The translations under genes and the position numbers were made by a program. 64,000 nt of DNA from Candidatus Methanomethylicia archaeon (GTDB taxonomy: Archaea; Thermoproteota; Methanomethylicia; Culexarchaeales; Culexarchaeaceae), in NCBI GenBank assembly GCA_038727515.1, contig JAVYVS010000002.1, positions 1 to 64,000 of the forward strand, in the 5' to 3' direction. Shown piece after piece: positions 1 to 64,000 of this stretch. Every line of letters starts with the position of its first letter. Position 1 is the first letter of the stretch. Below the pieces are notes generated by a model that saw only the letters and a program-made list of their open reading frames with translations, ran no database searches and was not told the DNA's origin.

Positions 1-598
1 CTTCTTCACTTGTTCTGTCACTCTTTTTGAGGATTTCCTCAATGAAGTCTGCAGGTTTTTTAATGTCTTTAAACCTCAACAAAACCTCTAGTAATGTTGT
101 TCTATTCATGGCGGCGCAAACATATCTCAACATAAATAACATTATAAAGGTTCCAGCTATCCCAATAAGGTGCTCTCGTAATTGGGTAAAGCCGAAGCCA
201 GCCAACAGCACAATAACTGTGAGAAAAATAGCTGGAAATAAAAGATCAAGTGAAATGATGTATCGGGAAAAGATCCACTTAATATCATCTACGAATAGGA
301 GAGTGGATAATGTGAGGGGAATAGCTACTACGGGAATATAAGCATATGCAGAAAACTGAACAAATAAGGCTATAAAGAAAACTCCGGCAAGCAGAAAGAA
401 GATGAAACGCCATTTAAACTCGGACTTAAACCACATTTTTGGCAAGCTAAATAGTGATACGCAAGCCATCGCTAAGGAACAGTAAACATTAAACGTAACC
501 ATTAAACAGGTGAAGGATAGAATGACAAAAAATGTAAACGAGAACCAATCCGCGATCTTGCTAATATGATCCTCAATAGAAAATACCCTAATATCCAT
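1..598 (-). CDS. Multi-pass membrane protein of unknown function, 3' end beyond the window edge
   Basis: Hand translation from ATG at 598 stays open to base 1 (MDIRVFSIEDHISKIADWFSFTFFVILSF...) with several hydrophobic segments. It is absent from the ORF track because there is no stop in the window. Confidence 0.65.
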   Translation of the reverse strand, partial: MDIRVFSIEDHISKIADWFSFTFFVILSFTCLMVTFNVYCSLAMACVSLFSLPKMWFKSEFKWRFIFFLLAGVFFIALFVQFSAYAYIPVVAIPLTLSTLLFVDDIKWIFSRYIISLDLLFPAIFLTVIVLLAGFGFTQLREHLIGIAGTFIMLFMLRYVCAAMNRTTLLEVLLRFKDIKKPADFIEEILKKSDRTSEE

Positions 599-872
599 AA
601 AGCCATAACCATAAACTTAGTGGATTTTAAAGTTATATAAACTTTAACTAATTATTTAAGTATTAATGATGGATGGTCGGAGTGGATAAGTTTAACATCA
701 AAGAATTGAGATTCCTAATAAGCATTCCATTATATGCGAAGACCCACTCCATATTAAAGGCTTCTCGTCGTTTTCACCTCAATTATATCAATATCGCTGA
801 CGAATTCCTGAAGCTCATTGTCAATAAACTCATTAAAGGGATCAATGTACGAAGCTTTTACTTCTTCGATGC

Positions 873-1601
873 TTAGCGGTTATCCCTTTTCAAGACCTTC
901 TCAGATAAAGATAGAAGGCTGCCAAGCATGAAACTTAAGGCGTGTCCAGGAACATGGACCCTTTTTCCACTCTGCATAAATGGTTGATAGAGAAAACTAA
1001 TCATAATGAGGAGGAAGAGCGTGAAAAACACCAATGAAAATGCCAATAGTGATGTCAAGGATACCTTCTTCATTGTTGTTGAGGTTAAGCTTACAGAGTT
1101 GGATATCAAATAGATGGAGTAACCAAAAAGACAGTATACCGATATTGAGAAGCCGCAAATAGTGAGGCTTCATAGAATGACGACGATTGTATAAATAGAT
1201 ATAAAAATGGGGCCATGATTAAAATGACAAAATACATGAGTAGAAAGCACTTTCTGCTACCTTCAAGTAGCATTGTTAGAAATGCAAAAAAGAAGATAAA
1301 AGATGATATTACCAAGTAAATGATCCAGCTCAAAATGTATGTATTTTGCAGTAAGCAATGGCCATGGTGTAATGTTCTTTGGATGAAGGGCTAAAAGACT
1401 CTTGATATCGCTGGGAAGCCGGAAAATACTTAACAGAACCAGAGGAACCACCAACATCATTAGTAAAGAGTCCTTTCTCTTAAAGGACAAGAAATTTTCC
1501 TTAGGTCTTTGTAAAATAACATTAAGCTTTGGCGTTTTATCCATAATGCTAGCCATACATTGGAAGTTTCTTATCATTTGCACTCTTCCGCTTTTCGTCA
1601 A
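873..1601 (-). pseudogene. Frameshifted rhomboid-family intramembrane protease-like gene
   Basis: Three overlapping minus-strand ORFs (1263-1601, 1106-1333, 873-1109) carry consecutive rhomboid-like parts: PWPLLTAKYIHFELDHLLGN, hydrophobic helices and VPGHALSFMLG. The GxSG motif is degenerate (EASL). Confidence 0.6.
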
Positions 1602-1629
1602 CGAAGTATATTTCTACGTCGTCCAGCCA

Positions 1630-2370
1630 CAGCTCATACTCAGAGCAGCCTAGCTTCTCCCTAAGAAACTCTAGGCTCATTATGTCGCCAACCTTAAGCG
1701 CCTTTATAACCTCATCCCTAACTGCCTGGAGCTTGGACGCGCTGAATTATCGGCGTAGACTTCTTGGCGAAGATCTTCTCAGTCCTCTCAAAGGCTTCTG
1801 GTATGGCTTGTTCCTTAAGGTTTAGATGGGTCGATCCAGGTGATAATGTAGCCCTCCCTAAAAGGCGACTCGCGTCCCTCACTCCTATAACCCCTAATGT
1901 AGACCAGGCCCCTACGCTCAAGTCTTCTAACATTAGACATGACGTCCGGCGGCCTAACCCCCTATCAGCGAGAAGATCCGCAATCTCACGCGCAAAGAAG
2001 GCCTTATCACGATCCTCCTCAAGAAACCTGTAAATTATCTGCGCCTTACTCTCAGTCCTACCATTAGCCCGGGAGGCAGTAAACCCAACAAACCTAATAC
2101 TGTTAACTATAGCTTCGCCACAACCCTTAGGCGCAACAACATACAGAAAATATTTCCTAAGGTTTCTCGACGCCCCAGCCCTACCCTTAAACATCTGCTC
2201 AGACTCCATGGACGGCTTCTCAGACCGTAAGACTAGGCTCCCCCTCCAAAGCCTATATAAGCAGCCCTCAAGCCCAAACCAGTAGAGACGACAATATCCC
2301 TATAAGACCGCGGAACACCATCAGAGAGAACCCTCAAAACAGCCTCAACAGTCCGACCAACCAAACCCAA
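1630..2370 (-). pseudogene. Frameshifted gene with winged-HTH-like segments; GC-richer than the host
   Basis: Protein-like segments continue across frames: RTVEAVLRVLSDGVPRSYRDIVVSTGLG / LVLRSEKPSMESEQMFKGRAG...KAFFAREIADLL / GLVYIRGYRSEGRESPFREGYIITWIDP / AVRDEVIKALKVGDIMSLEFLREKLGCSEYE. Boundaries are approximate. Confidence 0.55.
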
Positions 2371-2523
2371 ACATCAACAATAAAATAGTGTTGGCCAAAT
2401 ATTTAAAAGCGTGGGGTTCAAACCGAAAAGAAAAATAGAAACTCACACAAAAACAAAGCAAGAATTAAGCTCGTTTCTTCCCGAAAACAGCCAAAAAGGT
2501 GATCCTGAAATGAGTAAAAGATA

Positions 2524-2600
2524 TGGTGCCGGGGGTGGGATTTGAACCCACGGCGGTCCGGTCTTCAGCCGGATGCTCTCCCAGTCTGAGCTACCCCGGC
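2524..2600 (-). tRNA. tRNA-Phe(GAA), CCA encoded
   Basis: Reverse complement GCCGGGGTAGCTCAGACTGGGAGAGCATCCGG-CTGAAGA-CCGGACCGCCGTGGGTTCAAATCCCACCCCCGGCACCA folds as a cloverleaf. Confidence 0.96.
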
Positions 2601-2654
2601 TAAAATTATTATCGGAGTATTTAATTTATTTACTTTTCTCTCTTACAACTCAAC

Positions 2655-3704
2655 TTATACTATATTGTATTCATGAATGCTTCCCATTTCTAATATCAAT
2701 AGTTTGATTAAATTTTCTAAGTCGTTTAGACTTATCGTTTCCACGAGGGAATGTGAATACTTCATTGGTACTCCTATAGCTATTAGCTTACTCCCCCTTT
2801 CTTGGCATACTGATCCATCATTTCCTCCTCCCGTTACCCCTATTTGTATTGGTATTTTGTTTTCTTGCGCTTTTCCTATAGTATATCTTATGAGATCCAT
2901 ATTTGATATTGAGCTTCTATCTATTGCTCTTATTACAGGTCCATTTCCAATTTGTACGTCACCTGTTAATGTTGAACAACATGGAAAGCTATCTACTGCT
3001 ATTGTTATTTGTGGGTTTATTTGATTTGCTACTACTTTTGCCCCCTTTAATCCCACTTCCTCTTGAACTGACCATATAAAGTATATTTCATCCTTGAATT
3101 CCATGTTTTCATTTATAATATTTTCTAAAGTTTTTATTAATGCTATACATCCAAATCTATCATCTAATGATCTTGCTGAAACTAGATTATTTGCTAATTT
3201 TATAAAGTTCTTTTTTGGTACAATTGGATCCAGCACTTTTACACCCATTTTTTCTACTTCTATTTTACTGTTTGCACCTACGTCTATTCTGAGTTGATGC
3301 CACGGTATTATTTTCTGCGCTTCTTCTATTGCTAGATGTGGTGGTGTAATACCTATTACTCCATTTATCTCTCCTTTTTCTGTTATTATCTCCCATAAAG
3401 TTCCAGGTAGTAAAATATCTTGTATTCCTCCAATCTTAGAAAAGGCTATTTTACCATCTTGTTCTATTTTAGTTACTACTAATCCTATTTCATCCATATG
3501 TGCTATTAATGCTATCCTTCTTTCCCCACTTCCCACCTTTACAATTAAGTTTCCAATAGCATCTATAATTACGTTTTTCTCATCTACTATCTCAATAACT
3601 TTACTTCTAATATATTCTCTAATTCTACCCTCATAACCAGATACTCCGGGTATCTTTACCATTTCCTCTAATTCCTTTTCTAATTCTAACTTGTTCATGT
3701 ACAC
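2655..3704 (-). CDS. M42 family (TET) aminopeptidase
   Basis: Metal-ligand motifs AHMDE, LDDR, QEEVG and YSHS; PGVSGYE N-terminus. Confidence 0.92.
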   Translation of the reverse strand: MYMNKLELEKELEEMVKIPGVSGYEGRIREYIRSKVIEIVDEKNVIIDAIGNLIVKVGSGERRIALIAHMDEIGLVVTKIEQDGKIAFSKIGGIQDILLPGTLWEIITEKGEINGVIGITPPHLAIEEAQKIIPWHQLRIDVGANSKIEVEKMGVKVLDPIVPKKNFIKLANNLVSARSLDDRFGCIALIKTLENIINENMEFKDEIYFIWSVQEEVGLKGAKVVANQINPQITIAVDSFPCCSTLTGDVQIGNGPVIRAIDRSSISNMDLIRYTIGKAQENKIPIQIGVTGGGNDGSVCQERGSKLIAIGVPMKYSHSLVETISLNDLENLIKLLILEMGSIHEYNIV

Positions 3705-3769
3705 TTTTATTCATGGTTTACTTTTAAGTTTTATTAGTAGCCTTTTTGTTTATGATTTTGGTGTTATTT

Positions 3770-4924
3770 TTGTGGAATGGCATCCTTGTTGCTTATGGTG
3801 AAATAGCTCTTAAATCTGATTTTGTTAGGCGTAGGTACGTTGGAAAGTTAATGAAAAATATTTCCATTGGCTTAAGGAATGAAGGTTTAAATTTTAAGAT
3901 TAAACATAGGTGGTCTAGGATTCTAGTTGAGATTGATGATATTGATAAAGCTATAAATATTTTATCTAGGATTTTTGGGATATCCTACTTTTCACCATAT
4001 ATCTATGTTAGTTTACCTCAACTTGAAGATTTTATCTTTCAAAATTGTAAAAATTTTCTGAATGGGATCAATACATTTGCTATTAGGGTTAGGAGAAGTG
4101 GTCAACATAATTTTACTAGCAAGGATCTTGAAGCTAAACTTGGAGCTATAGTTAAAGAGAAGACTGGTTTAAAGGTTTCATTGGATAATCCTGAGAGAAC
4201 CATATATATTGAGGTTAGAGATAGTGAATGCTATATCTACTTTGATAAATTTAGCGGTTTGAATGGAGTTCCATTAGGAACTTCTGGTAGAGTTGTTTGT
4301 CTTGTCTCTGGTGGTATTGATTCTCCTGTAGCTACTTGGCTTATGATGAAACGTGGATGCCCAGTTTCTATACTTTATGCTGATATGAATGATAATGCTA
4401 GATTTAAAAAGGTTATTGATGTTTCTCGAAAAATTTCAAATTGGCATTTAGGTGAAACTATGAATCTATATTCCTATGACCATTTTAAGTGGCTTCAAAA
4501 CATTATGGGTAGAAGCGGCAAATATACTTGTATTTTATGTAAGATTATGATGTATAAAGTTGCTGCATACTTAGCTAAATCTCTTGGTGCTTGGGCTATT
4601 GTAACTGGAGAATCATTAGGTCAAGTTGCATCGCAAACACATGATAATCTAATGGTTTTAAGCTCATTTTCAGAAATACCGTTAATCCGACCTTTAATTA
4701 GCTATGATAAGGAAGAGATAATCTCATTATCGAAAAAGCTTGGATTATATGAATATGCCATCTATAAAGATAATTACATTAGTCATAATATTGATTGTTG
4801 GGCTAGACCTAAACACGTTACTACTAAAGCTGACCCTGAAACTACTTCAAAACTTCTTTTAGAATTAGATTTTAATAACTTCATTAATGAGTGTATTAAG
4901 TCCATCAAGGTCATTAACTTTTAA
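3770..4924 (+). CDS. thiI: tRNA 4-thiouridine synthase ThiI
   Basis: YGEIALKS N-terminus, THUMP domain, PP-loop SGGIDS and GESLGQVASQT. TTG start at 3770 preferred (ORF open from 3746). Confidence 0.93.
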   Translation: MWNGILVAYGEIALKSDFVRRRYVGKLMKNISIGLRNEGLNFKIKHRWSRILVEIDDIDKAINILSRIFGISYFSPYIYVSLPQLEDFIFQNCKNFLNGINTFAIRVRRSGQHNFTSKDLEAKLGAIVKEKTGLKVSLDNPERTIYIEVRDSECYIYFDKFSGLNGVPLGTSGRVVCLVSGGIDSPVATWLMMKRGCPVSILYADMNDNARFKKVIDVSRKISNWHLGETMNLYSYDHFKWLQNIMGRSGKYTCILCKIMMYKVAAYLAKSLGAWAIVTGESLGQVASQTHDNLMVLSSFSEIPLIRPLISYDKEEIISLSKKLGLYEYAIYKDNYISHNIDCWARPKHVTTKADPETTSKLLLELDFNNFINECIKSIKVINF

Positions 4925-5066
4925 CTTTGTCATCATTAAAATTAGTTTTCTTTATAATGCTTTATGAAGTAAAATTTATATTATTCTGGTACTTTCTATT
5001 TTACTTGCCGACTTCATTTTATATGGGTTTTAAACTATTATTTCAGCGATTTTGAAGGTGATTTTC

Positions 5067-6284
5067 ATGAGAGTTTTATTGATAGGTTTAGGATTGGTTG
5101 GTGTTAATATTTGTAGAATACTTGCTTCTAGTAGTAGGGTATCAGAGTTGATTTGTTGTGATAAGAGTTTAAGTAAGATTAATTCAATTAAATCATCTTT
5201 ATTGAAATTAAATCTTTATAATGATTTTCTCTCAAATGTAGAGTTTAAAGAGTTGAATGCTTCAAGAATACGTGAAATTGAAAAATTGGCTAAGAGAGCT
5301 GATATTGTTATTAATGCTGCTCTTCCAATTTTCAATATCAAGATTATGAAGGCATGTTTGAATGTTGGTGTAAATTATCTAGATTTAGCTTCTAATGATT
5401 ATGCTAAAGCTGAACAATTATCTCTACATGAAGATTTTATTAGAGAGGGGTTAACCGCTATTATTAATTCAGGTTTTTCACCTGGATTAACAAATTTAAT
5501 GGCTAAGTGGTGTTCAGAGGTGCTTACTGAAATTGAAGTTTTGAAGATAAGATTAATAGAAGATCAAATTCCATATTGGCGTATTTGGTCATGGTCTCCA
5601 TATTTAACAATAGAACATTTTGCTTCTCCACCAATAGTATATGAGAATGGTAGGTTTAAAATTGAAGAACCTTTAGGAGGCGTTGAGGAATATGTATTTC
5701 CATCTCCAATTGGTAAGAAGAGAACGTATCTGATTTATGGTGATGAAATTGCAACTATTCCAAACTATATAAAAGTTAGGAAGCTTGATTTAAAGTCTGG
5801 TGGATCTGAAATAGAATTTATTAAGGGTCTCTATAACCTTGGTCTATTTAAGAATAATGAAATTAAAATTGGTAAGAAACGTATTGCTCCCCTTAGAATG
5901 CTATACGAGTTATCAAAGAAATTTAATGGCTATAATCCAATGGATTACATACATCACTTGGATGATATGGTTATTGCTGTATCATTGGAAGCTATTGGTG
6001 TAAAAGGTGGCGAGAAATCTATGGTTAGAATTCATGCATTACCTCCAAGCTTAAGTGAATTGCTTAGTAAAAATGTAATGAGTACTCCTACAGCATTTTC
6101 TGCTGCAGCAGTATCATCTATGTTAATAGAATCTTTCCATGAAATAATAAAGAACAAAGGTGTTTATCCATTAGAAGCTTTAGAAATAAGTTTAGTGGAG
6201 AAATTGTTATCCAATTTAAGTAGTCATTATAATATTAAAGTCATATATGAACCCATTAAGATAATTAAAGATGTAAGTCGTTAG
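5067..6284 (+). CDS. Saccharopine dehydrogenase-like / carboxy(nor)spermidine dehydrogenase-like oxidoreductase
   Basis: Rossmann GLGLVG, INAA, NYLDLA, GFSPGLTN, WSP and terminal GVYPLE. Confidence 0.8.
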   Translation: MRVLLIGLGLVGVNICRILASSSRVSELICCDKSLSKINSIKSSLLKLNLYNDFLSNVEFKELNASRIREIEKLAKRADIVINAALPIFNIKIMKACLNVGVNYLDLASNDYAKAEQLSLHEDFIREGLTAIINSGFSPGLTNLMAKWCSEVLTEIEVLKIRLIEDQIPYWRIWSWSPYLTIEHFASPPIVYENGRFKIEEPLGGVEEYVFPSPIGKKRTYLIYGDEIATIPNYIKVRKLDLKSGGSEIEFIKGLYNLGLFKNNEIKIGKKRIAPLRMLYELSKKFNGYNPMDYIHHLDDMVIAVSLEAIGVKGGEKSMVRIHALPPSLSELLSKNVMSTPTAFSAAAVSSMLIESFHEIIKNKGVYPLEALEISLVEKLLSNLSSHYNIKVIYEPIKIIKDVSR

Positions 6285-6319
6285 ATTTAGATAATTCTTT
6301 TTCATCAATAATGTGTTCT

Positions 6320-8233
6320 CTAACCTATATACGTCCTTAAAGCTGCCTTTATTGCTCCTATAACATTCTCCATCATTATAGTGGGTCTAGCGAATTTCCT
6401 CTTCACATTTTCAATTTTTTCTCCAAGTACATCTATTTTTTCCATATCTATTTCCCCCATACCCATTTTATATGCTTTCCACAGTATTTCAACGGCATAA
6501 GGGTTTATCTCCATAATTCTACAGCATACGGCATCTACTGTTACTGGATTTAAACCTGAAACTATTAAGTTAAGATTAACTGGTTTCCCTAAAACTGGTC
6601 CTAATCCCTCCATTCCAATTATTCCATCAACAATTATTAGATCTTGTTTAACGATTTTATTTATGTACAGTATGATATCCATTAATTTTTCATGTAAAGC
6701 CATCTTCTTTTTATCACTTAATATTCCAAACATATTCTTCATAGATATTGAAATCACTAAATTTTTAACATTACATGTTTTTATCTTTGGTATATTGATG
6801 AAGTAATCAGCATTTAAAACTGTTTTTGGTATATGAATCTTAAATCCAGCAACTTCATGTTCTTCACTTTCATCACGGCTTAGATTTATGAATTCAGCAT
6901 TATTCTTCTCTATAATCTCCATAATCCCACTCTTCTTAACTCTTTTCTCAGCACTTCCAGAATTATTATCAGATTCTACGACAATTATTTTATCCGTGTA
7001 CTTTCTAACAATTTTTAAAACTGCTTCTAGAATACGGGGATCTGTTATAATCATGCCATCTGTATTCTTCCATAAGCATATATTTGGTTTAATAACTACC
7101 TTAGCATTCCTCTGTATATTTAAGCCTCCGAGAAGCTCTATAGATTTTCTAATAGCTCCCTGAATGTCTCCATCAACTTTAACTATAGCTACTTTCTCTC
7201 TATGAGAAACTTCTCTTATACCCACCCCTCCCTCAATTGAATTCACAATCATACTTAATGCTTTAACAGTTTTAAAACCATCTTCAATGCTAATTCTCGG
7301 TTTCTCATAACCATTAATTAAATTTATGAAGTGCATATGTTCTCTAAAGAATGATGGGTGATTTAGAATTTTAAAGTATTGAGTGAATCTATATCCTACA
7401 TAGATAGTCTTTTTCTCTTCACCCTTTTTCACCATCAGTTTATATGGAGAATTAAAGATATTCATTGATATGGATCCTAAATCACCCTTTACATTAAATT
7501 TAAATGTTGGAATTCCATTTGACCATGCTGATGAAAGGATTCCTCTAACACCATTTTCAAAAGTGACGTCAACTTCAACCTTCTCTATTATGGCTTTATT
7601 ATTAAATTTTGGTTTTACCGAATTTACTTTTGTTATTAAACCACATAGATCTTGAGATAAATATATGGCATGTACAAGTAAATCTTCAATTACACCACTT
7701 GTCGTCTGAAAACGAAAATCTGTAGCTGGTTTATATAATAGTAGATTTGTAACCACTTTACCATAAACTTCCCTTACTTCCCCTATTAAACCACTCTTAA
7801 CATATTCAACAGCTTTTTCAAAGCATGGAGTGAAAATATAGTTGTGTGAAGGCATTATAATTAAATTTTCAAATATAGAATTACGTTTTAAAACTTCATT
7901 AATCATTTCAATTTCATCTATACACGTAGCTATTGGTTTTTCACATAAAACATGTTTCCCATGATTTAATGCTTCCACAATCATCTTTGCATGAAATTTA
8001 GGTGGTGTTAAAATCCATACAGCATCAATATCAGCATTCTTTAATAAATGACGATAATCAGTATACTCTTCAATGTTAATTAAATTAAATTTATTTATAA
8101 TCTCCTTAATACGCTTTTCATTAATATCAGCTAAAGCTTTAACTTCTATTTCTGGAATTTTTCGTACTGCTGGTAAATGAAATCTTTTAAGAACACTACC
8201 ACATCCTATTACACCAACTTTCACTTTTCTCAA
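6320..8233 (-). CDS. Gfo/Idh/MocA oxidoreductase fused to a C-terminal DUF362 domain
   Basis: N-half has GVIGCG and GKHVLCEKP. C-half has VVIKPN, TDP, NIPKIKT, SMKNMFG, DGIIGMEGLGP and PVTVD. Confidence 0.85.
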   Translation of the reverse strand: MRKVKVGVIGCGSVLKRFHLPAVRKIPEIEVKALADINEKRIKEIINKFNLINIEEYTDYRHLLKNADIDAVWILTPPKFHAKMIVEALNHGKHVLCEKPIATCIDEIEMINEVLKRNSIFENLIIMPSHNYIFTPCFEKAVEYVKSGLIGEVREVYGKVVTNLLLYKPATDFRFQTTSGVIEDLLVHAIYLSQDLCGLITKVNSVKPKFNNKAIIEKVEVDVTFENGVRGILSSAWSNGIPTFKFNVKGDLGSISMNIFNSPYKLMVKKGEEKKTIYVGYRFTQYFKILNHPSFFREHMHFINLINGYEKPRISIEDGFKTVKALSMIVNSIEGGVGIREVSHREKVAIVKVDGDIQGAIRKSIELLGGLNIQRNAKVVIKPNICLWKNTDGMIITDPRILEAVLKIVRKYTDKIIVVESDNNSGSAEKRVKKSGIMEIIEKNNAEFINLSRDESEEHEVAGFKIHIPKTVLNADYFINIPKIKTCNVKNLVISISMKNMFGILSDKKKMALHEKLMDIILYINKIVKQDLIIVDGIIGMEGLGPVLGKPVNLNLIVSGLNPVTVDAVCCRIMEINPYAVEILWKAYKMGMGEIDMEKIDVLGEKIENVKRKFARPTIMMENVIGAIKAALRTYIG

Positions 8234-8410
8234 ATACTAATGCACCATTATAATTAAAATTCCAATTTAAAATTTAAAACTTAAACTATAAAGATCGGTG
8301 GTTTACAATCATGGAATATCTGTTATCTTCTTAAACATTAAATTATACAGTAACCCAATAGCGCTAGATATCTATAGTTAAAATTCCATTTAAATAATAA
8401 TTTCAATTAG

Positions 8411-8494
8411 CGCCGGGGGCGGGATTTGAACCCGCGAGTCCCCGAAGGGACACAGGCTCTCCAGGCCTGCGCCTTACCGCTAGGCTACCCCGGC
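8411..8494 (-). tRNA. tRNA-Ser(GGA)
   Basis: Cloverleaf with anticodon loop CTGGAGA, long variable arm GTCCCTTCGGGGAC and discriminator G. Confidence 0.96.
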
Positions 8495-8528
8495 TAAATT
8501 TATTATTATTTTAGGTAATCTAAATAAT

Positions 8529-9528
8529 TTATTTCCACATCTTTGGATATGTTCCTCTCTCCATGATAACTCTTCTAACTTTTACCATTATTCCTCTTTC
8601 TTCATTTAATATTTCTTCACTACTTTTTTGTGAAATTCCAAGAGCCACTAATTCTCCCTTCTTAGTTATTATCGCTACTAAACTTCCACGTTTTATATTA
8701 CTTTCCAGTGTTAGTATTCCTTGCGCTGCTAAATTTGCACCATGACATATGGCGTCTACAGCACTATCTCTTATGGTTATCTTTGGTATTCCTTCAATAA
8801 CTTTTTCAACTGGTAATATTATTTTTCTCAATTCATCCTCTTTTCCTTCTTCAATCCATGTATCATATGCATCTTTAAGTCTATGTAGTGTTGTTAATGT
8901 TTCATCTTCTTTGAATACTCCACTCTTCGTTCTTCTGAGTTCTTGCATATGCCCACCTGTTCCAAGCACTATTCCAATGTCATGGCATAATTTTCTTATA
9001 TATGTTCCCGCTTCGCATCCTATTCTCATTAATACATCTCTATTAGAAATTTCAAGTAAATCAATATAATATATGGTTCTAATTCTCACAACTCTCTTTA
9101 CTGAAGATTTTAATGGAGGTCTTTGATATATTTGTCCTGTAAATTCTTTACATACTTCTCTTATTTCATTTTCACTAACATTTCCATGTAGTCTCATAAC
9201 GCAAATATATTCTTTTGGTGCTTTTGCCATTGCAATCATAGCTTTTGTAGCATTTTCTAAAGCTATAGGTAATACTCCAGATACCTTTGGGTTTCCCCGC
9301 CTAATAAGGCTCTAGGGTCCCGGCATGACCTGCTTTATTTACTTTTAATATTCTCTTTACCCATGCTGTTATTTCATGGCTTGTGGGCCCCGGGGTTTTA
9401 TCTATGTTTATTACTCCATATTTAATGTGTATTTGCATTGGTCTTTCATACGGGTTTATACCATATTCTGGATTTAATGGTTCCTCATCTTTTACCAATA
9501 TTTCCCCTTTATGAAATATATTCTCCAT
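8529..9528 (-). CDS. cbf5: H/ACA RNA-guided pseudouridine synthase Cbf5; spliced CDS = 9528-9312 joined to 9292-8529 (326 aa)
   Basis: Exon 1 has [11 protein letters not shown]...GHAGTL. Exon 2 has [21 protein letters not shown] and a PUA domain. Removing 19 nt restores GTLDPKV and gives a 981-nt frame. Confidence 0.93.
9293..9311 (-). other. 19-nt archaeal bulge-helix-bulge intron in cbf5 pre-mRNA
   Basis: RNA GGGA-CCCU-AG^A-GCC-UUAUUA-GGC-GGGG-AA^A-CCC: two 3-nt bulges around a 4-bp helix (CCCU/GGGG). The intron contains an in-frame UAG. Confidence 0.9.
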
Positions 9529-9578
9529 ATTTATCCCTCAATAAATTTGTTTATTTTAGTTTTTTAATTTGTTATTGA

Positions 9579-9869
9579 TCATGGTAGTTTTATTTTTACA
9601 CTTTCCTTCATTGCTTCTAATAGATTCATTTCCCGCAATTTTTCTATAATTTCTTCATCTGAAGCTCCAGCTTTTATCTCTATTTTAATTTCTGTTGGTT
9701 CTAAATGCTTTATGTTGCTTCTCCTTCTTTTTACTCCATTTAAGCTTTTTGGCCCTGTTACTAATACAAATTTATCATCCATTATATCTACTATTACACA
9801 TTTCTTACCAGCTTCTCTACCTCTAGTTTTTACACATATCCTCCCCACTTCTATTGCTGGCATACTCAT
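9579..9869 (-). CDS. rpl14e: 50S ribosomal protein L14e
   Basis: [29 protein letters not shown]. Confidence 0.95.
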
Positions 9870-9889
9870 CCCCTCATCAAAAACGCAAT

Positions 9890-10450
9890 TCACCGCCTAT
9901 TAAAAAGTTTTTTGTTTTCAATATACCTTTGTATGAGGTGTATTAATATGTTCGTAACCTCATCTTCACTCCATTTTTCCGTGTTTATTACTATATCATA
10001 TATTCTAAGATCATTTATGTCTATACCATAGTAATTCATGTATCTAATGTAATTACTCTTCTCTCTATCAATAATTTCATTTCTTGCGTCATCTAAACTT
10101 TTACCATCTCTCTTGGCTATCCTCTTTGCTCTTTCCTCTAATGAAGCTGTTAAATATATTCTTAGATCAGCTTTATCTTTTACAATCCAACCTGTTAAAT
10201 GTCCATCTATAACCACATTTCCATTTTCTGCTTCCATTAACGTCCTCTTATCTACTTCATAATCATATTTAGGATCTTTTTCAGCAATTTTATGAAGTTC
10301 TTTTAAACTTATTTTCATTTGTTCTGCTATTTCCCTAAAGCATTTTCCCGTTGAAAAATACCTTAAATTTAATTTTTCAGCTATTCTTTTTGCTTGTGTA
10401 CTTTTCCCAGATCCCGGGGGTCCACTAATTGTTATAACTATTTTATTCAA
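9890..10450 (-). CDS. cmk: Cytidylate kinase (archaeal type)
   Basis: [14 protein letters not shown]-loop; usual position between rpl34e and rpl14e; TTG start overlaps the rpl34e stop. Confidence 0.9.
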
Positions 10451-10713
10451 TGAACCTCCTCTCTTACAGCTTTCTTTATTAATTTTTCTAGACATTTATG
10501 GTCTATGTATCCTCCATATGGTCTATTAGGTCTTTTTGAGCTTTTAGGTATATTCCTCATTTTAACACTTGGTAAATTTGGTACTCCTCTAAGATTGGAT
10601 TTACATATTGCACATTTAGCTATATTCGGTCTTCTATTTTCGTAATGTACTGCAATCCTTCCACCTGGCGTCTTCCTTATAACAATTCTTTTAGATCTTG
10701 ATATCATCTTCAT
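10447..10713 (-). CDS. rpl34e: 50S ribosomal protein L34e
   Basis: RKTPGG, CAIC, KRPNRPYGG. Confidence 0.95.
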   Translation of the reverse strand: MKMISRSKRIVIRKTPGGRIAVHYENRRPNIAKCAICKSNLRGVPNLPSVKMRNIPKSSKRPNRPYGGYIDHKCLEKLIKKAVREEVH

Positions 10714-10731
10714 TCTCCCACCACCATCATA

Positions 10732-11229
10732 TTAAGTTAGCTTGAATATTTTCTGCAAAATTGGTAATATTAGTATTGAACACAATATATACCATGAACC
10801 AAAGCTAAGTTTATATCCAGCGAAGGGTATTGAAAATGGTGATATTACAACATACCCATATTCTGGATTGTTAAATACTGCTGCAAATATTATGAAGAAT
10901 ATCCATAATGGAATCATAAATATCAATGTTGGTTTCATTCTTTGTGCAGTTACTTCAGCTTCTAAACTTTTTATATATGCTTCCTTCTTTTTCAGCTTCA
11001 TTATCTGTTTTCTATCATTACTAAGCATAGCTTGCCTCATTTGCAATCTCCACTCATTTATCTCAGCTGTATACTTCCTAATCTTCTCTACATCTATTAA
11101 TAAATAATTTGCTAATATCGTTATTAAACATACAGTTATACTTATCGCTATTACCGTCAACGATGATAATGGGGGATCTCTATATGGACCCAGCAACTTC
11201 GTTATTGAGTCAACAATCCAATCTAACAA
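10732..11229 (-). CDS. DUF106 / EMC3-TMCO1 (Oxa1 superfamily) membrane protein
   Basis: TM-coiled coil-TM layout, MKP motif, WYILCS; conserved position downstream of secY. Confidence 0.85.
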   Translation of the reverse strand: MLDWIVDSITKLLGPYRDPPLSSLTVIAISITVCLITILANYLLIDVEKIRKYTAEINEWRLQMRQAMLSNDRKQIMKLKKKEAYIKSLEAEVTAQRMKPTLIFMIPLWIFFIIFAAVFNNPEYGYVVISPFSIPFAGYKLSFGSWYILCSILILPILQKIFKLT

Positions 11230-11291
11230 GGGGGTAATCCTCCAAGAGTGCTTATAGGTATTTTGTGTGTTAAAAATTAAAATTTTTCTCG

Positions 11292-12704
11292 TTACTTTTC
11301 TCCAGCTATCCTTCTAAGTATTGGGTGTAACTCTAACATTTGTTCTTGTGTTATTATACCCCAATATTGATATATTATTCCAACAACTAATAGTATACCC
11401 ATCCCAGAACCTATAGCCCCTAGTAGATCTGCCAATATAGCTATTAGAGCAACTATTATTCCACTTAATATTGTTAGTGTAGGTATATATCTTTCAAGTA
11501 TTCCTTCAACTATCTTTGGTGAACTTCTAAATCCCGGTATTTGAAGTCCTGATTTTACAAGTTGTTCAGCTTGATCCTTTGGACTTAATCCTGATGCTTG
11601 AACCCATATTATCGCAAAAATTACTGATGAACATATTAAAAGTATTGAGTATACTAGTGCATGTATGGGGTCGTTCATTACTGATGTTAATCCATTGGGT
11701 GGTTTAGTATAATACGCTAATCCACCTATAGGTGCATTAGTGGTTTGATTGAAAGTTCCAATTATGTTTAGTATGATATTTGTATTTTCCATGTTAAATT
11801 GTCTCCATATTAATAATGATATTATTTGTATATCGACGAATAGCATTGATGTGAATATTATTGGTATATTTGAGACATATAATAGTTTTAATGGTATTTT
11901 AGTCTTTATTCCTCTATATTTGGCTATAGCTATGGGGATTTCTATTCTAGTTCCCTCCATGTATACTACGAATAGTAGTATTGCCAATGTCACTATTAAT
12001 CCAGTTAGATTTGGTAATCCATATGGTCTTGTTAGAGATGCTATTAATCCCTCACCCATGGTTAATGTCTGTATAGTATATAATATCGCTCCAACATATT
12101 TCCCATCACTTCCAATTACTGGTGAAAATGTTTCCCAAAACATTTGTTGAGCTATACCTGCAGCTATGAATAAGCTTACGCCGCTTCCAAGACCCCATCC
12201 CTTTTGAACCATCTCATCTAATAATATGAGTATGACTGTAGCTATCATCAATTGTATGAATATCAATATTGATGTATACATGTTTAATTGTCCAAATGCA
12301 CCTCCAAGTATATATGATGTTATTTGTATTGCACTCCATATCATTGCCATTAGTTTTTGAGATGCTGTAAATAATGCTCTGTCTCTTGGATTACTAAAAT
12401 CAATATCTATAATTCTTGATCCCACTAAGAGCTGCATTATTAATCCTGCTGTAACTATTGGGCCAATACCCAATTCCATTAATGTTCCTCTTTTTGATGC
12501 GAAAAGCCATCTCATATACATAAATGGATCATATCCAAGTACACCAATTATACCATATAGTGGTATTTCACTCATTATGAAATATATCGTTAAAACTACT
12601 ATTGTCCAAATAAGTCTATCTCTAAAAGGTAACTTTTGCTTTGGTTTTTCAACTTCTGGAAGTAATCTTGTTACTGGTTCTAACAGTTCCAGTATTTTCG
12701 GCAT
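11292..12704 (-). CDS. secY: Preprotein translocase SecY
   Basis: GTLMELGIGPIVTAGLIMQLL, KGWGLGSGVSLFIA, LYVSNIP, QIPGFR. Confidence 0.98.
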   Translation of the reverse strand: MPKILELLEPVTRLLPEVEKPKQKLPFRDRLIWTIVVLTIYFIMSEIPLYGIIGVLGYDPFMYMRWLFASKRGTLMELGIGPIVTAGLIMQLLVGSRIIDIDFSNPRDRALFTASQKLMAMIWSAIQITSYILGGAFGQLNMYTSILIFIQLMIATVILILLDEMVQKGWGLGSGVSLFIAAGIAQQMFWETFSPVIGSDGKYVGAILYTIQTLTMGEGLIASLTRPYGLPNLTGLIVTLAILLFVVYMEGTRIEIPIAIAKYRGIKTKIPLKLLYVSNIPIIFTSMLFVDIQIISLLIWRQFNMENTNIILNIIGTFNQTTNAPIGGLAYYTKPPNGLTSVMNDPIHALVYSILLICSSVIFAIIWVQASGLSPKDQAEQLVKSGLQIPGFRSSPKIVEGILERYIPTLTILSGIIVALIAILADLLGAIGSGMGILLVVGIIYQYWGIITQEQMLELHPILRRIAGEK

Positions 12705-12756
12705 GTTATTTCATATTCAATTCTATTTTTAAACTTATAATCTTATTTAAGAAAGT

Positions 12757-13197
12757 TTATATCTTTATAATTTCTCCACCAGCTTCTTTTATCTTTTTAA
12801 CTGCATTTTCTGAAAACTTCTTAGCTTTTACAATTATTGGTTTTGTAATTTTTCCTTCACCTAAAACTTTACTATATCCAAATTTTGTAATATCAATAAC
12901 TATTTTCCCACTTTCTTCTTCCATTTTTACACCATTTTTACATAGTTTATCTATGAGTAACTCTAACTCCCATAGATTTATTGGTATATCTTCTTCCTTT
13001 TCACTTTTTGGTGGTTTGAAGCCATGTTTTCCAAAGTAATCTCTATCATACTTTAGTACATATGACCATTTATGTTTATGTAATCCCGCTTTTCCTACAC
13101 CACCCTTTTGTCCGCTTCCTCTATGCTGCCTTACCCCATACCCCATGTATCTACTCCCCCTTAACTTTCTAGTCTTCTTCTCCCTTCTCACAACCAT
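12757..13197 (-). CDS. rpl15: 50S ribosomal protein L15 (uL15)
   Basis: RKLRGSR, GGVGKAG, FGKHGF, KVLGEG. Confidence 0.96.
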   Translation of the reverse strand: MVVRREKKTRKLRGSRYMGYGVRQHRGSGQKGGVGKAGLHKHKWSYVLKYDRDYFGKHGFKPPKSEKEEDIPINLWELELLIDKLCKNGVKMEEESGKIVIDITKFGYSKVLGEGKITKPIIVKAKKFSENAVKKIKEAGGEIIKI

Positions 13198-13206
13198 AAT
13201 CTCACC

Positions 13207-13680
13207 TTAAATCATCCTACGTATTAACTTATTTATTTCAACTCCTCTATAACCTAGTTCCCCGTTGGATGAGTAATGTGATTTTATCGATTTTTTAAAT
13301 CCCCCGCTTGGAGGAGTTAATCTAAATACTGGTTTTATATCATTAATTTTATCTATATCAATTTCACCATTAAATATCTTTTCAGCAAGTTCCCTTAATC
13401 CATTTATTCCCAATTTCTCTTTCACATATTCTTCAGTTAACTTTTTATTTCCAATAAGTCTACCTCTTCTTCTAAGAACTTCTTCTAAGGTTTCTAAATC
13501 TATTTCACCCCAAGTTACATAGTTTTCAACTTTTTTCACCATTCCAAGTATGCTTGGTGTTGGTTTTAAAATTCTCATATGATTAGGCTTATTTAATTTA
13601 AGCATTCTTAAGGTATCTTCAAATTCCTTTGGAACTCCAACAGTACCTCTTATCCTAATTACTGCAATTAACTTACTCAT
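13207..13680 (-). CDS. rpl30: 50S ribosomal protein L30 (uL30)
   Basis: AVIRIRG, YVTWGE, VFRLTPPSGG. Confidence 0.96.
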   Translation of the reverse strand: MSKLIAVIRIRGTVGVPKEFEDTLRMLKLNKPNHMRILKPTPSILGMVKKVENYVTWGEIDLETLEEVLRRRGRLIGNKKLTEEYVKEKLGINGLRELAEKIFNGEIDIDKINDIKPVFRLTPPSGGFKKSIKSHYSSNGELGYRGVEINKLIRRMI

Positions 13681-14309
13681 TTCACTATACTCCTCCATCT
13701 AAATCTATTTGTATTCTTTAGAGCGTCATATGTTGCCATTATGAAGTTTAATGTTGTTCTTGTATATCCTCTTGTAAATGACCATACGTCTTGAATTCCA
13801 GCTAACCTAAGTACTACTTTAGCTGGATCTCCTGCAACTAATCCAACACCTCTAGGTGCCGGTTTTAATGTTATCTCTATACTACCACTTTTACCAGCAA
13901 CTTTAAAGGGTACACTGTGGGGTCTTGTACATGAACATTCCCAGCTTCCACATCCTCTATTTACTGGTACAATCTTCAATTTTGCATCTTCTATTGCTTT
14001 ATCTATTGCAAATCTAAGTTGTTTTGCTTTTGCAGTTCCAACACCTACTAATCCATCTTCATTCCCAACGACAACTGCAACTTTAAATCTACTTTGTTCT
14101 CCTGCATCTGTTTGTTTTTGTACTATACTTACATATACAACTTCATTCTTTAAATCTGGCACTAGTATATCAATTATCTCTGGTTCAAGTATTGGTAGAT
14201 TTAGACTATATATTTGATATATTGAGTGTATAGTTCCCTCTTTAACCATTTTCCCAACTATAGTCTTCGGAGTCCATTCCATTTCTTTTAACGCTCTCTT
14301 TTCCTCCAT
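13677..14309 (-). CDS. rps5: 30S ribosomal protein S5
   Basis: [30 protein letters not shown]. Confidence 0.97.
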
Positions 14310-14902
14310 CCTTCTCCCCCTATTTCCATTACTATCTTCCTTTTAACTTTTTTGAAATCTTCCACAATATCACTTGGATTTACCCTCATCTTCAAGTATC
14401 TAGAAAATTGTATATTTTCACCACCAACTTCTGCAAAAACTTTTTCCATAAATTCCTTTATGTGATTTCCCAAAATCCTATTTTCATCTGGAAGTTTTTC
14501 TTTAGATACTGGAATATTCAATCCTGCATCTATAGCACCTTTAACCACGGCGAAAACTCTAGAACCTTTTGTTGGTCTTTGCAGTCCTATGTCTAATATA
14601 GCTTCATTTAATCCTAATTTCGCTGCTCTATACCCTATAATTAGTCCAAGTAGGTAACATGCTGGTACATTTTTAAGGGAGTATTTCCAGCCGAGTTTTC
14701 TAAGTTCACTTGTATGCGCTGAAACTATTGTTTCATCACCCTTAATTTTCGCTTTTATCACTTGTGCTATAACATATCTATTAGTTTTCCTAACAACTAA
14801 TCTTGGTTTTCCTGATATTACAAGTTTTAATCTTCTTCTGTAATCAGTCAAATATTCTCTTCTCCTTCTAAATGGAACTTTATATTGTGGTCCTCTAGCC
14901 AT
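14288..14902 (-). CDS. rpl18: 50S ribosomal protein L18
   Basis: [30 protein letters not shown]. Confidence 0.97.
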
Positions 14903-15325
14903 TTATCTCCTCCTCGCTAATCCTTTTTCCTTTATGTATAGCTTTATTTGTGAGATGCTATCAAAGGCATTACCTTTTACCATCTTATATAACCTTCTAT
15001 ATGTAGATCTATCAATAATTCTTCGCATTTTCAATTGTTTTATGAATTTTCTTTGTGCTCTAACTTTCATAATCCATTTAATTTTATCACTTAATCTACT
15101 TCCCTTACGACTTCCAGGACCTTTCCTTTTACGCTTTTCTCTTCTACTTGTACCTTTTTCAGGTCTTTTCTTTATTACACCATCTTTTATTAATGTTCTT
15201 ACATCTTCCCTTGTTATTGCTTCAATTGCTCTATCAATGTTTTCCGGGTCTATCCAAACTCTATTTTCCCCTACTTTAAGTATTTCTGCAGCCATTCTCC
15301 TAACACTTCTTAAGGTATTTGGCAT
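14903..15325 (-). CDS. rpl19e: 50S ribosomal protein L19e
   Basis: AAEILKVGENRVWIDP, GPGSRKG. Confidence 0.96.
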   Translation of the reverse strand: MPNTLRSVRRMAAEILKVGENRVWIDPENIDRAIEAITREDVRTLIKDGVIKKRPEKGTSRREKRKRKGPGSRKGSRLSDKIKWIMKVRAQRKFIKQLKMRRIIDRSTYRRLYKMVKGNAFDSISQIKLYIKEKGLARRR

Positions 15326-15329
15326 ATTA

Positions 15330-15728
15330 TCATTCTCCTATTTCAATTCTTGTGGGATTTAATATTTTTAATCCCATATCCATAGCCTTCTTAACTATCT
15401 CTATCCTCTTTTTCCTACCTACAGTATGTGCAATTCTTATAGCAAACTTTTTTGGGTCTAATCCCTCTAATTCCTCTGGGTTATGAACAATCTTTTCCAT
15501 GTATCCTGAAGGATGTAATTCTCTTAACATTTTTGGATTTCCATATCCAATCTTTACTATTGGCTTATATCCAGCCACTTGTAGTCTATGTTTATCATCT
15601 AATCCCTTAGGTTTTCTCCAAGCTTCCCCCAATCTCTTTAATCTATAACTCCAAGGTCTTTCGAATTCAATTTTCCTCTTCTTCTTTTTTAAAATTTCCC
15701 TTAGATTTTTTGCCTCCATTTTAATCAT
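15330..15728 (-). CDS. rpl32e: 50S ribosomal protein L32e
   Basis: WRKPKG, IGYG, LHPSG, IAHTVG. Confidence 0.95.
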   Translation of the reverse strand: MIKMEAKNLREILKKKKRKIEFERPWSYRLKRLGEAWRKPKGLDDKHRLQVAGYKPIVKIGYGNPKMLRELHPSGYMEKIVHNPEELEGLDPKKFAIRIAHTVGRKKRIEIVKKAMDMGLKILNPTRIEIGE

Positions 15729-16264
15729 CCCTTTTCATAAACATATATTCCATCTAGAAATACCCTTGGATCTCTACCTACTATTTTTGTTGCATGTTCA
15801 ATATTTGATGCTGTAGTACCTACTTCTTCAATATCTATTCCTTCAATAATTATTTCTTCCCCTGAGACTTTCACATTTACATTTCCAACTATTTTTGCCT
15901 TTCTAGGATATTTTTCTCCTAAGAAATTCTCTATGTAAACATATTCTCCCTTAACTTTGACCGTGACTGGGAAATGTGCATATACTATCTTCATCTTATA
16001 TACAAATCCCTTTGTTACCCCCTTAATCATATTTCTTATATGTCCAGCTATTGTTCCAACTAATGCTTTTTCCTCTTTAGATGGGAAATACTTTTCTACC
16101 ACTATTTTTCCATCTTCAAACCTTATGGTGATATTCTTTGCGTGAGTGAAATCCTTTTCTAATTCACCTTTTGGTCCTATAGCTCTTACCTTTAATCCAT
16201 TTATTTCAATTTTTACTTCATCTGGAATTTCAACTTCTTTTCTAGCCAAATACTCTTTCACCAT
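15725..16264 (-). CDS. rpl6: 50S ribosomal protein L6
   Basis: GPKGEL, HIRNMIKGVT, YAHFP, NFLGE, DPRVFLDGIY. Confidence 0.97.
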   Translation of the reverse strand: MVKEYLARKEVEIPDEVKIEINGLKVRAIGPKGELEKDFTHAKNITIRFEDGKIVVEKYFPSKEEKALVGTIAGHIRNMIKGVTKGFVYKMKIVYAHFPVTVKVKGEYVYIENFLGEKYPRKAKIVGNVNVKVSGEEIIIEGIDIEEVGTTASNIEHATKIVGRDPRVFLDGIYVYEKG

Positions 16265-16275
16265 TTTATTACACC

Positions 16276-16668
16276 TCAATATACGTATGCTAATAAGATT
16301 CCTCCAAGACCTTTTTCCAATGCTTCTCTACTCGTCATAATCCCCTTTGATGTTGATAATATTAGTATTCCTATATTTCTTGATGGTAAAAACTTCTTTT
16401 CCCACATTAATATTTCCTTGTTTTTAACACTAAATCTTGGTCTTATAGCGCCGCATTTATTTACTCTTCCCATCAATTGCACTCTAATTTTCCCAAATCT
16501 ACCATCATCTATTAATTCTATCTCTCCAATATAACCCTCTTTTTGCATTACTCTTAATACATTTAATATTAGTTTTGATGCTGGTGTAATTATACATTCA
16601 TTTTTATTTCTTAATTCACTATTCCATATATTTGATAATGCATTTGATAATGGATCTACGAGCGCCAT
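16276..16668 (-). CDS. rps8: 30S ribosomal protein S8
   Basis: [30 protein letters not shown]. Confidence 0.97.
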
Positions 16669-16678
16669 CTTCTCCACC

Positions 16679-16840
16679 TCACATATACTTTTTAAATCCC
16701 ATTTTTTCAGCTACTTCCCTAAAACATTGTCTACATAAATTCAATCCATACTTTCTTATTATCGGTCCTTGATGACCACACCTAATACATGGTCTACTTC
16801 CTTTTCCAAATTTTCTTTCTTTTGGTGGTTTATACTTCAT
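16679..16840 (-). CDS. rps14: 30S ribosomal protein S14 (zinc-binding), 53 aa; below the ORF-track cutoff
   Basis: Hand translation [53 protein letters not shown]. Confidence 0.96.
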
Positions 16841-16843
16841 TTC

Positions 16844-17377
16844 TCATTCCTCCACTACTTCAACTCCAAAGTTATTTTTAAGGTATTCTATTGATTCTTC
16901 AATTTTTACTCTTTGGTTTCTGCCTACTTTACTCCTCTTCCTCTTCCTCCTTGAAACTCTATACCCCGGTTTTTCAAAGACTATTGTTACATCCATTCCA
17001 AAAACTCCTAGGTTAGGGTCATATTTGGTTCCAGGTATATCGAGATGTTCCCTTATTCCAAAGGATATGTTACCATTCTTGTCAAAACTACTTTTCTTTA
17101 TTACATTTCCTTTTGCCATTAATGCTTTCCTCAGAAATTCAATTGCTTTTTCACCTCTCAATGTAACCATACATGCCATATACTCACCCCTCCTTATTCC
17201 AAATTCTCTTATAGTTTCCTTAGCCTTCCTTTTACATGGTTTTTGACCAGTTATTTCTTCAAGTACCTTTACAGCTTTTTCAAGTCTTTCTCCCTGTCCA
17301 ATGCTCATATTTACAACAACTTTTGCTATTTCTATTCTCTGCATTACGTTACTCTTCTCCAATTTTCTTGTCACCAC
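16844..17377 (-). CDS. rpl5: 50S ribosomal protein L5
   Basis: KVVVN, ITGQKP, FGIR, VTLRG, GNISFGI. Confidence 0.97.
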   Translation of the reverse strand: MVTRKLEKSNVMQRIEIAKVVVNMSIGQGERLEKAVKVLEEITGQKPCKRKAKETIREFGIRRGEYMACMVTLRGEKAIEFLRKALMAKGNVIKKSSFDKNGNISFGIREHLDIPGTKYDPNLGVFGMDVTIVFEKPGYRVSRRKRKRSKVGRNQRVKIEESIEYLKNNFGVEVVEE

Positions 17378-18123
17378 GTTGGAATTGATATTAATGGTTT
17401 ATCTTCTCCAATTACAAATACGTATTCTACACTTGCTCTAATTAAATTCCCATTGTAGTCTTCCAATAATACTGTTTTATACTCTCTTTGAATAGGGCCT
17501 TCAATGCTCTTTATCTTGCCATATAACCCTCTATTTTTGCCTTTAACTATGATTGCTTGATTATCTTCTTTAAACTTTATATGTGCTTGTATCTCTTGAT
17601 TTGGTATACCTATTTTTAATGTATCTAGTGTATCATATACATCTTCTTCTGGTTTTGTTGGATTTGTAACTTTTATGAGTATATTTCTTCCATCATGTAA
17701 ATTTAATTGTATGTTTCCACCTTTAACTGTAGTTTTATTTTCTATCCTACACAATTTAAATGTTGCTTCTTCCTTATTTATTGGATGTAATCTTAACCCC
17801 TTTATTGGATCCGGCAATACACGATAATTTTCTTCAGTAGCTGGTATTGAGATTACATCCATTATCCCCACTGGAAACTTTTCTTCCCTCCTTACTCTTC
17901 CATCAACAAAGATTTCTCCCCTCTTTATTATTTTCTTAGCTTCACTTGCTGTTTCAGCATATTTCAAAATATCTCTAACAATTATTAGTAATGGTATTGA
18001 TTCATCTATTGGATGTGGACCTGGAACTGGTCTAACAGTAAATGTATAAGCCTTTTTAGGTATAGGCCAGAATGCTGGTGATGCAAATCTCTTTAAATGT
18101 TTTGGTGGACCTCTCCTACCCAT
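17371..18123 (-). CDS. rps4e: 30S ribosomal protein S4e
   Basis: HLKR, PGPH, VDGRVR, HDGRN. Confidence 0.97.
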
Positions 18124-18505
18124 GTGTCTTCACCTTCCTCTCTAAAGCTTCTTTTCTTGTTTTATCTGATAGATCAAGTTTTGTAATCATGACTTTTGAA
18201 GGATGAATAGGTACATAAATTGTAGTCCCATCAGCTTTCTTACGTGTTGCCCCTTCAACTGTTATTCTCATCTTCTTTAAATCTACATCTAAAACTTTCC
18301 CTTCAATTCCTGCAAAATCCCCCCTCATTATTAATACATGATCTCCCTTTCTCACAGGGAATGATCTCCTATTATACATTCTTCTCAATTCTGGTGAAAG
18401 AGGGGCTGACATTAATTTATGCCTTTTATGTAGTGGAGCTTCAAATATGGCTTTTCTCTGTTTAGATGGTTTTTTAGATTTTGTTTTCCAATACATTTTT
18501 TTCAC
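18116..18505 (-). CDS. rpl24: 50S ribosomal protein L24 (uL24)
   Basis: KQRK..APLH, VRKGD, IHPSKV. Confidence 0.96.
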
Positions 18506-18506
18506 C

Positions 18507-18935
18507 TCAAATTATTATACTTGCTAAAGCAGCTATTTTCGGCCATCTTTCAGCTGCTTCTTTAGCTATGGGTCCCCTAATATCTGTTCCTTTTGGTTCA
18601 CCTTCTGGAGTTACTATCACTGCTGCATTATCTTCAAATTGTATCCAGCTTCCATCGAGCCTCCTATATGGCTTTTTCTGTCTAACTATAATAGCCCTCA
18701 ATACTTGTCTTCGCATTTCTTGGGTTCCCTCTTTTACTGATACTATAACCATATCTCCAACGGAAGCTGATGGCAATCTTCTCAACCTAGATTTTAATTT
18801 TGTAACTCCAATTATCTGTACTATTTTTGCACCGCTATTATCTGCACATTTCAGCATAGCCCCTACAGGTAGTCCAGCGCTTACCCCATGTCTATATGAT
18901 ACACCAACAGCTCCCTTCGCTCCCCTCTTAGCCAT
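18507..18935 (-). CDS. rpl14: 50S ribosomal protein L14 (uL14)
   Basis: [17 protein letters not shown]. Confidence 0.97.
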
Positions 18936-19277
18936 TTAACCTCCCTCCACTTTTTCTATAACTACAAAGGATATGGTTTTACTTATAGGTCTACATTCCG
19001 CAATTTTTACTTTATCCCCCTCTTTTGCATTTATACATGGGGGGTTATGTGCATGTATCTTTGACCTCCTCCTCTCATACCTCTGATATTTTTCTACATA
19101 CTTTAGATAATCTCTTTGTACAACTACAGATCTCTGCATTTTTGCGCTAACAACTATCCCCTCAAGTATTTTTCCTCTAACACTTAATTTTCCATGGTAG
19201 GGGCATAATGGATCATCACATACCCCACTTGGAGGTTTAACATCTGGTATTCCAATATTTCTTACTTTTTCACTCAT
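18936..19277 (-). CDS. rps17: 30S ribosomal protein S17 (uS17)
   Basis: [25 protein letters not shown]. Confidence 0.97.
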
Positions 19278-19571
19278 CTACCACCATCTCCTTTTGGGAA
19301 TCTTCTTTAATCTATCTTCAGGTCTTGCAAGTATAGTATTACCATCAACCTCAACTATTTCATTAGTTTCGGTTTCAAATACAAATTTCGTACCCATTTT
19401 CAGTATTACCTTTATTCTACCATCTCTCCTATCTTTTATTTTTATCGTATTCATAGTTTCATCTACAACTATCCCCTCTATTCCTATATAACTTGAATTT
19501 CTACTTTCACTTACCTTAACCTTTAAACCAATTATTTCATGCATAACTATATTTTTTGCATTTATTTTCAT
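19278..19571 (-). CDS. rnp1: RNase P protein component 1 (Rpp29/Pop4)
   Basis: HEIIGL, GIVVDETMNT, RPEDR; conserved position. Confidence 0.93.
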   Translation of the reverse strand: MKINAKNIVMHEIIGLKVKVSESRNSSYIGIEGIVVDETMNTIKIKDRRDGRIKVILKMGTKFVFETETNEIVEVDGNTILARPEDRLKKIPKRRWW

Positions 19572-19786
19572 TTTTTCATCCCCTCTTTCATCCTCATTTC
19601 TCTCTCCACAGTTAATATTCTTGCTATTGCTTTTCTAAGTTCCCTTATCTTCTTTGGATTTTCTAATGGTGCTCCAGAAGCTGCCAATGCTCTTGCTTTT
19701 GCAAGCTCAGTTTTTAGCTCTATTAATTTTTCTCTCCTTTTTTCTGGAGTCATTTTCCTTATCTCTTCAATTCTTATTATCGCCAC
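19568..19786 (-). CDS. rpl29: 50S ribosomal protein L29
   Basis: EIRKM, ENPKKIRELRKAIARILT. Confidence 0.95.
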   Translation of the reverse strand: MAIIRIEEIRKMTPEKRREKLIELKTELAKARALAASGAPLENPKKIRELRKAIARILTVEREMRMKEGMKK

Positions 19787-20408
19787 TCTCCTCCACCTCC
19801 TCTTTTTCAACTTTAACTTCTTCCTTTATTGTTATTTCATCTGGCATTTTTACTGGAGGCATTATCCTAACCTTTATTCCATACTTTCCAGGTTTTAACA
19901 ATATTTCCGCTTTTGCTTCATCTACAAGTAGCTCCTTCTTTTCTCCTGCTTTAAGTAGTTCTCCCATTTTAACTTTCTCATAGTTTGCTCTTTCAGATCT
20001 TAATTTTCCGCTTATTATTATTTCTGCACCTCTAGCTCCTGCTTCCATTATTTGTCTAAGTGCAACAAATGCAGCTCTCCTAAAGTTTATTCCTTTCTCC
20101 ATTGCTCTCGCTATTCTTAATGCCATTACCTTTGCATTCAATTCTGGTGTTTGTACTTGTGCTATCGCTATTTGTGGTCTTTCAACTCCAAACTTCTTTT
20201 CAAGGGTTTCTGCAAGCTTTTTTATTGTTAATCCTCCTCTACCTATTATTAAACCTGGTCTTTCAGCGTAAATCGTTATTCTCATACCCAATGGTGTTTT
20301 AAACATTTCCATTCCTGCATACCCTGCTTTCTCATATTCTTTCATTAAGTATTCATCTATCTGCATTCTCTTGTATCCTTCATGGACAAAATACTTTTTC
20401 ACACTCAT
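19767..20408 (-). CDS. rps3: 30S ribosomal protein S3
   Basis: KH domain RPGLIIGRGG, GAEIIISGKL. Confidence 0.97.
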   Translation of the reverse strand: MSVKKYFVHEGYKRMQIDEYLMKEYEKAGYAGMEMFKTPLGMRITIYAERPGLIIGRGGLTIKKLAETLEKKFGVERPQIAIAQVQTPELNAKVMALRIARAMEKGINFRRAAFVALRQIMEAGARGAEIIISGKLRSERANYEKVKMGELLKAGEKKELLVDEAKAEILLKPGKYGIKVRIMPPVKMPDEITIKEEVKVEKEEVEESGDNKN

Positions 20409-20410
20409 AA

Positions 20411-20875
20411 CTACTCCTCCTCTGCTACGGCAACTTCTATATGTACTAATTGCCTATTATATGGTGATGCTCTTCCAAATGCTCTCTCAATATATCTTTT
20501 TAATGTGGGACCCTTCATTGCTGCAATATGTATTATTTTAAGTTTATCAGGGTCTAAACCTTTAAACTCAGCATTAGCTTTAACTTGATTTAAAACTTTA
20601 ATAATTTCTTTTGATGCTTTTATGGGGTATTTCAAGGCGGTTCTACCTTTAATACCCCTATGATGAGCAATTTTACCCGTATACCTAGTAAATGGTATGT
20701 ATCTTTCCTTTCTACAAACTTTTTCTAAATATTCTATAGCTTCTTCAAGCTTCATACCTCTAATGAATTTACATATTTCATAAGCAGCCTTATATGAAAT
20801 ATTTAAATCTCTACCACTAGCTTTAGCTGTGGTTTCGGGATCCAGTTCCTTTACCGAATATCCCCAGTTAGGCAT
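20411..20875 (-). CDS. rpl22: 50S ribosomal protein L22
   Basis: MPNWGYS, ISYK, NAEFKGL, RAFGRA. Confidence 0.96.
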   Translation of the reverse strand: MPNWGYSVKELDPETTAKASGRDLNISYKAAYEICKFIRGMKLEEAIEYLEKVCRKERYIPFTRYTGKIAHHRGIKGRTALKYPIKASKEIIKVLNQVKANAEFKGLDPDKLKIIHIAAMKGPTLKRYIERAFGRASPYNRQLVHIEVAVAEEE

Positions 20876-21082
20876 ATCTTTAATCTCCTACACATCATAT
20901 TACAGTTTTAAACTAAGCATTTTTCAATAATATACTATAAAAATTTTGCTTTTTTGGTTAATAGTTAAGTTTAAACATAAACATCAGTTTTTATCATGTG
21001 TTGCCTATGTGGTTATGAATATAATTGCTAAAATGATAAAATTTATTAGGGCTATATGTATTAACTTTATGAAGTTGACGGT
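20876..21082. promoter_or_regulatory. Divergent promoter region between rpl22 and rps19
   Basis: AT-rich non-coding gap between divergent genes, with a BRE/TATA-like AAAATTTATTA near 21038-21048 upstream of rps19. Confidence 0.5.
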
Positions 21083-21496
21083 GTGAATAGTATGCCACGT
21101 GAATTTACATATAGGGGATATCCACTTTCAAAGTTATTGGAAATGCCAATGGATCAATTTGTAAATCTACTCCCCTCTAGGCAGAGGAGGAGTTTAAAGA
21201 GAGGTTTGACCCCTCCACAACGTACACTTTTAGAGAAAATTAGATATGCTAAGAAACTATTAGAAAGTGGTAAAAATGTGAAGATACGTACTCATTGTAG
21301 GGATATGATAATATTACCAGAAATGGTTGGTATGACTTTATATGTTCATAATGGTAAAGAATTTGTTCCCGTAGAAATAACTACTGAAATGATTGGTCAC
21401 TATCTTGGAGAATTCGCTATAACTAATAAGAAGGTAGTTCATGGAGCTCCAGGTTTAAGAGCTACTAGATCAAGCATGTATGTACCATTAAAGTAA
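21083..21496 (+). CDS. rps19: 30S ribosomal protein S19 (uS19)
   Basis: [38 protein letters not shown]. Confidence 0.97.
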
Positions 21497-21570
21497 AATT
21501 ATAATTATTAGAGAAAAACTTAAACGTCCGTCTATCTTGTATTCTATAATACATTCTATGGTGAAATGAA

Positions 21571-22764
21571 GTGGTTAGTTTAATGACTCTTAGTTGGTTA
21601 TTACATTTATCAACATTAATATTCTTCATGGGGGGAATGATAGTTTCCCCAATAATATCACCCTATGCATTATCATTAGGTGCTGATGCTGTAATTATTG
21701 GATTACTTTCATCAATTACTTCAGCTGTAACCATACTACTTAGACCATATGCTGGTTTAATCGTAGATCGAGGTAAAAGATTTGAAACTTTAATCCTTGG
21801 AACAATGTTAAGCTGTATCGCTACTCTAATTTACTTTTCATCAAACAATATATGGATGTTTGCAATTGGAAGAATATTTAGTGGTTTAGCTGCAGCATTC
21901 TTTATGCCTGCATCTATATCAACAGCCATAGATCTCTCACCACCAGATAGAATTGGTGAAACATTGGGTTGGAGAAGTACTATGTTTGGAGTTAGCCAAC
22001 TTTTAGGTCCTGGTATTGGTGGTTACCTAGCTGATTTAATAGGTTTGAGAAATACCTTCATAATAAACTTCCTTTTCGCTTTTTCTGCATTAATGTTGAT
22101 ATATGCTGTAAGTAGATTAACTCCTCGAGAGTTTATTAAACGTAATGAAGCTTCCAATGGATTTAAAGATATTAAAAAGCTTCTAAAAATTAATTTTATC
22201 GGTGCAATGATAGCTGTAGTTTTTCATGCCATGGCTGTAAGTGCTATTGGAACATTTCTACCAGCATATTATGTTAGCATAGGTTTTGGTACATCCATAT
22301 ATGGTCTTTACTCTAGCATTAATGGTGGAGCCAGTATAATAACTAGAGCTACAAGTGGTAGAATTGCTGATAAGCATGGTTCAATTACCGTATCATCCCT
22401 TGGTGCTATTATAATGACTTTTGGATATATTGTCTTGAATATTTCTCCGCTTCCTCCAATAGCATTTTTAGCTGCAATTTTAATTGGTATAGGAACTGGT
22501 TTATGGGTTCCAGCAATACAATTACTTGCTTTAGGTGATATACCATCTGAAATAAGGGGATTTGGCTCTGGTATATATTCCATAGCCTTTGACGCTGGCT
22601 TCCTTATAGGACCTATAATCTTCGGTTTTATGATTAAATCATTAGGTAGCTATCTAGTAATTCTATGGATTTTACCTATACTAACATTTATTGCATTTTT
22701 GACTATCCAAATAATTAATTTGTTTATACGTAAAAACACTTATTCATTTTCTGTTAGTAAATAA
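21571..22764 (+). CDS. Major facilitator superfamily transporter
   Basis: About 12 TM segments; motif A variants GLIVDRGKR and GRIADKHG. Confidence 0.9.
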   Translation: MVSLMTLSWLLHLSTLIFFMGGMIVSPIISPYALSLGADAVIIGLLSSITSAVTILLRPYAGLIVDRGKRFETLILGTMLSCIATLIYFSSNNIWMFAIGRIFSGLAAAFFMPASISTAIDLSPPDRIGETLGWRSTMFGVSQLLGPGIGGYLADLIGLRNTFIINFLFAFSALMLIYAVSRLTPREFIKRNEASNGFKDIKKLLKINFIGAMIAVVFHAMAVSAIGTFLPAYYVSIGFGTSIYGLYSSINGGASIITRATSGRIADKHGSITVSSLGAIIMTFGYIVLNISPLPPIAFLAAILIGIGTGLWVPAIQLLALGDIPSEIRGFGSGIYSIAFDAGFLIGPIIFGFMIKSLGSYLVILWILPILTFIAFLTIQIINLFIRKNTYSFSVSK

Positions 22765-22794
22765 TAATTAAATTATTTAAAAAATAGTTTAATT

Positions 22795-23217
22795 TTATTT
22801 TAAGTCTTCTAGTATCGTTGTGAATGTATCATGATGATCTTCTTCATCCATTAATATCTCTCTAAATAATTGAGCTGTTACTTCATCCCCCTCATCCAAA
22901 GCCTTCTTAATTATAGTTTTATAAAGTTTTATAGCATCTTCTTCATCTTTAACATTTCTTTCAATCATCTCTTTTAATTTTTCACCTACAAATATTTCCT
23001 TTGGTTTCGTAGTTGGCTTTCCACCTAAGTAAAATAGTCTTTCAGCTATTCTTTCCGCATGTTTCATTTCCTGTATTGCTATGCTCTTTAACGTATCTTT
23101 TACAGCTAAACCCTTTATTCCACTCCATTGTACATGTTGCCACATATATTGTATTGAAACTTGCATTTCAGAAGCTACTGCTTCATTTAATAACTCAAGT
23201 AATTCTTTTGAGACCAT
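22795..23217 (-). CDS. Ferritin-like diiron protein (bacterioferritin-like)
   Basis: E..V..QY, EMKHAE, EEDAIKLY and EEDH ferroxidase-type pattern. Confidence 0.87.
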   Translation of the reverse strand: MVSKELLELLNEAVASEMQVSIQYMWQHVQWSGIKGLAVKDTLKSIAIQEMKHAERIAERLFYLGGKPTTKPKEIFVGEKLKEMIERNVKDEEDAIKLYKTIIKKALDEGDEVTAQLFREILMDEEDHHDTFTTILEDLK

Positions 23218-23279
23218 ATTCTCACAGTTAATTTATATCCATTTTACATTTATAGGTTTCTAATCAAATTATTTGCCTT

Positions 23280-24470
23280 TTATTCGTATCTCAATGCATC
23301 TACAGGATTCATTTTTGCAGCCTTCCAAGATGGGTATATTGATGCTATTAACGTCACTATTATTGCTACCATTGCAGCTGTTAACACATTTAATGGAGTT
23401 ATTATTGGTGTATATGATGATAAGACATTTTGCCCAACTATTCTTGCATCTAAACTGCCACTAAGAATAATGGGGATTAAGTATGCTATTGCTGAACCAA
23501 ATATCATTCCAACAATACTTCCAATAAATCCCAAAATGAAGCCTTGAAATAAATATAATTTTAATACTCCTCTATCCTTCATTCCAATAGCTTTTAAAGT
23601 TCCTATCTCCCTAACTCTCTCTAGTACTGATATAGTCATTATATTGAATGTTCCAAGTCCAGCTGCTATGAATGAAGTTGCTGCTATACCTGTTAATAAT
23701 AGGTTTATTTGTGATGTTATTGTTTGAACTGTAATTGCAATTTGTTTTACCGACATTAAATTTGCCCTATTTCCAAACATATATCTTATCTGTTCCATTA
23801 CTTGGTCTATTTCTTCAATACTTCCCGTCTTCACTATTAATGTTGTATACCCACTTGCTCTTAACAACAGTTTTATGTATTCTATTGGCACAAATAATGC
23901 ATTGTCTGGGTTTACTATCGTTGTAGATCCATATGGATTAAGTATTCCAATGCCAATTAGCATTATACTTCTTGCTCCAATTTGCACTAATATTGGTTGA
24001 CCTACATTATATCTATTCATACCCGTATCATCTACAGCTATATTATATCCTATAATTGCTTGAGGTGCTGGTACATCATAATATAACCCGCCGCTCTGCA
24101 AATTTATTTCTCCAAGTATTATCTGTAGATCTGTTGATGAAATTCCAATTACAGTTATTCTATCTTCAATTCCAGAGGCTCTTGCTGTAGCCATAAAAAG
24201 TGGTGAAACACTTACCACTCCACTTATACTCTTCAAATTTACTATATCTAAATCTGTAAACAATGTTGATGTTCTTACATTAACCATTATTGTGTTAGGT
24301 CCCAATTTTTCAAGACTTTTTAATATTTCCCCCTTTACTCCTTCTACTTGTGCTGAAAGTGCAATTATACTGGCAACACCTACAGCTATAGCTAGAATTG
24401 TAAGTATTGTTCTCAATTTTCTTTCCATTAATTGTTTTAATGCTAAATTTGCAGTATCCACTATTTTCAT
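23280..24470 (-). CDS. ABC transporter permease, MacB/FtsX family
   Basis: RKLRTILTIL, SVLERVREIGTLKAIG, YPSWKAAKMNPVDALRYE. Confidence 0.92.
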   Translation of the reverse strand: MKIVDTANLALKQLMERKLRTILTILAIAVGVASIIALSAQVEGVKGEILKSLEKLGPNTIMVNVRTSTLFTDLDIVNLKSISGVVSVSPLFMATARASGIEDRITVIGISSTDLQIILGEINLQSGGLYYDVPAPQAIIGYNIAVDDTGMNRYNVGQPILVQIGARSIMLIGIGILNPYGSTTIVNPDNALFVPIEYIKLLLRASGYTTLIVKTGSIEEIDQVMEQIRYMFGNRANLMSVKQIAITVQTITSQINLLLTGIAATSFIAAGLGTFNIMTISVLERVREIGTLKAIGMKDRGVLKLYLFQGFILGFIGSIVGMIFGSAIAYLIPIILSGSLDARIVGQNVLSSYTPIITPLNVLTAAMVAIIVTLIASIYPSWKAAKMNPVDALRYE

Positions 24471-26050
24471 TTCTTTCTTCGCCTCATAATTATCATGCCA
24501 ATTACAACTGCCACTATAATTATTGTTGAGATTATTGTGATTGGGTTTGTTATGATCGTTGTTATTGTACCTCTACTTTGAGTTGTTGTAGTTGTAGTTA
24601 TTGCTGGAGATATATTTATGGTTATGTTAAATATTACATTGCTTATATATCTCAAGTTATCCATATACCTTAGCATAACTGGCAATTTCACTTGACTTTG
24701 TGTTGTGTTAAGCAATTGTAAATTTAATGTGAATGTTGTTGGCATATTTACATCTACATTTCCTATATAAACTGATCTTGATCCAAATGGTTGTATTGGT
24801 AGATTTTCAAGTATTGGTATTGCATGTGTTGCATATGCAGTTGAAGTTCCTGTATTCGTTATTGTTATTGTTATAGAGAATGGTGATCCTGGTCTTGGTG
24901 ATGATGGTATTATTGTGACATCCGTTAGTGTAATCTCTATGAAACCCTTTAGTAAAATTGTGAATTGATTAGTTTCGCTACGTGAAATCTGTTTTTCAGT
25001 ATCGTAGTAACTTACTACTATGGTTAAAGATCCCGTTGCTGATGTTGTTAATGGTACATATATTTCCATTGGTATTTCCATTATTTGCCCCGGTTTTATC
25101 CTCTCCACATATGTTGTCGATGTACCAAAAACCTTTAATATTGCATCCGTTGACATCGTTATCTTTACATCTCTTAAGTCTGCATCAATTGTATTGATAA
25201 TTCTTGCATTTATACTATTTATTTTTCCAATGTATAATTCTCCAGTACTTAATTGTACATTTATTTGCGGCGGGATCTCTTGTGGATTTACAAGTGTTTG
25301 AATAGTATATGTCTTCGTATATATGGAGTTTCTAGGTCCATGAAATATTACATCAACATTCACTTGTATAGTCTTACCCTTCATGGTGCTTGGTATATAT
25401 ACATCTAACATTGATGTGAAAGTTTCATTTGGTTTTATACACTCTATATACGTGTTGTTTATAGTGTTTATGGTTATACTACTTGAGTACACTTTTGTTA
25501 TTTGTAAATTGTATGCTTCTGCGTCACCAATATTCTCTATGTTTAAAGTTATTTTTTGTTTACCTTCAAATACAGTTTCATTTGCAATCCTCATTTGTAT
25601 ATTTGGTCTTCCAGTTATCTCCATTGGTATATGTATAACGTCGATGGTTAATCCATAATTTGGTACGAAATATTCAAGTTCCAATGTTAATAGATATACT
25701 CCCTTAGATGCCTGTGGAGTTATGTACACTTGGTATTCAAGTTGTATTATTGTTCCAGGGTTTATCGTTGATTTATAGTATATAACAGCCTTATTATCTG
25801 GATTAGATGCCTTAATAGTATTTGGAAGATTAAGTTTTGCCATTAAGTTATTGAAACTCCATTTTCCCTCATACCTCAATAATACCACTATACTTGTATA
25901 ATCACCACCAGTTACCTCAATTGGACTTGTAGATCCCCAATATGCAGATAGAAGTTTAAAATCTCCACTACTACCTAAACCTAAATTAATTGATGTTGAA
26001 AATACTGCTAAAAATACAACTAATATTAAAGCGGCAATGTTCTTTTTCAT
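24467..26050 (-). CDS. Secreted Ig-fold / COG1361 S-layer-like protein with C-terminal membrane anchor
   Basis: Signal peptide, repeated N.G...A Ig-like modules, Thr-rich linker, TM helix then RRRKK; lies between the MacB-type ATPase and permease. Confidence 0.75.
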   Translation of the reverse strand: MKKNIAALILVVFLAVFSTSINLGLGSSGDFKLLSAYWGSTSPIEVTGGDYTSIVVLLRYEGKWSFNNLMAKLNLPNTIKASNPDNKAVIYYKSTINPGTIIQLEYQVYITPQASKGVYLLTLELEYFVPNYGLTIDVIHIPMEITGRPNIQMRIANETVFEGKQKITLNIENIGDAEAYNLQITKVYSSSITINTINNTYIECIKPNETFTSMLDVYIPSTMKGKTIQVNVDVIFHGPRNSIYTKTYTIQTLVNPQEIPPQINVQLSTGELYIGKINSINARIINTIDADLRDVKITMSTDAILKVFGTSTTYVERIKPGQIMEIPMEIYVPLTTSATGSLTIVVSYYDTEKQISRSETNQFTILLKGFIEITLTDVTIIPSSPRPGSPFSITITITNTGTSTAYATHAIPILENLPIQPFGSRSVYIGNVDVNMPTTFTLNLQLLNTTQSQVKLPVMLRYMDNLRYISNVIFNITINISPAITTTTTTQSRGTITTIITNPITIISTIIIVAVVIGMIIMRRRKK

Positions 26051-26748
26051 CCTTTAATCACCTCTTCACCATATATCATACCATCCTTTAACCTTATTAT
26101 CCTATCACAAAATTTTGTCAACTCCACATTATGTGTGACCATTATTATTGATATACCTCGTTCATCTACAAGTTTCCTAAATATATTCATGATTATCTTA
26201 GCATTTTCACTATCTACATTTCCCGTAGGTTCATCTGCAAGTATTAACTCTGGATCATTAATCAAGGCTCTTGCTATAGCTACTCTCTGCCTCTCCCCAC
26301 CACTAAGCTCATTTGGTTTCTTATATATTTTATCTCCTAATCCAAGTAAATCAAGTATCTCCATAGCCTTCTTCCTTCTATCCTTTGAATTAACCCTTCT
26401 TATAGCCATGGGCAAAATAACATTTTCAATAATATTTAAATATCCTATCAAATTGAAAAATTGAAATACAAACCCAATAGTTTTATTTCTATATTCTGCA
26501 AGTTCATCACTACTCATAGATTTCAAATTTCTATTATTCACTATGATTTCTCCCTCTGTAGGTCTATCTAATCCACCAATAAGATTCAATAATGTAGACT
26601 TACCTGAACCCGAAGGTCCCATAATTGCTGTAAACTCACCTCTATAAAAAGATGTGCTTATATTTCTCAGTGCTGGATACTTAATTTTCCCAATAGTATA
26701 AACCTTTGATACATTCTCCAACCTCACTATTTCATCTATTCCCCTCAT
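26047..26748 (-). CDS. ABC transporter ATP-binding protein (LolD/MacB type)
   Basis: [31 protein letters not shown]. Confidence 0.95.
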   Translation of the reverse strand: MRGIDEIVRLENVSKVYTIGKIKYPALRNISTSFYRGEFTAIMGPSGSGKSTLLNLIGGLDRPTEGEIIVNNRNLKSMSSDELAEYRNKTIGFVFQFFNLIGYLNIIENVILPMAIRRVNSKDRRKKAMEILDLLGLGDKIYKKPNELSGGERQRVAIARALINDPELILADEPTGNVDSENAKIIMNIFRKLVDERGISIIMVTHNVELTKFCDRIIRLKDGMIYGEEVIKG

Positions 26749-27025
26749 ATACCAAAACCTCACTTTGTTTTACTTAATGTATATTGTTCCTACTATTTAA
26801 GATAGGTGTAGAACGTATTTAACTTATATAAATATGGTATTCAACTACATCCTATTAAATTTGCAAGATACATTTATCATAGAAAACTCCTAGAATTAAA
26901 TGAATAACTACTCTTGATTCTATAATGCTAATTTAAAAATCTTCAAGACTAATCATATGCTTTAATTGATGCCCAATTTCTTTTATAATACCCTATTCCT
27001 AGCATCACTGCTTGTTACAATGATA

Positions 27026-28012
27026 TTATTCTGGTATATGAATCTTAATAGCGTTAACAAGTTCTCGAAAAGTAAATACATCCGCAAGCCCCTCTATTGA
27101 ATATTCAACTACTTTTATTTCTGGAAATTTCCTTCGTAATTTCTTATTGATCCTTTTCGCTATTAGAACAGCTCCTATACACTCTTCTCCAAATTCCTTT
27201 CTATAGGCTTTTAGCTGTTGGAAATCCTTTGTGGTAGCCTCACCCCTTTTAACTTCCACTATTATCTTTCTCGATAAGCCAGTAGGTACAGCTTCCTTAA
27301 TTAAAATATCAACATATCCCTCTGGAAGAGCTTTTTCTCCTAAAACCTCCCATTGAGTTTCTTGAGAAAGAATTATAGATAATCCTGTAAGAAATTGCTC
27401 TAATTTTTTCTCATCACTTAAATAATGGCGTAATGCAGCGTGTAAGATCTGCTCTCGGAAGGGGAAAATTTTAGGTAAATCAACTTTAGACTTATTAAAT
27501 GTGAATTTTAATTCAGATGATGAACTACTATTAATAGAATCTTGTATATCTGCATTGTCAACCACTACGCCAAGTTTTGATGCATATCCTAAATCAATTC
27601 TATCAGCTTGAAAGTGGGTTTTCCTATAACCTCCTCGAAGTAGTAAGTTTTCTGCAACATATGAAAACTCTATACGTGTTAACGGTTCATTGAATATTCG
27701 TAGAGGCTTTAATCTAAGCCTAAAGGGATAGAAATATCTCCTACGCCTTTTACCTGAGCCAAACTCTAAAGGTTTCCATGGTGGTGGAGCTTTTTCATCA
27801 TATTCTAGATACTTCTCCATTACAATATACAGATCATACACTCTTGCACCATATAGGAAAGATACTCTGTCTCCCTGTCGAATATCGCAGAATGCCCAAG
27901 CTCCCATTATGCTACTTGGAAAACCTGCAAGAGAATATTTCCTACATAACTCAAGGTTTTCACGTGTAGAAACAGCTATTAGAAAATATGAAGTTAAGGG
28001 ATAGTTCTTCAA
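27026..28012 (-). CDS. EVE/PUA-like domain fused to a PD-(D/E)XK (NucS-C/Mrr-like) nuclease
   Basis: N-terminus YFLI..ENL..IRQGDRVSFLY..YPFRL. C-terminus E...GYVDIL...IVEVK...QLKAY. Confidence 0.7.
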   Translation of the reverse strand: MKNYPLTSYFLIAVSTRENLELCRKYSLAGFPSSIMGAWAFCDIRQGDRVSFLYGARVYDLYIVMEKYLEYDEKAPPPWKPLEFGSGKRRRRYFYPFRLRLKPLRIFNEPLTRIEFSYVAENLLLRGGYRKTHFQADRIDLGYASKLGVVVDNADIQDSINSSSSSELKFTFNKSKVDLPKIFPFREQILHAALRHYLSDEKKLEQFLTGLSIILSQETQWEVLGEKALPEGYVDILIKEAVPTGLSRKIIVEVKRGEATTKDFQQLKAYRKEFGEECIGAVLIAKRINKKLRRKFPEIKVVEYSIEGLADVFTFRELVNAIKIHIPE

Positions 28013-28266
28013 TTTTTCAACCTATTCCCTTTTTCTAATTTCTCTTTAAGAAATTTTTCCACTTCCCTTTCTATGTATTCATTTATTTGTTTCCATACTT
28101 CTGCCGTTACAATGCCCGTGGGAGATAAGCTCATATTAGTGGTTATTTCATCTTCTTCTGTAATGAACTCCAAATAATTTAACTTAGCAGGAAGTCCTGT
28201 CTCTTCAAAATGTTTATTTATCTTGTCCTTAAGGTTCTCTATTTCTTGTTTAGATATTTTTATCAC
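28009..28266 (-). CDS. Small hypothetical protein, translationally coupled to the nuclease gene
   Basis: 85-aa ORF whose stop overlaps the nuclease start by 4 nt (TTGA). Confidence 0.55.
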   Translation of the reverse strand: MIKISKQEIENLKDKINKHFEETGLPAKLNYLEFITEEDEITTNMSLSPTGIVTAEVWKQINEYIEREVEKFLKEKLEKGNRLKN

Positions 28267-28359
28267 ATGTTATCTATGATTCTTCAACATTTTAAAGGTT
28301 ACTCGAAATTATAATAGTAATGTTTTAAAGAGGAGAAACGTCAATATAATTGAGAAGCA

Positions 28360-28536
28360 ATGCCTATCTGTTCTATGTGTGGAATGGAGAGAAAAAATGG
28401 GGAAGTGATTACATGGAATAAAGAGAAGCCAAGAGTCTTATGTATTTTCTGCTTGAGGGAAATAATTCAGCGATGGTTAGATGAAGGTTTTGAAACATTA
28501 GAAAGAGCTCTAGATAATGAGCTCTTCCCCATATAA
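28360..28536 (+). CDS. Small zinc-finger protein (58 aa), not in the ORF track
   Basis: Hand translation MPICSMCGMERKNGEVITWNKEKPRVLCIFCLREIIQRWLDEGFETLERALDNELFPI contains two CxxC motifs. Confidence 0.6.
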   Translation: MPICSMCGMERKNGEVITWNKEKPRVLCIFCLREIIQRWLDEGFETLERALDNELFPI

Positions 28537-28717
28537 TAAATCACTTAAATTAATGCAAGTTGAAATTACATTAAAATTATTGGAATCAATTTATCAAGGG
28601 GATATAAAGTTGTAAATATTCAAGACATATCAATCTTTGTAAGTTTAGAACAAGCAATATCTCAGCAACCTTTAATGAAAATATCAATTTCAGCTCATTA
28701 TTAAATTTCAAATATAA

Positions 28718-28827
28718 CGCCGGGGGCGGGATTTGAACCCGCGAGTCCCCCAAGGGGACACAGGCTTTCTAGCCCTTTATTATCCTATGGTCTCGAGGCC
28801 TGCGCCTTACCGCTAGGCTACCCCGGC
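28718..28827 (-). tRNA. tRNA-Ser(CGA) with a 25-nt intron at position 37/38 (28767-28791)
   Basis: Near-identical to the tRNA-Ser(GGA) at 8411 except for the anticodon, the variable loop and an insertion ACCATAGGATAATAAAGGGCTAGAA after CTCGAG. Confidence 0.95.
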
Positions 28828-28891
28828 TTTCTATGAATTGAATCTAATAAAATTAAGGTTATTGTTTTGATATACCTGTACATGCTTGATT

Positions 28892-29122
28892 CTATATTGG
28901 GTACTTTAAACTTTTTTGTAATCTTTTTATAGCTAACTTTATATCTTCTCCAGTTACCGTTCTCCTATTTGCATGTTGAGCTAATTCTATCGCTTCTTTT
29001 GATATCTCTATTGCCATGTCTTCAAGTATTTCTCTTAAGGCTTCTGCAGCTTCTACACTTACTCTATAAGCTCCTGCTTTCCGTATTAATCTTTCTATTG
29101 GTGCTAATGGGAGTTCGGGCAT
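28892..29122 (-). CDS. Archaeal histone (HMf family)
   Basis: MPELPLAPIERLIRKAGAYRVS...HANRRTVTGEDIKLA histone-fold signature. Confidence 0.95.
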   Translation of the reverse strand: MPELPLAPIERLIRKAGAYRVSVEAAEALREILEDMAIEISKEAIELAQHANRRTVTGEDIKLAIKRLQKSLKYPI

Positions 29123-29254
29123 TTTTTGCACCTATAAAATTTTTGTTTTTCCGATATTAATTGTTTTCCTTTTTCTTCTATTATTTCCCACATTCATCAT
29201 CAATTCTCGATATATTTAAATAATATTGTATTATTCCTTTCTTTAGGGATTTGC

Positions 29255-29503
29255 TTGGGAAAAGTGCGAACCAAGCTTGTTAAGAATATTGCTTCAAAAT
29301 TGGTGGAGTCTTATCCAGATGTTTTTACTACTGATTTTGAAAAGAATAAGCGTTTAATTGAGGAATTAACTGATATTAGGTTTAAACATTTAAAGAATAG
29401 GGTTGCAGGTTATGTTACTCGTCTCGTAAAACTTAAAATGCAAGCTTCTAAAGAAGTTGAATCAGAAGGTGAAGAGGAAGAAGTTGAAGCCCCCAGTGGC
29501 TAA
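29255..29503 (+). CDS. rps17e: 30S ribosomal protein S17e
   Basis: MGKVRT, FTTDFEKNK, NRVAGYVT. Confidence 0.96.
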   Translation: MGKVRTKLVKNIASKLVESYPDVFTTDFEKNKRLIEELTDIRFKHLKNRVAGYVTRLVKLKMQASKEVESEGEEEEVEAPSG

Positions 29504-30624
29504 GCTATATCTATTGTCCTTCTAAGTATTATTCTTAGATTGTATTTTAGAATTTCATTCTCCCTTCTTGTAAGTTTTTCTTCCATGAGTATCCTTACAT
29601 TATTCTCATTTAAGATTATATCTTTAGGTTTCTTGCCTACTATTGTCTTTATAATCTTTTCAACCTCTTCTACACTTGTTTTTGGTATATTTCCTATTGA
29701 TTTTCTACATAGATTTATGCATGTGGTTCCCGATACATATGCATTTGCACAACAGGATGATTTAAATGCTTTAAGACCTTTTTCTTCAGCCATCTTTACT
29801 ATGTAACCTTTTATATCTTCCTCCATCTTTACATATATTTGCTTTTTCCCTAAAACTTCTTCATCTACTCCCCTAATTACACCTTTTAGATTTAATCCTG
29901 CATTCTTCATTCTTTTAATTATTGTTGATGTTATCCTCATATTTCCAGCAACTATTCCAACGGCTCCAGCTCTTTTTGCTTCATTTATTATTTCTTCAGC
30001 TTCTACATCTGTTACTCCCGGTATTATTGGTCTAATGAATACCATTGGTTTTAAACCTTCAGATTTAAGGTTTCTTATAGTTTTTAATCTTAAATCTATT
30101 TCTTTTGCATTTGGTTCTAGAATATCCTTCTTTTCTATTGTTACTATTGTTATTAATGGGCTTATGGAAAGCTTTATTTTTGCTATTTTCTTTGCTGTCT
30201 CCTCATCTATATATTCTTTTGTAGAAAATTGTACTGGATTTTCAAGTTCTTCTATAGCTCTCAAATATTCAATGGTTTTGTTTACCACTAATTCATGGAA
30301 TGGCTCTGTTACACTCCCTATGGCTAGGTATGTTCCATACATCGTTGGCATGTAGTATGGATTTGATAATAATGCATATGCTAATTCCAATCCATTCAAT
30401 CCATATGGTGTTATCCTTTTAAAGTTAAACCCCATATCTTGTATGTAACAGTATATGCATTGATTTGTACATCCAATTGCTGGATGTATTGTTAATCCAC
30501 ATGGTCTCGGTTTTCTCTTGGAATGTTGATCTGATGAAGCTTTAATTATAGATTTCTCTGGAAGTCTATTCTCATATTTCTCTTTTAATATTATTTTCCG
30601 CAGTGGTATTGTGGATAACTCCAT
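29500..30624 (-). CDS. Radical SAM protein (SplB-like family)
   Basis: GCTNQCIYCY CxxxCxxC motif, GSVTEP, STK, LEP, RPIIPG. Confidence 0.85.
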   Translation of the reverse strand: MELSTIPLRKIILKEKYENRLPEKSIIKASSDQHSKRKPRPCGLTIHPAIGCTNQCIYCYIQDMGFNFKRITPYGLNGLELAYALLSNPYYMPTMYGTYLAIGSVTEPFHELVVNKTIEYLRAIEELENPVQFSTKEYIDEETAKKIAKIKLSISPLITIVTIEKKDILEPNAKEIDLRLKTIRNLKSEGLKPMVFIRPIIPGVTDVEAEEIINEAKRAGAVGIVAGNMRITSTIIKRMKNAGLNLKGVIRGVDEEVLGKKQIYVKMEEDIKGYIVKMAEEKGLKAFKSSCCANAYVSGTTCINLCRKSIGNIPKTSVEEVEKIIKTIVGKKPKDIILNENNVRILMEEKLTRRENEILKYNLRIILRRTIDIA

Positions 30625-30696
30625 TTAATCACTATAAATTGATTGATAAATAAGCTATAAATATGTTTAATTTGATTAAACTTCTATTGATGTTAT

Positions 30697-31527
30697 ATGA
30701 GTTCTTATTGGTGTTTATCCTTCCTAAATTTTAATGTTAAACTCACCTTAGTTTCTCCATATTCTGTGTATGCTCATGAAGAAGTTATTCCCTCCCTCTT
30801 AGATAAACTTGTAATGGATATCGAGAGTATAGGCCTTTTTAAAGATCCAATTATCGTTGATGGTAGTTCCAATGTTGTTTTGGATGGTATGCATAGACTT
30901 GCAGCCGCTAAGAAGCTTGGTCTTTTCTGGATTCCAGTTTGTTATATTGATTATATGGATGAGAGGGTTAAGGTTTATAGATGGTGGAGATCTATTTTTG
31001 GTTCTGATTTAAAGAAAGTTGTAGAACATTCATTTAAAATGGAGTTTAAAGATAATGAAATGCTTAATGATTATCTATCTAAATTTTCTCTGCTTGTTTT
31101 TAAAGATGGATTTTACATTTTAAGTTATGACGATGATGTTTTTAGTAAATTTATGTCTGCTAAGAATCTAGAAAGATTTATTTCCAATAGTGGTTTTAGA
31201 ATTGAATATGATTTTGAAGTTGATGCTATTTCAAAATTGCGCTCAGGTTTATGCTCTGCTATTTTAACTTTACCTGAAATCTCTAAGGTTGATGTAATTT
31301 CTATAGCTGTTTCCAATAGGGTTTTGCCGCATAAATCCACTAGACATGTTTTTCCCTATAGACCTATGAATATTAATGTTCCTTTAAAAATTCTATTTAC
31401 AGATGATTTTGAGAAAGCTTTTTCTATGTTTATTGAAGTCATTAAGGGTAGGAGAGTTAATATTTATCCTCCGGGGCACATTCTTGATAGGAAGTATGAT
31501 GAATACATATACTTCTTTGAGGGGTGA
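30697..31527 (+). CDS. ParB/Srx-fold protein, SerK-like free-serine kinase candidate
   Basis: HEE, PIIVD, LDGMHR, IPV..IDY and PHKSTRH resemble SerK-family motifs. Confidence 0.65.
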   Translation: MSSYWCLSFLNFNVKLTLVSPYSVYAHEEVIPSLLDKLVMDIESIGLFKDPIIVDGSSNVVLDGMHRLAAAKKLGLFWIPVCYIDYMDERVKVYRWWRSIFGSDLKKVVEHSFKMEFKDNEMLNDYLSKFSLLVFKDGFYILSYDDDVFSKFMSAKNLERFISNSGFRIEYDFEVDAISKLRSGLCSAILTLPEISKVDVISIAVSNRVLPHKSTRHVFPYRPMNINVPLKILFTDDFEKAFSMFIEVIKGRRVNIYPPGHILDRKYDEYIYFFEG

Positions 31528-31811
31528 AGAATTTGAGAATTAAATTCTTAGGGCATTTGAAGAATTATGTGGGTAAAGATATGATCATTTTAAATGATGT
31601 TGGAGGCCTGAGCCTATACAATGTTTTATTAAAGATTTATTCTATACTTGGAGATTCTTCTAAAGAGATTTTTGATGGATCACCAGATAAATTGCGTTCA
31701 AGTATTATTCTACTTGTTAATGATGTTGTTTATGATGTTTTAGGTGGTTTTGATTATATTGTTAATGAAGATGATGAATTAGTGTTTATACCAGCAGTTC
31801 ATGGTGGGTAG
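31524..31811 (+). CDS. Ubiquitin-like MoaD/ThiS/SAMP protein
   Basis: Beta-grasp pattern IKFLG...LLVN...DELVFIPAVHGG with C-terminal GG. Confidence 0.9.
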   Translation: MKNLRIKFLGHLKNYVGKDMIILNDVGGLSLYNVLLKIYSILGDSSKEIFDGSPDKLRSSIILLVNDVVYDVLGGFDYIVNEDDELVFIPAVHGG

Positions 31812-31820
31812 GTGTAGATT

Positions 31821-33188
31821 TTGGATTTAAGCTTCTTTTTCTACCCTAATTCCGTTGCCATTATTGGTGCTTCAACGACTCCTGGTAAAGTTGGATATGA
31901 ACTTGTTAAAAATCTTGTTGAAGGTGGTTTTAAAGGTGAAATTTTACCAGTGAATCCTAGGGGTGGTGAAATTTTTGGTTTAAATATTTATCCTTCTATA
32001 ACTTCTCTTCCTTCAACTCCTGATATTGCTATTGTAGTTACTCCAGCTGAAACTGTTCCAAAGATAGTTGAAGAATGTGGCTCTATTGGTGTTAAAGGTG
32101 TTGTTGTTATTTCTGCTGGTTTTAGTGAAGTGGGTAATAGGGTTTTAGAAGATGAACTTGTTAATTCCGCTAAGAAGTATGGCGTTAGGGTTATAGGTCC
32201 AAATAGTGCTGGAATCATTAATACCTTTAATAATTTCCATGCTTGTATGGAGTTTAGGGTTCCTCGAGGTCCTATTTCACTTATTTCTCAAAGTGGAGCT
32301 GTCGGTGGTATTCTATTTGCTTATGCTAGGGAGGGTTGTATTGGTTTTAGTAAATTTGTTAGTTGTGGGAATTCTTGTGATGTTACTGAAGTTGATGTTC
32401 TTGAATATTTTTTGAAGGATGAGGATACTGGTTCCATAGCTTTATACATTGAGACTGTTCATGATGGTTTTAAATTTGTTGATGTTTGTAGGAGGTTTAA
32501 AGGTGTTAAACCCATTATTGCTTTTAAAGCCGGTAGATATCATGCTGGTAGTAGAGCTGCATCTTCACATACAGGTGCTATAGCTTCCCCATACCATATA
32601 TACTCAAGTTTATTTAAGCAATTTAATATTTTTGAAGCTCCAAGTTTAAGTACTTTCTTTTCATCATCAAAGTTTTCTGGTTTGAATATTAAGGTTAGTG
32701 GTTCTAGAATTGTTATTGTAACTAATTCTGGTGGTCCTGGTGTTGTAGCTACTGATTTATGTGAATCCCTCGGCTTTTCTCTACCTGAACCTTCAAATTC
32801 TTTGAAAAATAAGCTTAGTTCATTTCTATCGCCAATATGTTCTTTAAGGAATCCAATAGATGTTACAGCTATTGGCGGTTATGAATGGTATTATAGGGTT
32901 TTGAAGGAAATTGCTTTATCTGGTGAGTATGATTTAGCTCTAGTTATATGTGTACCTCCAAGTTTTGTAAATCCCATGGAAGTTGCTAAAGCTATATATG
33001 ATTTCCACAAATTAGGTTTTAATATGCCTATTTTCCCATGTTTTATGTATGGAGATATGGTTAGGGAATGTATTAAATATTTGGAGAGTAGAGGTATTCC
33101 ATGTGCATTAAGTATCGAAGATGCTGTTTATGCTGCTTACTCAATAGTTTATTTCGGAGGTGTAAGTATTGGATCCCCTACTAGGTGA
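31821..33188 (+). CDS. acdA: Acyl-CoA synthetase (ADP-forming) alpha subunit
   Basis: VAIIGAS, ISAGFSE, IGPN, SQSGA, ASSHTGAIA (phospho-His), TNSGGPG, NPID. Confidence 0.9.
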   Translation: MDLSFFFYPNSVAIIGASTTPGKVGYELVKNLVEGGFKGEILPVNPRGGEIFGLNIYPSITSLPSTPDIAIVVTPAETVPKIVEECGSIGVKGVVVISAGFSEVGNRVLEDELVNSAKKYGVRVIGPNSAGIINTFNNFHACMEFRVPRGPISLISQSGAVGGILFAYAREGCIGFSKFVSCGNSCDVTEVDVLEYFLKDEDTGSIALYIETVHDGFKFVDVCRRFKGVKPIIAFKAGRYHAGSRAASSHTGAIASPYHIYSSLFKQFNIFEAPSLSTFFSSSKFSGLNIKVSGSRIVIVTNSGGPGVVATDLCESLGFSLPEPSNSLKNKLSSFLSPICSLRNPIDVTAIGGYEWYYRVLKEIALSGEYDLALVICVPPSFVNPMEVAKAIYDFHKLGFNMPIFPCFMYGDMVRECIKYLESRGIPCALSIEDAVYAAYSIVYFGGVSIGSPTR

Positions 33189-35025
33189 AGCTGGTTTAAA
33201 ATTGCTTCTCATGGGTAATGAAGCTATTGCTAGAGGTGCTATTGAAGGTGGTGTACATTTTGTATCTGGATATCCTGGAACTCCCTCTTCTGAAGTTATA
33301 ATGTCTCTATCTAAAGTTTCAAGTAAACTTGGAATTTTCGTTGAATGGTTTGTTAATGAGAAAGTTGCTTTTGAAGCTGCTTTTTCAGCTTCTTCTGCTG
33401 GTTTAAGATCTATGGTGACTATGAAAGCTCCTGGAATTAATGTGGCTTCTGATGCACTTCTATCTGCAGCTTATGCTGGTATTAATGGTGGTATGATAAT
33501 TTTAGTTGCTGATGATCCTGGTCCACATACCACTCAGACTGAGCAGGATAGTAGATTTTATGCGCTTCTAGCCAATCTACCTATGATTGAACCCTCAACC
33601 CCTCAAGAAGCTAAAGATATGGTGGTTTGGGGTTTAAACTTCTCTGAAGAAGTTGGTTTACCAGTCATCCTTAGAACTACAACTAGAGTTAATCATACTT
33701 CATCTGATGTGATTTTAGGTGAAATTCATCGTTTCGATCGTAAACCTAAATTTCCCAGGGATCCCCCTAGATATGTTCGTGCTTCTATGAAATGGAATTT
33801 AGATAGGCATATTTGGCTTAATAAACGTATGTATTTTGTTGATTCTATAGCTTCCAATTGCCCATTTAATATTTTAGATTTGAAAGGAGATATAGGTATT
33901 ATTACTAGTGGTGTTAGTTATAATTATGTTTTAGAAGCTTTGGGTAGATTAAAGGTTGATTCATGTTCAATATTGAAGCTTGGCTTAACAAATCCTATAC
34001 CCACTAAAGTTTTAAGAGATTTTCTTTCACATTGTAGAAAGATTTTGTTTGTGGAAGAACTTGAACCATTCTTAGAGGATAGAATTAGAGCTATATCTAC
34101 AACGTTTGGTTTTGGAAATGTTTTTTATGGTAAATTTGATGGTCTTCTTCCGAGGGAGGGTGAATTTAATGTTGAAATTGTGGAAAATGCTTTATCACGC
34201 TTTCTAGGTTTAAAACATGAAATTAATAGTTCAACTATTAGTTCCTTTGAAGTTCCTCCAAGAAGTCCAATTATGTGTTCTGGGTGTCCTCATAGATCTT
34301 CTTATTATGCTCTTTTAAAGGCTATTAGAGATTCTGGTTTTAAACGTGAAGATATTCCAATTTTTGGCGATATTGGATGTTATGCTTTAAGTTTGCAAAA
34401 GCCTTTGGAAGCCATATGGACGGAGCATTGTATGGGTGCAAGTATATCTATGGCTTTAGGTTTAAAGCTTTCAGGATACGATAAACCTGTTATAGCCACT
34501 ATTGGTGATTCAACCTTCTTCCATGCTGGTATTCCAGCCTTAATTGATGCAGTTCATTTTGATGCCAATATTATTGTCATCATTCTTGATAATGGTACTA
34601 CAGCTATGACTGGTCATCAACCACATCCAGGTGTTGGTTTTAAAGCTGATGGTTCTTCAGCTAAATATGTTGATATAGTGAATGTAGTTAAAGGTATTGG
34701 TGTTGAAAAAGTTGAAGTTATAGATCCTTATGATATTCCACAGAGTATTGAAGCTTTTAAAAGAGCCTTAAAGAATGAAAGTAGTGTTTATGTTGTTGTG
34801 GCTAGAAGGGAATGTGCTATTCTAGCTAGGAGGATGGGTAAACATTACCATAAGGTTTCAGTAAATTATGATTTATGTAGGAAATGTAAGATCTGTATAT
34901 CTACCTTTGCTTGTCCAGCTATGTATTGGGATCCTTTAAAAGGGCCTATGTTATTGGAGCAGTATTGTACTGGGTGTGGGTCATGTGCATATGTATGCCC
35001 ATTTAAAGCTATTGAGGTGAGTTAA
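33169..35025 (+). CDS. iorA: Indolepyruvate:ferredoxin oxidoreductase alpha subunit
   Basis: MGNEAIARG, YPGTPSSE, EQDSR, CSGCPHR, GDIGCY, TPP motif GDSTFFH, C-terminal ferredoxin domain. Confidence 0.95.
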   Translation: MDPLLGEAGLKLLLMGNEAIARGAIEGGVHFVSGYPGTPSSEVIMSLSKVSSKLGIFVEWFVNEKVAFEAAFSASSAGLRSMVTMKAPGINVASDALLSAAYAGINGGMIILVADDPGPHTTQTEQDSRFYALLANLPMIEPSTPQEAKDMVVWGLNFSEEVGLPVILRTTTRVNHTSSDVILGEIHRFDRKPKFPRDPPRYVRASMKWNLDRHIWLNKRMYFVDSIASNCPFNILDLKGDIGIITSGVSYNYVLEALGRLKVDSCSILKLGLTNPIPTKVLRDFLSHCRKILFVEELEPFLEDRIRAISTTFGFGNVFYGKFDGLLPREGEFNVEIVENALSRFLGLKHEINSSTISSFEVPPRSPIMCSGCPHRSSYYALLKAIRDSGFKREDIPIFGDIGCYALSLQKPLEAIWTEHCMGASISMALGLKLSGYDKPVIATIGDSTFFHAGIPALIDAVHFDANIIVIILDNGTTAMTGHQPHPGVGFKADGSSAKYVDIVNVVKGIGVEKVEVIDPYDIPQSIEAFKRALKNESSVYVVVARRECAILARRMGKHYHKVSVNYDLCRKCKICISTFACPAMYWDPLKGPMLLEQYCTGCGSCAYVCPFKAIEVS

Positions 35026-35026
35026 C

Positions 35027-35626
35027 TTGTTAGATGAATTTAACATTTTAATTTGTGGTGTTGGTGGTCAGGGGATTTTAACTCTTTCAAGAATTATTGC
35101 TTCAGCAGTTGTTAAATGTGGTTATAGTGTACGTGTTGGAGAAACTTTAGGTATGTCTCAGAGGGGTGGTATTGTTCAGAGCTTTATTAGATTTGGATGT
35201 AAAGTTTTCAGTCCACTCATACCATTAAATGGTGCTAATGTAATTCTTGCACTAGATTATGTTGAAGCTCTTAGAGTTCTTAAATATGCTTCAAATAAAT
35301 CCACGATATTGTTAAATTCCAGTTTTATTCCACCTATCTCCGTTGTTCTTGGAGATTATAAAGCGCCTTCTCTTGATGAAGTTAAAAGCTCCTTTAAATC
35401 CATTACTGAGAAAGTTTATGTTGTAAATGCTGATGAAATAGCTTTAAAAATTGGTTTACCCGTTGCTGCGAATATGGTTTTTCTTGGTCTTCTATCTAAA
35501 CTTTTCCCAGATATTTTACCTCCAAATGTATTGAGGGAAGCCATTGTTAAGAATGTTCCAAGTAGATACATAAATGACAATCTTACAGTATTTAATTATG
35601 GTTTAAACTTGAATTTAAGTGAATGA
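35027..35626 (+). CDS. iorB: Indolepyruvate:ferredoxin oxidoreductase beta subunit
   Basis: GVGGQG, GMSQRGG; follows iorA. Confidence 0.94.
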   Translation: MLDEFNILICGVGGQGILTLSRIIASAVVKCGYSVRVGETLGMSQRGGIVQSFIRFGCKVFSPLIPLNGANVILALDYVEALRVLKYASNKSTILLNSSFIPPISVVLGDYKAPSLDEVKSSFKSITEKVYVVNADEIALKIGLPVAANMVFLGLLSKLFPDILPPNVLREAIVKNVPSRYINDNLTVFNYGLNLNLSE

Positions 35627-35662
35627 AAATGTAATAAGTAAGTTTTATAAACACTTTATTTT

Positions 35663-36286
35663 GTGGTCGCATTGAAGTTTATTGCCCCCTCTTGGGATGA
35701 AATATACTTTAAGATCATTGATTTATCTTTAATGGTTAGAAAGTCTGGTTTTAAATTTGATTGTATAGTTGGTATTGCCAGAGGGGGTTGGATTGTTGCT
35801 AGACTTCTATCCGACCTATTGGATATTGCTGATATTGGTAGTTTGAGGATAGAATTCTATAAGGGTGTTGGAGTCCATGATAGAATTCCAGTTATTACAC
35901 AACCTGTCTCTATAGATGTTCGCGGTAAAAATGTTTTAGCTGTAGATGATGTTTCAGATACTGGTAGTAGTCTGGCTACTGCTGTTCGCCATTTACTGGA
36001 TATGGGAGCTCATAATGTTATGGTTGCTACCATACATGTTAAACCATGGTCTATATTTGTTCCAGACTTTTATGTTGATGTTACTGATGCTTGGGTCATA
36101 TATCCATGGGAGCCGTATGAATCTATTAAAAGTTTAACTTTAAAGTGGATTAAGGATGGTTTAAATCTCAGTGATATTAAGTTTAAGCTCATTGATGTAG
36201 GTATAAAGAGAGAAATTGTAGATATACTCTTCCCAATAGTTTTAAAGGAGGCTGGATTTTTAGATGGTGAAGATAGAGAATGTTGA
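35663..36286 (+). CDS. Type I purine phosphoribosyltransferase
   Basis: GIARGG, PRPP loop VDDVSDTGSS, WVIYPWE. Confidence 0.9.
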   Translation: MVALKFIAPSWDEIYFKIIDLSLMVRKSGFKFDCIVGIARGGWIVARLLSDLLDIADIGSLRIEFYKGVGVHDRIPVITQPVSIDVRGKNVLAVDDVSDTGSSLATAVRHLLDMGAHNVMVATIHVKPWSIFVPDFYVDVTDAWVIYPWEPYESIKSLTLKWIKDGLNLSDIKFKLIDVGIKREIVDILFPIVLKEAGFLDGEDREC

Positions 36287-36869
36287 TGGTGGTTTAATAA
36301 TAAATTTCTCTAGTGGATTTGAATATGATTATATTGGGATCTTTGCTTTATCTTTTAAAGAACTTATCCATAGAGATACCCTATTTAATTATGTTAAATC
36401 TTTAGAAGGACCTTTCAAAATTCAATTTTTAAATGTTAATTCCATAGCTTCTTGGAGGCATGTAGCTTCTGCTGCTATGCGAGCTTTAAGAAGTTTTAAG
36501 TATGGTCAAAATATTTCAGATAAAATTGAAATTGAGCTTTTACTATATTGTTCTGGTAAGAGGCAAATTAAAGATGCTTTGAACATTGTGGGTTTAAGCG
36601 AATTTATTGATAGTGTTGTACTTGTTATTTTTGGGTCAAGTAATCATTTGATTCATAAAGTTTTAAATGATTTTCTATCAGTATTTAAAGCTGAATTATC
36701 TTTTGATCTTCTAATTAATTTATCTATGGATCGTATTGAGAATTTAATGAAGATCTTTAATGTTGATAAAAATGAATTGGATTCCATTATTAAATCTGGT
36801 TTAAGTGTGGATAAGGCTTTAGAATATATTTTAATTGAAAGGGGGAGTGCACTCGAAGTTTATAAGTAG
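36264..36869 (+). CDS. cgi121: KEOPS complex subunit Cgi121
   Basis: H...A..RA, NIS..IEIELLLY.SG.RQI..AL..VG. Confidence 0.82.
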   Translation: MVKIENVDGGLIINFSSGFEYDYIGIFALSFKELIHRDTLFNYVKSLEGPFKIQFLNVNSIASWRHVASAAMRALRSFKYGQNISDKIEIELLLYCSGKRQIKDALNIVGLSEFIDSVVLVIFGSSNHLIHKVLNDFLSVFKAELSFDLLINLSMDRIENLMKIFNVDKNELDSIIKSGLSVDKALEYILIERGSALEVYK

Positions 36870-36870
36870 T

Positions 36871-37416
36871 TTATCTAAGTTTCTTCATGAATTCTTCCTT
36901 CAATTTCGTTATTGAGAGTATTTGGTCTGGTTTTATTATTGAAATTCCAGTTATATCACCTATAATCTCTATTTGTATTATCTTATCTGGAGCCTCTAAA
37001 TTCACTCTTCTATCCACAATTTTTGCTACTTCCTCTATAATTTCCCTGCTACTTAATTCCGTAGCTCTTTTATTTACTGTTATTCTAAAGCTTTCATTTT
37101 CACCAATTTTCCATAGAAGTTTTCTAACAGCTTCCTTAATTTCTTCTAAGTCTGTTTTCACGGTTACTTCTATTGGTGTTACCTTTAATACATAGTGGAA
37201 TTCCCATGGCCTTTCTTCAGCCATCTCTTTAAGTCTCTCTACGATTGTTATTGGATCCATACTTGTTTTTGCTATTACTAATCCCGGCAACCCAATTTTC
37301 TCATACATCACCTTTTCTTCTCCCACTTCCCTCAATAGATACCATAGTTCAGATATACAATCATTTTCCCTCCCTCTTTGTGTTGATACAAGTAGCGTGA
37401 ATTTCATGTTTTCCAC
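36871..37416 (-). CDS. Stand-alone THUMP-domain RNA-binding protein (Tan1-like)
   Basis: SFRITVNKR, VNLEAPDKIIQIEII. Confidence 0.85.
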   Translation of the reverse strand: MENMKFTLLVSTQRGRENDCISELWYLLREVGEEKVMYEKIGLPGLVIAKTSMDPITIVERLKEMAEERPWEFHYVLKVTPIEVTVKTDLEEIKEAVRKLLWKIGENESFRITVNKRATELSSREIIEEVAKIVDRRVNLEAPDKIIQIEIIGDITGISIIKPDQILSITKLKEEFMKKLR

Positions 37417-37470
37417 AATGCCTATTTATTTCGCCAAGCTTAAATCTTTAATGTTCACATTATATTTTGT

Positions 37471-38211
37471 ATGAGTAGTTGTATTATTGATGTTAGAGAT
37501 CTACACAAATATTACTACATGAAGAATTGGATTGTTAAAGCTCTACAAGGTGTAAATTTAACAGTTAATAGAGGGGAATATCTATCTATAATGGGTCCTT
37601 CAGGATCTGGTAAAACCACTTTATTTAATATGATTGGAGGTTTAGATAGACCTACCCGTGGGATTGTTACTGTTGATGGTATTGATCTATCTACTCTAAG
37701 CGATATTGAATTAGCTAATTTTAGATGTTTTAAGATTGGATATGTCTTTCAAACCTTCAATTTAATACCATTTCTAACAGCTTTAGATAATGTTATGCTT
37801 CCAATGGTTTTTGCAGGTTTACCTCTTGAAAGTAGACGTAAAAAAGCTATTGAACTCTTGAATACCGTAGGTTTAGGTGATAGATTACATCATAAGCCTG
37901 ATGAACTTTCGGGTGGACAGCAGCAGAGGGTTGCTATTGCTAGAGCTTTAGCTAATGATCCATTAATACTTTTGGCTGATGAACCCACTGGGAATCTTGA
38001 TCTAGCTACAGGTTTTAAGATTATTACTTTAATGAAGGATTTAAATGTTAAGCGTGGTGTTACTGTTATTTGCGCTACACATGATATGAAGATTTTAGGT
38101 GTTAGTGATCGCATTGCTTGGATTAGGGATGGTTTAATTGAGCGTATTGAACCTAGAAGGACTGTTGAAATTACTTTTGAAGAGTTATTTGAGGAGCCTC
38201 CAAAATCTTAG
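37471..38211 (+). CDS. ABC transporter ATP-binding protein (LolD-like); no adjacent permease
   Basis: [33 protein letters not shown]. Confidence 0.93.
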
Positions 38212-39244
38212 CTTCTGAAATTACTTCCTTTATTGCTGCTTCTATTTGTTGTGGTGTAGCTGGTTCCTCTAATCCTCCTCTCCTAGTTCTATGACTTAAA
38301 GTTAGTTTTGCACATGTTATTATATGTTCAAGTGTTACTTCTGTATTTCCTTCAAAAGCTGCTAGTGTTTTTGCAGTTTTTAGTATTGTTATGTCTGGTC
38401 TATGTCCATCAACCCTTAATTTTATGCATAATCTTGATATCACTTCCAATAATTTATCTGGAACTTTTACTTTTTGAAGTAGCATTCTAGCTTGAATTAT
38501 TCTCCTTTTAAGTTCTTCTTGCTGTTGTGCATATTTTGATCTAAATGCTTCTGGATTTTCTTCATATTCAAGGTTTCTCTTCATTATTTCTATTCTCAAA
38601 TCTTTTTCATATATGTTTTCTACTTGTACGTGTAAAGCTAATCTATCTAGTAGTTGTGGTCTTAATTCTCCTTCTTCTGGATTCATGGTTCCTATAAGTA
38701 TGAATCTTGCTGGATGAGCTACTGATATTCCCTCTCTTTCAACAACATTCCATCCTGATGCTGCTGCATCAAGTATGTCATCTACTATGTGGTCTGGTAG
38801 CAGGTTTATTTCGTCTACGTATAGTATGTTTTGATTGGCTTCTGCTAATAATCCTGGTTCTAGTGCTTTTATTCCTTCTTTTATGGCTCTTGCAATATCT
38901 AATGTTCCTACAACTCTATCTTCAGTGGCCCCTATAGGTAGAGTTACTATCCTCATCTTTTTCCTTTCTATTTCCAGAGGCTCTCCATTCTCATATTTAC
39001 TTCTACAAATTTCACACATATTCGTTGGATCCCTTGGGTTACAGTTAAATGGGCATCCCTTTACAACTTCTATTTCCGGTAGTATTTCTGCTAATGCTCT
39101 TACAGCTGTACTTTTACCAGTTCCTTTTGCACCTCTTATTAATACTCCACCTATCCTTGGGTTTATTGCATTTAAGAGTAATGCAAGTTTCATATTTTCT
39201 TGATCTACTATCGCCGTAAATGGATATGTGGGTATTGACATCAC
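38171..39244 (-). CDS. ChlI/BchI-like AAA+ chelatase ATPase subunit
   Basis: [48 protein letters not shown]. Confidence 0.92.
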
Positions 39245-39336
39245 ACTAATCTTTGATAGACAACCTTAAATACTTGTTCCCTATTCAAATATCTAAGAAT
39301 CAATTGTCTTTTAATGGATTATTGGAGGTAATCCTT

Positions 39337-39633
39337 GTGGAATTCTGTGATAAATGTGGAAATTTGCTGGTTCCTGAGAAACGTAATGGAGAAATTTTTC
39401 TAGTTTGTAGAAGTTGTGGTTTTTCTAAGAAGTATACCTCACAATCATATAAAGTTAAGCAGGAGATTAGTGAAGATAAACGTAGGAAGATTACTATTGT
39501 TAGTGAATCTGAGGTTAAAGATTCTAAGAGGAGTGAAGAAGAGTTAGAGCTTATGGAAGATTATCATAAGGCAACTTTAGAGTTAATGGAGGAGGAAGAA
39601 GAGGAAGGTGAAGGTAGAGGTGAAGGATGCTAA
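39337..39633 (+). CDS. RpoM/TFS-like protein with only the N-terminal Zn ribbon and an acidic tail
   Basis: GTG start after GGAGGT; FCDKCGNLL...CRSCG; no C-terminal QxRxADE ribbon. Confidence 0.75.
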   Translation: MEFCDKCGNLLVPEKRNGEIFLVCRSCGFSKKYTSQSYKVKQEISEDKRRKITIVSESEVKDSKRSEEELELMEDYHKATLELMEEEEEEGEGRGEGC

Positions 39634-39689
39634 GGGCATCCTCTAATAACATAACCCCCATTTTTATGCTTTAATTTTTGGTGGATTTC

Positions 39690-41486
39690 ATGGTTAGGAT
39701 AGCTATTTTAGATGATGAGAGATGTAAACCTAAGGATTGTAGTAGAGAATGTTATAGGTTTTGTCCAAGGGTTAGGAGTGGTGATAAAACTATTGAATTT
39801 GATTCTAACTCTAATAAGCCTGTTATCGCTGAATCTTTATGTTCTGGTTGCGGTATTTGTGTTCGTAAGTGTCCATTTAAAGCTTTAAGAATCGTCAATT
39901 TACCGGATGAATTGGAAGAGGTTTGTGTTCATCGGTATGGTGCTAATAGATTTAAGCTTTATAGACTTCCAATACCTAAACCCAATATGGTTTTAGGTTT
40001 ACTTGGGCCTAATGCTGTAGGTAAATCTACTGCTATAAGGATTTTGGGAGGTTTTATTAAGCCTAATCTTGGAAGATGGGATTCACCTCCAGATTGGAAT
40101 GAAATAATAAGTTTTTATCGTGGTTCAGAGCTTCAATCATATTTCGAGAAATTATCTAGTGGTAAACTTAAGGTTGTAATTAAACCTCAATACTTAGATA
40201 AAATTCCAAGTGTTGTTAAAGGTTGTGTAAGTGAAGTTTTATCTAGAGTTGATGAGCGTGGCATCCTTAATGAAATTAGGGATTCTCTAGGTCTTAGAGA
40301 GATTTGGGATAGACCTATAAATGTTCTCAGTGGTGGAGAACTTCAAAGGGTTGCTATTGCTGCTGCAACACTTAAGGATGCTAATGTATATCTCTTTGAT
40401 GAACCTTCAAGTTATCTTGATGTTTATGAAAGAATGAGGGTGGCAAAGGTTATAAGGAGTTTGGCTTCTGAAGGTAGGTATGTTGTTGTAGTAGAGCATG
40501 ATTTAGCTGTTTTAGATTATATTTCTGATCAGATATGTATATTTTATGGTAATCCTGGGGTTTATGGTATTGTTACTCCAGTTTATGGTGTTAGAGTTGG
40601 TATAAATGTTTATTTAGATGGTTATATACCTTCTGATAATGTTCTTTTTAGACGTGAACCTGTTAGATTTGATGTTTCACCTCCACAAATGGAATGGTCT
40701 TCTGGAAGCGTATTTTTAATGTGGGATTATATGTTTAAGAGGTTAGGAGATTTTGAATTAAAGGTTGAACCTGGAGTTATACATATTGGGGAAGTTATTG
40801 GAATTCTTGGTCCTAATGGTATTGGTAAAACTACTTTCATTAAACTTTTAGCGGGAATTTTAAATGTTGATGAAGGTTTTACTCCTACAATTAATGTTAA
40901 AGTTAGTTATAAACCTCAATATCTATCCTTCAAAGAGGATTTAACTGTTATGGAGGTTTTAAAAGCTTCTGCTAAAGATAAGTTTGATTCTTCATGGTTT
41001 AAAAGTGAGATATTACTACCTTTAGAACTTGTAAATCTTATGGATTTCCATTTATCTGAGCTTAGTGGTGGAGAACTTCAAAGAGTTGCTATAGCTTCAT
41101 GTCTATCTATGGATGCAGATTTATATTTGATTGATGAACCTAGTGCATATTTAGATGTTGAGCAAAGGATTTCTATGGCTAGAGTTATTAAGAGGATTAT
41201 TGAGAGTAGGGGTGTAGCAGCTTTTGTTGTTGAGCACGATCTTATTGTTCAAAGTATATTGGCTGATAGTTTAATGGTTTTCTCCGGTCATCCAGGTAGA
41301 TTTGGAGTTGCACATTCTCCAAAGAGTTTGAGGGAGGGTATGAATAAATTCCTTAGGGATGTTGATGTAACCTTTAGAAGAGATCCACAAACTGGTAGGC
41401 CTAGAGTTAATAAACCTGATTCATGGCTTGATAGATATCAGAAGGGTATTGGTGAATACTATTATTTTGAAGCTAAAGGTGAATAA
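39690..41486 (+). CDS. rli: Ribosome recycling ATPase ABCE1/Rli1
   Basis: N-terminal Fe-S cysteines (CKPKDC..C..CP; CSGCGICVRKCP), two NBDs, TFRRD, RPRVNK. Confidence 0.97.
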   Translation: MVRIAILDDERCKPKDCSRECYRFCPRVRSGDKTIEFDSNSNKPVIAESLCSGCGICVRKCPFKALRIVNLPDELEEVCVHRYGANRFKLYRLPIPKPNMVLGLLGPNAVGKSTAIRILGGFIKPNLGRWDSPPDWNEIISFYRGSELQSYFEKLSSGKLKVVIKPQYLDKIPSVVKGCVSEVLSRVDERGILNEIRDSLGLREIWDRPINVLSGGELQRVAIAAATLKDANVYLFDEPSSYLDVYERMRVAKVIRSLASEGRYVVVVEHDLAVLDYISDQICIFYGNPGVYGIVTPVYGVRVGINVYLDGYIPSDNVLFRREPVRFDVSPPQMEWSSGSVFLMWDYMFKRLGDFELKVEPGVIHIGEVIGILGPNGIGKTTFIKLLAGILNVDEGFTPTINVKVSYKPQYLSFKEDLTVMEVLKASAKDKFDSSWFKSEILLPLELVNLMDFHLSELSGGELQRVAIASCLSMDADLYLIDEPSAYLDVEQRISMARVIKRIIESRGVAAFVVEHDLIVQSILADSLMVFSGHPGRFGVAHSPKSLREGMNKFLRDVDVTFRRDPQTGRPRVNKPDSWLDRYQKGIGEYYYFEAKGE

Positions 41487-41533
41487 ACAATCTTTAAATG
41501 TTCATCATTTTATATCCTTTCTTGGGTGATATT

Positions 41534-43323
<1,790 letters not shown>

Positions 43324-43374
43324 CGCTAAGTTTTTAAATCTCTAAACTCTTCCTTCTATAATGGGATAATCTGT

Positions 43375-44250
43375 ATGATGGGGAAAGTCGTACTCTTATT
43401 TGGATTCATGACTGGATTATTAATGTTAGTGGGGTTTGCCATTGGTTCAATTTTAGGCAGCCCATTGACAGCAGTTGAAGTATCCTTGACCATGGCTCTC
43501 TTAATGAATATATTCGCATACTTCTATTCAGATAAAATAGTATTAAGTATGTCTGGGGCGAGGATAGTTAGTGAAAGTGAATATCCACGTCTTCACCGTA
43601 TAGTTGAACGTGTTGCAAATGCTGCAAATATACCTAAACCAAGAGTTGCAGTTATTGATAGTAATGCTCCAAATGCTTTTGCAACTGGTAGAGGTCCAAA
43701 AAATAGTGTTGTAGCAGTAACTAGAGGTTTACTTTCAATTTTAAATGAAGAGGAAGTTGAAGCTGTTATAGGACATGAAATTGCGCATGTAAAACATAGA
43801 GATATATTGATATCAACAATAGCTGCTACACTTGCAGGAGCTATAACTTATCTAGCATATTTAGGTAGATGGGGAGTTTTATTTAGTACTAGCGATCGAA
43901 GGAGGAATGAAGGTTCTATTGCTGCTGCATTATTAGCAGCTGTATTAGCACCTATAGCTGCCATGTTAGTTCAACTAGCAATCTCACGTGAGAGAGAATA
44001 TGATGCTGATGAAGAAGGTGCGAGAATAACTGGTAAGCCTATGGAATTAGCAAATGCTTTAATAAAAATTAGTGGAGCAAAAAAAGTGGGATTAACTGTA
44101 AATGTAAATCCATCAACAGCTCATATGTGGATCGTAAACCCCTTAAGAGGAGGAAGCATTGAAGAACTCTTTTCAACTCATCCATCAGTAGAGAAAAGAG
44201 TTGAAAGATTAAAGAAAATCGCTAGAGATATGGGAATATATTACCTATAA
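43375..44250 (+). CDS. htpX: Zinc metalloprotease HtpX
   Basis: PNAFATG, HEIAH, SREREYDAD, FSTHP. Confidence 0.95.
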   Translation: MMGKVVLLFGFMTGLLMLVGFAIGSILGSPLTAVEVSLTMALLMNIFAYFYSDKIVLSMSGARIVSESEYPRLHRIVERVANAANIPKPRVAVIDSNAPNAFATGRGPKNSVVAVTRGLLSILNEEEVEAVIGHEIAHVKHRDILISTIAATLAGAITYLAYLGRWGVLFSTSDRRRNEGSIAAALLAAVLAPIAAMLVQLAISREREYDADEEGARITGKPMELANALIKISGAKKVGLTVNVNPSTAHMWIVNPLRGGSIEELFSTHPSVEKRVERLKKIARDMGIYYL

Positions 44251-44488
44251 AATCTAAGTAATCAAGAAGGATAAACCATTATTTTCCATAATAAATATAG
44301 AATGAATTGCATAACTCTACAGATAATTTCATAACTCAACGTAAGTGGAAAGTTTATTTTAACCTACATTCAACAAACTTTAAAATGGAGTGCCTCTTAA
44401 AAGGGGGATCTTTAAAACGTAGATACATATAATAATCAAAATCTCTATAATTATCAAGAAGAGATAGATGTTTAGATATAAAAGATCA

Positions 44489-44563
44489 GGGCCCGTAGCT
44501 CAGTTTGGATAGAGCGTTGGCCTGCGGAGCCAAAGGTCCTGGGTTCAAATCCCAGCGGGCCCG
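44489..44563 (+). tRNA. tRNA-Arg(GCG)
   Basis: GGGCCCGTAGCTCAGTTTGGATAGAGCGTTGGC-CTGCGGA-GCCAAAGGTCCTGGGTTCAAATCCCAGCGGGCCCG cloverleaf. Confidence 0.96.
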
Positions 44564-44800
44564 TTACCTCATAACATTATTTGATGATGTTAGCTAAATG
44601 AAGTTATGGGTATTTGAACTTTAACTTAGAGATCCTAAGAAGGAAGAAAAGGATGTTGAAATAATTCTAGTTAATTCTTACCTTTATTTATGAAGAGGAA
44701 AGGAATTATGGCAGTTTTAGTCTTGTATGAGAAAGTATGTTTACAACGTTATTTATGCTTATATTAACGCTAAATCTTGTAGGTTTACTCTTTTTATGTT

Positions 44801-45622
44801 TTAACTCTTTAATCCAAGGAGTTCTCTTGCTTCACTTGGTGTTGCTATATCTATGCCGAGTTCTTTCGCTATCCTAACCACTTTAGCAACCATTTCAGCA
44901 TTACTTTTAGCCAAAACACCTCGAGAAATGTAAATATTATCTTCCATCCCAGTTCGAACATCTCCACCTAAAATCATACCAAGGGTTAATAATGGGAAAT
45001 GAGCTCTACCCACCACTATTGTATTCCATCTACAGTTTTTTGGTAGGGCTTTTACCATCCATACTAAATTTTCCGGTGTAGCTGGGATACCCCCTTTAAC
45101 CCCTAATACTAATCCAAATCTTAATGGCTCTTTAAGTAACCCCTTTTCAAGTAATTGTAGTGCCAAGTTAATATGTCCAACATCATAACATTCAATTTCT
45201 GGTTTTATATTTTTCTCAAGCATTATTCTAGCAATTCTTTCTACATCTGCAGGAGGATTAAGAAACACACCATCACCGAATGTCATAGTAGCAACATTTA
45301 ACGATGCAAATTCTGGATTGAGCTCAAGTGCACATAATCTTTGTTCCATGGAAATTCCATAAGGGCCTCCTCCACCCGTAGTGAGTTGAATAATCATATC
45401 ACATCTTTCTCTAATTCTTTCTATGACTTCACGGTACAATTTTACATCTGGATATGGACCCTTACTTTTTACATCCCTCACATGTATATGAGCAACAGAT
45501 GCACCTGCTTCATAAGCTTTAACAGCTTCATTAGCAATTTCTTCTGGAGTGATTGGGACATTAGGATTTTTCTGCCACTGTGGACCTGAGCCTGTTGGAG
45601 CAACGGTAATAATCATCTTCAT
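44801..45622 (-). CDS. Beta-keto acid cleavage enzyme (Kce/BKACE, DUF849)
   Basis: [21 protein letters not shown] (Zn ligands), PEIECYD, RTGMEDN. Confidence 0.92.
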
Positions 45623-46551
45623 GAAAATAACCTCTCCTTTTGCGTACTAGGTTTTTGCTCATAAATTGGTGTTCCTGTACTTTCTACTTCTTTTTTGAAT
45701 TCTTCTATGATCCTCATGGTAATTGGACCTACTTCACCATTCCCAATTTTTCTACCATCTACTTCCACAACTGGCTGTATTTCAACGCCAGTACCTGTTA
45801 AAAATACTTCATCTGCATTATAAAGGTCATGAATTGTTAGATCACGCTCTAAAACTTCAATTCCAACTCTCTTTGCAATTTCTATAATGGTCTGTCTAGT
45901 TATCCCTGGAAGTATGCTGGCATATAATGGAGGAGTCATTAGCATCCCCCTTTTAACTATAAATATATTGGCACCAGTCCCCTCACATACATAGCCCCTC
46001 CAATCAAGCATGATAGCTTCATCGGCTCCACAATGTATTGCTTCAATTTTTGCTAATATGTTATTTTGATAATTCAGTACTTTAGCTGAAGCTGGTAAAC
46101 AAAAGGGAGGTGTTCGTCTTATAGAGGAAACTATTGCTTTAATAGTGCGTTTATGTGCAGCTATTGAGGGGTATTGTTCTATTCGTTGTGGAATTACTAT
46201 TATTGTTGGTTTTTCACAATGTCTAGGATCAAGACCTAGTTTACCAATACCCCGTGTTACAATAGGTCTAATATAAGCGGTAGTCAATTTATTTCTTCGC
46301 AAGGTTTCTAGGATAATTTCTTTGAATTCCTCCTTTGATAATGGAATCTTAATATCGAGTGTTTTAGCAGATTCATAGAGTCGATCAATATGTTCTTCAA
46401 GTTTAAATACGCGTCCATTATATGCTCTAATACCCTCAAAAACTCCATCACCATAGAGTAAACCATGGTCAAACACTGAAATTTTAGCTTCACTTTCAGG
46501 GTAAAATTCTCCATTAATATAAATTAAAAGTTCTTGTTTTTCTTCACTCAT
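45619..46551 (-). CDS. ilvE: Branched-chain amino acid aminotransferase (class IV)
   Basis: [37 protein letters not shown]. Confidence 0.93.
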
Positions 46552-46749
46552 AAAAACCCATTTATCAGATTAAAGATCCTTATTTATTTAAATCTTTAGA
46601 CAGAAATCTACAGCATATAAGTATGCTATTTTCCTAAATTTTTCTTGTTTTCATTGTATTGAGCGTTTTCCTCCCTATGATGTAAATAATTAATGAATTC
46701 ATTTAATAGATTCTGCTTTATTTTCCATTGAAAACCTTCTTTATTTTGT

Positions 46750-47361
46750 TCATGTTTCTATTACTGTTATAAGTCTTTCAATGGTTATTTTTGTAAGTCT
46801 TACTAATGCTTCACAATCTGGTAGATAATATGATGCTGTTTTATCAAACATTATGCTACTTGAAGGTGGGAGCTCGTCATCACCCTTCCAGATGGTAAAT
46901 ACGATTGGAATTCTTGGGAGAGCGTATACCTTTATTGATAGATCACCATAATCTAAAATTTCATGTTTAAAAACAATTGCAGCTTTATGTAACATATCTG
47001 GATACTTTCCAAAAATATCTTCAAATCTTTTGTATACGCTTCTAAATTCTGGACAGTGGTATAATGCTAGATCCTTAATGGATTTAAATAGTTCAGTGAA
47101 CGTAGTGTATTCTTTCATTTCTCCAATGTCTTGAGTTGTCTGTGAGTACATGTATAATATGTAGTATATATCGACTTTTTCCTCATTTTTTAAATACCTC
47201 TTTGATATTTCATCATAAACTTCTCCATTATCTATGTTGATTTTAAAACCTAGGAAGTGAAGTTCTGAACTTTCCTCAAAGCCTAATCTTCCACTAAGGG
47301 TTTTTATGTATTTCCCAGTTTTCTCCCAATTCCACCAATTTATAAATGATTGTTTAGACAT
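46750..47361 (-). CDS. DUF3786-domain protein
   Basis: GD..I...LPRIP....W.GDDE.P....I.FD..A..YL pattern. Confidence 0.75.
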   Translation of the reverse strand: MSKQSFINWWNWEKTGKYIKTLSGRLGFEESSELHFLGFKINIDNGEVYDEISKRYLKNEEKVDIYYILYMYSQTTQDIGEMKEYTTFTELFKSIKDLALYHCPEFRSVYKRFEDIFGKYPDMLHKAAIVFKHEILDYGDLSIKVYALPRIPIVFTIWKGDDELPPSSSIMFDKTASYYLPDCEALVRLTKITIERLITVIET

Positions 47362-47376
47362 ATATCATTAACTAAG

Positions 47377-48153
47377 TTAATCTATTAATCCTATATTCCT
47401 TGCTATCATTCTTGCTGCTTTAACAGCATCACTATTTTCTGGTAATTCTAGTAATGGTTTTCCACGTATACTATATTCAAGTATTTTCTCATCTTCTGGA
47501 ATTACACCAGCTACTTGATATCCCACATCCTCAGACCATTTATACAATCTTTCCTCTATAGATTTTGAAAGTCTATTTCCAACCACATACATGTATTTTG
47601 CATCTATTTTTACTTCCTTAACTATTTGTTTAATCTTTTCAGCAGTTTTAAAACTCATTATTGATGGATCTACAACTACTATTAATGTATCCACATATCT
47701 ATCAGTTCTTCTACTTAAATGCTCAAGTCCAGCTTCCATATCCATTAATATTACACTATAATTTTTACTTAGCTTCCCCAAGATTCTAGTTAATACTGTA
47801 TTTATATAGCAGTAGCATCCTTCACCCTCCCCCCTCCCCATAGCTAATAGGTCGAATCCTTTACTTTCAACTATTGCTCTATACACCCAATATTCTAATA
47901 ATGCATCCTTTGAAAATCCTAGAGCAATATCAATTTTATCTACTGTTCGTCTAAATTCTTCAGCTATATCTGATATGCTCTCTTTAACTTCTACTCCTAA
48001 TACTTCATGTAGATTCATAGCTGGATCCGCATCTACCATCAATATTATATCATCAGTATTTTTTTCAAGTAAAACTTTAAGTAGTAAAGCACTTAATGTT
48101 GTTTTTCCACTTCCACCCTTACCAGATATTGATGCTATGAAAGGTCTTTTCAT
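47377..48153 (-). CDS. cooC: CooC/AcsF-type nickel-insertion ATPase
   Basis: GKGGSGKT, DADP, GEGCYC, DMEAGLEH. Confidence 0.92.
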   Translation of the reverse strand: MKRPFIASISGKGGSGKTTLSALLLKVLLEKNTDDIILMVDADPAMNLHEVLGVEVKESISDIAEEFRRTVDKIDIALGFSKDALLEYWVYRAIVESKGFDLLAMGRGEGEGCYCYINTVLTRILGKLSKNYSVILMDMEAGLEHLSRRTDRYVDTLIVVVDPSIMSFKTAEKIKQIVKEVKIDAKYMYVVGNRLSKSIEERLYKWSEDVGYQVAGVIPEDEKILEYSIRGKPLLELPENSDAVKAARMIARNIGLID

Positions 48154-48214
48154 ATATTTAACTTCTCCATAACTTTTTATGGTAATTCGATATTTTAAGA
48201 ATATTTTGCATAAT

Positions 48215-50071
48215 TTATTTTTGCCTAATCTTTCTACTCATTTCCCACCATGTTGGGAATAATTCTCTTTTTCCTGGAAGTATGAATCCTGCTTGATATT
48301 CATCCATGAAGTCTGGATCTAACATTAACTCTATACTAGCCGTGATTTTTGCAATTCTTTCAGCTTCATCTCTATGTTTTTTCGATATCATTGATAGATA
48401 TGCTCCACCTAGTGAACCATTACCTATGAATATTACTTCAGCTTTTGTGAATTCTGGTATCATTCCTATTGCCATAGCATTATTTATATCTAAATATCTA
48501 CCAAATGCTCCACAAATGTATACTTTATCTACATCATAAACTTTTAACATCATCTTCTTTAATAATATGGATATTGCTGCGCATACTGATGATTTTGCAT
48601 CTATCAAATTGTATATGTCTTTTTCTGTTATCACTATATCCCTACCAGTTAAAGTTTCATTTGAAGGTGCTATTACATATTCATATCCATCAAGCCCACT
48701 TCTAATATTTGGTGATTTTATATCTCTCCTGAATTTCCCAATAGGATCTATGATATTATGTCTAAAAAGTTCTGCTACCACATCTATATATCCAGACCCA
48801 CAAATGCCAATAGGCTTTACATTGCCTATAACTGTATATTTCGAATTTAAAGTTTGAGGGTCTATTTCTACACTTTCTATAGCACCTTCAATGGCTCTAA
48901 CCCCACATTTAAGACCCCACCCCTCAAATGCTGGTCCAGCAGGGGCAGTGGTCCCTAAAATCCAATCTTTACATCCAATTACAACCTCTGTATTAGTTCC
49001 TATATCTATAAGTAATGTGGGTTTTTCTGAGAAGCTAAGTTCTGACGTAATTATATCTCCAACAACATCTCCACCTAGAAATCTACCCATACATGGAAGT
49101 ACATATATGGTGGCGTTTTCCCTTAAGTTTAAACCTAAATCTTTTGGGTTAAGTATGTAAGGTTTTCTCTCTACATTTACATGTTCCTTAAATGATCTAA
49201 TTAATGGGGTTGGATCTAATCCTATGAAGGTATATGTCATCACAGTATTCCCAGCTGCAGTTAATTCGTAAATGTTTTTTGGATCTATCCTTGTCTCACT
49301 GCACAAATTGTTTATTAATTCATTTATCGTCTGAACTATTGCTTGTTGTAATTCTTTTAATCCTCCACTTCTTTCAATGGTATATGATATCCTAGATATT
49401 AAATCTTCACCATATATCAATTGTCTATTGAATTTCGATTCTGTTGCTAAGATTTTCCCTGTGGATATCTCTATTAGGGATGCCACTATCTTTGTGGTTC
49501 CTATATCTACTGCTAATCCATAAATTCCTCCATTTAATTCTTTAAGGCTTAAATCTAATATTTTTGAATTATAAAAGTCTACTATTATGGATAATTCTTC
49601 CCCTGGCTCTAATTCATAGATCCTTCTTCTAATTTCATCACTCATTGAATACTTCTTGAATTCTTCTTGAAGTTTACGTATATCTCTTACTTTAATGCAT
49701 ATTCTATTTACATATGGGTTAATTGCTGTTTTTGGTAAATTCACATCTGTTAATAATTTTGCTTTTCCAATTACACTTTCTGGTGGAATAAGGACTTCTA
49801 CGTCTTCTAAAACTTTTGCTAGACATGCCAATACATATCCTTCTGAAACTTCTTTGGGCGATATTAGCTCTTTATCTTTTACTTCATGTTTAACTTTTCC
49901 CTTAATTACTCTAACTTTACATTTTCCACACAGTCCTTTTCCGCCACATATACTTCTAATACCTATACCCACTTTTCTTAATGCTTCCAATATTGTTGAA
50001 TTTTTATGAATTGTTGTTTTAAGTTTATATTGTGGAAATGATACTTCTACGTTTTCCATTTCTTTAGTCAA
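48215..50071 (-). CDS. Reductive activator of corrinoid Fe-S protein (RACo/AcsV; 2Fe-2S + ASKHA)
   Basis: CGGKGLCGKC...LAC ferredoxin, DIGTT, DIGTN, GPAFEG, GICGSG, GAFG. Confidence 0.92.
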   Translation of the reverse strand: MTKEMENVEVSFPQYKLKTTIHKNSTILEALRKVGIGIRSICGGKGLCGKCKVRVIKGKVKHEVKDKELISPKEVSEGYVLACLAKVLEDVEVLIPPESVIGKAKLLTDVNLPKTAINPYVNRICIKVRDIRKLQEEFKKYSMSDEIRRRIYELEPGEELSIIVDFYNSKILDLSLKELNGGIYGLAVDIGTTKIVASLIEISTGKILATESKFNRQLIYGEDLISRISYTIERSGGLKELQQAIVQTINELINNLCSETRIDPKNIYELTAAGNTVMTYTFIGLDPTPLIRSFKEHVNVERKPYILNPKDLGLNLRENATIYVLPCMGRFLGGDVVGDIITSELSFSEKPTLLIDIGTNTEVVIGCKDWILGTTAPAGPAFEGWGLKCGVRAIEGAIESVEIDPQTLNSKYTVIGNVKPIGICGSGYIDVVAELFRHNIIDPIGKFRRDIKSPNIRSGLDGYEYVIAPSNETLTGRDIVITEKDIYNLIDAKSSVCAAISILLKKMMLKVYDVDKVYICGAFGRYLDINNAMAIGMIPEFTKAEVIFIGNGSLGGAYLSMISKKHRDEAERIAKITASIELMLDPDFMDEYQAGFILPGKRELFPTWWEMSRKIRQK

Positions 50072-50075
50072 TATA

Positions 50076-51515
50076 TTAACTCTCCATAATTTCCCTTATC
50101 TTTTCTGGAGTCCACATCTTCTTAATAAATGCTGCTATTTCACTTGAATCCATAGGTCCTACTAAAACTTTCCATCCACTTATTTCTTCAAGATCTCCAG
50201 AAATCCTAGATGCTTTTCCAGGTATTATTAGTATCTTGTGTTTCACCTTTTCTTCAAAGTTGTTTTTCTTAATTAATTCTACAATCTTCTCCCCCACAAA
50301 CTTTTTAGCTGCTACAGATACATCTACGGCTAACCCCTCAGTATCTATAACTATTAACCATGCATTTATACCACTCTTCTGGATATCATTAGAAACTATA
50401 CTATATGTTAAAGCATAATTACTAGTTACAAATACTGGAGAATTCTCATCGGGATTTCCAATAGCTCTAATACCGGGTTCTACAGCTACAGGTTTTCGTG
50501 GATCCGTATATAATTGGAATCTCCATATGACTAGTGGTAGTAGACTCCAACCTTCTGTAGAATGCATTATTATTAGATCTGCATATCTTGTTATCAAAAT
50601 TGCTGCAATAATTGTTTCCCACCATACTTTTTGCGTTAAATCTTGTTCTGGATATGACCATACGGATATTGGAGTTCCAATTAATGGGTATGATGAATAT
50701 TTATATCCCTCATTTATAGCTTTATACCTTAATTGTGTAAATGCCTTTATCATATGAAAGAGACCGCTAACATCTTTTGGACATCCAGGGTCTAAAGCTA
50801 CATCCACTATGCCTAAATCTTCTGTTAACGTTTTTACAATGGATACTAGAGTATCTATATTTCCTTGACCTGATACCGCTAGAGCAGCATTAAAATTCTT
50901 TGCTAATTCAGCCATTTCCCTCCAATTATCTTTTGTGGCCGCATATATTAGAGGCTTATATTCTTGTGTTAATATTGATAATCCTGCTTCTATTATTTCC
51001 GGATTATATGAGCACAATATTATTGGTAATGAGCTATTTTCAACAACTATTTGAACAGTCTTCATATACTGTTTTGGATTATTGGAAGTGGATCTTATGG
51101 CTATTAAATCTAATTTAAGTTGGCGTCCAACATAATCATATGTGAAATCTTCTGCAAATCTTAATCTCTTTATTATTGTTTCTTCATTCATAGAGTCATC
51201 TACATCTATAGCTATGGCTGTGGGATTCATATACCTAAGTTCATGTCTATAAACCACATATTTCCCACCGATCTTAACACTTCTCTTAGGTGTCTTAAGA
51301 ATTACCTCTTTAACTGGAGGTGAAACTAAAGCCTTTATTTTCTGATAATTCCCCAAATACTTCTCTTCAAATAATGGTGAACATTCTTCAAGTGATACTT
51401 CAAAATTTGAAACTTTAACTGCAAAAGCCATACAATTTACTTCTCCACATTTGCCACAATTGGTTCTTGGCAGTAGATTGTATATCTCTATTGGATTTGG
51501 AGGTTTCCAAGGCAT
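50076..51515 (-). CDS. cdhE: ACDS gamma subunit (CFeSP large)
   Basis: LPRTNCGKCG..CMAFA, YRHE, YTDPRKP, TSNYALTY. Confidence 0.96.
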   Translation of the reverse strand: MPWKPPNPIEIYNLLPRTNCGKCGEVNCMAFAVKVSNFEVSLEECSPLFEEKYLGNYQKIKALVSPPVKEVILKTPKRSVKIGGKYVVYRHELRYMNPTAIAIDVDDSMNEETIIKRLRFAEDFTYDYVGRQLKLDLIAIRSTSNNPKQYMKTVQIVVENSSLPIILCSYNPEIIEAGLSILTQEYKPLIYAATKDNWREMAELAKNFNAALAVSGQGNIDTLVSIVKTLTEDLGIVDVALDPGCPKDVSGLFHMIKAFTQLRYKAINEGYKYSSYPLIGTPISVWSYPEQDLTQKVWWETIIAAILITRYADLIIMHSTEGWSLLPLVIWRFQLYTDPRKPVAVEPGIRAIGNPDENSPVFVTSNYALTYSIVSNDIQKSGINAWLIVIDTEGLAVDVSVAAKKFVGEKIVELIKKNNFEEKVKHKILIIPGKASRISGDLEEISGWKVLVGPMDSSEIAAFIKKMWTPEKIREIMES

Positions 51516-52724
51516 TTAGACCACCGGTATTTTTAATGAAACCCAATCAGCTGCTTCTTCAAAGATGCGTTTACCTTTTGAAGATAAGTACTCTCTCATT
51601 TCTTTCAACGTCTTCACAGTTGTTGGATGTAAAGTCATAAAGTAATCTGCACCTGCAAGTAGACATATTATACATGTTAAAGTTTCCCATAGTGGACCTC
51701 TAATTTCTCTAGGTCCCCAGTATGGATCCATTACAACCCATGCTTCTCTTGCACCCCAAGCATTTGAAGCTCCTACATTAAATGGATGCTGTAGTTCTTC
51801 ATCTCCAAGTAGAGCTGCAAGTCTAGCTCTTTCCATTGCTGTAAATCCATATTCAGTACCATACCCTATTCCTCCAATATTTAAGTCTAGTAGTATCCTA
51901 TTCTTCGGAATCCAATCGTAAACCTTTCTATTAATCTCTCTTGCCTTATCTAAATCCATTGGTGAAAAGTCTATTACTACAATATCCTTTTTTGCTATGT
52001 GTGTACATATATCTTCAAGTTTCATATCTAAGTTAAGGCTATTTAGAACTATCCTCTCTCCTTCAGCTATATCAGATACCTTTTTAAATACTTCAACATC
52101 TTTTACTGGGTGACCACTTCCACCAACAACTATAGGTACTTTGATTTGTTGTAGTAATTCCTCAACTAGTTTAGCTGATTCTGATGGTTTTGTATCTTTT
52201 ATGCTTGGATCCGTACTTACTAAATGTATGTTTATTGCTTCTGCTCCAAATTTATCAACCCATATTCTAGCCCATTCAACTGGATTATCCAATACATCTC
52301 CAAATACTTGTCTAACAGCTCTTGGCAATGATATTCTCATATCAAATACATCTCCACTAAAAACAGGTGGATTTGGAGCTTCATATCCAGCTAAATAGTA
52401 ATATGGTGGCATTGTATGTCCTCCTAAAGTTATCACTTTATTTCTAGATCCTCCTTCAGCTTTTGTTGCACCAATCTTTACTTCTACAATTTTTCCTGGA
52501 AATGATATTTTGGGTTCTTCAAATGTGATTTTACCTAATTCTACAACCTTCTTTTCTAAAATTGGTTTTAAAATGCTCTTCATTATTGGTTGCAGTTTTA
52601 TCTCTAATTCTTCAGCTTCTATCTCTACATCATGTAATTCAATTATACCTTTACTAATAGCTTCTAATATCATTGTAAGTAAATGGTTAAAGGCTTCATC
52701 TTTCTCCTTAGATTTTTCACCCAT
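51516..52724 (-). CDS. cdhD: ACDS delta subunit (CFeSP small)
   Basis: DVFD, GGSG, GYGTEY, MERARLAAL.GD, SNAWGAREAW, HP. Confidence 0.96.
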   Translation of the reverse strand: MGEKSKEKDEAFNHLLTMILEAISKGIIELHDVEIEAEELEIKLQPIMKSILKPILEKKVVELGKITFEEPKISFPGKIVEVKIGATKAEGGSRNKVITLGGHTMPPYYYLAGYEAPNPPVFSGDVFDMRISLPRAVRQVFGDVLDNPVEWARIWVDKFGAEAINIHLVSTDPSIKDTKPSESAKLVEELLQQIKVPIVVGGSGHPVKDVEVFKKVSDIAEGERIVLNSLNLDMKLEDICTHIAKKDIVVIDFSPMDLDKAREINRKVYDWIPKNRILLDLNIGGIGYGTEYGFTAMERARLAALLGDEELQHPFNVGASNAWGAREAWVVMDPYWGPREIRGPLWETLTCIICLLAGADYFMTLHPTTVKTLKEMREYLSSKGKRIFEEAADWVSLKIPVV

Positions 52725-52729
52725 ATATT

Positions 52730-54214
52730 TCACTTCCTCTCTTCAACTCTTTTAATAATTAGTTTTTCAGCTCTTATCTTCACATTTTTAAGAATTAAGC
52801 TGAATCCACCCATGGTGAGAGGTAATTCTGGTAACGTCATTACTGTTTCTACTTGTTGAGTTGTTGGTGTTACAGCTTCAATAGGTTTTTCTTCAAGTTT
52901 TGGTGGAGCTTTTGATACTCTCTCCATTATTGGATGACCCTTTTCTATTAAGAACTTTTTAAGTTCTTCAACACTTTTTGCTTCTTTCTCTGTTGCGATT
53001 TTATCACGTAATTCTTCTGGTATAGCATCTTTAATCTTCTCCTTCAATTCTGATGACATCCACACTACTCTATTCCATCCTCCATCTGCCTGTATAAACT
53101 TCTTTGTCCTCATGTATAGTACTCCAAGACCATAGAATCCAGGTATCTGCTTCCCTCCACCTGCTGAATCAGCGATATCTCCAAATTTTAATCCCACTGG
53201 AGTTACACCTGCATATCCTCTTTGTACAATTCCTAATCCATCTACCTCTGGTACGTAGAATGTTACACATTCAAAGCATCCACATGAAGTATGTGGATTA
53301 TCAAATGCAGAGTATAATGTTACTCTTTGTATAGATCCTCCAGACAGTTTTCTAATAGCTTCATTAGCTCCACTCCACTCTCCCCTTATTGGATCTAGTA
53401 ATTTGCCCTTTTCCACAGGTCCTATTGGTCCTTTAGGATCTATTTTTGCAGCTATCATGGCATCTATCCACGTTATAGCTCCACAATTGGATGGTCTTTC
53501 AGGAGTTATTATGCATACATGTGTTGGTGCAAAAGATTGGCAAAGTCTACATGAGTAGAATAAATCTACTTCTTCATCTTTTAATCCAAAGGTTCTTTCA
53601 TCTCTTGCGTTATAAATCTTTATTGCCTGTTCAAATAGACTTTCAACTATTTGAGGTTCAGTTATAAATGTTACTTGTAGTTTCTCTATTATTGGAAATG
53701 CTGATTTAAATAATCTATAAAGTACTGTGCCTATATACTTAAATGAATTTAATCCTTTATTAAAGGATTTCTTACTAACCCTTAACCATATATCATATCT
53801 TTGATTTAAATGCATAAACCCCTGTGTATAATTGCAGAATTCATGAATTCTTCTTTCTATAACACCTTCAGCATCTACACTTAGGTTTCTACCAGCTACT
53901 TCAACTATTATGGCTAGAAGATAACTTCCACCTTCTTTAAGTTCATTGATATCTTGTCCTACAATTATTATTTTACCATCATTAATTTCCTCTGGGTTTT
54001 TAACCCTTACAATTTCAAATTTGTATTTAAGTTTTGGTCCTCCAAATTCAACATACATATCTTCTCTTCTAATTCTCTGTCCTTCGTATTGGGGTCCTAC
54101 GTCAACAGGTATATCCGTGAACATCCCCTTTTCAGGTGTAGGTGGCACACTATATATTTTCACAATTTCATCAGGTACTTCCAATGGATTTAGAATGTTT
54201 ATTATTATCCCCAT
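52730..54214 (-). CDS. cdhC: ACDS beta subunit (acetyl-CoA synthase, archaeal type)
   Basis: PVDVGPQYEG, A-cluster ligands CRLCQSFAPTHVC, CGAI, HTSCGCFEC. An alternative start lies at 54124 (MFTDIP). Confidence 0.97.
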   Translation of the reverse strand: MGIIINILNPLEVPDEIVKIYSVPPTPEKGMFTDIPVDVGPQYEGQRIRREDMYVEFGGPKLKYKFEIVRVKNPEEINDGKIIIVGQDINELKEGGSYLLAIIVEVAGRNLSVDAEGVIERRIHEFCNYTQGFMHLNQRYDIWLRVSKKSFNKGLNSFKYIGTVLYRLFKSAFPIIEKLQVTFITEPQIVESLFEQAIKIYNARDERTFGLKDEEVDLFYSCRLCQSFAPTHVCIITPERPSNCGAITWIDAMIAAKIDPKGPIGPVEKGKLLDPIRGEWSGANEAIRKLSGGSIQRVTLYSAFDNPHTSCGCFECVTFYVPEVDGLGIVQRGYAGVTPVGLKFGDIADSAGGGKQIPGFYGLGVLYMRTKKFIQADGGWNRVVWMSSELKEKIKDAIPEELRDKIATEKEAKSVEELKKFLIEKGHPIMERVSKAPPKLEEKPIEAVTPTTQQVETVMTLPELPLTMGGFSLILKNVKIRAEKLIIKRVEERK

Positions 54215-54260
54215 AATCTCACATCCAATAATACCTATTCTTTAACATATTAAACCTTGT

Positions 54261-54797
54261 TTATGAAGTTTTTACTTTAAGTTCCTCCTCCAATTGACAT
54301 AAATTTCTATACCATATGGTAGGTGGTAGGGATGGCATGGTCCATGTTGAATTTGGTTGTGAATATGGATCTATGGATATCGTATTTAGATTTCTATACG
54401 CATTATGTTTTAAATGGTTTAGGAGTAACCATTCATAGTAGTAGTGAAATCCTATAAATATCGCTAAGTCATATTTAGGTTTATCTGATGATAATTTTTG
54501 AATTATTTCCATGGGGAAAATTATTTCATAATTTTTAAATCCCTTTTCATCAAGTCTCCGTACAAGATTTCCATCAGATACTATTACATCCGCATTTAGA
54601 ATTAAGCTTAAATTTATGATTCTGTTAAGTATGTCTTCACCCACAAGTTTCTCCAATCTACTTAATTCTGATCCGATAATTAACACTACCTTTTTATGTT
54701 GCTTTATTATATGTGCTAATTGTTTCATATTTGCTATTACTGTTGCTTTTATAGGTCCAGGAGGTATATCACCTTTAAGCCAATATTCAACGCTCAT
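54261..54797 (-). CDS. cdhB: ACDS epsilon subunit
   Basis: YDLAIFIG..YY...L..LK, TISIDPY.QPN..W; lies between cdhA and cdhC. Confidence 0.88.
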   Translation of the reverse strand: MSVEYWLKGDIPPGPIKATVIANMKQLAHIIKQHKKVVLIIGSELSRLEKLVGEDILNRIINLSLILNADVIVSDGNLVRRLDEKGFKNYEIIFPMEIIQKLSSDKPKYDLAIFIGFHYYYEWLLLNHLKHNAYRNLNTISIDPYSQPNSTWTMPSLPPTIWYRNLCQLEEELKVKTS

Positions 54798-57165
54798 TGA
54801 CTACTCCCCCCATCTTTCTAACAACTTCTTCAAGTAGTGTTGGATTTGATATTACTGGTTTTTCAACCCATCCAGTTTTCCTCAAGATTTTCATAATTTC
54901 ATCTTTGTATGTGATTGGTATGTCTGCTTCAGTTCTTATAAATAGTGGTATATCTTGTGGAAGTTTATCATCACCATAAAACTTCTTGTATAATGATATG
55001 TAGTTTGTTAGTTTTATGGCTCTTCCTTGAGGTGTGTCTGCAGGTCTTATGCAAAGTTTAGCTGCCATGATCATAGCTTCTCCAATATTTTCTGCTGCAT
55101 AAAATAGGTGTTCTGGTGCTGGCCCCCCGTAAACTTTTTCTCCTGTTCTGGCATCATAAACATGCCAATTACTTTCATCATCTCTATTTCCAAGGAGCAT
55201 CCTTCTATATTTAATTCCATGTGGGCCTACTATTATTGGTATTCCTAAACGCCAAAATCCTGATGCTATGGCGGCAGCTTTTTGACTCATAGCCCCCCAA
55301 GCTATACCTACAGCACCAACTCTATTCAATATGTAATCTGCTATTTCAGCATAATTTGCTCTTAATGGTAGTCTAGCAAATATATTTGCAACTTTTATTG
55401 CAGCACCTGCTATATGAGCATTGGAAACGCAAGATCCCACATTCACAATTCCTCCAGCATTAAATTCTCCACTGAATTCTTCATATGGTGTTTTACCTTC
55501 TTCACTCTTATACATGGCGATCGCCATAGCTGAACATCCAGAAGCTACAACTATGTATCTTCTTGAAGCAAATTCAACGGCCATTTCTGCAACTTCATGA
55601 GCTCCATCGGGCCAATTAGCACATCCGGCAAAAGCTACTACTCCAGGTATTGTTCCTAAAACTATATCCCTACCTACAGCTCTAATCTCCGTATCTTGTA
55701 TGGGTCCTCTACCAACTCTAACTTTGAAGACCTCGCTTCTCATAATATTTTCTGATGCCTTTAAGATCATATTTAGCGTTGGTATATTTCTTGGACAAGC
55801 TTTTTCACATCTTCCACAGGCAAAGCATCTGTGGTATAATGATGCTAATTCTGTTAAATCATTTTTTGCAGCTTTAGCTATAGCTTCTGATATTGGGAGA
55901 TTTTGAGGGCAGCTTCTTTCACACTCTCTACACTTTACACATTTCTGAGCATATTCTACTAGTTCTTCTTTTGAAATTAGGTTTTTAATTTTCCTCCTCC
56001 TTACGGATGCTATTTTCATTGAAGTTTTAACAGCAACTTCAGCCATTACTTCTTCATTTAAGATTAATGCTCCAGGTATTTTCCCATTAATGAGTTCTTC
56101 TATTATCTTGTTTGGTTCATCGTTAGTTTTGTCTGGAAGTCCACGGCAAGCTTTATTTGAAGCTGCTATAAGCACAGCACCTATCTTTTCTGCTTCTTCT
56201 AATATATCTGTACGTATACATTGTTCATCTATCACTATAACATCTGGTATACCTGTTCTAATGAATCTTAACTGCCATGATATGGGTCCAATGATCTTCG
56301 CTCTCCTTTTTTCATATCTGGTTACATCATGTGCAGTACAACATAATCCACATACTTCCACTTCATCTCTAATCCCATTCCTCTCTAAATAGTCTATGAT
56401 TGATGATGCTGGTATAACATTATGTCCTATGACCAATATTGTTGGTTTTGTTGAATCTACGACTCCTATTCCCAAGTCCACTAAGGGAGATTCTGGATCT
56501 GCTTTTGGGAAATCTAACGCTGAAATCTGAATTACATCAGCTACTTCCATAGCAACGTGATCAAGCATTCCTAAATGAAGTACTTTTGATTCATAATCTA
56601 TCCAGCTACCTTCTTGTCCAGTATGTACACTTGCCAATGTTTGAACTATTTGTCTTTCAGTATAATCTAAAACTATCTCTAGATCTCTTAATGTATTTGG
56701 TTTAATTCCAGTTACAAGTCTTGTTATGGGCATTTCAACATGTACCTGTTCTCCAAGGTTTATTGGCATATCCCTTCCATATCTTTCAATGAGTTTCTCT
56801 AAAAGTTCTCTAGCATGACTTGTATGTGTGGCTGCTCCTATCGAACACACAAGAGTTACTAATCTAGATTGTTGTTCTGAAAGATCTATCCCACATGCAC
56901 CTCTTTTATCTCTAGATAAATCACATCTACCATATGTACATAAACAACAGAGATCGCAGTATGGTAAGTATAATGGTTTATACCTATTTAAGAGTATATG
57001 ATCCCATTTTCTTAAAGTGGTTATAGATGGAAATGGCGTTGGGCCTTGTGGTTCTGCCCATTCCTCTATCACATATCCTATACTAATGTCTAAACCTTTA
57101 ATTTCGCCAATAGCACTCTTTAACTCATCTAATTTAATTCTAAAATTTTTATATGGTATAGCCAT
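54787..57165 (-). CDS. cdhA: ACDS alpha subunit (Ni-CO dehydrogenase, archaeal type)
   Basis: GPTPFP, CDLCCLCTYGRC, GHN, GLCCT, DEQC, two extra CxxCxxCxxxCP motifs, GSCVSN. Confidence 0.97.
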   Translation of the reverse strand: MAIPYKNFRIKLDELKSAIGEIKGLDISIGYVIEEWAEPQGPTPFPSITTLRKWDHILLNRYKPLYLPYCDLCCLCTYGRCDLSRDKRGACGIDLSEQQSRLVTLVCSIGAATHTSHARELLEKLIERYGRDMPINLGEQVHVEMPITRLVTGIKPNTLRDLEIVLDYTERQIVQTLASVHTGQEGSWIDYESKVLHLGMLDHVAMEVADVIQISALDFPKADPESPLVDLGIGVVDSTKPTILVIGHNVIPASSIIDYLERNGIRDEVEVCGLCCTAHDVTRYEKRRAKIIGPISWQLRFIRTGIPDVIVIDEQCIRTDILEEAEKIGAVLIAASNKACRGLPDKTNDEPNKIIEELINGKIPGALILNEEVMAEVAVKTSMKIASVRRRKIKNLISKEELVEYAQKCVKCRECERSCPQNLPISEAIAKAAKNDLTELASLYHRCFACGRCEKACPRNIPTLNMILKASENIMRSEVFKVRVGRGPIQDTEIRAVGRDIVLGTIPGVVAFAGCANWPDGAHEVAEMAVEFASRRYIVVASGCSAMAIAMYKSEEGKTPYEEFSGEFNAGGIVNVGSCVSNAHIAGAAIKVANIFARLPLRANYAEIADYILNRVGAVGIAWGAMSQKAAAIASGFWRLGIPIIVGPHGIKYRRMLLGNRDDESNWHVYDARTGEKVYGGPAPEHLFYAAENIGEAMIMAAKLCIRPADTPQGRAIKLTNYISLYKKFYGDDKLPQDIPLFIRTEADIPITYKDEIMKILRKTGWVEKPVISNPTLLEEVVRKMGGVVNER

Positions 57166-57249
57166 CCATTATACACACTCCAAATTTGTTATTACATAAG
57201 TTTGTGAATGTTAAAAACCTTATGTTTAGTGATTTTCTTTTATGATATG

Positions 57250-58020
57250 TTATATGTACTTGTGTCCAAAAATATTTTCTTTTAATTCAATTATTGCTTT
57301 TATAACTTTTGAATTTGGTGCGTAATCTAATAAGGATAAACCCAGTTTATCTGCTTCTACAACATTCTCATCATATGGTATTATGCTAAATGGAGATCCT
57401 AGGAGGTTTTCAACTAATTTTACATCATCTTTACATCTAACTTTATTGACTACTATATTGAAGTTTTTCAATTGAAGGTCTTCAGCTAATTTCTTCATTT
57501 GTATAGCTACATCAATTGCCTTTACATTTGGTTCCACTATGCATAGAACGAGGTTTACGCCTCTTATAGTTCCTCTACTCATATGTTCTAATCCTGCAAC
57601 CATATCAAATATCACTACATCCTTCCTTCCCAAGACTAAATGGGAGAATAATGCTCTTAGAAATGAGTATTCTGGGCATAGACATCTGGTTCCTCCACTC
57701 TTAATTTCTCCAAATTTAATTAAAGTAACGTTATCCGGACCTTTAACGCCAAATTTTTCTATGATATCATCAACCTTTGGGTTCATTATGTATAGTCCAT
57801 CTGGTAAAAGTGTTCTAGATTTAATGAATTCTTCTTCATTAAATAGTACTGGAGCTTCTAAGGCGATATTCTTTGGTATTCCTAAAGATGCAGCTAAGTT
57901 TAAGCTTGGATCTGCATCAACAGCTATAACCTTATATCCATCTCTTCCAATAATTCTAGCTAAACATGCAGCTATAGTTGTTTTTCCAACACCGCCTTTA
58001 CCTATTATCGCTATTTTCAT
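57250..58020 (-). CDS. cooC: CooC-type nickel-insertion ATPase (second copy)
   Basis: GKGGVGKT, DADP, CLCP, DMVAGLEH. Confidence 0.92.
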   Translation of the reverse strand: MKIAIIGKGGVGKTTIAACLARIIGRDGYKVIAVDADPSLNLAASLGIPKNIALEAPVLFNEEEFIKSRTLLPDGLYIMNPKVDDIIEKFGVKGPDNVTLIKFGEIKSGGTRCLCPEYSFLRALFSHLVLGRKDVVIFDMVAGLEHMSRGTIRGVNLVLCIVEPNVKAIDVAIQMKKLAEDLQLKNFNIVVNKVRCKDDVKLVENLLGSPFSIIPYDENVVEADKLGLSLLDYAPNSKVIKAIIELKENIFGHKYI

Positions 58021-58046
58021 TTAACAACCCTTTAACTGAGATTAAT

Positions 58047-58238
58047 TTAAATTCTTCTTAAAACAACCTTATGTGATATAAAATCGATATACTCTATAGT
58101 TACATTCTCCAATTCATATACTTTCCCAGTTATATCTACAAATATGAATTTTCCTTCCTTTGGTACTAGTGAGACTACATCTTTTACTAAGAGTTCTTCT
58201 TTGCCATCACTCTTTACATAGATATCTGATTCACACAT
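58047..58238 (-). CDS. cooT: CooT nickel-binding chaperone
   Basis: MCE N-terminus (Cys2), DI.G, late His (ISHK), 63 aa, next to cooC. Confidence 0.85.
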   Translation of the reverse strand: MCESDIYVKSDGKEELLVKDVVSLVPKEGKFIFVDITGKVYELENVTIEYIDFISHKVVLRRI

Positions 58239-58402
58239 ATATGATATACCTCGTATTCGGTTAGTTTGTAGTATTGTGTCTTTTCTTATAAATATTTCTA
58301 ATTTAATTTAGATGTTTAGATTATGGTCTCCATTTAGATATATTAGAAAAGTTTATTTTCCAAAGATAAAAAGTAGATAATACATGTTATGGAGGTAAAT
58401 TT

Positions 58403-59497
58403 ATGGGTGAACGTTCTCTTTATGTTTCAATTATTGTTATTCTTGTAATTTGTTTTCTTGTAATTGGTTTCATCGGTTTCTTTTGGTATCCTACAGGTTT
58501 TAAACTTGTGGTTTCAAAGACTATTACTGTCACTGATAGTTTAAATAGAATTGTAAGTTTTGAAGCTTTACCTACAAGAATTGTTGTTGCATCTGATACT
58601 GGTGGTGTTACCATTATTGAAACCTTGTATATGTTTAAAAGTGCTGTTAATAAGGTTGTAGCCATGGATTCCTGGGGGATAGCAAATAACCCATTGATAA
58701 ATATTCTTGACCCAAGTTTGAATAGTAAAGTTTTATTTCAAAAAACCCCTACTGTTGAAGAAATTTTGAAGCTTCAACCAGATTTAGTGATTACCAGAAG
58801 TTATATGGCTTCTTCCCTTGGCAAACAATTGGAGTCTGCTGGCGTTAAATTGATCTATTTGGATCTAGAAACCCCTGAAGCCTTCTTTAAAAGTGTACAT
58901 TTGTTAGGTGAAATTTTAGGTGAAGTTGATAGAGCTGTGGAAATTGTTAATTATATGAAGAGTATTGTGTATGGTGTTTCATCTAAAGTTAGCGGCATTC
59001 AAAATAAGCTTAGGGTATTATTTGTTTGGTATACTGTAAAGGCTCTCCGTGTACCTGCTTCTGGTTTTATTCAAAATTTATTGATAGAATTAGCAGGAGG
59101 TATATCTCTCTCTAGTAATGTTAGTGGCATTGGTTTTCCAAAGGTTAGTCCAGAGCAAATTGTTGCTTGGAATCCAGATATAATATTTGTAACTACATAT
59201 TCCGATAATCCTACTCCAAGTTCTGCTGTTAAATCAATACTGGGTGATTACAAGTTGAGTATGGTTAAAGCTGTTAGAGAGGGTAAAGTTTATTCAGTTC
59301 CTGGATTGGTTATTACATGGGATGCTCCAGGCACTAGATGGCCTTTATTTATTGCATATATGGCTTCCATCATGTATCCCGATGTTTTTGGTGATGTTAA
59401 TGCTGTTAAGAATCTTGCCGTTAGTTATTACATGAAGATTTATGGGATCTCCCGTGTAATTGCTGAAAGTTTAATTGAATCTGAATTTAGATTTTAG
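58403..59497 (+). CDS. ABC substrate-binding protein, BtuF/siderophore class
   Basis: TVTDSLNR, EEILKLQPDLVI, VSPEQIVAWNPDII, AVREGKVY. Confidence 0.88.
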   Translation: MGERSLYVSIIVILVICFLVIGFIGFFWYPTGFKLVVSKTITVTDSLNRIVSFEALPTRIVVASDTGGVTIIETLYMFKSAVNKVVAMDSWGIANNPLINILDPSLNSKVLFQKTPTVEEILKLQPDLVITRSYMASSLGKQLESAGVKLIYLDLETPEAFFKSVHLLGEILGEVDRAVEIVNYMKSIVYGVSSKVSGIQNKLRVLFVWYTVKALRVPASGFIQNLLIELAGGISLSSNVSGIGFPKVSPEQIVAWNPDIIFVTTYSDNPTPSSAVKSILGDYKLSMVKAVREGKVYSVPGLVITWDAPGTRWPLFIAYMASIMYPDVFGDVNAVKNLAVSYYMKIYGISRVIAESLIESEFRF

Positions 59498-59513
59498 TGA
59501 GGGATTTTAAATC

Positions 59514-60488
59514 TTGAATAGATTTATTGCCTTCACATTACTACTTGTAACAGCTAATATTCTTTTAATATTATTATCACTTTTATTTGTTGGCAGATTG
59601 CCAATAGGTTTATCTGATTGGATTACTTGGTCTTGGAAAGCTAGGTTAGTTTTTGAAGTTAGATTGCCAAGGATATTATATGCTTCTTTAGCTGGTGCTG
59701 CACTTGGGGTTACTGGCTCTGTTATGCAATCTATATTTAGGAATCCTTTAGCTTCTCCTGATATACTTGGTGTCTCTAGTGGTTCAGCTTTTGGGGCTTC
59801 TTTAGGAATTCTCTTCTATACTTCTGCTATCTATGTCGAAGGACTATCCTTCATTATGGGTTTAATATCTTTAATGGCAACAATATCTTTAAGTAGAATT
59901 TTCAGGTATGGTGATGAAGTTTTAAGACTTATTTTATCTGGAATTGCTATTTCAGCATTATTTAATGCTGGTGTTGGTTATGTTAAGTATGTGGCTGATC
60001 CATATAGTAAGCTTCCTCAAATAACTTTTTGGCTTCTAGGATCCTTTGGAGGTGTTGGTTTTAGTGAATTCTACCTTTTTTCACCCCTCATTCTTTCATC
60101 CATTTTAATTCTCTCACTGCTTTCTTGGAGGATAAATGTTTTATCTTTTGGAGATGAGATTGCTAGAAGTCTAGGTATTAACCCGAGGTTTAATAGATTT
60201 CTATCCATAATATTCTCCGTTCTATCTGTATCTTCAATTGTATGTGTCACTGGAGTTATCGGTTGGCTGGGGCTCATAACCCCTCATCTTGTTAGACCTA
60301 TTGTTGGAGCTGATAATAGGAAGGTCATTATTAGTTCAGCTTTACTCGGTTCCATTCTCTCCATTATTAGTGATGATATTTCTAGAAGTTTAATTGAAGC
60401 TGAAATTCCATTTAACATAATTGTTTCCTTTATCAGCATCCCTCTATTCATTTTGATATTAAGAGGTGGTGTTAAGAGTGAAAGGTAA
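59514..60488 (+). CDS. ABC permease, FecCD/BtuC family
   Basis: RLPRI, Q.IFRNPLASPDILGVSSG, FWLLGS, G..IGW.GL..PH. Confidence 0.92.
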   Translation: MNRFIAFTLLLVTANILLILLSLLFVGRLPIGLSDWITWSWKARLVFEVRLPRILYASLAGAALGVTGSVMQSIFRNPLASPDILGVSSGSAFGASLGILFYTSAIYVEGLSFIMGLISLMATISLSRIFRYGDEVLRLILSGIAISALFNAGVGYVKYVADPYSKLPQITFWLLGSFGGVGFSEFYLFSPLILSSILILSLLSWRINVLSFGDEIARSLGINPRFNRFLSIIFSVLSVSSIVCVTGVIGWLGLITPHLVRPIVGADNRKVIISSALLGSILSIISDDISRSLIEAEIPFNIIVSFISIPLFILILRGGVKSER

Positions 60489-61269
60489 ACATGTAATTGA
60501 AGTTAGAAATTTGAATTTCTCCTATTTTAAGGATAGATTGGTTTTATGTGATGTAAACTTCTTTGTTGATGAAGGTGAAGTTGTAACATTTCTAGGTCCC
60601 AATGCTTCTGGTAAAACTACATTGCTTAAGATAATTGCGAAAGCTATAACTGGGTTTTCTGGTTATATTGAAGTTTTAGGTAGAAGTTTGAAGGATTTTA
60701 ATTATAGAGATTACTCTAAGATTGTTGCATACGTCCCACAGGAGGAGATCGTTGCATTACCATTTAATGTTTACGAATATTTACTTTTGGGTAGAACACC
60801 ACATATAAACTTAATATTTGTAGATCGTAAAGATTATTTAATTGTTGAAAATGTTATTAATTTGCTTGGCATTGAAAATCTGAGGAATAGACTTGTTCCT
60901 GAATTATCTGGTGGAGAGAAGCAATTGATAAAGATAGGTAGAGCTCTAGCTCAAGAACCTCGTATAATGCTTTTAGATGAACCTACATCTCATTTAGATT
61001 TAGGTAATAAAGTTAGAATTTTGAAGTTGATGCGTGAAATGGCAGATAAAAATCTAGCTATAATATTTACAACGCATGATCCAAATGAGGCATTAATGAT
61101 TAGTGATAGAGTTTATTTGCTTAGTGAAGGAAGGATTGTAGCTAATGGAATTCCAGATGAAGTTTTATCGGAGAAATTAATTAAGGAGGTTTATAAGGTT
61201 GATGTTACTTATATGAAGAGTAGTAATGCAACTGCAATATTACCAGTAATAAAGGGGTTTCAATCATGA
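60478..61269 (+). CDS. ABC ATPase, FepC/BtuD family
   Basis: GPNASGKTT, LSGGE, LLDEPTSHLD, THDPN. Confidence 0.93.
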   Translation: MKGKHVIEVRNLNFSYFKDRLVLCDVNFFVDEGEVVTFLGPNASGKTTLLKIIAKAITGFSGYIEVLGRSLKDFNYRDYSKIVAYVPQEEIVALPFNVYEYLLLGRTPHINLIFVDRKDYLIVENVINLLGIENLRNRLVPELSGGEKQLIKIGRALAQEPRIMLLDEPTSHLDLGNKVRILKLMREMADKNLAIIFTTHDPNEALMISDRVYLLSEGRIVANGIPDEVLSEKLIKEVYKVDVTYMKSSNATAILPVIKGFQS

Positions 61270-62160
61270 TTCCATAATCCTCACTATAACTGCTGGATGA
61301 TGCTTTACTTTATTCATATCCATCCATTTTACTTCATCAAAATTTTCTTTACCCAATTTCAATAGCATATCTACAATATTTCTCCCAAATCCATACCCCA
61401 TAATTTTATCAGCAAATTTCGTTATCCTAAGAATTTCTACTAACTTCATTGGAATACCGCTGTATGCTACTGGTGTTGGGTAGTCTATGAATTTATGACT
61501 AAATACTTTTCCAATTATATATCCTAGACCCCCTAAATCTATTATACCATGTATACTTGAAGGTCTTGTGGATATAGCTATATAATCTAGATTTTTAGGT
61601 TTAAATGTTCTATCAGTATCCACTATTAAAACATTCACTTTCCTATTTAACTTCTTAAATATTTCAATTCTAATCTTTCTTGCTTCTCTCTCTGCATCTT
61701 TTAATGGTAATGATACATATCTATATGGTAGATTTGTAGCATCAATTCCATATTCTGAATATGGTTTTAGAAAATGTATTAGTCCCCCATACCTTAATCC
61801 AAGTTTTTTATGTGTAGCCACTAGATCTAATGGTGTGTTCTCTATTACACTCATAGCCCCATTTGATGGAAATGTGAATTTTAGTAATTTTCCCCAAACA
61901 AACTTATTAACTATTTTTGATGCTATTTTTGTTATTGGATCGATTCTTTTTATTATTCCTTCATCATATATATTCCCCTTTGATACACATAGTGCCTTCT
62001 CTGAAATTGCTATTATATCCCCATCCTTAATATGCCTACCATATGCTTCTACTATCTCATTAATGATATTAGTTCCTGGAAACCAATAATTGAAATCCCT
62101 CTTTATCCCTCTAAGACTCCTTTTACATTTATCCATGAGCTCCAATACACCGTCTATCAT
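61264..62160 (-). CDS. F420:gamma-glutamyl ligase (CofE)-related protein
   Basis: GDIIAISEKA, GIDATN, VLIVDTD; a divergent CofE-fold member. Confidence 0.7.
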   Translation of the reverse strand: MIDGVLELMDKCKRSLRGIKRDFNYWFPGTNIINEIVEAYGRHIKDGDIIAISEKALCVSKGNIYDEGIIKRIDPITKIASKIVNKFVWGKLLKFTFPSNGAMSVIENTPLDLVATHKKLGLRYGGLIHFLKPYSEYGIDATNLPYRYVSLPLKDAEREARKIRIEIFKKLNRKVNVLIVDTDRTFKPKNLDYIAISTRPSSIHGIIDLGGLGYIIGKVFSHKFIDYPTPVAYSGIPMKLVEILRITKFADKIMGYGFGRNIVDMLLKLGKENFDEVKWMDMNKVKHHPAVIVRIMES

Positions 62161-62243
62161 TATTATAAAAAGGTTTATCTAATTTTTCAAGTTTCTAGTT
62201 AGTTTTATATAAAGTTCGAATTTAATATATTTGGGTGTTATTT

Positions 62244-63176
62244 TTGAGTTTAAAAATTAATGATGTTATTATTGAGGATACTTTTGCAGAAGCTTTTCCA
62301 ATGTATGCTACACGTATAATTGTAACTGCTGTAAATTTTCATTGGGCTCTTACCGCAGCTCGTGCAGCCACTGGATTTGGTAGCTCTGTAATTGCATGTC
62401 CAGGAGAAACTGGTATTGAAGCTTTAATATCCCCTAAAATAACCCCTGATCTCCGTCCAGGTGTTGCCATACAAATTTATCATAGCGATCCTGCAACTCT
62501 AAAACTTGTAACTCTTACAAGGGTTGGTCAATGTATTCTTACAGCATCTACTGCATCTGCATTTAATGGTCTTCCTAAAGTTAAGAGGAAAATGAGTGTG
62601 GGTAAAGCTCTTGCAAAATTTGGTGATGGTTTTGAGAAGGAAGATGTCATTGATGGAAGAAAGGTTTGGAGGATACCGATTATGGAAGGTGAATTCATAG
62701 TTGAAGATTCCTTTGGAGTTGTTAAGGGTGTTGCTGGTGGTAATCTATTGATATTAGCTAAAAATCGTGAGGCAGGTTTAAATGCAGCTGAGAAAGCTGT
62801 AAAGGCAATACGTAGCTATGTTAAGTATGTTATTACTCCATTTCCAGGGGGTATAGTTCGCTCGGGTTCTAAGGTTGGGTCTTTAAAATATCCTAAACTT
62901 AGAGCGACAACAAATCATCCATACTGCCCAACCTTAAAGGGTTTAATCAAAGATTCTAAGCTTCCACCGGATGTGAATTCCGTCTATGAAATTGTTATTA
63001 ATGGTCTTAGAAAGGATGATGTTTTAAAGGCTATGGGTGTTGCAATTAAAGCTGCTTCAAGTGTTCCTGGTGTTGTAAAAATTGATGCTGGAAATTATGG
63101 TGGTAGACTTGGCCCATACCATCTATATTTGAAGGAGGCTTTAGAAACTGTTAAAAGTATTGAAGTAGAGATTTGA
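62244..63176 (+). CDS. ftr: Formylmethanofuran:H4MPT formyltransferase
   Basis: IEDTFAEAF, TGFGSSVI.C..E.G, RVGQCILT, FGDG, GVAGGN, PFPGG..RSGSK, AGNYGG.LG. Confidence 0.96.
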   Translation: MSLKINDVIIEDTFAEAFPMYATRIIVTAVNFHWALTAARAATGFGSSVIACPGETGIEALISPKITPDLRPGVAIQIYHSDPATLKLVTLTRVGQCILTASTASAFNGLPKVKRKMSVGKALAKFGDGFEKEDVIDGRKVWRIPIMEGEFIVEDSFGVVKGVAGGNLLILAKNREAGLNAAEKAVKAIRSYVKYVITPFPGGIVRSGSKVGSLKYPKLRATTNHPYCPTLKGLIKDSKLPPDVNSVYEIVINGLRKDDVLKAMGVAIKAASSVPGVVKIDAGNYGGRLGPYHLYLKEALETVKSIEVEI

Positions 63177-63189
63177 TGGAGGTGGGATT

Positions 63190-64000
63190 TTGTCTGGGAA
63201 AATTGTTAAAATATGTATATTAAAACTTGGATGTGTAGGGTCATCACCACTTCTAGAATATGTGTTAGATGAGAGAGCTGATAGAGAGGATATTGAAGTT
63301 AGAGTTATTAGTGTTGGATCAAAGATGACTGAAACCCATGCCGCAGAACTAGCTGAAAGGGCTTTGAAGGAGGAATGTGATCTATATATTATTCCAAGTC
63401 CAAATGCTTCTTTACCGGGTCCAAGTAAAGTTAGAGAGATTTTAAGGGAGAAGGGTAAAAACATCATAGTTTTATCCGATGCTCCAGCTAGAAGGATAAC
63501 TAAGGAACTTGATGATAAGGGTATAGGATACATTATAGTGTTAGCTGATTCGATGATCGGTGCTCGTAGAGGATTTCTAGATCCAACTGAAATGGTTATG
63601 TATAATACCGATGTTATTAAAGTTCTTGCTTCCACTGGTGTTGTTAGACTTCTACAATTGGAATTGGATAATGTTATAAGTGCTTTGAAGCTTGGTGAAA
63701 AACCATCATTACCAAGGATTGTCGTAGATAAAGAGGTTGCTATTAAATATGCTGAATTTAGAAATCCATATGCTAAGGCTAAGGCTATGGCTGCATATGA
63801 AATTGCAGTTAAAGTTGCTGATCTAACTTCTGAGGGTTGCTTTAAAATTAAGGAGCGAGAAAGGTATATACCCATACTTGCAGCTGCACATGAAATGATG
63901 AGGTATGCTTCTCAACTTGTTGATGAAGCCCGTGAAATAGAGAAGTATGGTGATACGTTAATTAGAACTCCACATGCATCTGATGGTTCTATATTGTTCA
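63190..64000 (+). CDS. mtd: F420-dependent methylene-H4MPT dehydrogenase, 3' end beyond the window edge
   Basis: Hand translation from TTG 63190 (after GGAGGTGG): KLGCVG, LDERADREDI, SPNASLPGP, DSMIGARRGFLDPTEM, NPYAKAKA, AAAHE, RTPH. Confidence 0.93.
   Translation, partial: MSGKIVKICILKLGCVGSSPLLEYVLDERADREDIEVRVISVGSKMTETHAAELAERALKEECDLYIIPSPNASLPGPSKVREILREKGKNIIVLSDAPARRITKELDDKGIGYIIVLADSMIGARRGFLDPTEMVMYNTDVIKVLASTGVVRLLQLELDNVISALKLGEKPSLPRIVVDKEVAIKYAEFRNPYAKAKAMAAYEIAVKVADLTSEGCFKIKERERYIPILAAAHEMMRYASQLVDEAREIEKYGDTLIRTPHASDGSILF

Follow-up and report, generated by a model that had tools for sequence, protein, structure and literature searches.

A probable bulge-helix-bulge intron in the catalytic aspartate codon of cbf5 in Culexarchaeales, and its wide recurrence across Thermoproteota

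The cbf5 pre-mRNA of Desulfurococcales and Sulfolobales reportedly carries an intron, said to have been described by Watanabe et al. in 2002. The crenarchaeal cbf5 intron lies between the first and second base of the catalytic aspartate codon, is cleaved between the second and third residues of each bulge, and measures 36 nt in Staphylothermus and 39 nt in Ignisphaera; its removal has been demonstrated through cDNA and EndA cleavage (Yokobori et al. 2009, PMC2738675). In Haloferax volcanii, the splicing endonuclease also processes the HVO_1309 mRNA, which contains a bulge-helix-bulge (BHB) intron in its 5′ UTR (PMC7714728). Reviews from 2020 and 2023 hold the cbf5 intron to be the sole coding-sequence intron removed by archaeal tRNA-splicing enzymes (PMC7714728, PMC10485636), and the latter describes it as limited to a small group of related archaea (PMC10485636). 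In this work we analyze a cbf5 locus in a 64,000-nt stretch of DNA (the window; positions 1 to 64,000 of contig JAVYVS010000002.1) from a Candidatus Methanomethylicia archaeon, in which an earlier note, made from the letters alone, had proposed a 19-nt intron at the same codon. The position of this insert and the cleavage rule that delimits it match those published for Crenarchaea (PMC2738675), and the Culexarchaeales cbf5 intron is very probably the already known one, here found outside its published crenarchaeal range. The paper describing Culexarchaeia contains neither "cbf5" nor "intron" in its text, and no relevant paper came up when the literature was searched for cbf5 introns under the newer phylum names.

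The host genome (1.59 Mb in 12 contigs, 93.6% complete, 33% G+C) was searched as a whole and placed in the family Culexarchaeaceae of the class Methanomethylicia, phylum Thermoproteota. Its nearest named relatives, Ca. Culexarchaeum nevadense (same family) and Ca. Culexmicrobium cathedralense (same order), settle the suspicion that it belongs outside Sulfolobales and Desulfurococcales. Read from the window letters, the minus strand at the locus runs ...GGT CAT GCC GGG ACC CTA G/AGCCTTATTAGGCGGGGAA/A CCC AAA GGT ATC TGG..., with slashes marking the borders of the insert, which sits between the first and second base of the catalytic Asp codon (G/AC) in the motif GxxGTLDP. The list of open reading frames (ORF) reports two separate frames: ORF 9301-9528, of 75 aa, which ends in GTLEPY followed by TAG at 9303-9301, and ORF 8529-9239, of 236 aa, which opens with an ATG at 9239. 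Pfam assigns the former to the DKCLD domain, and matches frame 8529-9290 to TruB_N from profile position 17 of 149 only, followed by TruB_C_2 and PUA. Because the domains run on from one frame to the other, the two ORFs are, as the earlier note had claimed, consecutive parts of one Cbf5 and not two genes. Removal of 9311-9293 yields a 981-nt frame encoding a 326-aa Cbf5 with the universal motif, and reading without removal terminates at the in-frame UAG within the intron after 75 aa; both predictions, together with all coordinates and numbers given for them, proved correct. The features of the locus, and of related loci discussed below, are collected in Table 1.

Table 1. Location of the cbf5 intron, its structural elements, its genomic neighbors and related introns (window coordinates unless a genome and contig are given; a slash marks a splice junction)
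Feature	Location	Strand	Basis or remark
cbf5 exon 1	9312..9528	-	ATG at 9528 to Asp-codon G at 9312; 72 codons + 1 base
19-nt BHB intron of cbf5 (AGCCUUAUUAGGCGGGGAA)	9293..9311	-	sequence, fold, relatives
cbf5 exon 2	8529..9292	-	opens with AC of Asp codon, then PKVSGVLP...; stop codon 8531-8529
Predicted spliced cbf5 junction	CTAG/ACCCAAAG	-	exon joining
Whole BHB motif of cbf5	9289..9321	-	fold and covariation
BHB outer helix	GGG 9321-9319 with CCC 9291-9289	-	A9318 unpaired, or A.C mismatch with C9291
BHB central 4-bp helix	CCCU 9317-9314 with GGGG 9298-9295	-	MFE fold
BHB 5′ bulge AGA	9313-9311	-	MFE fold
BHB inner stem GCCU/AGGC	9310-9307 with 9302-9299	-	MFE fold
BHB loop	9306-9303	-	MFE fold
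BHB 3′ bulge AAA	9294-9292	-	MFE fold
KOW-domain ribosomal protein (L14e-like), upstream neighbor of cbf5	9579..9893	-	Pfam, ORF list
Cytidylate kinase, preceding KOW-domain ribosomal protein	9890-10495		Pfam, ORF list
L34e-like ORF	10447-10713		identity inferred by eye from translation
tRNA-Ser(GGA), directly downstream of cbf5	8410..8494	-	tRNA scan
pyrG (CTP synthase) 22-nt BHB intron	G000:C7:4418-4439 (= L176:219-240)	+	outside window
hypD 23-nt BHB intron	G000:C2:203838-203860 (= L175:339-361)	+	139.8 kb beyond window end
'Heimdallarchaeota'-related cbf5 insert loci	L238, L239, L244, L251-L253, L090		genomes G403, G410, G416, G420, G423, G426

The first exon encodes the DKCLD domain and the residues GHAGTL, and the gene is embedded in the customary archaeal cbf5 context of a KOW-domain ribosomal protein, cytidylate kinase and an L34e-like frame. 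Downstream, the tRNA-Ser(GGA) gene adjoins a 637-aa ORF (6320-8233, minus strand) in which, according to Pfam, a GFO/IDH/MocA oxidoreductase is fused to a DUF362 domain. The 236-aa ORF and its ATG lend some plausibility to an arrangement in which the message works mainly in its unspliced form, producing the 75-aa DKCLD fragment, the 236-aa C-terminal protein or both, with splicing rare or conditional, and partial or regulated splicing would be compatible with the sequence. We regard this as very unlikely, given that the catalytic Asp is found in neither piece, that the stretch from the junction to the ATG at 9239, 17 residues that are conserved, would go missing, and that a start codon is absent at the junction.

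The minimum-free-energy (MFE) fold was computed on the 61-nt stretch 9335-9275. In the predicted fold, the borders of the insert fall at two 3-nt bulges with a 4-bp helix between them, and cuts placed behind the second bulge base on either side excise precisely 19 nt, create GAC and join the exons in frame, with a single exon-side mismatch or slip. The modeled intron RNA is thus a near-canonical BHB, as the earlier note had read it. Since this host uses GAC in place of GAT for the Asp codon, its exon-side helix is imperfect, with an A.C mismatch or a slip of 1 nt. The fold energy of the stretch is unremarkable on its own (z = -1.14) and was dropped as support for the intron; the case therefore rests on the comparison between genomes.

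Taken together, the sequence data very probably reflect a genuine archaeal BHB intron in the cbf5 pre-mRNA, homologous in position, and in all likelihood by descent, to that of Sulfolobales and Desulfurococcales. The anatomy of the locus, its conservation and covariation and the presence of the enzymes were observed directly, and from them we infer cleavage and ligation in vivo. In the proposed mechanism, exon bases from the Gly-Thr-Leu codons (GGG-A-CCCU) and the Asp-Pro codons (C/U-CCC) would pair with intron bases to yield the two 3-nt bulges and the intervening 4-bp helix; a heterotetrameric (alpha-beta)2 endonuclease would cut after the second base of each bulge; and RtcB would ligate the exons, so that the GAC codon of the catalytic aspartate would arise only at ligation. 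An unspliced cbf5 mRNA would give only the 75-aa fragment, and the production of active Cbf5 must, on this mechanism, depend on both EndA and RtcB.

The host genome encodes the components that such a pathway would use. It contains two EndA paralogues: an alpha protein of 188 aa encoded at L111:1474-2040 (minus strand), which keeps the catalytic Tyr/His/Lys and has the catalytic subunit of A. pernix as its best PDB match (3P1Z_B, 2.9e-48), and a beta protein of 174 aa encoded at L112:1258-1782 (plus strand) and lacking the catalytic His. In its Crenarchaea-specific loop (CSL), the alpha protein also has a lysine that aligns with K44 of A. pernix, a residue required for broad substrate specificity (PMC3241643). 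The natural reading of these sequences is a splicing endonuclease of the crenarchaeal (alpha-beta)2 type, which would assemble as a heterotetramer. RtcB, the ligase that would seal the 2′,3′-cyclic phosphate to the 5′-OH end, is present as a 486-aa open frame (605.8 bits), and Nop10 and Gar1 are likewise encoded. ARAGORN predicts introns in about a dozen tRNA genes of the host. Within the window, its intron search predicts a tRNA-Ser(CGA) with a 25-nt intron at 28718-28827 (minus strand), absent from the default tRNA scan.

In every fetched cbf5 locus, tblastn was used to locate where exon 1 ends and exon 2 begins. An inspection of cbf5 in sister genomes, which the earlier note had called for, showed the gene to be interrupted at the same base in each of the 12 Culexarchaeales genomes, by inserts of 19-29 nt. 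These observations bear on the possibility that cbf5 is here a broken gene, either a pseudogene or the product of a sequencing or assembly indel, and that the hairpin is coincidental. Public gene calls are what such a reading could invoke: the Culexarchaeales-type cbf5 entries (P0001-P0015), relatives of the host included, are truncated products of 213-280 aa without DKCLD. Nonetheless, the insert recurs at the same base throughout the order and in dozens more genomes with variable length and compensatory stems, both exons are stop-free and 71-86% identical at the protein level within the family, a search of the host genome found no second TruB-type catalytic domain, and Nop10 and Gar1 are kept. 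Furthermore, a gapped pattern able to match either allele had as its sole match an independent JGI metagenome contig, in which the 19 nt are unchanged and a single SNP lies close by; no intron-less allele was matched, and the check for DNA lacking the 19 nt hence came out in favor of the intron. The 236-aa ORF of the window is encoded by 14 recorded contigs from four sources (NCBI, JGI, Logan and ENA). A broken gene is accordingly close to refuted, and slightly less probable still than a functional unspliced message. The cbf5 intron is instead systematically mis-annotated as a short gene in public metagenome-assembled genomes (MAGs).

The BHB pairing was evaluated on an alignment of 47 distinct cbf5 intron regions. 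Paired bases occupy 89.7% of the cells, and changes on both sides of a pair affect 54 cells, compared to 18.5 in shuffles; all slid pairing registers score far worse than the BHB register. The central helix (C-G to U-A) and each of the four pairs of the inner stem show compensatory changes. The structure also leaves an imprint on the coding sequence. The Thr-Leu codons, which supply the exon strand of the central helix, read ACCCTA in 65 of 77 intron-bearing cbf5 genes and in none of 65 intron-less ones, and this hexamer stands out in a host genome of 33% G+C; the codon bias shows that the structure is under selection. In the bypass of T4 gene 60, a hairpin and an in-frame stop lie right after the take-off point of the ribosome. 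The cbf5 insert resembles that system in its stable hairpin and in the stop that follows the would-be take-off point in frame. Ribosomal recoding, in which translation would bypass or frameshift past the 19 nt and the RNA would stay intact, is the least probable account of all, since matching take-off and landing codons are absent, the covariation follows BHB geometry (a 4-bp helix with flanking 3-nt bulges) beyond that of a mere hairpin, the inserts vary in length between 11 and 76 nt, and the homologous crenarchaeal insert is removed from RNA, as cDNA and EndA cleavage demonstrate (PMC2738675).

Beyond Culexarchaeales, the BHB intron of cbf5 can be traced through much of the phylum. Within Methanomethylicia, three further families (f4, f7 and f8) have the insert, which is absent from families f5 and f6; cbf5 of family f9 is an uninterrupted open frame of 339 aa. 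In the Bathyarchaeia clade of the Cbf5 protein tree, 25 of 30 genes contain an insert of 17-41 nt, and intron-less genes are nested among the intron-bearing ones, pointing to losses. A phylum-wide sample of 401 genomes contained many interrupted cbf5 frames. Sixty of these genomes were read at the nucleotide level, and every cleanly aligned interrupted case has its insert at the same G/A, with lengths of 11-76 nt; the alignment of one case (L174) was ambiguous. In the sample as a whole, the insert occurs in about 46 families of Thermoproteota, many Bathyarchaeia among them, and in this sample it was not found in families f10, f19, f26, f31, f37, f56 and f58. The sequence common to several classes at this site comprises both the flanks and the intron ends (GAGCC...GGCGGGGAAA). 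At the extremes of length, the shortest insert (L125, genome G044; GGGCTGGGGAA) spans 11 nt and leaves no room for an inner stem, and the longest (L130, genome G125) spans 76 nt. A different kind of interruption was observed in another genome of the phylum (L169; G052:C11:292017-294371, minus strand), where cbf5 lies in one 797-aa open frame and about 1.5 kb separates the match to query residues 1-119 from that to residues 96-253; judging by its sequence, this insertion looks like an intein.

Complete genomes in the sample offer a point of reference. Two from family f12 contain a 36-nt in-frame insert and are presumably Staphylothermus marinus and S. hellenicus; one from family f44 has a 39-nt insert, the length published for Ignisphaera aggregans; and two without insert are, we assume, Vulcanisaeta distributa and Pyrolobus fumarii. 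Under these inferred names, the genomes reproduce the published intron pattern. Class-level labels beyond those of named MAGs are likewise provisional in part. In 7 of 26 genomes related to a MAG labeled 'Heimdallarchaeota', the same cbf5 Asp codon is interrupted by 26-41 nt and the central helix co-varies (CACU/GGUG, CUCU/AGAG); one of these 7 (G403) encodes two EndA paralogues. The 'Heimdallarchaeota' Cbf5 sits on a long branch of the protein tree, in which its position is weakly fixed.

The genome-wide search for further BHB introns that had been suggested identified two candidates besides cbf5, in pyrG and hypD. A strict scan of the 1.59-Mb genome for BHB folds whose removal joins ORFs returned only 14 matches, cbf5 among them, a small number that adds to the case against a chance fold at cbf5. 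The best-looking of the others (C1:104944-104983) corresponds to two adjacent cas-type genes according to Pfam, and a second (C1:219271-219308) has no family support; both were set aside as chance matches. Relaxed scans returned 20 and 450 raw matches, of which all 20 and the 84 of the 450 with both flanking helices were read by eye; besides cbf5, pyrG and hypD, the matches read were judged, on that by-eye reading, to be neighboring genes, rRNA or noise. Relaxed introns of the BHL type may escape structural scans of this kind.

The pyrG intron falls within the N-terminal GGVxSSxGKG motif of CTP synthase (GGVLSSVGK/G), and the Pfam match of the second exon, to CTP_synth_N, begins at position 16 of 265. 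Each of the 10 pyrG-bearing Culexarchaeales genomes contains an insert here (21-28 nt) with compensatory stem changes, and none of the 20 other pyrG loci of the class that were read has one at that site. In several genomes of families f7 (G038, G026, G036, G028, G024) and f3 (G008, G011), pyrG has 1-6 in-frame stops and is 60-90 nt longer than the query, a pattern that suggests further small introns at other pyrG sites in these lineages. The hypD intron splits the CGTH motif (MHVCG-T/HE); the Pfam match of exon 2, to HypD, begins at position 29 of 351, and the fold of the intron has z = -3.0. Inserts of 20-28 nt at the same site are found in family f2, in 2 of 3 genomes of f3 and in all 9 genomes of f7, and are absent from Culexarchaeum, f4 and f5 among the loci compared. 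An intact second hypD paralogue is located on contig C11 of the host. From their sequences, at least three protein genes of the host (cbf5, pyrG and hypD) appear to need tRNA-type splicing.

The supposition in the earlier note that the cbf5 intron might be older or more widespread than described is thus strongly borne out. The sequences surveyed indicate that its distribution is much wider, and its age probably much greater, than the literature holds. On the unrooted Cbf5 protein tree, the intron trait requires at least 4-8 changes. A bolder reading is that the intron is ancient, predating the split of the Thermoproteota classes and possibly reaching back to an ancestor common with Asgard, that it descended vertically with repeated losses, and that it marks one of at least three EndA/RtcB-dependent genes in Culexarchaeales; we advance it tentatively, and judge its chances to fall somewhat below even. 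If it is true, protein-catalyzed mRNA splicing would be a regular part of gene expression in Culexarchaeales. The occurrence of the intron in most sampled Thermoproteota families and in some relatives of the 'Heimdallarchaeota' MAG means that the published dating of its gain needs revising. In addition, the ACCCTA codons illustrate how an RNA structure can fix synonymous codons in an essential gene, and candidate introns in cbf5, pyrG and hypD of a single genome make the extent of EndA/RtcB-dependent expression in archaea testable.

Compared to the cbf5 intron of Desulfurococcales and Sulfolobales, that of Culexarchaeaceae is alike in gene, insertion point, BHB-type fold, cleavage after the second bulge base, two-subunit EndA and size range. 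It differs in its host, a lineage of Methanomethylicia outside the published surveys, and in having a motif that is near canonical, whereas most crenarchaeal cbf5 motifs are unconventional (PMC2738675). With the BHB introns of archaeal tRNA and rRNA, which are cut by EndA and joined by RtcB, it shares the structural signal and, presumably, the enzymes, but the substrate here is the coding sequence of an mRNA, in which codons build part of the motif and synonymous sites are thereby locked. The HVO_1309 mRNA offers an analogy in that it too is processed at BHB sites by the splicing endonuclease; its intron, however, is part of an untranslated leader, and its host is a euryarchaeon whose enzyme is of the alpha2 type, whereas the cbf5 intron interrupts a catalytic codon. 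In eukaryotes, the HAC1/XBP1 mRNA undergoes stress-regulated splicing by Ire1 and RtcB. The resemblance to that system is again one of analogy, encompassing the non-spliceosomal, protein-catalyzed excision of a short mRNA intron, joining of the tRNA-ligase type and a change of frame, but Ire1 is a different endonuclease, and the two systems are without homology of site or structure.
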